From NCBI RefSeq assembly GCF_000172995.2, contig NC_014729.1:1980001-2012000 (forward strand): a stretch of DNA of 32,000 nt, written 5' to 3'. Below are positions 1 through 32,000 of this stretch, piece after piece. The position numbers and the translations under genes are program-made. The stretch comes from Halogeometricum borinquense DSM 11551 (GTDB lineage: Archaea; Halobacteriota; Halobacteria; Halobacteriales; Haloferacaceae). The notes beneath the pieces were generated by a model that saw only the letters and a program-made list of their open reading frames with translations, was not told the DNA's origin and made no database searches. Every line of letters starts with the position of its first letter. Positions within the stretch are counted from its first letter, which is position 1.

Positions 1-507
1 GACGAGGGACTGCTCTCCACGTACGCCCACTCGAAAGACGTCACTGTCTGGCTGTTCCGCTTTGCCAACATCGTCGGTCCGAAACAGCGCGGCAACGTCA
101 TCCCCGACTTCATCGAGAAACTGCTCGAAGATCCTGAAACGCTCACCATCCTCGGCAACGGCCGACAGGAGAAATCCTACCTCCACGTCGAAGACTGCGT
201 GCGCGCCATCTCGCACGTTGTCGAGAACGCCGAGCAGTCGATGAACACGTACAACCTCGGGACGCGGACGACGACCTCCGTCACGACAATCGCAGACATC
301 GTCTCGGACGTGATGGATCTGGACCCCGAGTACGAGTACACCGGCGGCGACCGCGGCTGGGAGGGTGACGTGCCGCGGATGCGCCTGTCTATCGAGAAAC
401 TCTCCGCACTCGGCTGGGAACCCGACGCCTCCAGCGACGACGCCGTGCGCCGCGCGACGCGCGAACTCGCGGCGGAACTGCGCGACGAGTACGGCGTCGA
501 AGCCTGA
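1..507 (+). CDS. NAD-dependent epimerase/dehydratase family protein, C-terminal part (5' end outside window)
   Basis: Frame 1 is open from base 1 to the stop at 505-507. The translation (FRFANIVGPKQRGNVIPDFIEKLLEDPETLTILGNGRQEKSYLHVEDCVRAI...) matches the conserved C-terminal half of UDP-glucose-4-epimerase-like SDR proteins. Confidence 0.8.
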   Translation, partial: DEGLLSTYAHSKDVTVWLFRFANIVGPKQRGNVIPDFIEKLLEDPETLTILGNGRQEKSYLHVEDCVRAISHVVENAEQSMNTYNLGTRTTTSVTTIADIVSDVMDLDPEYEYTGGDRGWEGDVPRMRLSIEKLSALGWEPDASSDDAVRRATRELAAELRDEYGVEA

Positions 508-559
508 GTCGGACGCGCGAACAGTACGCCTTTTATCGGGTCGGCCCCCAGCTTTCGTC

Positions 560-1306
560 GTGCAGTTCGTCGGGTATGATACGGCCGGACCGGGACTCTT
601 TCTCGCCAGCGACGGCGATGTTGAACACGTCACACTCGACCCCGGAACGGAACTGACGTACACGCTCGGCGAACGCCACTGCGCGGGTGTCATGACCGAC
701 GACGAACACTGCGCGTGCGAAAACGACGCCGCGCCCTACTGCCGGGACCACCGGTCTACGTGGGTGTGCGCGAAGTGTACCGGTACCTGTCTGAAGGACG
801 TGATGGACTGTCACGACTCGCACGCGATCTATCTCGCCGCGTTCGCGCCGGACGTGTTCAAAGTGGGCGTAACGAAGGAGTGGCGTCTTGAGACGCGCTT
901 GCGCGAACAGGGCGCAGACCGCGGCGCACACATTCGAACGGTTGCCAACGGCCGCATCGCCCGCGAGATCGAGGCCGGACTGGCAGACGAGATTCCCGAC
1001 CGGATTCGCGTTCCGACGAAACGCGATGGACTCCACCGCAAGGTGGACGAGGCGGCGTGGGAGTCACTGCTCTCGGAGTTCGACGTTCTCGACCGCTTTG
1101 ACTTCGACTACGGACTGGAACTCGATGCCCGGCCGGTCGATGAAGTCATCGCCACCGGCACCGTCCGCGGTGTCCAAGGCCGCCTGCTCGTTCTCGACCA
1201 CGCGGGCAGTACCTACGCCGTGGACCTGCGTGATCTCGTAGGCCACGAGGTGACCGCCGAAGCGACGACTCGTGACGTGCAGTCGAGTCTCGGTGCGTGG
1301 GGCTAA
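560..1306 (+). CDS. Cys-rich DUF2797-like protein
   Basis: ORF 365-1306. The upstream part overlaps the epimerase gene, so the likely start is GTG 560 (VQFVGYDTAG...), with ATG about 692 as an alternative. Cys cluster (CACENDAAPYCRDH..WVCAKCTGTC) followed by AIYLAAFAPDVFKVGVT resembles the DUF2797 family from memory. Confidence 0.6.
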   Translation: MQFVGYDTAGPGLFLASDGDVEHVTLDPGTELTYTLGERHCAGVMTDDEHCACENDAAPYCRDHRSTWVCAKCTGTCLKDVMDCHDSHAIYLAAFAPDVFKVGVTKEWRLETRLREQGADRGAHIRTVANGRIAREIEAGLADEIPDRIRVPTKRDGLHRKVDEAAWESLLSEFDVLDRFDFDYGLELDARPVDEVIATGTVRGVQGRLLVLDHAGSTYAVDLRDLVGHEVTAEATTRDVQSSLGAWG

Positions 1307-1353
1307 CAGCCGGGACCAACAGTCCTTTCCAATCGGACCGAGAAGTCACCCAC

Positions 1354-1797
1354 ATGCCCGAAGATCCAGACGAACCCACGGACGAATCGGCCGAAGACGC
1401 CGGGGAACCCACCGAGGGAGCCGGTGCTGACGGTGACGACGAGGAGAAGTCGTTCCGCGAACGAGTCGAAGAAATCCGAAAGCGGCGCGAAGAGGAACGC
1501 GAAGAGGGCGAACGACCGTCGCCCGAAGAGATGATGGGCGGCGGTGGCGGCCCCGGCGGCGGCAACCCGTTCGCGCAAATGATGAGCGGTATGATGGGCG
1601 GCGGCGGCCCCGGTATGGGCGGCGGCATGGGCGGTGGACCCGGTGGCCCGCCAGGTGCCGCAGGCGGTCGCGGCGAATCCGAATCGGCCGGGAACGAAGA
1701 ACTCGTCCGCGAGGTTCGCCAACTCCGCGACGAAGTCCGCGATGCAACGCGACAACTCCAGCGTATCGCGCAGGCCGTCGAAGACTTAGACGACTAA
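1354..1797 (+). CDS. Acidic hypothetical protein with Gly/Met-rich low-complexity core and C-terminal coiled coil
   Basis: ATG at 1354 in ORF 1297-1797. Acidic N-terminus, then MMGGGGGPGGGNPFAQMMSGMMGGGGPGMGGGMGGGPGG, then a helical heptad-like tail (ELVREVRQLRDEVRDATRQLQRIAQAVEDL). GC3-rich codon usage. Confidence 0.6.
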   Translation: MPEDPDEPTDESAEDAGEPTEGAGADGDDEEKSFRERVEEIRKRREEEREEGERPSPEEMMGGGGGPGGGNPFAQMMSGMMGGGGPGMGGGMGGGPGGPPGAAGGRGESESAGNEELVREVRQLRDEVRDATRQLQRIAQAVEDLDD

Positions 1798-1822
1798 TTC
1801 GTCACCCCGTCGCTTCGACGTT

Positions 1823-2938
1823 TCAGTATCCTTTTTCGGCACATACGCGGTCGTACAGCGTCGAGAGCTCGTCAACCGCGCGTTCGACACTCACCGCATC
1901 TCGACGTTCCAGACACGACTTCGAGAGCGTCTCGCGCTCGTCAAGGACACGTTCGATAGCCGCTCGGCAGGCATCTGTGTCGCCGAGGGAGTAATGATAG
2001 CCCGTCACGCCGTCCACGACGGTGTCCGAGAGGGCACCCTCGTTCACGCCGACGACCGGCGTCCCGCAGGCGTTGGCTTCGAGGGCGACCAACCCCTGCG
2101 TCTCGACGGGACTCGGGAAGACGAACGCGTCGAGTGCCGAGTAAAACGCCGGCAGTTCTTCCCGCGGGAGAAAGCCCAAGAAGTGCGCGTCAAGCCCCAT
2201 CTTCGTCGCCAGCGACTCCAACTCCTCGCGCGCCGGGCCGTCACCACCGAAGACGACCGTCGCGTCAAGTCCGTCGGCGGCTTTGAGGAACTCGTCGAGA
2301 TTCTTCTCGTAACCGTGGCGGCCGGTGTAGCCCACGAGTGGACCATCCGGGAGGTCGTATCGCTCGCGGAAGTCCGCGGCATCGGTGGGAACGAATCGGT
2401 CGGTATCGATGCCGTTCGAGAGAACGATCACCTCGCCTTCGACGCCGACCACGTTGTGAAGGTGGTCGCGGGTTGCCTGACTGGGGCAGACGACAGCGTC
2501 TGCGCGACCGAAGAACCACCGTTCGTAGCGTTCCGACAGCGACTCGATTCGTTGCTCGAACGAGTCGCGCGAGGTGAGGTAGTCGGCGTACTCGCCGGTC
2601 GGCGTGTGATACGAGGCGATGAACGGGAGATTCTTCTGCCGAGCCAAGCGCAACCCCGAAAGTCCCAGCGCGAACGGCGTGTGTGCGTGGACGAGATCTA
2701 CGTCATCGACGCGACTGGGTACCCGAGGAACGCCGAGGCGATACCCCTCGTAGAACGGAAATGAGACGCTTCTGACGGGGTACTCCCCTGCGTCGGGGAC
2801 GTAGTCGTCGGTCCCGGGATACACCACATCCATCCGGCCGTCGCGTTCTCGCCAGTGGTCGCGCCACGTCTGTACGGTGTACGAGACGCCGTTGACGGTC
2901 GGGAGATACGTATCAGTGAACGCCGCAACCGACTGCAT
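1823..2938 (-). CDS. Glycosyltransferase family 4 (GT-B fold)
   Basis: ORF 1823-3163. The conserved GT4 N-terminus begins at Met76 (MQSVAAFTDTYLPTVNGVSY), giving a start at 2938. The C-terminal E-x7-E-type region (FPSPVETQGLVALEANACGTPVV) is typical of GT4. Confidence 0.85.
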   Translation of the reverse strand: MQSVAAFTDTYLPTVNGVSYTVQTWRDHWRERDGRMDVVYPGTDDYVPDAGEYPVRSVSFPFYEGYRLGVPRVPSRVDDVDLVHAHTPFALGLSGLRLARQKNLPFIASYHTPTGEYADYLTSRDSFEQRIESLSERYERWFFGRADAVVCPSQATRDHLHNVVGVEGEVIVLSNGIDTDRFVPTDAADFRERYDLPDGPLVGYTGRHGYEKNLDEFLKAADGLDATVVFGGDGPAREELESLATKMGLDAHFLGFLPREELPAFYSALDAFVFPSPVETQGLVALEANACGTPVVGVNEGALSDTVVDGVTGYHYSLGDTDACRAAIERVLDERETLSKSCLERRDAVSVERAVDELSTLYDRVCAEKGY

Positions 2939-3127
2939 TCGTTCTCCGGTGTGTGACCGGGACTGATAAACCGTTGTGACTTCCGTCCGCTCCGTCATGT
3001 AGCGACACACCCGCCAATGAGTGCATTGGACGCTGATTTTCGTCGTTTTCGACGCGACTCGGGCGATATGCGGAACCGTTCGGTTCGGAGCGGAACGACT
3101 TTCCCCGACGGTCTCACTCCTCCGAAT

Positions 3128-3406
3128 ATGAGTATCGCGGAGGAACGCATCGAGCGTCTGCACGGACTCGCACGGGAGGCGGCCACGGAGGGGGAGTTCG
3201 ACCGCTCTCGTGAATACGTCCGCCTCGCGCGACGTATTGCGGAGCGAAACCGGTGCGGATTACCGAAATCGTTCCAGCGGTCCACGTGCGACGCCTGCGA
3301 CGTCTACCTCCGTCCGGGACAGAACGCCCGCGTCCGCGTCCATCGCGGTCGGGTCATCGTCCGGTGTCACGACTGCGGGGCGACAGAGCGGTATCCGTTC
3401 GACTGA
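3128..3406 (+). CDS. rnp4: Ribonuclease P protein component 4 (Rpp21 family)
   Basis: ATG 3128. Helical N-terminus (ERIERLHGLAREAA...YVRLARRIAERN) plus a zinc ribbon (CDACDVYLRPG...VRCHDCG), characteristic of archaeal Rpp21/Rnp4. Confidence 0.85.
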   Translation: MSIAEERIERLHGLAREAATEGEFDRSREYVRLARRIAERNRCGLPKSFQRSTCDACDVYLRPGQNARVRVHRGRVIVRCHDCGATERYPFD

Positions 3407-3506
3407 GCGCGTCATCCGTTCGAGCGCATCATCCGTTCGAGCGCATCATCCGTTCGAGCGCATCATCCGTTCAAGCGCATCATCCGTTCAAGCGCGTCAT
3501 CCGTTC
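3405..3506. repeat. Perfect-register tandem repeat, 17 bp x 6 (consensus GAGCGCATCATCCGTTC)
   Basis: Read directly. Copies at 3405-3421, 3422-3438, 3439-3455, 3456-3472, 3473-3489 and 3490-3506, with 1-2 substitutions in copies 1, 5 and 6. Copy 1 overlaps the rnp4 stop codon. A degenerate proto-copy (GAGCGGTATCCGTTC) lies inside the last rnp4 codons. Confidence 0.95.
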
Positions 3507-3562
3507 ACAGCGACAGCGGCGACCCTTAACGTTGAAACTACTCGGCCTTCTAGAGGTGACGC

Positions 3563-3811
3563 ATGGGAAAACAAGATCTCCGGAAAGAGGCACACGATAT
3601 CGATGTAACCGTCTGGGTCGGCAAAAGCGGAATCAGTGCGGTCGAAGAAGAGCTATCGGATCAACTGGCGGACCGTGACTTGGTGAAAATCAAGTTCCTC
3701 CGGTCTGCGCGGGCAGGAACGACAGTCGAGGAACTGACCGAGGAACTCGCAGACCGGGTTAACGCGGAAGTCATCGAGACCCGCGGTAACACCGGAGTCG
3801 TTCATCGATGA
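3563..3811 (+). CDS. YhbY-like CRM-domain RNA-binding protein
   Basis: 82 aa. LRKEAHDIDVTVWVGKSGISAVEEELSDQLADRDLVKIKF...ETRGNTGVVHR matches the CRS1/YhbY fold family pattern. Confidence 0.85.
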   Translation: MGKQDLRKEAHDIDVTVWVGKSGISAVEEELSDQLADRDLVKIKFLRSARAGTTVEELTEELADRVNAEVIETRGNTGVVHR

Positions 3812-4734
3812 GCGTCGGGCTGTTAGTACTGCAACAGAATACTGGGGGCGGACTGTACGACGCCATCGGCAGGGCTCTCGCTGGATTCGGGATTCCCGAG
3901 TCCGTTGCCGTCCCCCTCGGTCGCGTTATCGCCTTCGTTGCCGCCTTCGTGGCAGTGTATCTACTCGGTCGTATTGTGGTCTTTCCCGTCCTCAACCGCA
4001 TGATGGACTCCCGAAGTCTGGAGGACCACGCGCAGAAACCACTCCGCCGCGTCACCAGTGTCGTCGTCGTCTTCGTCGGCATCACCGTCGCGTTCGGAGC
4101 AGCGGGCTTCGAGAACTTCTTGCAGTCGTTGGCCACGATTGCGGCCGCTGCGACGCTCGCTATCGGGTTCGCCATGCAGGACGTCCTCCAGAACTTTGTC
4201 GCCGGAATCTTCATCTTCACCGACAAACCGTTCCGAATCGGTGACTGGATCGAGTGGGACGGAAACTCCGGCGTCGTCGAGGATATCAGTTTCCGCGTCT
4301 CCCGTATTCGGACGTTCGACAACGAACTGCTTACCGTACCGAACTCGCAACTCACCGACGGCGTCATCAAAAACCCCGTCGCGAAGGACACCCTTCGGTT
4401 GCAGGTTCCGTTCGGCATCGGCTACGGCGACGACATCGATACGGCGGCAGACATTATTCTCGAAGAGGCACGGGCGCAGCCGGAGATTCTGGACGATCCC
4501 GGACCGACGGTCCGCCTGACGGAACTGGGCGGCTCTTCGGTGGTACTCACGTCGCGCTTTTGGATCTCGAACCCGAGTCGCGCTGACTTCGTGAAGACGA
4601 AAGCCGAGTACACTCAGCGAGTCAAAGAGCGGTTCGACGAGCAGGGAATCGATATCCCGTATCCGAACCGGACACTCAGCGGCGAACTCACCGTGGCCGG
4701 TCTCGAAGAGGTTGCCGGGCCTCTCGACGACTAA
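3808..4734 (+). CDS. Mechanosensitive ion channel (MscS family)
   Basis: ATGA start/stop overlap with the YhbY-like gene. Three N-terminal TM segments, then the conserved MscS core (FANFVAGIFIFTDKPFRIGDWIEWDGNSGVVEDISFRVSRIRTFDNELLTVPNSQL). Confidence 0.85.
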   Translation: MSVGLLVLQQNTGGGLYDAIGRALAGFGIPESVAVPLGRVIAFVAAFVAVYLLGRIVVFPVLNRMMDSRSLEDHAQKPLRRVTSVVVVFVGITVAFGAAGFENFLQSLATIAAAATLAIGFAMQDVLQNFVAGIFIFTDKPFRIGDWIEWDGNSGVVEDISFRVSRIRTFDNELLTVPNSQLTDGVIKNPVAKDTLRLQVPFGIGYGDDIDTAADIILEEARAQPEILDDPGPTVRLTELGGSSVVLTSRFWISNPSRADFVKTKAEYTQRVKERFDEQGIDIPYPNRTLSGELTVAGLEEVAGPLDD

Positions 4735-4752
4735 CTCGACTCTCCCGCGGTT

Positions 4753-5559
4753 TTACAGTTCGATCCGCTCAACGAGTTGACTCTCCGCTTTCGTGTTGAC
4801 TGCCACAATTCGAATGAGGTCTTCCAATCGGGAGTTGTGCAGTTTCGCTTTCAGAAGGTTATCGACCTGATAGACGCCAGCGGCGTTGACCATCTCTATC
4901 TCGACGAGGACTGGCTTGTCCGTGCCGGGTTTCAGCGACACGTTGTCGATAGCCTGACTCGATAGTGTGTTGATTCCCCGCCCGCCCTTCTCGTAGGGGA
5001 TGCGCGACCGACCGCGTTCCATGTCGAGTGCGTCGGCGACGCGGATGACTCCCGCTTCGGTCGTCAGGGGATCTTCTTCGGTGTGGTGGCACAATATAGC
5101 ATGGAGTACCTCCGCCTTCATGCGCACGACTTCCGACGTGTCGTAGAACTGCGGGAGGAACCGGTCTAAGAGGTCTGCGGCGAGCGGAATCGAGTAGTAC
5201 GCGTGTTCGTCGCGATGGACGATGTGGCCGATGTCGTGTAGGGTCGCCGCGAGAGCGACGATGACGGCTTCGTCCTCCTCCGCTAATCCTTGTTGAGACG
5301 CACCGTTGAAATCGACATCACCGGCTTTCAGGAGATCGTACAGGCGGAGCGCTCGGTTCCGAACGATCTCGATGTGTTTCTCGCCGTGGTCGTTGTACCC
5401 TTTCCGGGTGACTGCGTTGACGTTCTGCGCCTTGAGATACGTCTTCACCTCGGGATCGTCGAGGAGCGTCGGGAGGACTTCGTTGAGTTTCTCGTCCGGA
5501 AAGTTGTGGCTCGCTTCGGGATCGTACTTTCGACCACCATCATCGGTTACTTCGGCCAT
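4753..5559 (-). CDS. HD-domain metal-dependent phosphohydrolase
   Basis: 268 aa with an H...HD signature (GEKHIEIV...LAATLHDIGHIVHRDEH...CHH). Confidence 0.8.
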   Translation of the reverse strand: MAEVTDDGGRKYDPEASHNFPDEKLNEVLPTLLDDPEVKTYLKAQNVNAVTRKGYNDHGEKHIEIVRNRALRLYDLLKAGDVDFNGASQQGLAEEDEAVIVALAATLHDIGHIVHRDEHAYYSIPLAADLLDRFLPQFYDTSEVVRMKAEVLHAILCHHTEEDPLTTEAGVIRVADALDMERGRSRIPYEKGGRGINTLSSQAIDNVSLKPGTDKPVLVEIEMVNAAGVYQVDNLLKAKLHNSRLEDLIRIVAVNTKAESQLVERIEL

Positions 5560-5622
5560 TCCGTCCCGTAGTACGTCCGCGAGATGAAAGAATCTCCGGT
5601 CGGATTGGTCGCGTTACTGAAT

Positions 5623-6102
5623 TTAGGCGCGCATCGTCTCGGCCGCCGCTGCGACTTCGTCGTAATCGGGTTCGGCACCCGGATCGTCGCTCACCCACGC
5701 ATACGACACCGTTCCGTCGGTGTCCACGACAAACACCGCACGCTTTGCGACGTTGTGGACGCCGAGCGAATCGAAGTCCATGGCTACGTCGTACTCGTGG
5801 ATGAGTTCGCGGTTCGTGTCGCTGATGAGGGCGAAGTTGAGGTCGTTCTGCTCGCGGAACTCGTTGAGCGTGAACGGTGTGTCGATGCTGGCGCCGTACA
5901 CCGTCGCACCGATATCCTCGAAGTTCGCCATCCGGTCGCGGAACGTACACATCTCTGTCGTACAGGTACTCGTGAACGCGGCCGGGAAGAACGCGAGCAC
6001 GATGGGCGCTTCGTCAAGATGCTCCGAGAGAGTGAACGATTCAACGTCGCCGTCTGCAAGCGGTGCAGTGAAATCCGGAGCGTCGTCTCCTACGTCTACC
6101 AT
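5623..6102 (-). CDS. Peroxiredoxin (AhpC/TSA/redoxin family)
   Basis: 159 aa. APDFTAP...IVLAFFPAAFTSTCTTEMC carries the peroxidatic Cys motif (T-x-x-C). Confidence 0.85.
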   Translation of the reverse strand: MVDVGDDAPDFTAPLADGDVESFTLSEHLDEAPIVLAFFPAAFTSTCTTEMCTFRDRMANFEDIGATVYGASIDTPFTLNEFREQNDLNFALISDTNRELIHEYDVAMDFDSLGVHNVAKRAVFVVDTDGTVSYAWVSDDPGAEPDYDEVAAAAETMRA

Positions 6103-6145
6103 ATGGGTTGCTCGTCGGAACGCCGGTTGAAACTTCCCCTCTCGG

Positions 6146-6529
6146 TCAGTGTTTACGACGTTCGCGTATCGCCGCTGCGAACGCGACGGCCGCGCCGAAG
6201 AACGACGCGTTCCGGACGAACGCGTCGAACTCCTCGTCTCGTTCGTCGCCGCTCATATTCCAGAAGTCGTGCATCTGTGGCGTGACACCGAGCAGGAACG
6301 CGGCGATAGCGGCAGCCCCGAGGAGTGGCGCGAGGCCGAGTGCGAGGAGCACACCGCCGACGAAGAGCAGGAGGCTCGCGGCCGGGACGAGAACGTTCGG
6401 GAACGGTAGTCCGACACTCTCGGCGTAGCCGATCATATCGTCGATATTCGAGAGATTGTCGTAGCCGTCACGGGCGAATTTCGCACCGAACAGTACCCGT
6501 GCGAGAACGAACAGCAAGCGCTTGAGCAT
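6146..6529 (-). CDS. DoxX family membrane protein
   Basis: 127 aa, 3-4 hydrophobic helices. The FGAKFARDGYDNL...GLPFP... pattern is typical of DoxX. Confidence 0.75.
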   Translation of the reverse strand: MLKRLLFVLARVLFGAKFARDGYDNLSNIDDMIGYAESVGLPFPNVLVPAASLLLFVGGVLLALGLAPLLGAAAIAAFLLGVTPQMHDFWNMSGDERDEEFDAFVRNASFFGAAVAFAAAIRERRKH

Positions 6530-6774
6530 ACATTCGAACTACGGTTAGCGGGCGATAAACGCTGACGGCCGAAGCAGTCCTCGCTGGTTTCGACACGCGC
6601 GAGCGGCGACCGAACGCCGGTCGGTGGATTAGCTAGTACTCGTGACTGACTCGGTTGCTTTCATTTTCATTCCCGAATATGGTAGTTTGAAGCCGTAACA
6701 AGGCAGTAAATTGTGTTTCGTGGTCGCTCGACCGTTGGAATGAGGGGCTATGTGAGACCGTGAAATGCAAAAAG

Positions 6775-6783
6775 CCTATAGTT
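6775..6783 (+). promoter_or_regulatory. TATA-box-like element upstream of tatA
   Basis: CCTATAGTT is centred about 29 nt upstream of ATG 6809, consistent with a leaderless or short-leader haloarchaeal transcript. Sequence context only. Confidence 0.3.
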
Positions 6784-6808
6784 ACGAGTAGGTTAGGCTC
6801 AGTTAGCG

Positions 6809-7075
6809 ATGTTCCAGATTACCCCTCTATTCCCGGGGATCCCGGGTGGGCCGGAGCTCCTCATCGTGCTGCTCGTCCTCGTGCTGCTGTTCGGGGCGAA
6901 CAAGATTCCGAAGCTCGCTCGGTCTACGGGTCAGGCTATGGGCGAATTCCAGCGCGGACGAAACGAAATCGAGGAAGAGCTCAAGCAGATGGAGAACGAC
7001 GACGACGAAGACGAAGACGAGGAGACGACGACGACCACGTCCACGTCCACCTCGACCTCGTCGGACTCGAACTAA
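6809..7075 (+). CDS. tatA: Twin-arginine translocase subunit TatA/E
   Basis: 88 aa. PLFPGIPGGPELLIVLLVLVLLFGANKIPKLARSTGQAMGEFQRGR is the canonical TatA TM helix, FG hinge and amphipathic helix, followed by an acidic Asp/Glu then Thr/Ser tail. Confidence 0.9.
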   Translation: MFQITPLFPGIPGGPELLIVLLVLVLLFGANKIPKLARSTGQAMGEFQRGRNEIEEELKQMENDDDEDEDEETTTTTSTSTSTSSDSN

Positions 7076-7200
7076 CCGACTTCCTCACTCCGGCTTTCTC
7101 GGGAAACAGACACCCGTCGTAGGAGCGTCTGCAATCCGTTTGCACGCCGGTCGAAGATTTTCCCGTACGAGCGTTGCAAGCGTCTCTCGGTGGGTCCTTT

Positions 7201-7274
7201 GGGCGTGTGGCCTAGCGGACTAGGGCGAGGGGTTCCTAACCCCTCGATCGCGGGTTCGAATCCCGCCACGCCCG
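7201..7274 (+). tRNA. tRNA-Arg (anticodon CCU)
   Basis: Manual cloverleaf. Acceptor GGGCGTG/CACGCCC, D stem GCCT/GGGC, anticodon stem AGGGG/CCCCT with loop TTCCTAA, T arm GCGGG-TTCGAAT-CCCGC, discriminator G. No encoded CCA. Confidence 0.9.
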
Positions 7275-7305
7275 TTATCGGTACGAGCGAAGCGAGTCCG
7301 ATAAC
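7274..7305 (+). other. Hairpin abutting the tRNA-Arg 3' end, carrying the CGAGCGAAGCGAGT loop motif
   Basis: 8-bp stem GTTATCGG (7274-7281) / CCGATAAC (7298-7305) with a 16-nt loop TACGAGCGAAGCGAGT. The 13-mer CGAGCGAAGCGAG (7284-7296) recurs as a reverse complement at 20847-20859. Confidence 0.6.
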
Positions 7306-7409
7306 GAACCGTGCGGGATTCGAATCAGGGAGCAACTTGTTGCTGCGAGCCCCGTCGCCAAGCGAAGCACGGGGACAGTCGTGCGCTGGTTCGACCGTAC
7401 GCCACGTCT

Positions 7410-7746
7410 CGTAACATATGTAAAATAAAACATATTTCTGGCCCACCAACCACACAAAAGACAATCAAGAATAACATTCGGATGTCACATATTCGGAGTG
7501 AATTCCACGACGGCGCGGAAAAATGACTGCTTAATGCTGTATGTGTTAATTCAAAGACCATTATAAATGTATTTAGATTGACTATTTATTTTCTAGGCGA
7601 AGGACATGGTATAAATGTGTCTTAAACAGCGTATAAAGAGCTACTGGAGTTTATTTCTATAGTATAAAATAAAATCATAACTTGTTTTTCCTCTGCAAAC
7701 TCTTAGAATTCTCACTAAACAGGCCGTTAAATCCCCAGAAGCCTTT
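7410..7746. other. Strongly AT-rich non-coding spacer (by eye roughly one third G+C, against a GC-rich background)
   Basis: Read directly. Runs such as TGTAAAATAAAACATATTT, ATTATAAATGTATTTAGATTGACTATTTATTTTC and TATAGTATAAAATAAAATCATAAC. TATAAATGT occurs twice (about 7562 and 7611). No convincing ORF. Confidence 0.9.
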
Positions 7747-7749
7747 TTG

Positions 7750-10700
7750 ATGGGGGGACTCCACCGAGGAACAATGGCTACCGACGACGGCGCGTCCTCG
7801 CCCGTCCGACAGGATTCGGACGGCGACGACGAGGGCGCGTTGGAGGGGGAGGTCGACGGTGACCGGGTAGCCCTCGAAGGTAACGTCGCACCGGGGGGCG
7901 CGACGGCCGAAGGGGGAGACGCGGACACGCCGAACGGTGACGCTAGCGGCGGCCCAACGGTCGCAGTTGGTGCGTACACGTGGGCACATTTCCTCGACGA
8001 ATTCGGGGAAGACGGCGACGTCACGTCGCTCTACCGCGGTCACGATCCGCGGGAGACCCGCGAACGACCCGGCAGTTCCCGTTGGGACGACGCCGACGAG
8101 GACGAACCAACCACTCCAACGCGACCGACGCGCGACGATTGGCAAAACGTCAGTCTCGACCCGACGGACGAGCAGTATCTGGGCCACCACCCCGTCGAGA
8201 CGGAGGACGAAATCGAAACGGCCGCGAGCGAAGCAAAGCGCATCCAGTCGGCCTTCGAGGAGTTCTGCGATCCCGAGACGACGCCCGTCGTCAAAGATGT
8301 CTGGATGTGGGAGCACTACAAGCGCGAGGACTACTACGAGGACGACGGCAGTCGTCCCCGCGACGAAGACGGTGAGATTGACCGCTTCGACGCCGAAGCG
8401 GCGCTCGGATTCGACCCGTCGGTCATCGAGAACGCGCTCGCGCGCGGTTCCCACCGTGCCGACGAGCTAGACGACGTTATCGAGGAACGCACCGTCAACG
8501 TCAACGAGGAGTTAGACGAGGATGCGTTCTTCTCCGACAGTCACGGCGCGACGACCGCGGCGAATCGCTACGACCTCGAAAAGGCCGTTCCGATGGAGAA
8601 GAAGACGCACTTCCGCGAAGTCGAGCGCTACTGGGTCAACAAACCCCACTCGTTCGTCGTCATCTTCCACTCTGACAAGGAAAACGAGAAGAAATACTAC
8701 GTGGTCGAACCGTACCAGAACAGAATTGAACGGGATCTCGCGGAGTTCCTGACCGGAAAGCTGCGGACTGCGATCAAGTACAACGACGAGAGCACCATCG
8801 GAACGGGCGACGGAACGCGACGGCGTGTCATCGAACAGCAGTCGCTCGAACTTCTCGAACGGTACGACCTGTACGACCCCGGTCCCGACGGCTACAGCGA
8901 CGCACTGTCACTTGCACCCGACCCTACTGAACCGACCGAAGAACCCGAACCCGGTGCCGTCGCCGGACTGTTCACCCGCCTTGGACTCGGCGGCGAGGAT
9001 GCCGCGACAGACGGCGGGAAGGCTTCGCGCGACGGATCACTCGGCACGTTCGCACGTCGTCTAGGGCTGAGCGAGGAGTCGTTCGGCGGCCGACTCGGCA
9101 GTCTCTTCGCGGATCCGCCCCGTGATGACCCCGGACTCGACGGAATCGCCGCGCGTCCCGAACCCGCCGTTCTCGCGGACGACGATGCGACGCTGACGGA
9201 GTACCAAGTCGAGAAGTTACTCTACGTTCTCCGCCGAGACTTCATCGGCTACGAGCGAATCGACGGCATCAAACACGACATCAACGTCGAGGACATCTCC
9301 TGCGACGGCTACAACTCGCCGGTGTTCGTCTACCACTCCGATTACGAGCAGATCATCTCGAACGTCGTCCACGCGGAGACTGAACTGGACGACTTCGTCG
9401 TCAAACTCGCCCAACGCTCCGGAAAGGGAATCTCAAAGCGCCGCCCGCAGGTGGACGCGACGCTTCCCGACGGGTCGCGCGCGCAACTCACCCTCGGTCG
9501 AGAGGTGTCCGACCACGGAACGAACTACACCATCCGGCAGTTCAAAGACGTGCCGTTCACGCCCATCGACCTCGTGAACTGGAACACGTTCTCCTTAGAG
9601 GAGATGGCGTTCCTGTGGCTCTGCATCGAGAACCACAAGTCGCTCATCTTCGCGGGCGGGACGGCTTCGGGGAAAACCACGTCGCTGAACGCGGTGTCGC
9701 TTTTCATCCCGTCGAACTCGAAAATCGTCTCCATCGAGGACACCCGCGAGGTAGAACTCCCACAGCGGAACTGGATCGCCTCCGTCACTCGGCCGTCGTT
9801 CTCCGACGACGACAAGGGCGACGTGGACGAGTTCGACCTCCTTGAGGCGGCACTGCGGCAACGCCCCGACTACATCGTCATGGGCGAGATTCGCGGCGAG
9901 GAGGGCCGGACGCTGTTTCAGGTGATGTCCACCGGGCACACGACGTACACGACGTTCCACGCCGACAGCGTCGGTGAGGTGCTCAAGCGCTTTACGACGG
10001 ATCCGATCAACGTCTCGAAGACGATGTTCACGGCGCTCGATCTGGTGTCCATCCAGACCTCCACGCGCGTGCAGGGCAACAAGGTCCGCCGGAACAAATC
10101 ACTGACCGAGATAAACCACTACGACCCCGAGAACGACGAGATAAACGTCCAAGACATCTACCAGTGGCAGGCTGAGACCGACGAATTCCTACAGATGGGG
10201 TCGTCGAACACGCTGGAGGAGATCCGATTCGACCGCGGGTGGACCGAGGACCGTCTCCAACACGAACTGTTCGTGCGGCAGGTCGTCCTCGCATACCTCA
10301 TCGACCGCGGCCTCAACACGTACACGCAGGTGGCCGCGACGCTACAGGCGTTCATCAACGATTCCGACACCATCCTGACGCTGATGGCCGAGGACGACCT
10401 CGAACGGAGCCTCGAAGATCTCCGGGAGATGGAATCGGTTCACATCAACGTTGACCCAGAGAAGGAAGACATGGTTCCGCGCCCCGATCCGCCGGAGGAC
10501 GTTCTCAAACTCTGTCGAGACATTCTTGCCCGCGCCGAGGAGGAACTGTTCCCCGACTACCGCGGGAAGGACGCCGACGAGGTTGCGGACGCGCTCCGGC
10601 ATATCGCCGACGAACCCGACGTGAGCGCACGATACGAGGACCACGCAGAACTCGATGCCTTGGACGAAGCGACGCGTGCGGGACCAGAACTCGACGCAGG

Positions 10701-11142
10701 TGAGGATGGCCCATCGGAACTTGACGCGGGCGATGATGGCCCATCGGAACTCGGCGCAGGCGTAGACGACGGGCCAGGTGAATTGGAGGGCAACGACACG
10801 CCCGCGTTAGATGCTGGGACGAGCGATGACGGCACGGAAGAAGACGAGACCACGGGCGAAGTTACAGACGGCAGTGACCCCGAAGCCGACCTCAGAGGCA
10901 GTGACGACGAGGATTTCGGCATCGAAGAGCTCCTCGGAGAAGATGTCTCCGAGGAGTTAGAAGAGGACGGGTGGGGATTCGGCGAGTTCGAGAACGCCGA
11001 CCCCGAGGATACGGTAAATAACGACACAGTAAGCGAGGATACTGGCCGCGGCGACGCCGCGCGCGGCAAGGACGGTGAGAGCGACGCTGATCACGAAAGC
11101 GGCGACTACGAAGGCGACGAGCCATCCGAGGGAGGCGAGTAG
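7750..11142 (+). CDS. Type II/IV secretion system ATPase (archaeal PilB/FlaI/VirB11-like), giant acidic form
   Basis: ORF 7747-11142 (TTG 7747, ATG 7750, ATG 7774 all in frame). FlaI-type N-domain (REVERYWVNKPHSFVVIFH...YYVVEPY). Walker A FAGGTASGKTTSLNA (about 9655-9681), Asp/Walker B region RPDYIVMGEIRGEEGRTLFQ, His box TGHTTYTTFHA. Confidence 0.9.
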   Translation: MGGLHRGTMATDDGASSPVRQDSDGDDEGALEGEVDGDRVALEGNVAPGGATAEGGDADTPNGDASGGPTVAVGAYTWAHFLDEFGEDGDVTSLYRGHDPRETRERPGSSRWDDADEDEPTTPTRPTRDDWQNVSLDPTDEQYLGHHPVETEDEIETAASEAKRIQSAFEEFCDPETTPVVKDVWMWEHYKREDYYEDDGSRPRDEDGEIDRFDAEAALGFDPSVIENALARGSHRADELDDVIEERTVNVNEELDEDAFFSDSHGATTAANRYDLEKAVPMEKKTHFREVERYWVNKPHSFVVIFHSDKENEKKYYVVEPYQNRIERDLAEFLTGKLRTAIKYNDESTIGTGDGTRRRVIEQQSLELLERYDLYDPGPDGYSDALSLAPDPTEPTEEPEPGAVAGLFTRLGLGGEDAATDGGKASRDGSLGTFARRLGLSEESFGGRLGSLFADPPRDDPGLDGIAARPEPAVLADDDATLTEYQVEKLLYVLRRDFIGYERIDGIKHDINVEDISCDGYNSPVFVYHSDYEQIISNVVHAETELDDFVVKLAQRSGKGISKRRPQVDATLPDGSRAQLTLGREVSDHGTNYTIRQFKDVPFTPIDLVNWNTFSLEEMAFLWLCIENHKSLIFAGGTASGKTTSLNAVSLFIPSNSKIVSIEDTREVELPQRNWIASVTRPSFSDDDKGDVDEFDLLEAALRQRPDYIVMGEIRGEEGRTLFQVMSTGHTTYTTFHADSVGEVLKRFTTDPINVSKTMFTALDLVSIQTSTRVQGNKVRRNKSLTEINHYDPENDEINVQDIYQWQAETDEFLQMGSSNTLEEIRFDRGWTEDRLQHELFVRQVVLAYLIDRGLNTYTQVAATLQAFINDSDTILTLMAEDDLERSLEDLREMESVHINVDPEKEDMVPRPDPPEDVLKLCRDILARAEEELFPDYRGKDADEVADALRHIADEPDVSARYEDHAELDALDEATRAGPELDAGEDGPSELDAGDDGPSELGAGVDDGPGELEGNDTPALDAGTSDDGTEEDETTGEVTDGSDPEADLRGSDDEDFGIEELLGEDVSEELEEDGWGFGEFENADPEDTVNNDTVSEDTGRGDAARGKDGESDADHESGDYEGDEPSEGGE
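10705..10764 (+). repeat. In-frame 30-bp tandem duplication in the ATPase acidic tail (DGPSELDAGD / DGPSELGAGV)
   Basis: GATGGCCCATCGGAACTTGACGCGGGCGAT followed by GATGGCCCATCGGAACTCGGCGCAGGCGTA. More degenerate copies flank it (GPELDAGE, DGPGELEGN). Confidence 0.8.
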
Positions 11143-13191
11143 ATGAGCCTCGACTCGCCTACATCTGGGGGACTCGACCGCAGTTCCGACACACTCGGCG
11201 ACGCGTTCTATCCCCTGTTCCGCCTGCTGTTCGACGAGGACGGCGACTTCGTGAGCGACGTCGAACGGAAACTCGAACAGGCGCGGATGCCCGCGACGGT
11301 GGAGTTGTATCTCTCGCACGCCCTCGCAGTCGGTGTCCTCGCTGGTGGATTGCTCTGGCTTCTCGGCTCACTCATCGGTTACGCGATGTTCGCATTCGGC
11401 CTCGTTTCGGCGGAGACGCTCAGTCTCGGCATTCCGACGCCGGATGCACAGACGGCCGCGTTCTTGGAGTCGCTGACGATGCCGTTCGGTGTTCTCGTCT
11501 CCGGACTCGTCTTCGGCAGTATCGGGTTCGCCCTCGGATTCGGGACGCTAGTCGCCGTTCCGTTCTCGAAAGCGTCGAGTCGCAAGCGGGAGATAAACAT
11601 GCTTCTGCCCGACGCTATCTCGTTCATGTACGCCCTGTCGGTGGGCGGACTGAACCAACTTGAGATTCTGGAGGCGATGGGACGCGCCGAGGACACCTAC
11701 GGCGAAGTCGCCCGCGAGTTCCAAAGTATCGTTCAAGAGACGGAGTATTTCGGGACCGACTACCGCAACGCCATCCGCGATCAAGCGATGGTGACGCCGT
11801 CGGACGAACTTTCGCAGTTCCTGACGGACATGCTCTCTATCGTTAACTCCGGCGGCAATATGGAGCAGTTCTTAGACGACAAGAAGGAGAAACACCTGCG
11901 AACCGCAAAGCAGGAACAGGAGATGACGTTGGAGACGCTGGAACTGTTCGGCGAGATGTACATGACGCTCTCGCTGTTTCCGCTGCTTCTCATCATCATC
12001 CTCGTCATCATGAGCATGCTCGGGCAGGCCCAGCAGTCACTGCTCTACGCGACGGTGTACGGCCTGATCCCACTCACCGGTGTCGGCTTTCTCGTCCTCG
12101 TTTCGACGGTGAAACAGGACGAACCCGGTGACGGCTATCTCCAACCAGCGGAGTCGCCTGATCGACTCGAGCAGAGCCACAGAGAGGGGCTGGTTCACAT
12201 GGGGCTGATCGAGGATTTCACCGGCGAGTTCCGCCTCTTCGACCGTATCCACTCGCGCGAGGGGACGTACAAAACGAAGGAACTGCTCGAAAACCCGCAC
12301 CTGTTCTTCCGAGATAACCCGCTTTACACGCTCGTTCTCACCGTCCCTGCGGCAACCGTGTTTGTCTTGACCGCCGTTATCGGCGGGGCCGCACCGCTCT
12401 CGTGGGACGCAATGTTGAACCAACCCATCTGGGGGACGTTCGTCTGGTGGTACATCCCCGCCTACGTGATCGGCATCCCGCTTGCGTTCTTCCACAGTTG
12501 GAACAACCGCTCTCGGCAAGCGGTCGTCGGCAAACTCTCGGAGAACCTCAGGAAGCTATCCAGTGCGAACGATACCGGCCAGACGCTATTGGAGTCGGTC
12601 AAAACAGTCTCCGATACGTCCTCTGGCAAACTCGCAGACGAGTTCGAGGTGATGCACGCGAAGGTTAACTACGGCATGAGCCTCCGCTCGGCGCTCGTTG
12701 AATTCAACAACAAGTACCACATCCCGCGACTGGCCCGGACGGTGAAACTCATCTCGAAAGCGCAGGAGGCATCGAGTCAGATTACGGACGTGCTATCGAC
12801 GGCGGCGCAGGCATCCGAGAACCAAGACGACATCGAGCGCGAACGGAAGTCACGAACGCGGATGCAGGTCGCTATCATCCTGATGACGTATCTGACGCTG
12901 CTCGCCGTGATGGCCATCCTGAAGACGCAGTTCCTCGATGTGATGGCCGGTCTTACATCGCAGGCGAGTGCGAGCAGTTCGGGGTCGCAGGCCGTTCAAG
13001 GCGGACCGAGTTTCGGCGGGGCCGTGGATACGGCGATGCTCTCGCTTTTGTTCCTCCACGCGGTGACGCTGCAAGCCGCCCTCTCGGGGTTCATCAGCGG
13101 CTACATCCGCAGTGCCGACATCATCTCGGGCGTCAAGTTCGTCGTCATTCTCCAGACGATTGCACTCGCGGTGTGGGCGGTGGTTGGATGA
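11143..13191 (+). CDS. Type II secretion system F-family polytopic membrane protein (PilC/TadC/FlaJ-like platform)
   Basis: The start ATG directly abuts the ATPase stop (TAGATG). 682 aa with two blocks of cytoplasmic helical domain plus TM clusters (LLPDAISFMYALSVGG...; HIPRLARTVKLISKAQEAS...), as in archaeal FlaJ/TadC. Confidence 0.9.
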   Translation: MSLDSPTSGGLDRSSDTLGDAFYPLFRLLFDEDGDFVSDVERKLEQARMPATVELYLSHALAVGVLAGGLLWLLGSLIGYAMFAFGLVSAETLSLGIPTPDAQTAAFLESLTMPFGVLVSGLVFGSIGFALGFGTLVAVPFSKASSRKREINMLLPDAISFMYALSVGGLNQLEILEAMGRAEDTYGEVAREFQSIVQETEYFGTDYRNAIRDQAMVTPSDELSQFLTDMLSIVNSGGNMEQFLDDKKEKHLRTAKQEQEMTLETLELFGEMYMTLSLFPLLLIIILVIMSMLGQAQQSLLYATVYGLIPLTGVGFLVLVSTVKQDEPGDGYLQPAESPDRLEQSHREGLVHMGLIEDFTGEFRLFDRIHSREGTYKTKELLENPHLFFRDNPLYTLVLTVPAATVFVLTAVIGGAAPLSWDAMLNQPIWGTFVWWYIPAYVIGIPLAFFHSWNNRSRQAVVGKLSENLRKLSSANDTGQTLLESVKTVSDTSSGKLADEFEVMHAKVNYGMSLRSALVEFNNKYHIPRLARTVKLISKAQEASSQITDVLSTAAQASENQDDIERERKSRTRMQVAIILMTYLTLLAVMAILKTQFLDVMAGLTSQASASSSGSQAVQGGPSFGGAVDTAMLSLLFLHAVTLQAALSGFISGYIRSADIISGVKFVVILQTIALAVWAVVG

Positions 13192-13748
13192 CCAGCGGGC
13201 GTGGGCGCGAAACCGAACGCGAATGCAGACACGAGCGCAAGCAGGAACACGAGCGAGCACAGACGACGATGGATTTCACCGTCGGCATCAGTATCTTTCT
13301 GCTCGTCGTCGTGTTCGTCGTGGCGTTCGTTCCCGGTATTTTCGAACCGTTCGAGGGAGCCGACCAAACGCAGACGGCAGACCGCCTCGGAACCAGTCTC
13401 GCAAGCGACGCCCTCGGTGAACCGGGGACGCCCGCCGCGTTGAACGCGACGTGTACATGGTCGTTCTTCAGACAGATGCAGACCGGAACCGACACGACCG
13501 CAGACTGTGGGTTCGATGCGACGACAGATACCGTCGCGGCGACGCTCGGAGTGACCGATGTAGCGGTGAACGTCACCGTCTTCGACGACGGGGCGGTGGC
13601 CGAACTCGACTCGCCGGACGGCATCGCGGGCACGAAGCGCGAACTCCGCGCTGGCCCGCCCGTCCCGACGAGTCGGGGCGTGGCGACGGCGCGCCGCGCT
13701 GTCCTGTTAGACGACCGGACGCGACAACTGGTGGTGAGAGTATGGTGA
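13188..13748 (+). CDS. Pilin-like protein 1 (class III signal peptide)
   Basis: ATGA overlap with the platform gene stop. N-terminus ...HERAQTTMDFTVGISIFLLVVVFVVAFV is a charged n-region, an R-A/Q cleavage-type motif and a hydrophobic helix. ATG 13269 is an alternative start. Confidence 0.65.
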   Translation: MTSGRGRETERECRHERKQEHERAQTTMDFTVGISIFLLVVVFVVAFVPGIFEPFEGADQTQTADRLGTSLASDALGEPGTPAALNATCTWSFFRQMQTGTDTTADCGFDATTDTVAATLGVTDVAVNVTVFDDGAVAELDSPDGIAGTKRELRAGPPVPTSRGVATARRAVLLDDRTRQLVVRVW

Positions 13749-14404
13749 GTCCGGATCGACGCGGTGAGAGGAGAATGAAATCGGACCGACGCGCTGAGAG
13801 TCGGGCGAGGTCGGACAGACGGGGACAGGCCCACACGCTCGAAGCTATCGCCGCGAGTATCTTACTGCTTTCCAGCATCGCCTTCGCGTTGCAGGTGACC
13901 GCCGTCACGCCGTTGACCGGGAGTACGTCCAACCAGCGAATCGAGGATCATCAGTCCACTCTCGCGGAGGACGTTCTCGCCTCGCAGTCGGCCAACGAGA
14001 CGCTCAAGGCAGGATTGCTGTACTGGAACGAGTCGGAACGAAACTGGCACGGCGCGCAGTGGGACGGGTACCACGACGGCGCACCGGAGAATATTTCACT
14101 CGGACAAGCGCTCAACGATGCCCTTCTCGACCGCGGGGTCGCGTACAACCTGAACGTCTACTTCTGGCGCAACGACCAGCGGATTCGAGAGCAGGTGGTC
14201 TATCTCGGAGAACCGAGCGACCACGCCTCGGTCGCGACGTGGACAGTCACACTGTACGACGACGATAGACTCAGAGACGCAGACGGCAATCTGACGGCGA
14301 CGACGCTCTCGGACGCCGAAGATGCGTACTTCGCGCCGGACATCGAACCGGACGGCGCGGTGTACAACGTCGTGGTCGTGGAGGTGGTGACGTGGCGGAT
14401 GTAA
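13742..14404 (+). CDS. Pilin-like protein 2 (class III signal peptide)
   Basis: ATGGTGA overlap with the previous stop. ...SDRRGQAHTLEAIAASILLLSSIAFALQV has an RG/Q motif plus a hydrophobic helix. The remainder is soluble and acidic with N-x-S/T sequons. Confidence 0.65.
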   Translation: MVSPDRRGERRMKSDRRAESRARSDRRGQAHTLEAIAASILLLSSIAFALQVTAVTPLTGSTSNQRIEDHQSTLAEDVLASQSANETLKAGLLYWNESERNWHGAQWDGYHDGAPENISLGQALNDALLDRGVAYNLNVYFWRNDQRIREQVVYLGEPSDHASVATWTVTLYDDDRLRDADGNLTATTLSDAEDAYFAPDIEPDGAVYNVVVVEVVTWRM

Positions 14405-15381
14405 GGCGGGACGACCGGGGACAACTCCTGCTTGTCACCGCCTTGGCGATGGCGACGCTGTTCGTCGTCCTCGCGCTTCTCGTGAACACGACCATCTACA
14501 CCGGCAACGTCGCCAGCAGGTCCGACGTGAGCGAGTCGGCGCACGTCATCAACTATCGCTCCGAAGCCGTCGAAGCCGCCGGGAGCGCCGTTGGATACGC
14601 CAACCGACACGATAACGAGTCGTCACCCGACGTAGACGCCGCGTACATCGCTCTAAACGATTCACTCCGGCGAAGCGTCGCCAACTGGAGCGATACCACC
14701 GCCGCTCACGGCGCACTTTCGGGAACCGCAACTGAGATGCAGGTCATCACGGTGCAGAACGGGACACGAATCGCACAGACGGACTCCTCGCGGAACCTGT
14801 CGAGTCCGACCGGGGCGACGACGTGGTCACCGGTGACGGACGCGGCAGGCATCCGCGGCCCGGAGATGCGGCTTGCGACGGCCGACCTCGCGGCGGTGAG
14901 CGACGACGGCGACGACGTGGGACAACTGGTCGCAGACGGCTCGTTCCGCGTGAATATCACTGAGACGGACGGCGAGGTCCGGTCACTGTTCGTGTACGAA
15001 CGGAACGACGGCGACGTGGGCGTAACTGTCCGCTCTCCCGGCGGGACCGTACGAACGTGCCATGCGGCGGCCGATGGACTGACGACGCTGAATGCTCGGG
15101 CGGCGACGTTCGAGAACGAGTCGTGCCCGGCGCTCCGGGCGTTTGACAGAGCGGATGACGCGTTCGAGGTGTCGTTCGTCGCCGCGCAGAACGCCGTCGG
15201 CACGTACTCGTTCGCCGTAGATCAGCGAGCGGACGGCACGTCCGTCGCACCGTCGCTCTCGCTCGATTCCGGGATGCCGTTCTACACCGCGGCCATCTAC
15301 ACCGCGGACGTGAACGTCACGTATCGTAGTCCGGACACGTACTACAACGCCACGGTGGAGGTGCCGAATGCGAGCGTCTAA
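14392..15381 (+). CDS. Pilin-like protein 3 (class III signal peptide), 329 aa
   Basis: GTG start overlapping the previous stop by 13 nt. (M)ADVRRDDRGQLLLVTALAMATLFVVLALLV. Many N-x-S/T sequons. Confidence 0.7.
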   Translation: MADVRRDDRGQLLLVTALAMATLFVVLALLVNTTIYTGNVASRSDVSESAHVINYRSEAVEAAGSAVGYANRHDNESSPDVDAAYIALNDSLRRSVANWSDTTAAHGALSGTATEMQVITVQNGTRIAQTDSSRNLSSPTGATTWSPVTDAAGIRGPEMRLATADLAAVSDDGDDVGQLVADGSFRVNITETDGEVRSLFVYERNDGDVGVTVRSPGGTVRTCHAAADGLTTLNARAATFENESCPALRAFDRADDAFEVSFVAAQNAVGTYSFAVDQRADGTSVAPSLSLDSGMPFYTAAIYTADVNVTYRSPDTYYNATVEVPNASV

Positions 15382-15955
15382 GAGGAACCGGGGTGTTTCA
15401 ACGACGCTCGGATACGTCCTGACGCTGTCGATCACTGCTGTTCTCGTCTCGGGCCTGCTGATCGGGACGGGACAGTACGTTGACGACCAGCGACGACAGG
15501 TCGCAGACCGAGAGCTATCGGTTCTCTCGGAGCGAATCGCCGCCCGAACCGCCGACATCGACCGTATGGTCCGCGCCGGTGACGGAACGAACGAGGTTCG
15601 CGTCAGAATCGACTTACCGCGGACCGTCGCCGGGGAGTCGTATCGAATCGAGGTGAGCGAACCGACGGTGACGACGCCGCGGACGCACGATATCATGCTC
15701 ACCACGGGGCAGACGGACCAGGCCGTAACCGTCTCGCTCCGAACCGGTCTCGATATCGAAGCGGCGAGCCTCTCCGGTGGGAATCTCGTCGTCGTCTACA
15801 ATCCGGCGGACGGACGGCTCTCGTTCGAGTCCGGTGATACCGTTTCACCTGCAGTACTCGCACCGTCGCTCACACCGTCTCAGAGACCGTCGCTAACACG
15901 ATCACTGACACCATCGCTGCCGGGTCGTTCAAGCGCCCCCGGAGGTGGCGTCTAA
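15368..15955 (+). CDS. Pilin-like protein 4 (class III signal peptide), 195 aa
   Basis: The ATG overlaps the previous gene by 14 nt. MRASKRNRGVSTTLGYVLTLSITAVLVSGLL. Ser/Thr/Pro-rich repetitive C-terminal tail. Confidence 0.7.
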   Translation: MRASKRNRGVSTTLGYVLTLSITAVLVSGLLIGTGQYVDDQRRQVADRELSVLSERIAARTADIDRMVRAGDGTNEVRVRIDLPRTVAGESYRIEVSEPTVTTPRTHDIMLTTGQTDQAVTVSLRTGLDIEAASLSGGNLVVVYNPADGRLSFESGDTVSPAVLAPSLTPSQRPSLTRSLTPSLPGRSSAPGGGV

Positions 15956-17433
15956 TGCGCCTGTCCGAACCAGACCATCGAGCAGTCTCCTCTACCCTTG
16001 CGGTCGTCCTGCTTCTCGGGATGACGCTCCTCGGTACGGGTATTATCGTCGGCGTCGGGTCTTCCGCGTTGTCAACGACCCAGCAGTCGGTGGACGCCGA
16101 ACGCGCAGAGCAGTCGATGACGCAGTTCGACGCGGTCACGGCGATGGTCGGATTGGGACAGACCGACCGCGAATCGCTCACGCTTCAGAGTTCATCTGAC
16201 GGCGGATACACCGTCTCGCCGGACGACGGGTGGCTCCGAATCAAACACTGGAACTACTCGGAAGAGAAAGACGAAGTCGTCTACAACGCCTCATTAGGGT
16301 CGGTCACGTACCGAACCGAGACCTCGGCGGTAACGTACCAAGGCGGTGGCGTCTGGCAGCGGAGCGACGGGGGTACATCGATGGTGTCGCCACCGGAGTT
16401 CCACTACCGCGACGCGACACTCACGCTTCCCGTCGTCCGCGTCCGCAACACGGATTCGGCCTCGGGTCGCGTTCGGGCCATCGTCTCGCGCCGTGACGAG
16501 GTGGCACGCGTCTATCCGCACCCGAAAGAGCCCGGCCCGGGATGGAAGACGTACGACGATGGTGTCGCAACGTACCGCAATCCGGTTCGCAACGGGTCGG
16601 TGAACGTGACCGTCCACAGCGAGTTCTACCGCGGGTGGGCGGAGTACTTCCGCACGCGTACCACCGGAAACGTCACTGTAGACCACGACGCCCGAACGGC
16701 GACGTTGGAACTGGCGACGGTGGGGATGGTTGGGGCGTTCGAACTCCCAGCGAAGAACGAGGGGATCGAAATTCGCGGCATGGCTTCCGGTCATCCCATC
16801 CGAGAGTTCGAGGTGTCGCTTGCGAAGTCGAACGGCGGCAACAACAACATGGACTTCTCGTTCTACACGACGAAAGGTTCGAAGGCGTACGAGACGGTGG
16901 TCCACGTCCCGAAAGGAATCGGGAACTACTGTAAGAACGGCAAGGAGGCCGATATGACGATGGTCGTCTACTACCGCAACGGAACCGGTACGCAACACGT
17001 CTGGGCGAACGACAGCATCCCGGCGGGAACCGGTCCCGTCAGCATCGATTGTTCGACCGAAACCATCGCGGTGAACTACACGAGCGACATGCCGCTGACG
17101 TACGACGGGACCGGGACGACAGATGAAACGGCGTTAACGTGGGACGATCCGGTCGATTCGTCGCCCTCGTTCAACCACTCGGGCGAAGACGGCGAGAATA
17201 CGACGTTCGTGCCGGGCGGCCAGACGACCAGTCGGCACCTGACCAGACACTATCTCAGCTTCTTCGCGCCGGAATTCGACCTGAACGCCTGGCACGGCCC
17301 CGGTAACAGCGGAAAAGCCCGCCTCGACGTGGACGAATCGACTGGGGAACTCCGGTACGACACCACAACGTCATCGCAGTACATCACGTTCCTCCACGTG
17401 ACCGAAAACAACGTCACGGTCGAGTTGTCGTAG
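15955..17433 (+). CDS. Pilin-like protein 5 (class III signal peptide), large 492-aa surface protein
   Basis: TAATG junction with the previous gene. MRLSEPDHRAVSSTLAVVLLLGMTLLGTGIIV. At least 10 N-x-S/T sequons in a beta-rich soluble domain. Confidence 0.75.
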   Translation: MRLSEPDHRAVSSTLAVVLLLGMTLLGTGIIVGVGSSALSTTQQSVDAERAEQSMTQFDAVTAMVGLGQTDRESLTLQSSSDGGYTVSPDDGWLRIKHWNYSEEKDEVVYNASLGSVTYRTETSAVTYQGGGVWQRSDGGTSMVSPPEFHYRDATLTLPVVRVRNTDSASGRVRAIVSRRDEVARVYPHPKEPGPGWKTYDDGVATYRNPVRNGSVNVTVHSEFYRGWAEYFRTRTTGNVTVDHDARTATLELATVGMVGAFELPAKNEGIEIRGMASGHPIREFEVSLAKSNGGNNNMDFSFYTTKGSKAYETVVHVPKGIGNYCKNGKEADMTMVVYYRNGTGTQHVWANDSIPAGTGPVSIDCSTETIAVNYTSDMPLTYDGTGTTDETALTWDDPVDSSPSFNHSGEDGENTTFVPGGQTTSRHLTRHYLSFFAPEFDLNAWHGPGNSGKARLDVDESTGELRYDTTTSSQYITFLHVTENNVTVELS

Positions 17434-17464
17434 TCTGCCTTCCGTTTCAGAGATTTCCGGCCAG

Positions 17465-18235
17465 TCACTCGAACGTCGTTTCGACGGTGACGCGAACGAT
17501 GGTGACGCGCGAGACATCGTCGAGACTACAGGAGATGTCCGTGGAGTCGTCCGTGTACGGGTCGCAGGTGAACCCTTCTGATTCGAGGTAGTCTCCCCAC
17601 GCGGGAGCGTACGGCGAGGTGACGTTAAATCGGAGTGTTACCGGCGTCTCCGTGCGCGTCAGGAGTGTCGATCGCGACGTTTTGACGGTTCGGATGCGGG
17701 CGATTCGCTCGCCGCCCACCTGTGTCGTCCCGCGCGGAACCGACCGGACGAGTTGCACGACTGCTCGGTCTTTGTCGAAGATGAAGTCCGGTTCGTGAGT
17801 CATGCGCGGCGGTCCGTTACCGTCCGTCCGCATCACCGCGCCAGTGGCGTATCTGACCTCTCCGGCGTCCTGAAGCGACATCACGACGGGCGAAAGCGAG
17901 ATACTGCCCGTCGAGTTGTTCATGTCCGAACCGGGTGTGGCTGGCGTCGTGTCCAGACTGACGTTCACCATCGTCTCGCCGTACCCGAGGGTCGAGTCGG
18001 ACAGTTTGAGTTCGGTCCCGCGGCTGGGTGCGCCGCGCCGCGCCACGTCAGCGACGTTGTCGGCGAACACCTCGAACGCGCGTTCGGCGTTGTTCACCCG
18101 TTCGAAATCCCGCGTCTCCCGAAGCTCCCCCACTCCGAAAGCGTACACCGTTCCGACAGACGCGATGACGAGACCGAATACGAGGACGAACCCCAGTACC
18201 TCACTCACGCCGCGACTGTCTGCCTGCAGAGACAC
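17465..18235 (-). CDS. Pilin-like protein 6 (archaeal type IV pilin N-terminal domain), convergent with the operon
   Basis: ORF 17465-18472. The in-frame GTG at 18235 gives (M)SLQADSRGVSEVLGFVLVFGLVIASVGTVYAFG, a textbook class III signal peptide. Upstream ORF residues lack any such context. Confidence 0.75.
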   Translation of the reverse strand: MSLQADSRGVSEVLGFVLVFGLVIASVGTVYAFGVGELRETRDFERVNNAERAFEVFADNVADVARRGAPSRGTELKLSDSTLGYGETMVNVSLDTTPATPGSDMNNSTGSISLSPVVMSLQDAGEVRYATGAVMRTDGNGPPRMTHEPDFIFDKDRAVVQLVRSVPRGTTQVGGERIARIRTVKTSRSTLLTRTETPVTLRFNVTSPYAPAWGDYLESEGFTCDPYTDDSTDISCSLDDVSRVTIVRVTVETTFE

Positions 18236-18257
18236 GCCGAATCCTTGGCCGAGGTGG

Positions 18258-18265
18258 TAATTAAG
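18258..18265 (-). promoter_or_regulatory. TATA-box-like element for pilin-like gene 6
   Basis: TAATTAAG (read on the + strand; minus-strand sense CTTAATTA) is centred about 27 nt upstream of the GTG at 18235, the spacing expected for a leaderless haloarchaeal mRNA. Sequence context only. Confidence 0.35.
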
Positions 18266-18316
18266 TGTAGTGTCGAAGGGGACAACCTTGATACTCTGTC
18301 GATTCAACAACGGGTC

Positions 18317-18655
18317 ATGCCCACTCGGTCGTCCGTCTCCTCGAACGAGGCTCGAATCGTACTCGTGGCACTCTGTTTTGGGATCTTGTCGTACAGTGTC
18401 TTCGTTGAGACCGCGATTCTGCTCGGCGTCATGTTCTGCGGCGGAGTCTTCGGATTGTACCTCGCATACCAACTAGTCGGGGCGTTCGTTCGGCTCGTCG
18501 ATTCCGTCGAACGTATCGCTGACGCGTTGGAAGGCTCAGACGGAGCAGATAGGTTGCGGACCGCCGTTCGAGACAGTCGGTCCCGAACCGACGACTCCCG
18601 AGACGACGGGTCTCGACCCGACAAGTCGCGGAGTCGCGTCGACGACCGCTGGTGA
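18317..18655 (+). CDS. Small 2-TM membrane protein with Arg/Asp/Ser-rich tail (hypothetical)
   Basis: ATG 18317 lies within ORF 17753-18655; the upstream part of that ORF is antisense to pilin gene 6. IVLVALCFGILSYSVFV and AILLGVMFCGGVFGLYLAYQLVGAF are two hydrophobic helices. GC3-rich codons. A TTGATACT element lies about 27 nt upstream. Confidence 0.45.
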   Translation: MPTRSSVSSNEARIVLVALCFGILSYSVFVETAILLGVMFCGGVFGLYLAYQLVGAFVRLVDSVERIADALEGSDGADRLRTAVRDSRSRTDDSRDDGSRPDKSRSRVDDRW

Positions 18656-18758
18656 CTCGCTTCAACTATTTTCCTTTCGGTGGGCGATACAGCGACCGTT
18701 TTCGGGATTTACTGCAGCGTTAATCACCGTTAGTTTCAATACCTGACATTATGGTGGA

Positions 18759-18962
18759 GTGACTGTGATAGTCCCCCTCTTCCCCGGCATTCCCGGCTTT
18801 CCAGAACTGATGATCATGCTGTTAATGTCGCTTCTCTACTTCGCTGTCCCTATCCTCATTATCGTCGCCGTCTACAACTATCTCGACGGAAAGCGCGCCT
18901 ACGACGAACGAATAACCGAGTTAGAACAGCGCGTAGCGGAACTGGAAGACCGACAGTCCTGA
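18759..18962 (+). CDS. Small membrane protein with TatA-like N-terminus and coiled-coil tail
   Basis: GTG start. (M)TVIVPLFPGIPGFPELMIMLLMSLLYF aligns with TatA TPLFPGIPGGPELLIVLLVLVLLF at 6809-7075, but the FG-x-x-K-x-P hinge is missing. The C-terminus is KRAYDERITELEQRVAELEDRQS. Confidence 0.6.
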   Translation: MTVIVPLFPGIPGFPELMIMLLMSLLYFAVPILIIVAVYNYLDGKRAYDERITELEQRVAELEDRQS

Positions 18963-19087
18963 GCGGATTCCTCCCGACGCCGAACTCTTTTCCCCCGGTT
19001 GAACGCTCCGGCGTAATCGTCTGTCTCGGAGACTAACGTCCGACTACTGGACAATTTACTAACTGCCGGTAACGGTGTACTCTCCCT

Positions 19088-20551
19088 ATGGCACGTGAAA
19101 ACTCACCATCACGACGTGACGTGTTGAAAGCGGGTGCTGCTGCGGCCGGACTCGCGGCATGGGGTTCGTTTCCGGCGGCGGCTGCGGACGCAACAGAGAT
19201 TGACGGGGGAACAAGTATTACAGAACCCGGAAACTACGTCCTCACGGAGGATATCGACGTTTCCCGGGGACCAGCGGCCATCGACGTTTCGGCCAGTAAC
19301 GTCACTATCGACGGACAGGGTCATACCGTCAGCAACGATGCCGGAGAATGCATCTCCATCTTCGTCGGCGCGGATAACGTGACGGTGAAGAACACTCGCG
19401 TATCGGGCGACCGGAACGGGTTCCTCGTCGCCGGAAACGACGCGACGCTGTTCAACAATCTCGTCTCGGGCAACGGGCGCAGTGGCATCCTGCTCTCCGC
19501 CGGAAAGCGCACGAAAATCGAAGCCTGCGTCGTTCGGGAGAACAGCCTCATCGGAATCTCTGGGAGCGACACCGAGGACCGCGGGAGCGCAGACGAGACG
19601 ACCGTTTTCACGTCTGTCGTCGCCGACAACGGTCTGGAAGGAATCCTTCTCCGGCGGACCGACGACGCCGCCGTCGAGCGCTGTCTCGTCTCCGGAAACG
19701 GAACGGACGATGCGACACGCGGTCACGGAATCGGACTCATCGACCGAACGCGCGACCTCAGATTGGCGAACAATCAACTGCTGTCGAACGTCGCAGACGG
19801 CGTTTCGTTCCGGACGAGAGATGCAGAGCGGACGCTGTTCGGTCTCAACGCCGTCGGCAACGCCGTTGCGAACAACGGATCGGCCGGGTTCGGATTCCGC
19901 GACCTCGTCAACGCCGATGTCGAGCAAAACGTGTTCGCACGCAACGGCCGCGGGGTCGAAGGTCGGTTCGACCGGTCGCACATTCGGGGGAATCAGTTCG
20001 TCGATAACGACTTCTCGGGAGCGTGCGTCCACTCGCTCGTCCGCGAAAACGGGTTTGTCGGGGACGGTGTGGCACTCAACGCGTTCGCACACAGCGAATT
20101 CCTCGAAAACACGATTATCGGAAGTTCGCAACACGGGTTCTCTACGGCCTTCGTTGAAGAGAGTACGTTCTCCTCGAACACGATTGTCGGGAGTATGGGT
20201 GACGGCGTCTGGACCGACGAGTTCTTCGGGAATGACGTTCGGTGGAACAATCTCTCGGGCAACAGCGGCAACGGGTTCACCACCGAGCAAGGGGTTGGTT
20301 CGACGTTCAAATTCAACGCAGTGACCGGAAACGGCGGCGACGGCCTCTCGCTCTCGGGATTCGACAACGACGACCCGGGCACGTATCTTGTCCGGAAGAA
20401 CACTACCAGCGCAAACGGCGGTGCTGGCATCCTCCTGATCGATACGGTAGACAGTCAAGTCACCCGAAACCGCGTCTGTGCGAACGCGGGCGGGAGTATC
20501 GAAACGCAAGGATTGGCGGATAACGTCATCGAGAACAATCAGATCTGTTAG
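19088..20551 (+). CDS. Tat-signal right-handed parallel beta-helix repeat protein (NosD/PbH1-like)
   Basis: MARENSPSRRDVLKAGAAAAGLAAWGSFPAAAA is a twin-arginine signal. It is followed by more than 12 units of about 22-24 aa of the type N-x-(V/I)-x-G-N-x-x-x-G-(I/F)-x-L (for example VSGNGRSGILLS, VADNGLEGILLR, VTGNGGDGLSLS, TSANGGAGILLI). Confidence 0.85.
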   Translation: MARENSPSRRDVLKAGAAAAGLAAWGSFPAAAADATEIDGGTSITEPGNYVLTEDIDVSRGPAAIDVSASNVTIDGQGHTVSNDAGECISIFVGADNVTVKNTRVSGDRNGFLVAGNDATLFNNLVSGNGRSGILLSAGKRTKIEACVVRENSLIGISGSDTEDRGSADETTVFTSVVADNGLEGILLRRTDDAAVERCLVSGNGTDDATRGHGIGLIDRTRDLRLANNQLLSNVADGVSFRTRDAERTLFGLNAVGNAVANNGSAGFGFRDLVNADVEQNVFARNGRGVEGRFDRSHIRGNQFVDNDFSGACVHSLVRENGFVGDGVALNAFAHSEFLENTIIGSSQHGFSTAFVEESTFSSNTIVGSMGDGVWTDEFFGNDVRWNNLSGNSGNGFTTEQGVGSTFKFNAVTGNGGDGLSLSGFDNDDPGTYLVRKNTTSANGGAGILLIDTVDSQVTRNRVCANAGGSIETQGLADNVIENNQIC

Positions 20552-20656
20552 TCGTCCACCGCAGTCTCTCGGACGTCTTTGGGTGCGGGTATCTTGAAGG
20601 GAGGTGGCTGAAGACGCTATCCCAGTGTACGACGAGAGATCAGTTGACTCGCCGGG

Positions 20657-20683
20657 AGTCCCGCGAGCGGAGCGAGTGGGACT
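20657..20683 (+). other. Hairpin with CGAGCGGAGCGAGT loop, nested in an inverted pair of tRNA-Ala acceptor-end fragments
   Basis: Stem AGTCCC (20657-20662) / GGGACT (20678-20683), loop GCGAGCGGAGCGAGT. Outer inverted repeat GACTCGCC (20645-20652) / GGCGAGTC (20686-20693). Confidence 0.55.
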
Positions 20684-20726
20684 ACGGCGAGTCCATTGAC
20701 TGACGGAACGAAGTGACGGAAGGAAA

Positions 20727-20751
20727 TGGACTCGCCGGGATTTGAACCCGG
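20727..20751 (-). repeat. Orphan duplicate of the tRNA-Ala 3' end (25 bp, exact)
   Basis: TGGACTCGCCGGGATTTGAACCCGG at 20727-20751 is identical to 20883-20907 (T arm, acceptor 3' strand and discriminator of tRNA-Ala). No matching 5' half can be folded. Confidence 0.85.
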
Positions 20752-20832
20752 AGTCAGACGTGCTCACTCACTTCGTTCGTTGCGCGCGACTGACAGGGCT
20801 TCAAATCCCGTCTCGGACAGTACACAGATACA

Positions 20833-20873
20833 CTCGACATACGCGGCTCGCTTCGCTCGCCGGTAGTGTCGAG
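20833..20873 (-). other. Hairpin just downstream of tRNA-Ala carrying the CGAGCGAAGCGAG motif
   Basis: Inverted repeat CTCGACA (20833-20839) / TGTCGAG (20867-20873). The 27-nt loop contains CTCGCTTCGCTCG (20847-20859), the reverse complement of 7284-7296. Confidence 0.55.
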
Positions 20874-20882
20874 AGAAATTAG

Positions 20883-20954
20883 TGGACTCGCCGGGATTTG
20901 AACCCGGGGCCTCTCCCATGCCAAGGGAGTGATCTACCCCTGATCTACGAGCCC
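20883..20954 (-). tRNA. tRNA-Ala (anticodon GGC)
   Basis: The reverse complement folds manually. Acceptor GGGCTCG/CGAGTCC with G3:U70, D stem GATC/GATC, anticodon stem CTCCC/GGGAG with loop TTGGCAT, T arm CCGGG-TTCAAAT-CCCGG, discriminator A. Confidence 0.92.
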
Positions 20955-21184
20955 TCGAACGCATCCAATCGTTTCCCGGTGTTGGTATTAAGGCCTTCGA
21001 CTCGGATTTCATACGGCCAGTGTCGCAACCCTTTTCAATCGGTCAAGGGTGGGTATACACGGGAACAGCACGGCCGCAAATCTGACTCGCCGCGCGGTTG
21101 CGCGGCTTGGGATTGCGGAAGTGCGCGACCATCACGGTCGCCAATCACGCCTTTCTGCGGTCTGTGCCGTTCCAATCTCTAACA

Positions 21185-21649
21185 ATGGCACGAATGCACA
21201 CCCGCCGCCGCGGGCAGTCCGGTTCGGACAAACCCGTGGCAGACGAACCCCCGGAGTGGAGCGACGTCGACGCTGAAGACATCGAGTCCCGCGTCGTCGA
21301 ACTCGCGGAGCAGGGCCACGAGCCCAGTCAGATCGGTCTGAAGCTCCGTGACGAGGGCGTCAAAGGAACGCCGATCCCGGACGTCAAGCTGGCGACTGGG
21401 AAGAAGATTACCGCCATCCTCGAAGAGAACGACGCCGCGCCTGAGCTTCCGGAAGACCTCCGGAACCTCATGGAGCGCGCTGTCCGACTCCGCGAGCACA
21501 TGGACGAGAACCCGCAGGACAAGCAGAACAAGCGGGCGCTCCAGAACACCGAGTCGAAGATTCGCCGCCTGGTGAGCTACTACCAGGGCGACGAACTCGA
21601 CGAGGACTTCACCTACAGCTACGACGTCGCCGTCGAACTCCTCGACTAA
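21185..21649 (+). CDS. rps15: 30S ribosomal protein S15 (uS15)
   Basis: MARMHTRRRGQSGSDKP...SQIGLKLRDEGV...NPQDKQNKRALQNTESKIRRLVSYY is the archaeal S15/S13e signature. Confidence 0.92.
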   Translation: MARMHTRRRGQSGSDKPVADEPPEWSDVDAEDIESRVVELAEQGHEPSQIGLKLRDEGVKGTPIPDVKLATGKKITAILEENDAAPELPEDLRNLMERAVRLREHMDENPQDKQNKRALQNTESKIRRLVSYYQGDELDEDFTYSYDVAVELLD

Positions 21650-21667
21650 CGCAACCACTCGGCCGTA

Positions 21668-22864
21668 ATGTCCGCACAAATCGACCCGACACAGGCCCCC
21701 GACGCCCCCGCAGAGAGCGTCGCGTCCGCGCTGGCCGACGCCGCGTTTGTTCGCGTTGTCTGCCGCGCTGACGGCGACGCACTCGCCGCTGGAGGGTTAC
21801 TCGCCCGCGCGCTCAGACGCACGAGCGTACCGTTCCACGTGCGAGCCGGTTCCTTCGTTTCGATGCCGGACGCACCGGACGACGACGGGGTTCTGCTCGC
21901 GGTCGGAACTGACGTCTCGGATGCAGATGCAACCGTCGCCCCCGACGATGGGGCGACGAGTCGCCGCGCCTACGAGGTCGCAGCGGCGCTGACGCCAGCG
22001 GGCGAACCCGGACCCGATCCGGTGCTCGCACTCGCCGGTATTGTCGCGGCTGGAGAACATCCGGGTGCGACGGACGGCGGTTTGCTCTCCGTCGCAGAAG
22101 AGACGGGCGCAGTCGAACGACGCCCCGGAATCGCGGCACCCGTCGCCGACCTCGCGGATGGACTCGCACACACGACGCTCGCACACGCGTCGTTTTCGGG
22201 TGACCGGGAGGCGGTTACTGCCGTCCTCGCAGACCTCGATTTACCTGCGGAACCCGACGACGCGGCACACCGGACGCTCGCTTCATTGGTCGCACTCGAC
22301 GTGGCCGGCGACGACGATGCGACCGTGCGCGCCGCCGAATCGGTCGAACGCGCGTTCAAGCCGTATGCGACGCCCGACGCGCCGTTTACGACGCTCGGCG
22401 GCTACGCCGACGTGTTGGACGCCGTCGCGCGGGAACGACCCGGAACCGGCGTCGCACTCGCACTCGGACACGAGACGCGCGTTCCGGCGCTAGAGGCGTG
22501 GCGCGATCACGCCGCCGCCGCACACCGCACGCTCAGCGAGGGACACACCGGGCGCTACGAAGGCGTTCACGTGGTCCGCGCTACCGACGCGGTGGCGACA
22601 CATCCGGGTCGCCTCGCTACCGTCGCACGACTCGCACGCGACTTCCGCTCGCCCGAACCGATGGCACTCGTCATCGGCGACGGCGTCGCGGCGCTCGCGG
22701 CAGTCGAACACGGTGCAGCGAGAGCGGCCTCGGCCGTCGCCGACGAGTTCGGTGGCGTTGACGCGGGCGCGTGGTCGGGCGATGCACGTCGAGCGGTCGT
22801 CAGATTCGACGCGGACACACCGGAAGCCGAGATCATCGCAGCTGTCAGGGAGGCATCGACGTGA
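21668..22864 (+). CDS. RecJ-like DHH-superfamily protein (degenerate motifs)
   Basis: 398 aa, Ala/Asp-rich. N-terminal VRVVCRADGDALAAGGLLARAL resembles DHH motif I/II context. Its position between rps15 and pcc1 matches what I recall for haloarchaeal RecJ-like paralogs. Not verified by search. Confidence 0.55.
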   Translation: MSAQIDPTQAPDAPAESVASALADAAFVRVVCRADGDALAAGGLLARALRRTSVPFHVRAGSFVSMPDAPDDDGVLLAVGTDVSDADATVAPDDGATSRRAYEVAAALTPAGEPGPDPVLALAGIVAAGEHPGATDGGLLSVAEETGAVERRPGIAAPVADLADGLAHTTLAHASFSGDREAVTAVLADLDLPAEPDDAAHRTLASLVALDVAGDDDATVRAAESVERAFKPYATPDAPFTTLGGYADVLDAVARERPGTGVALALGHETRVPALEAWRDHAAAAHRTLSEGHTGRYEGVHVVRATDAVATHPGRLATVARLARDFRSPEPMALVIGDGVAALAAVEHGAARAASAVADEFGGVDAGAWSGDARRAVVRFDADTPEAEIIAAVREAST

Positions 22865-23130
22865 CGAACGAGCGAGACGGAAGCGGGACCGACGAGTCCC
22901 CCTCTCGCACTGCCCGCCTGCGGACGACGCACGCCGACGCCGACGCGGTGGCGGCGGCGCTTCGTCCCGACAATACCGACTCCATCGAGATGGTCGTCGA
23001 GGGGAACACCCTCGTGACGACCATCACACGGGAGACGACCGGCGGGCTGCAGTCCACGGTGGACGACACCGTGGTCAACCTGACGGTGGCAGACGCCGTC
23101 ATCGACACAGCACGAACCCACAACATATGA
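22861..23130 (+). CDS. pcc1: KEOPS complex Pcc1-like subunit
   Basis: The GTG start overlaps the previous stop (GTGA). ADAVAAALRPDNTDSIEMVVEGNTLVTTITRETTGGLQSTVDDTVVNLTVADAVI fits the small Pcc1 fold pattern. Confidence 0.7.
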   Translation: MTNERDGSGTDESPSRTARLRTTHADADAVAAALRPDNTDSIEMVVEGNTLVTTITRETTGGLQSTVDDTVVNLTVADAVIDTARTHNI

Positions 23131-23774
23131 GCGAACGATCAGTCTCGAAGCAGAAACGCGGCAAGCGATGGTACACCCTGATCGCACCGGAGCAGTTCGA
23201 CCGGGAAGAGCTGGGTGAGACCATGGCCGACGAACCGGAGAAAGTAGACGGTCGCACTATCGAGGTCACCCTCGGTGACCTGACCGGCGACCAAGGCGCA
23301 AACAACACGAAGCTCACCTTCAAGGTGAACGACGTGTCCAGCGACTCGGCGTACACCGAGTTCATCAAGCACGAACTCGCACGGGACTACCTCCGTAGTC
23401 TCGTCCGCCGTGGCGCATCAAAGATCTCCGCCAGCATCACGGTGCTGACGAAGGACGACTACCGCGTCCAGATTCAGCCCGTGGCGTTCACGACGAAGAA
23501 GGCCGACCGCAGTCAGGAACAGGCCATCCGTCGCGTGATGATCGACTTCGTCGAAGAGGCCGCACAGGAACGAACCTTCGAAGAACTCGTCGACAGCGCT
23601 GTTGTTGACGGGCGTCTCTCCTCCGCCATCTACGGCGAGGCCAAGACCATCTACCCGCTCCGCCGGGTCGAGGTCCAGAAGCTCACCCTCGAAGCGCGTC
23701 CCGAAGAGGTCGCCGCCGAGGAAGAGGCTGCCGTGGACGTGGACGAAGAAGACATCGCCGTCGACGAAGCGTAA
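23127..23774 (+). CDS. rps3ae: 30S ribosomal protein S3Ae (eS1)
   Basis: ATGA overlap with pcc1. KRGKRWYTLIAPEQF...KLTFKVNDVSSDSAYTEFIKHELARDYLRSLVRRG is the eS1 signature. Confidence 0.92.
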   Translation: MSERSVSKQKRGKRWYTLIAPEQFDREELGETMADEPEKVDGRTIEVTLGDLTGDQGANNTKLTFKVNDVSSDSAYTEFIKHELARDYLRSLVRRGASKISASITVLTKDDYRVQIQPVAFTTKKADRSQEQAIRRVMIDFVEEAAQERTFEELVDSAVVDGRLSSAIYGEAKTIYPLRRVEVQKLTLEARPEEVAAEEEAAVDVDEEDIAVDEA

Positions 23775-23838
23775 CTTCGACGCGACACTCCCATTTCGAC
23801 TTTTCTCAGACTCGTGAGCCGCGGCGCTCGAAAAGCAA

Positions 23839-24282
23839 CTACTCTTCGACGATGATTGTACCGACCATTCCCTGCGCTTCATGCGGGATACAGAGATACT
23901 GATACTCGCCGGGGATCTCGAACGTGTGCGAGAAAGACTGGCCGCTGTCGATGAGGCCGCCGATTTCGTTGTTGAAGGCGTCGCGGGCGGCTTTCGTACT
24001 TTCGTAGTCGCCGCTTGCGAAGAACTCGGCATCGTCGGGGATTCGGTCGTCGTAGGCGGTGACAGTGTGTCCACGGGAACTCGTATTCTGCCAAACGACC
24101 TCGTCACCGACCGAAACGGTGAGCGACGAGGGGTTGAACGCAACGGCAGTCATTCCCACGTCGTAGTCGCCTTGACCGGATGTCGAACAGCCGGCGAGTC
24201 CCGCGGCGGCGACAGATCCGATCCCGGCGAGAAATCGACGCCGCGACGATCCGTCGGCACGTTGCCGTTCCTGCATACTCAC
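23839..24282 (-). CDS. Halocyanin-type blue copper protein, Tat signal plus lipobox
   Basis: SRRRFLAGIGSVAAAGLAGC is a twin-arginine motif with a lipobox Cys. The cupredoxin ligand pattern is GHTV ... YLCIPHEAQGM. Confidence 0.85.
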   Translation of the reverse strand: MSMQERQRADGSSRRRFLAGIGSVAAAGLAGCSTSGQGDYDVGMTAVAFNPSSLTVSVGDEVVWQNTSSRGHTVTAYDDRIPDDAEFFASGDYESTKAARDAFNNEIGGLIDSGQSFSHTFEIPGEYQYLCIPHEAQGMVGTIIVEE

Positions 24283-24411
24283 GAGTCAGGCGTCAAAGGG
24301 TAAATGCGGCGCGGTCGGCGCCTCGAAATCGACGTGCGGACCCGATCCGAGGCGTCGCCCCGACGGCAGTGGATATAAACACGTAAAGCGACGGTCGTCC
24401 ACGCCGAGAGT

Positions 24412-25110
24412 ATGAAGCCCCGGTTCGTCGGCAAGATGGGTTTAGCCGACGCGGTAACCGTTGCCAATGCCGCTCTCGGCTTTTTCGCGGCCGTCGCGGC
24501 GACGGTCAGCATCACGCTCGCGGCGCGACTCATCCTCCTCGCCGCCATCGCTGATGCCCTCGATGGCGTTATCGCCCGTCGGCGCGGCGGAACGGCCGTC
24601 GGTGAGTATCTCGATGCACTGGCTGACGTCGCTTCCTTTGGCGTCGCCCCTGCCCTCCTCGTCGCTATCGCAGTGCGGGAAGCGTGGTCGGACCCAGTTC
24701 GGGTTGGCATCGCACTCGTTGGAACAGCACTGTTTGTCGCCGCGGCGGTGACGCGACTGGGTCTCTACACCGCCTACGACAGCGACCTCGCTGAGACGGA
24801 AGGCGTCCAGACGACGCTGGCGGCGACCATTCTCTCGGCCGGCGTCCTCGCGGGATTCTCCGACCCAATCGTTCTCGTCCCGCTCGTCTACCTACTGGCC
24901 GTGTTGATGGTGACGACGATTACCTACCCCGATCTGCACGCACAGGACGCGCTCGTCATGGGTATCGTCCAAGCACTCGCTATTCTCCTGTCGGGACCGT
25001 ACGGTCGCCGTCTGGTGGGTGACTTGGGCCGCGGGTTCGCGTTCGGACTGCTGTTTCTCGCACTCGCGTACCTGTTCTTCGGGCCGATGTTCTACTGGCG
25101 GCGGGACTGA
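24412..25110 (+). CDS. pssA: CDP-alcohol phosphatidyltransferase, archaetidylserine-synthase type
   Basis: Motif DALDGVIARRRGGTAVGEYLDALADVASFG (D-G-x2-A-R-x8-G-x3-D-x3-D) in a polytopic membrane protein of 232 aa. Confidence 0.75.
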   Translation: MKPRFVGKMGLADAVTVANAALGFFAAVAATVSITLAARLILLAAIADALDGVIARRRGGTAVGEYLDALADVASFGVAPALLVAIAVREAWSDPVRVGIALVGTALFVAAAVTRLGLYTAYDSDLAETEGVQTTLAATILSAGVLAGFSDPIVLVPLVYLLAVLMVTTITYPDLHAQDALVMGIVQALAILLSGPYGRRLVGDLGRGFAFGLLFLALAYLFFGPMFYWRRD

Positions 25111-25131
25111 CGCTGCAACTCCGCGACTCGG

Positions 25132-25407
25132 CTACATCCCCATATCTTCGGCATCCTCGGGTACCGGCAGGTCGTGCGGCGAGACACCGAGGAGTTCCGC
25201 CGCGTGATCGAGCGCCATGTCGAACCCGTAGTACCGTTCGAGTTCGTCGCCGTCGGCGGTCGGACGGACTTTCAGCATCGCGTAGCCCTCGCGGTTCTGT
25301 GCGATGGCGGCGGTAGTTCTTCCGTTGTCGAACGTGAGAATGCGCTCGGACTCGGTTTCGTAGTACTTGGCAGTGATTCCGTTTGCCGTCGCCTCGGTTT
25401 CAGTCAT
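25132..25407 (-). CDS. Small acidic hypothetical protein
   Basis: ATG at 25407 within ORF 25132-25641 (MTETEATANGITAKYYETESERILTFDNG...). The upstream ORF part is Arg-rich and non-protein-like. Confidence 0.5.
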   Translation of the reverse strand: MTETEATANGITAKYYETESERILTFDNGRTTAAIAQNREGYAMLKVRPTADGDELERYYGFDMALDHAAELLGVSPHDLPVPEDAEDMGM

Positions 25408-25502
25408 AGGCGGGCCTAGGCAGGGCCGGTAATCGAAACTACCGGTTCCGGCGGCCGCCCGCGAACGAAAGTGACGTGTTCCCGTCGGCCGACCGACCGA
25501 GT

Positions 25503-25829
25503 ATGTGGTTTCAGAGCGGTCGCCGGCGCGACCTCTGTGCGATTCTCTACGACGCGGGCGAACTTCGCGGACAGAAACTGAAGACGCGACTGGAAGCGTA
25601 CTACGACACGCGAATCGATCCCCAATCGTTCTACGGCACACTCGACGCCCTCGTTTCGAAGGGTTACCTCGTCCGCCGAACCGAGGGGATTCACGACGTG
25701 TACGAACTCACCGACCCCGGTGTGCGAGGCGTCGAATCGTACTACGACTGGCTCACAAAACGCGTCGAACCGAAGGAACAAGAGCGTCGCAAGGACGACA
25801 GCAGAGCGGGAACTACCGATAGCAGGTAG
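25503..25829 (+). CDS. PadR-family winged-helix transcriptional regulator
   Basis: RRRDLCAILYDAGELRGQKLKTRLEAYYDTRIDPQSFYGTLDALVSKGYLVRRTEG. GTG 25476 is an alternative start. Confidence 0.75.
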   Translation: MWFQSGRRRDLCAILYDAGELRGQKLKTRLEAYYDTRIDPQSFYGTLDALVSKGYLVRRTEGIHDVYELTDPGVRGVESYYDWLTKRVEPKEQERRKDDSRAGTTDSR

Positions 25830-26978
25830 CTATTGCTCCTGTCGGAGTCGGTCGCCGATGGTGTTCCGCAGAATCTCGCTCGTCCCTTCGTAAATCTCGT
25901 TGAGTTTGGCGTCGCGGTAGTAGCGTTCGGCCGGGAAGTCCTTCGTGTAGCCGTAGCCCCCGTGAATCTGGATGCCCTCGTTCGCAACCTCGCGGCTGAT
26001 CTCGGAGGCGTACAGCTTCGCCTGCGCGGCCTCTTTGATGTATGATTCGCCACGGATCTTCAGATCGGCGGCTTTGTGCATCAGCATCTTCGCCGCCTGC
26101 ACTTTGGTGTCCATGTCGGCGAGTTTGTGCTTTATCGCCTGGAACTCGGCGATAGGCTGGTCGAACTGCTCTCTGTCGTCGGCGTACGCCACCGCATCGT
26201 CCAACGCGGCGCGGGCGATGCCGATAGAGCGCGCAGCGATAGTGATACGACCGCCGTTCAGCGTCTTCAGCGCTTGCACGAAGCCCTCGCCTTCCTCACC
26301 GAGCAGTCGGTCTTCGGGGATGCGCATCTCGTCGAAACGAAGTTCGGCCGTCGGACAGCCTTTGTCGCCGAGTTTGTCCTCGGTTCCCTCGACGATGAAG
26401 CCGTCGTCCTCCTCGGGGCGAACGACGAACGAGGAGATGCCCTTGTTTCCGGCGTCAGGGTCGGTCTTGGCGAAAACAGTCACCGTGTCGGCGACGGAGC
26501 CGTTCGAAATCCAGAGTTTGCCGCCGTTGATAACGTACTCGTCATCGTCTTTCGTCGCCGTCGTGTCCATTGCAGGCACGTCGCTTCCCGCACCGGCCTC
26601 AGAGAGTGCGAACGCGCCGATATCTTCGCCCGTGTTCAGCGACGTCAGATACTCCTGCTTCTGTGCCTCGTCCCCGAACTCGTAGAGCATGTTGCCCGCA
26701 AGAGATGTGTGAGCGGCGACGACGGTCCCGAGTCCGCCGCTTCCGCGACTGATCTCTTCGAGACCGATAGCGTAGGAGTGGTAGTCGAGTCCAGCCCCGT
26801 CGTACTCTTCGGGGAACGGCATTCCCATCAGTCCCAACTCGGCCATCTCCGAGATGAGGTCGTCAGGGAACTCATCTGTCTCGTCAATCTCCGCCGCACG
26901 CGGACGTATCTCTTCGTCAACGAACTCGGACACCATGTCGCGTATCTGTCGCTGTTCTGCGGAGAGTGCGAAGTCCAT
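25830..26978 (-). CDS. Acyl-CoA dehydrogenase
   Basis: MDFALSAEQRQIRDMV... through ...YEGTSEILRNTIGDRL is full-length ACAD architecture. The ORF extends to ATG 26993 (MKEYR-), an alternative start. Confidence 0.9.
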   Translation of the reverse strand: MDFALSAEQRQIRDMVSEFVDEEIRPRAAEIDETDEFPDDLISEMAELGLMGMPFPEEYDGAGLDYHSYAIGLEEISRGSGGLGTVVAAHTSLAGNMLYEFGDEAQKQEYLTSLNTGEDIGAFALSEAGAGSDVPAMDTTATKDDDEYVINGGKLWISNGSVADTVTVFAKTDPDAGNKGISSFVVRPEEDDGFIVEGTEDKLGDKGCPTAELRFDEMRIPEDRLLGEEGEGFVQALKTLNGGRITIAARSIGIARAALDDAVAYADDREQFDQPIAEFQAIKHKLADMDTKVQAAKMLMHKAADLKIRGESYIKEAAQAKLYASEISREVANEGIQIHGGYGYTKDFPAERYYRDAKLNEIYEGTSEILRNTIGDRLRQEQ

Positions 26979-27079
26979 ACGATATTCTTTCATCGTTGTT
27001 ACTTTACGTTATCTCTCTTGATTTGCGGACAGCCCCACGAGACTTTTTAATCCCCATTCCGTAGAGAGGTACACTCCGA

Positions 27080-28150
27080 ATGTCTCAGCAGGATGAACGT
27101 CCCCAGGTCGACCGAACTGACCTCGAATGGTGTCACGAGGCGGTTCAGGGGGTCTCTCGCACTTTCGCACTGACCGTGGACGTCCTCGATGAACCCATGT
27201 CGTCTTACATCTGCGTCGGCTATCTCGTCTGCCGCATCGCGGACACGGTCGAGGACGCGTCTCGCATCTCGCCGCCCGAACAAGCAGACCTCCTTCGAAC
27301 GTACGACGCCGTTCTCGACCCCGACAACGACACCACTGTCGAGGAGTTCGTGACCGCCGTCGAACCGCACCTCCCGGAGGAGATGAACGATGACTGGCGC
27401 GTCGTCCGCGACGCTCCACGCGTGATTCGAACGTTCGAGCATCTCCCCGAAGATGTCCGCAACGCAGTCACGCCGCCCGCCCGCGAACTCGTGCAGGGAA
27501 TGGCCCTGTTCGTCGAACGCTACGACGATACCGGCGGCCTACGCATCCAGTCGCGTGAGGAACTCGAAGAGTACTGCTACTACGCGGCAGGCACCGTCGG
27601 GAATCTCATTACGAATCTCGTCACCCGCGGGGACATCTCCGCGGACCGCCGCCGCCAACTCTACGACACCGCAGAGCAGTTCGGTCTTCTCCTGCAACTC
27701 GTCAACATCTCGAAAGATGTCTACGACGACTACACCGCAGAAAACAACGTCTACCTCCCGGCCGAGTGGTTGGCCGCAGAGGGCGTTCCGCAGGACGAAG
27801 TCGTCGCCCCAGAACACGAGGAGGCGGCCTCCTCTGTCGTCCGCCGAACCGCCGAACACGCCGCGTCGTTCTTGGACGATGCACAGACGTATCTGGAGAC
27901 GGTTCCCGCGACGGACGGCAACACGCTCGCGGCGTGGGCCGTCCCGTTTCTTCTGTCGGTCGGAACGCTCCGCGAACTGCTTGCGCGTCCCGAAGACGCC
28001 CTCTCGAAGACGGGCGTGAAAGTATCCAGAAAGGAAGTGTTCGCCGTCGTCGCGGAGATGTCCGGCGACACCAACCGTGACGCGCTCGCGGAGATACGAG
28101 AACAAATCGCCGCGCAACCGTACCACCGCGCGCCGACGAGCGCGGACTGA
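27080..28150 (+). CDS. Squalene/phytoene synthase family protein (farnesyl-diphosphate farnesyltransferase-like)
   Basis: VSRTFALTVDVL...YLVCRIADTVEDA and YCYYAAGTVGNLITNL...LQLVNISKDVYDD are the two Asp-rich-type trans-isoprenyl diphosphate synthase head-to-head motifs. A TTTTTAAT element lies about 30 nt upstream. Confidence 0.85.
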   Translation: MSQQDERPQVDRTDLEWCHEAVQGVSRTFALTVDVLDEPMSSYICVGYLVCRIADTVEDASRISPPEQADLLRTYDAVLDPDNDTTVEEFVTAVEPHLPEEMNDDWRVVRDAPRVIRTFEHLPEDVRNAVTPPARELVQGMALFVERYDDTGGLRIQSREELEEYCYYAAGTVGNLITNLVTRGDISADRRRQLYDTAEQFGLLLQLVNISKDVYDDYTAENNVYLPAEWLAAEGVPQDEVVAPEHEEAASSVVRRTAEHAASFLDDAQTYLETVPATDGNTLAAWAVPFLLSVGTLRELLARPEDALSKTGVKVSRKEVFAVVAEMSGDTNRDALAEIREQIAAQPYHRAPTSAD

Positions 28151-28212
28151 ACACCTCGCCTTCTGGCCACAACTTGGGAGGATTTTTAGTAGTCCGCTGG
28201 TTACTGCCGCCC

Positions 28213-29082
28213 ATGGGTACCGAAGAAGCACACGACGACCACGGACACCATCTCCCCGCCGTGGAGGACTGGCCACGCGGATTCGGCGAGGCGAGCTGGT
28301 GGCCGTTCGTCACTGCGGTCGGCGCGGCTGGCATCTACGCTGGTGCGGGCCTTTACATCCTCGGGCGCGGCGAGAACGCAATCGTCGGTCAGATGGTTGG
28401 TCCCGCGGCGTTCGCCGGGAGCGTCGCCATCTTCCTCGCCGGACTGTACGGTTGGGTGTACCACGCGTTCGTGAGTCACTTCTGGTCGCGCGACGCCTCC
28501 GAGAAGGGCGCGAACAAGCTTCGCTGGGGGATGATCGCATTCCTCGGCTCCGAACTCGGCACGTTCGGTGCGTTGTTCGGCTATTACTTCTACATCAGAG
28601 CGGGCGACTGGAACGAAATACTGGTCGGTGTACCCGAACTCACCGGGTCGTTAGTGCTCATTAACACCGCACTCCTGGTCGCATCATCGATCACCCTTCA
28701 CTGGGCGCACGTCGCCATTCGGAACAACGACCGGGGTAAGTTCCTCTCCGGACTCGCGGTGACGCTGCTCCTCGGTATCATCTTCATCGGCGGGCAGGTG
28801 TACGAGTACTACGAGTTCATCGTCCACTCCGACTTCACGATCACCTCAGGTCTGTTCGGGTCGGCGTTCTTCGGCCTGACTGGCCTGCACGGCCTGCACG
28901 TCAGCCTCGGTGCGGTTCTTCTCGGCATCGTCTTCATCCGCGCACTCGCCGGTCAGTACTCCGCTGAACGCCACGTTTCGGTTAGTACGGCCTCGATGTA
29001 CTGGCACTTCGTGGACGTGGTGTGGATCTTCCTCGTCGTCGTCCTGTACGTCGGCGCGGAACTCGGCACCGGCGCGTTCTAG
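28213..29082 (+). CDS. Heme-copper (cytochrome c) oxidase subunit III
   Basis: ATG 28213. Polytopic, with LFGSAFFGLTGLHGLHVSLGAVLL and MYWHFVDVVWIFLVVVLYV, hallmark subunit III motifs. Confidence 0.85.
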   Translation: MGTEEAHDDHGHHLPAVEDWPRGFGEASWWPFVTAVGAAGIYAGAGLYILGRGENAIVGQMVGPAAFAGSVAIFLAGLYGWVYHAFVSHFWSRDASEKGANKLRWGMIAFLGSELGTFGALFGYYFYIRAGDWNEILVGVPELTGSLVLINTALLVASSITLHWAHVAIRNNDRGKFLSGLAVTLLLGIIFIGGQVYEYYEFIVHSDFTITSGLFGSAFFGLTGLHGLHVSLGAVLLGIVFIRALAGQYSAERHVSVSTASMYWHFVDVVWIFLVVVLYVGAELGTGAF

Positions 29083-29185
29083 CGAGTCACCGCGGACGCG
29101 GACGACTCATCCGACTTTTCCTGCGACTCTAACCCGTGACTGACGAGTTCTCTCCTCGTCGTATCGATACCAAACAAAGCGGAGA

Positions 29186-30844
29186 TCAGCCGCAAACGAC
29201 GTTGAACTGGTTAATGTCGTCGTCCGTTCCAGCGACGATAAGCGTGTCCTCAGACCGGATCGTGAAGTCGGGACCGACCTCGGTGAGGAGTTCGTCGTTC
29301 CGTTCGACGGCGATGACCGTGCAGTTCGTCCGCGCACGAACGTCGGCCTCGGCCAGCGTCTGGCCCGCAATCTGCGGTGCGGTAGTGCGGACGATTTCGA
29401 CCTGTGACTCCGGTGCGATGACCTCTTCTTCCGTCAGATTCGACGCGAGGATTCGGCCGCTCACCGTGGAGAGCGCAAGGACGTACTCGGCACCCGCCCG
29501 GTAGAGTTTGGCGATGCTTTCGGCGTCGTTGGCGCGGGCGATGACCTCCGTTTCCGGCGACAGTTGCTTGATAACGAGAGTTGCGAAGATAGCCGTCGTG
29601 TCGTTGTCGAGCGCCAAAATAACGCTCTGGCCCTCGTCGATGTCGGCCGAGAGGAACGCCTGCTTGTTCGTCGCATCACCGATGACATCCACGCCGGGCT
29701 TGTCCACCTCGTCGAGAACGAGACTCGGCACGTTAGCCGAGACGAGCGCGTCCGCGGCCGTCGCACCCACTTCGCCGTACCCCGCGACGATGACTTTCCC
29801 CCGCCGGAACCGCCGCGTCTCCGACCGGGTGAGTTCCTTCAGCCGCTCTAACTGCTCCTCGCGGCCGGTGACGAGAAGAATCGTGTGTTCGTCAACGACG
29901 GCTTCGGGGTCCGGTGGCGTGACGAACTCGCCGCGGAACCACGCGCCGATGATGTTTACTCCCGTCCGCCGACCGATTGCGCTCTCCGCGATGGTGTCGC
30001 CTTCGAGCGCCGAGTCACGCTGGACCAACACCTCGGCCACCTCGAAGTCGTCACCGATTTCGATAGCGCCGTCGATGTCGGCGGCGATGGGCGAGGCGGC
30101 TTTCCGAGCCAGACTCTCCCCGAGAATACGGCGGGGAGAGACCACCTCGTCAGCACCGGCGTATTTGTGATAGTCCGACAACGTCCCATCCTCGATGAGG
30201 CTGATGACGTGCAGATCAGGGGCCGCCTGCTTCGCAGAGAGGATGATCGAAGCGTTCGTCTCGTCGTCGTCGTCAGCGACGAGTGCCATCGCGTCCTCGG
30301 CGTTTGCGGCCTCCAGCGTGTCCACCGATTCAGGATTGCCGTGGACCACCTCATACTCCTCGGCGTAGAGACGTTGGGCCGTCTCCCTATCCTCGTCAAC
30401 GACGACGTACGGCACGCCACGCGACTCCAGTTCCTCGACCAGCGTATCGCCCCGCGAGGTGAACGAGCAGATGATGACGTGATCCGTCTGTTCTGTCGTC
30501 GCCGGTGGTGCGGTCCGTAACGCCTCTTCGACTAACGGGACGAGAAACAGCGGAAGCGTCAGAAAGATGACTGTCACGCCCGACACCATCATCGGAATCG
30601 TGATGAGTTTCATCGCGTCCGTCGTCCATCGCGCGGCGTCCTCACCGTACCCCGTCGTGGTGAACGTCTCCACGACCACGTGCAACGCATCGATATAGGA
30701 AACGGAAGTCCCCTCAAACGTCGCCATCCCCCACTGATACAACGCAGCGTATCCGAGCATCAGGACGGCCACGCCGGAGAGATACAACACGAGGCGGCGC
30801 TTCGCGCCGGACAGTGTCTCGGCAGGGCCATCGACCATATCCAC
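29186..30844 (-). CDS. Potassium channel with tandem RCK (TrkA-N/TrkA-C) domains
   Basis: Selectivity filter TTTGYGE after two TM helices, then two Rossmann-like GxGxxG segments (VIICSF..., VIVAGYGEVG). Start GTG 30844 or ATG 30838. Confidence 0.85.
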   Translation of the reverse strand: MDMVDGPAETLSGAKRRLVLYLSGVAVLMLGYAALYQWGMATFEGTSVSYIDALHVVVETFTTTGYGEDAARWTTDAMKLITIPMMVSGVTVIFLTLPLFLVPLVEEALRTAPPATTEQTDHVIICSFTSRGDTLVEELESRGVPYVVVDEDRETAQRLYAEEYEVVHGNPESVDTLEAANAEDAMALVADDDDETNASIILSAKQAAPDLHVISLIEDGTLSDYHKYAGADEVVSPRRILGESLARKAASPIAADIDGAIEIGDDFEVAEVLVQRDSALEGDTIAESAIGRRTGVNIIGAWFRGEFVTPPDPEAVVDEHTILLVTGREEQLERLKELTRSETRRFRRGKVIVAGYGEVGATAADALVSANVPSLVLDEVDKPGVDVIGDATNKQAFLSADIDEGQSVILALDNDTTAIFATLVIKQLSPETEVIARANDAESIAKLYRAGAEYVLALSTVSGRILASNLTEEEVIAPESQVEIVRTTAPQIAGQTLAEADVRARTNCTVIAVERNDELLTEVGPDFTIRSEDTLIVAGTDDDINQFNVVCG

Positions 30845-30890
30845 CCGGTGGAACCCCGGGGGCTAAAAGGCCGCCGTCCGTCAGTGGCCC

Positions 30891-31220
30891 ATGAGCCGCC
30901 GCCGTGACGCAATCGCCACGCTGGCCGTTCTGATCCCGACTCTCGCCACCGTGGTGGTCTGTAACTCCCCCGTGACTCCGTTCGCTGTCGGCGCTGGCGC
31001 GGCGGGCGCACTCGCCATCGAAGCGCTTCTATCGCTTCGTGCGACCCGCGTCCGGAGAGAATGGGAACGACCGGCCGTACAACTGGCGTCTGTCGCTGTC
31101 GGACTCGTCGTCGCTGCTGTCGGCGTCGCTGTTCTGGGACCGCTCGCCGCGACGGTCCTCGCCGCCGGACTCTGCACGTACCTCGGCTTCCTCGTGGCGC
31201 TGACGCTTCTCGGCCGGTGA
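30891..31220 (+). CDS. Small hydrophobic membrane protein (hypothetical)
   Basis: 109 aa, 3-4 Ala/Val/Leu-rich helices, divergent from the channel gene. No family recognised. Confidence 0.45.
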   Translation: MSRRRDAIATLAVLIPTLATVVVCNSPVTPFAVGAGAAGALAIEALLSLRATRVRREWERPAVQLASVAVGLVVAAVGVAVLGPLAATVLAAGLCTYLGFLVALTLLGR

Positions 31221-31322
31221 GTTCCGACCGCAGTCTCGTCTGGCGACCACACGAGTGATCGCAGGCGGCGAAAACGAACAACCTGCACAATATTTATTCA
31301 CGATTGTCACTTTGGTACGACG

Positions 31323-32000
31323 ATGAATACCACACTCCGTGTCGTTGCAGCGACCACTTGTGCGACGCTTATCGTCGTCTCCGCTGTACTTGGTGGATCG
31401 TATCTCGGCCTTGCAGCACCGTTCTCCGGCGATGTGTACGAGAGCATCGCGCGGGGGCCGGTGACGGGAACCGAGCGGGTCGAGAATCCGTACGGCCGGG
31501 CGACAGTCCGCTACGACGAGTTCGGCGTCCCCCACGTCTCCGCAGCGAACGAGAAAGCGCTCTACTACGCCGTCGGGTACGTCCAAGCCCGCGATAGGCT
31601 GTTCCAGATGGACCTCCAGCGAAGACTCATCGGTGGCAACCTCTCGGCAGCGTTCGGCGAACGCGCGGTCGAGTCCGACCGGTTCTACCGCAAGATGGAC
31701 TTCCGGTCGGCCGCCGACGCGTCGTGGCGCGAACTCGAAGGCACCGAGGCCGGAGCGGGTCTCAAAGCGTACACTGCGGGTGTCAACCGCTACATCGACA
31801 CCGGGGCGCGACCCCCGGAGTTCGCCCTCCTCGGCTACGAACCGACGCGGTGGGAACCGGCTGACAGCCTCCTCATCGGCAAACTCATCGCGTGGCGACT
31901 CTCGGGGAACTTCGCCGACCTGCGCCGTGCGACGCTCAAGTCACGTCTCGGTCCCGAGGCGACGAGCGAACTGTACCCGGATTCGATGGCGCACGACACG
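31323..32000 (+). CDS. Penicillin acylase (Ntn-hydrolase, peptidase S45) family protein, N-terminal part (3' end outside window)
   Basis: Not in the ORF track because it runs off the window. I translated frame 3 from ATG 31323: MNTTLRVVAATTCATLIVVSAVLG...YDEFGVPHVSAANEKALYYAVGYVQARDRLFQMDLQRR..., the conserved alpha-subunit N-terminus of penicillin amidases. Confidence 0.8.
   Translation, partial: MNTTLRVVAATTCATLIVVSAVLGGSYLGLAAPFSGDVYESIARGPVTGTERVENPYGRATVRYDEFGVPHVSAANEKALYYAVGYVQARDRLFQMDLQRRLIGGNLSAAFGERAVESDRFYRKMDFRSAADASWRELEGTEAGAGLKAYTAGVNRYIDTGARPPEFALLGYEPTRWEPADSLLIGKLIAWRLSGNFADLRRATLKSRLGPEATSELYPDSMAHDT

Follow-up and report, generated by a model that had tools for sequence, protein, structure and literature searches.

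The pilB4-type type IV pilus locus of Halogeometricum borinquense and its candidate accessory pilins

An eight-gene locus on the chromosome of Halogeometricum borinquense DSM 11551 is, as judged from gene order and sequence, the copy in this species of a catalogued and widely conserved haloarchaeal cluster, the pilB4-type type IV pilus cluster, and by the same evidence it corresponds, as positional ortholog, to the pilB4/pilC4 locus of Haloferax volcanii (HVO_1160 to HVO_1153). Its ATPase and platform protein were listed as clade 2 in the census of archaeal type IV pili by Makarova et al. (2016), and the same locus type was named "system 2" in a 2026 preprint, so that an earlier, sequence-only reading, which had taken the module to be uncharacterised, has to be amended. 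The joint reading that we favour, and to which we would give about an even chance, is that this pilB4/pilC4 ortholog is accompanied by minor pilins, encoded within the operon and serving pili whose bulk pilin would be encoded elsewhere. Positions given below refer to the window, that is, the whole 32-kb stretch of DNA analysed.

Organisation of the locus and its motor genes

The locus is made of seven plus-strand genes (g1 to g7), which abut or overlap, and one convergent gene on the minus strand (g8). The first, g1 (7750-11142; 1130 residues, or 1122 from an alternative start at 7774), encodes the PilB4-type assembly ATPase and is joined through TAGATG to g2 (11143-13191; 682 residues), which encodes the PilC4/TadC-type polytopic platform. 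The remaining genes encode class III signal-peptide proteins: g3 (13188-13748; DUF7287; junction ATGA), g4 (13742-14404; DUF7288; junction ATGGTGA), g5 (14392-15381; 329 residues, GTG start, 13-nt overlap, weak DUF7261), g6 (15368-15955; DUF7266; 14-nt overlap), g7 (15955-17433; 492 residues, DUF7289 plus a C-terminal DUF7308; junction TAATG) and, on the opposite strand, g8 (17465-18235; 256 residues, GTG start, DUF7289). These reading frames, their junctions and the convergent eighth gene are as the sequence-only reading had described them, and so is the surrounding DNA, which had been said to lack a prepilin peptidase, archaellum genes and che genes: no Peptidase_A24, archaellin or che match came up among the flanking genes scanned for domains.

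Between the tRNA-Arg gene and g1 lies an AT-rich region (7400-7749, no strand assigned; 35% GC as against 62% for the window), which is likely to hold the promoter and leader of the operon. Since GenBank places the start of g1 at 7774 (1122 residues) and that of g4 at M12 (209 residues), both starts are ambiguous and the overlap between g3 and g4 is one of two possible readings, while the mature proteins are the same whichever start holds. Each internal gene begins at or within the end of its predecessor and has a Shine-Dalgarno site of its own. The sequence GGAGGTG occurs at five sites in the window, and three of the five precede the start codons of g5, g6 and g7 by 5 to 8 nt (5 nt before the GTG in the case of g5), which supports these starts as well as the translation of internal cistrons from one mRNA.

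The assignment of a PilB/PilC-type pair was borne out by the domain searches, which establish g1 as a GspE/FlaI-family ATPase and g2 as a TadC/PilC platform at the level of sequence. The g1 protein matches the Pfam T2SSE family with 109 bits and, weakly, PilB3_N and PilB3_C; it carries a Walker A motif (GGTASGKTT) at residue 636 and a His box (TGHTTYTTFH) at residue 728. Its afGspE/FlaI-like core spans approximately residues 480 to 880, the closest solved structure being that of afGspE (PDB 2OAP, E 3e-110, residues 482-881), and this core is flanked by an N-terminal extension of about 480 residues and a C-terminal tail of about 250 residues that is 36% Asp plus Glu. The g2 protein presents two T2SSF domains (two stretches matched in Pfam) and about 9-10 hydrophobic segments. 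In the supplement of Makarova et al. (2016), g1 appears as gi 313126821 (arCOG01817, Clade_2) and g2 as gi 313126822 (arCOG01808), and in their tree g1 groups with H. volcanii gi 292655315, which very probably is PilB4. H. borinquense also has a separate PilB3-type ATPase of 639 residues, encoded elsewhere in its genome.

The comparison with the Haloferax pil loci, one of the checks proposed earlier, revealed a match to HVO_1160-HVO_1153 both gene by gene and in the flanks. The two species share the order and the Pfam families of a long ATPase (PilB3_N, T2SSE, PilB3_C), a T2SSF platform, a DUF7287 and a DUF7288 protein, an unassigned protein of about 330 residues, a DUF7266 protein, a DUF7289 protein and a DUF7289+DUF7308 protein. 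They also share the same housekeeping flanks: AhpC, TatA, rpS15, S3Ae, CDP-OH transferase, DUF7111, acyl-CoA dehydrogenase and SQS. The last two genes of the locus are inverted between the two species: the H. volcanii operon includes the short DUF7289 gene and the long one is convergent, whereas the reverse is found in H. borinquense. While the ATPase and the platform are 70-77% identical between the two species (70% for g1 and PilB4, 77% for g2), identity falls to 30-43% for the pilin-like proteins. The block g3-g4-g5-g6-DUF7289 is collinear in 82 of the 82 loci examined.

Six pilin-like proteins in five families

In each of the six downstream proteins an R-[G/A], located within residues 8-27, precedes a strongly hydrophobic segment of about 20 residues, as expected from the class III pattern that had been proposed for them, and their processing motifs, which are conserved across orthologs, fit the published PibD/EppA-type sites (RAVS, [KR][GA]Q). 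When the whole window was scanned in six frames, the pattern came up in g3, g4, g5, g7 and g8, with g6 just under the cut-off, and in only three or four other open reading frames (a small one beside g8, one inside COX3 and one antisense to g1 among them); such clustering at the locus goes far beyond chance.

It had been stated that the downstream families could not be named without a search; profile searches have now placed all six in Pfam families, in the case of g5 weakly. The g3 protein (ortholog HVO_1158) matches DUF7287 with 161 bits and has the motif RA|QT, R[GA]QT being kept in its orthologs. Conservation is highest in the g4 protein (DUF7288, 216 bits; motif RG|QA; ortholog HVO_1157), which has 551 to 1177 homologous protein clusters and whose AlphaFold2 model (pLDDT 88) shows an N-terminal helix, a break, a second helix and then an alpha/beta domain. 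The fastest evolving is g5 (median identity of 30% across loci), which matches DUF7261 with 34 bits and contains the motif RG|QL and 11 N-x-S/T sequons (ortholog HVO_1156). For g6 (DUF7266, 107 bits; ortholog HVO_1155) the motif is RG|VS, of the H. volcanii PilA type. The g7 protein (motif RA|VS; 11 sequons) has as its ortholog HVO_1153, named "secreted glycoprotein" in UniProt, and its homolog cluster includes H. volcanii D4GWB7; its AlphaFold2 model (pLDDT 78) consists of an N-terminal helix and two beta-rich domains. Finally, g8 (motif RG|VS; ortholog HVO_1154) matches DUF7289 with 244 bits.

The six proteins had been regarded as mutually dissimilar, and this was confirmed only in part. Pairwise BLASTP between g7 and g8 is not significant, but their profile-profile alignment with hhalign is (98% probability, E 7.5e-14) and both match DUF7289. 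From these profiles, g8 and the N-terminal part of g7 are distant paralogs, and the set therefore amounts to five families plus one old duplication, and not to six unrelated proteins. The globular parts of the five families are mutually unrelated in profile-profile comparison. Foldseek searches with the g4 and g7 models gave no solved pilin or minor pilin at E < 0.001, so that the pilin fold is supported by the N-terminal helix architecture only.

Candidate roles of the operon-encoded proteins

The most likely role of the proteins encoded in the operon is that of accessory (minor) pilins of low abundance, a reading drawn mainly from the published genetics of Natrinema sp. J7. There, the PilB2-PilC2 pair of ATPase and platform adjoins a cluster of five pilin genes (pilA6-10), and no other locus that is probably of the pilB4 type has been studied genetically. 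The pair is required for pili whose pilins, PilA1-2, are encoded outside the cluster: deletion of PilB2-C2 abolishes infection dependent on PilA1-2 pili, deletion of pilA6-10 cuts the plating of a pilus-dependent virus about 100-fold, and transcript levels of the pilins of the cluster are very low (Cell Rep 2025, PMC12426801). A J7 ATPase falls in the same haloarchaeal PilB4 clade as g1, which also favours the minor-pilin reading, and PilB2-C2/pilA6-10 is probably the same locus type, pilA6-10 being likened to the present genes by the published tree and the locus description. Three further observations point the same way: the equal, coupled placement in the operon, with similar GGAGGTG sites at g5, g6 and g7; the five mutually unrelated globular parts, as in bacterial minor-pilin sets; and the canonical PilA genes found directly beside the plasmid-borne copies of the module in L001 and L002, with one more near the L039 locus.

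According to this proposal, a single mRNA would begin in the AT-rich region 5' of g1, Sec would insert the six preproteins into the membrane, and PibD, encoded elsewhere, would cleave them after R-[G/A]. The PilB4/PilC4 motor would then assemble the cleaved proteins via their N-terminal helices, the accessory pilins forming a priming or tip complex in which the large g7 protein would be outermost. A PilA-type pilin from elsewhere in the genome would make up most of the filament, and the product would be a pilus of the adhesion type, produced only under certain conditions.

Against accessory pilins stands the prediction by Makarova et al. (2016, Figure 4B) of a system with its own major pilin, arCOG03926, and no dependence on PilA. 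In that model g6, probably arCOG03926 (mapped by position only), would serve as the major subunit of a self-contained pilus, with g7 and g8 (DUF7289, arCOG02911) as minor pilins and g3 to g5 as further structural subunits. We regard this as possible but less probable. It agrees with the size of g6 (the smallest of the set, tail aside), with its RG|VS site, which is the usual one in the PilA pilins of H. volcanii, and with the finding of no PilA gene within 10 kb of the chromosomal loci. However, g6 has no Pilin_N match in Pfam, and it lies mid-operon, where it overlaps g5 and has a ribosome-binding site identical to those of its neighbours, which ill suits a subunit that would have to be made in thousand-fold excess.

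The sequence-only reading had leaned towards a stoichiometric minor-pilin or pseudopilus complex with a possible role in secretion, uptake or cell-cell contact. The minor-pilin complex itself is plausible and receives indirect support from Natrinema J7, but the roles do not: nothing supports secretion or DNA uptake, and H. volcanii mating is unaffected by deletion of pibD, the prepilin peptidase gene. A short pseudopilus that stays at the cell surface and serves to secrete proteins, to take up substrate or DNA, or to make contact between cells is improbable. It draws only on a formal likeness to bacterial T2SS and Com systems, with their five pseudopilins, and on the proposal in a 2026 preprint that substrate-binding proteins can be carried by type IV filament machineries. 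Against it, g1 scores 179 bits against the bindosome ATPase model (cut-off 1000), no conserved substrate-binding, nuclease, DNA-binding or secreted-enzyme partner adjoins the module, and the pili supported by the probable counterpart in Natrinema are long surface pili.

A silent or decaying pil paralog with no present function is a very improbable reading, even though visible pili in H. volcanii are known only from pilB3C3 and the orthologous PilB4 protein was detected in one medium only, glycerol minimal medium. All eight open reading frames are intact; about 80 haloarchaeal species preserve the fixed order, the tight junctions and the processing motifs (in orthologous loci, a median of 6-36 nt separates a stop codon from the R[GA] codon of the gene that follows); and pilB4C4 is transcribed in H. 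gibbonsii.

Relation to other type IV filament systems

Beyond the Haloferax and Natrinema loci, a like organisation is that of the clade 2 loci of Archaeoglobus, which share five pilin families in fixed order, the last of them duplicated: arCOG06117, arCOG04652, arCOG07777 or arCOG06552, arCOG03926 and twice arCOG02911 (tables of Makarova et al.). The proteins g3 to g8 were mapped onto these arCOGs by position and size only, and the Archaeoglobus ATPase is of standard length, devoid of the haloarchaeal N- and C-terminal extensions. The PilB3-C3/PilA1-6 adhesion pili of H. volcanii share the clade 2 ATPase and platform families and the PibD-type RAVS processing sites seen in g6 to g8, but the pilB3 locus contains no pilin genes, its pilins being encoded in trans.

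Unrelated pilin-like proteins in fixed order beside motor genes are also found in the bacterial GspH-I-J-K and FimU-PilV-W-X sets and in the Methanococcus Epd set; in these sets the proteins are of low abundance and required for efficient assembly. There is no sequence or detectable fold similarity to them, and the likeness is an analogy of organisation and not family membership. The Methanococcus Epd minor pilins also carry Gln at position +1, as do g3, g4 and g5.

Gene map and correspondence with the pilB4 locus

The locus consists of seven plus-strand genes arranged as an operon and an eighth gene that converges on them from the minus strand; when the window was re-read, the open reading frames and junction sequences of the earlier sequence-only reading proved exact. 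The ATPase gene g1 (7750-11142) is followed by the platform gene g2 (11143-13191, junction TAGATG) and by five genes for pilin-like proteins, namely g3 (13188-13748, junction ATGA), g4 (13742-14404, junction ATGGTGA), g5 (14392-15381, GTG start, 13-nt overlap), g6 (15368-15955, 14-nt overlap) and g7 (15955-17433, junction TAATG), while the sixth pilin-like protein is encoded by the convergent g8 (17465-18235, minus strand, GTG start). The sequence GGAGGTG occurs at five sites in the 32-kb window, and three of them lie 5-8 nt before g5, g6 and g7, which fixes the starts of these three genes; judged from the sequence, this placement is compatible with the internal cistrons being translated from a single mRNA. 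The starts of g1 (7750 or 7774) and g4 (13742 or 13775, the database protein beginning at M12) are ambiguous, and the alternatives leave the mature proteins unchanged. Between a tRNA-Arg(CCT) gene (7200-7275) and the g1 start, the 350 bp at 7400-7749 have 35% GC, compared to 62% for the window, and contain several TATA-like runs; orthologous loci are also AT-enriched upstream, to a less extreme degree.

The g4 product is 100% identical to a protein of Halogeometricum borinquense DSM 11551, and the window is chromosomal, the locus being flanked by genes for TatA, tRNA-Arg, tRNA-Ala, ribosomal proteins S15 and S3Ae, acyl-CoA dehydrogenase and squalene/phytoene synthase. The module had been taken to be uncharacterised, with downstream families that could not be named; it is, however, of a type already catalogued and named, this copy included, and a Pfam search assigns families to g3-g8 (g5 weakly). 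Indeed, this exact locus had been catalogued in the 2016 census by Makarova et al., whose supplement lists the H. borinquense 1122-aa ATPase (gi 313126821, arCOG01817, Clade_2) and 682-aa platform (gi 313126822, arCOG01808) and places the ATPase beside H. volcanii gi 292655315 and an H. mediterranei protein (PMC4858521). Being of a catalogued and named type found in most haloarchaeal genera, the locus itself adds nothing new.

A comparison with the characterised Haloferax pilB/pilC loci, which had been suggested from the sequence, led to the Haloferax volcanii pilB4 locus (HVO_1160 to HVO_1153), for which published tables give HVO_1160 as pilB4 and HVO_1159 as pilC4, followed by HVO_1158 to HVO_1154. 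This region, reached through the g7 ortholog (the g7 protein cluster contains H. volcanii, the g4 cluster does not), comprises AhpC, TatA, a 1100-aa ATPase (PilB3_N, T2SSE, PilB3_C), a 680-aa T2SSF platform, DUF7287, DUF7288, a 331-aa protein with no assignment, DUF7266 and a 256-aa DUF7289 protein. The convergent gene, HVO_1153 (chromosomal position 1,051,586), encodes a 503-aa DUF7289+DUF7308 protein named "secreted glycoprotein" (UniProt D4GWB7), and beyond it lie rpS15, S3Ae, a CDP-alcohol transferase, DUF7111, acyl-CoA dehydrogenase and SQS, the same housekeeping genes that flank the window locus. Identity to H. volcanii is 70% for the ATPase, 77% for the platform, 30-43% for the six pilin-like proteins and 47-87% (most 61-87%) for the flanking housekeeping genes. 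By gene order, flanks and identities, the window locus is the positional ortholog of HVO_1160 to HVO_1153, and its pilin-like proteins evolve fast, as surface proteins usually do.

A transposon insertion in HVO_1153 (positions 10001-11512 of the H. volcanii locus as extracted here, L083) was reported as a proline auxotroph (PMC4300041). This phenotype is not explained by a pilin-like secreted glycoprotein, and it may be caused by a second-site mutation. HVO_1153 to HVO_1158 have zero occurrences in the glycoproteomics supplement.

ATPase, platform and class of machine

The 1130-aa g1 protein carries a Walker A motif (GGTASGKTT) at residue 636 and a His box at residue 728, and it matches Pfam T2SSE and, weakly, PilB3_N and PilB3_C. 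Its core (residues 482-881) has Archaeoglobus fulgidus GspE (afGspE, PDB 2OAP, E 3e-110) as its nearest counterpart and is bordered on one side by an N-terminal extension of about 480 aa and on the other by a C-terminal tail in which 36% of the residues are acidic. Such additional regions at both ends, confined to Halobacteria, characterise ATPases of the PilB4 type; in the text of the census, the H. volcanii PilB4 ATPase (HVO_1160) is described as having Halobacteria-specific extra N- and C-terminal domains and its own pilin set (PMC4858521). The g2 product is a single 682-aa protein with two T2SSF stretches. The locus thus has the make-up of clade 2 of that census (system 2 in a 2026 preprint): a VirB11/GspE-family ATPase of arCOG01817, listed as Clade_2, a platform from one TadC/PilC gene, and its own pilin-like set, which keeps a fixed order and contains the signature DUF7289/arCOG02911 pilin, the mapping to Archaeoglobus being by position. 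The parts of the machine are clear: its secretion ATPase is of the hexameric type, its platform is polytopic, and its substrates carry class III signal peptides; the prepilin peptidase is encoded elsewhere.

Other machines were considered and rejected. For an archaellum, g1 scores 391 bits on the FlaI NCBIfam model, against a cut-off of 550, and the scanned window genes contain neither archaellins nor Fla accessory domains (FlaC to FlaH). For a bindosome (Bas), the scores are 179 bits for BasE (cut-off 1000) and 33 bits for BasF (cut-off 1300), and Pfam finds no binding-protein domains at the locus. Membership of the haloarchaeal subclade 4C, which belongs to the crenarchaeal-type clade 4 and to which H. 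volcanii PilB1 and PilB2 have been assigned, is contradicted by the listing of g1 in clade 2; we suspect that Hbt. salinarum pil-2 belongs to clade 4C as well.

The pilin-like proteins and their conservation

In each of g3-g8, the predicted prepilin processing site R-[G/A] lies at residues 8-27 and precedes a strongly hydrophobic stretch of about 20 residues. When all six frames of the whole window were scanned for this class III pattern, g3, g4, g5, g7 and g8 were recovered and g6 came just under the cut-off; apart from these, no more than three or four ORFs matched, and none is convincing as a prepilin. FlaFind was positive for four of the five H. volcanii operon orthologs and gave -/+ for the fifth. 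The processing motifs are kept in orthologs as R[GA]QT (g3), R[GA]QA (g4), R[GA]Q[LI] (g5) and R[GA]VS (g6 and g8), and they match published sites, namely RAVS in H. volcanii PilA4-6 and [KR][GA]Q in the Methanococcus Epd pilins. With motif and hydrophobic domain both present and conserved, g3-g8 are predicted substrates of the prepilin peptidase PibD.

The assigned families are DUF7287 (g3), DUF7288 (g4), DUF7261 (g5, weak), DUF7266 (g6), DUF7289 plus DUF7308 (g7) and DUF7289 (g8). The six proteins had been described as dissimilar, and in profile-profile comparisons of the globular parts, based on ortholog alignments, this held for every pair except g7 and g8, which are paralogous (98% probability, E 7.5e-14), although a pairwise BLASTP between them is not significant. 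The set is therefore one of five families plus one old duplication. The C-terminus of g6 (about 15815-15955) is a Pro/Ser/Thr-rich tail of about 45 aa (SLTPSQRPSLTRSLTPSLPG...) that lies outside the ortholog coverage, the orthologs having a median mature length of about 151 aa.

AlphaFold2 models were made from alignments for g4 and g7. The g4 model (pLDDT 88) opens with an N-terminal helix that is broken at the invariant TPLTGSTS and followed by a second helix and then an alpha/beta domain; that of g7 (pLDDT 78) has a long N-terminal helix and then two beta-rich domains. As modelled, both proteins would share a pilin-like overall shape, a helix plus a globular head. Foldseek found no match in the PDB at E < 0.001 for either model, and only weak hints of ConA-like beta-sandwiches for g7; phmmer against PDB sequences returned nothing for g6 or g7. 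A likeness to bacterial T2SS or competence pseudopili had also been raised, but g3-g8 have no Pfam or NCBIfam match to the GspG-K or ComGC-GG families, and Foldseek gave no pseudopilin match for the g4 or g7 models.

A scan with the g4 profile, using one genome per species, yielded 206 relatives, and the best 80 loci were examined together with two plasmid loci. In all 82 of these examined loci, g3-g4-g5-g6 and then a DUF7289 gene are collinear, and at each of the five junctions the R[GA] codon comes a median of 6-36 nt after the stop codon of the preceding gene. The ATPase and platform genes adjoin the pilin set in most of them and are detached in Haloarcula-type genomes. Several loci have a second, more divergent partial pilin set close by; the loci concerned in the one respect or the other include L034, L036, L041-L052, L070, L075 and L076.

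The last pair of genes occurs in two arrangements: the long gene lies in the operon and the short one converges, as in the window, in 28 loci, and the reverse, with a short DUF7289 gene in the operon and a long DUF7289+DUF7308 gene converging, is found in 48, of Haloferax and Haloarcula type. A live inversion switch of g7/g8 (15955-18235) was rejected, because there is no significant inverted repeat at the borders and the divergence between the two genes is too great for homologous recombination. Beyond the Halobacteria, three Archaeoglobus genomes have the order arCOG06117, arCOG04652, arCOG07777 or arCOG06552, arCOG03926 and two copies of arCOG02911 (PMC4858521), which would correspond, by position and size, to g3 through g8.

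Two further genes lie just past the locus. A 113-aa ORF with two hydrophobic helices (18314-18655, plus strand), divergent from g8, has no Pfam match and tblastn matches only in Halogeometricum and Halopelagius loci. A Tat-signal protein with NosD/right-handed beta-helix domains (19088-20551, plus strand) is also found in Halogeometricum pallidum (L004) and is absent from H. volcanii; it may be a neighbour of adhesin-like character or have nothing to do with the locus.

What the set may build

In the proposal of Makarova et al., such loci encode a pilus that is self-contained, its major pilin being arCOG03926 (probably g6) and its minor pilin arCOG02911 (g7, g8) (PMC4858521). However, g6 lies in the middle of the operon, overlapping g5, and its ribosome-binding site is the same as those of the genes around it, which fits equal rather than excess production. 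We favour instead that the operon proteins are low-abundance accessory pilins, the bulk pilin being supplied from elsewhere, on the basis of this placement, the unrelated globular heads, the genetics of Natrinema sp. J7 and the PilA genes found beside plasmid copies.

In Natrinema J7, PilB2-C2 adjoins a five-gene pilA6-10 cluster. A virus that uses PilA1-2 pili no longer infects once PilB2-C2 is deleted, and plating falls about 100-fold when pilA6-10 are deleted; transcripts of pilA6-10 are at very low levels, and these pilins are no substitute for PilA1-4 (PMC12426801). One of the two clade 2 ATPases of this strain falls in the same haloarchaeal PilB4 clade as g1, and PilB3-type loci have no pilin genes (PMC4858521); by ATPase tree and locus make-up, PilB2-C2 is very probably of the PilB4 type. 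As for the canonical PilA genes, recognised by their invariant helix, they directly flank the second module copies borne on a Halobaculum halophilum plasmid and on Hfx. mediterranei pHM500 (L001, 6415-6864; L002, 7084-7548 and 17852-18277). In the chromosomal-type locus L039, one lies at about 2786, several kb from the module; the other chromosomal copies have none within 10 kb, and no PilA-type major pilin gene was found in the window. Among the orthologs, detection of PilB4 protein was confined to glycerol minimal medium, and pilB4C4 of H. gibbonsii is transcribed and down-regulated on HFTV1 infection.

The accessory-pilin arrangement can be put as a tentative model, which we hold to be plausible rather than probable. 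DUF7287, DUF7288, the g5 family, DUF7266 and DUF7289 would form, in fixed stoichiometry, the archaeal counterpart of the bacterial priming or tip complex of minor pilins; with it, the PilB4/PilC4 motor would start pili of PilA-type pilins encoded elsewhere, the DUF7308 subunit being the distal adhesin. If true, this would account for the several pil loci that haloarchaea retain and for the assembly of pilins encoded in trans, virus-encoded ones included.

The other functions suggested from the sequence lack support: among the neighbouring genes, no conserved one indicates secretion or uptake, and deletion of pibD leaves H. volcanii mating unaffected. The minor-pilin idea is reasonable in the light of the g6 placement, the five unrelated heads and the Natrinema J7 genetics, and the self-contained pilus stands beside it as a rival. 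With its five unrelated globular parts in fixed order, the set resembles the minor-pilin sets of bacteria, and this strictly conserved group of five families, which Archaeoglobus has as well, makes a good candidate archaeal minor-pilin complex.
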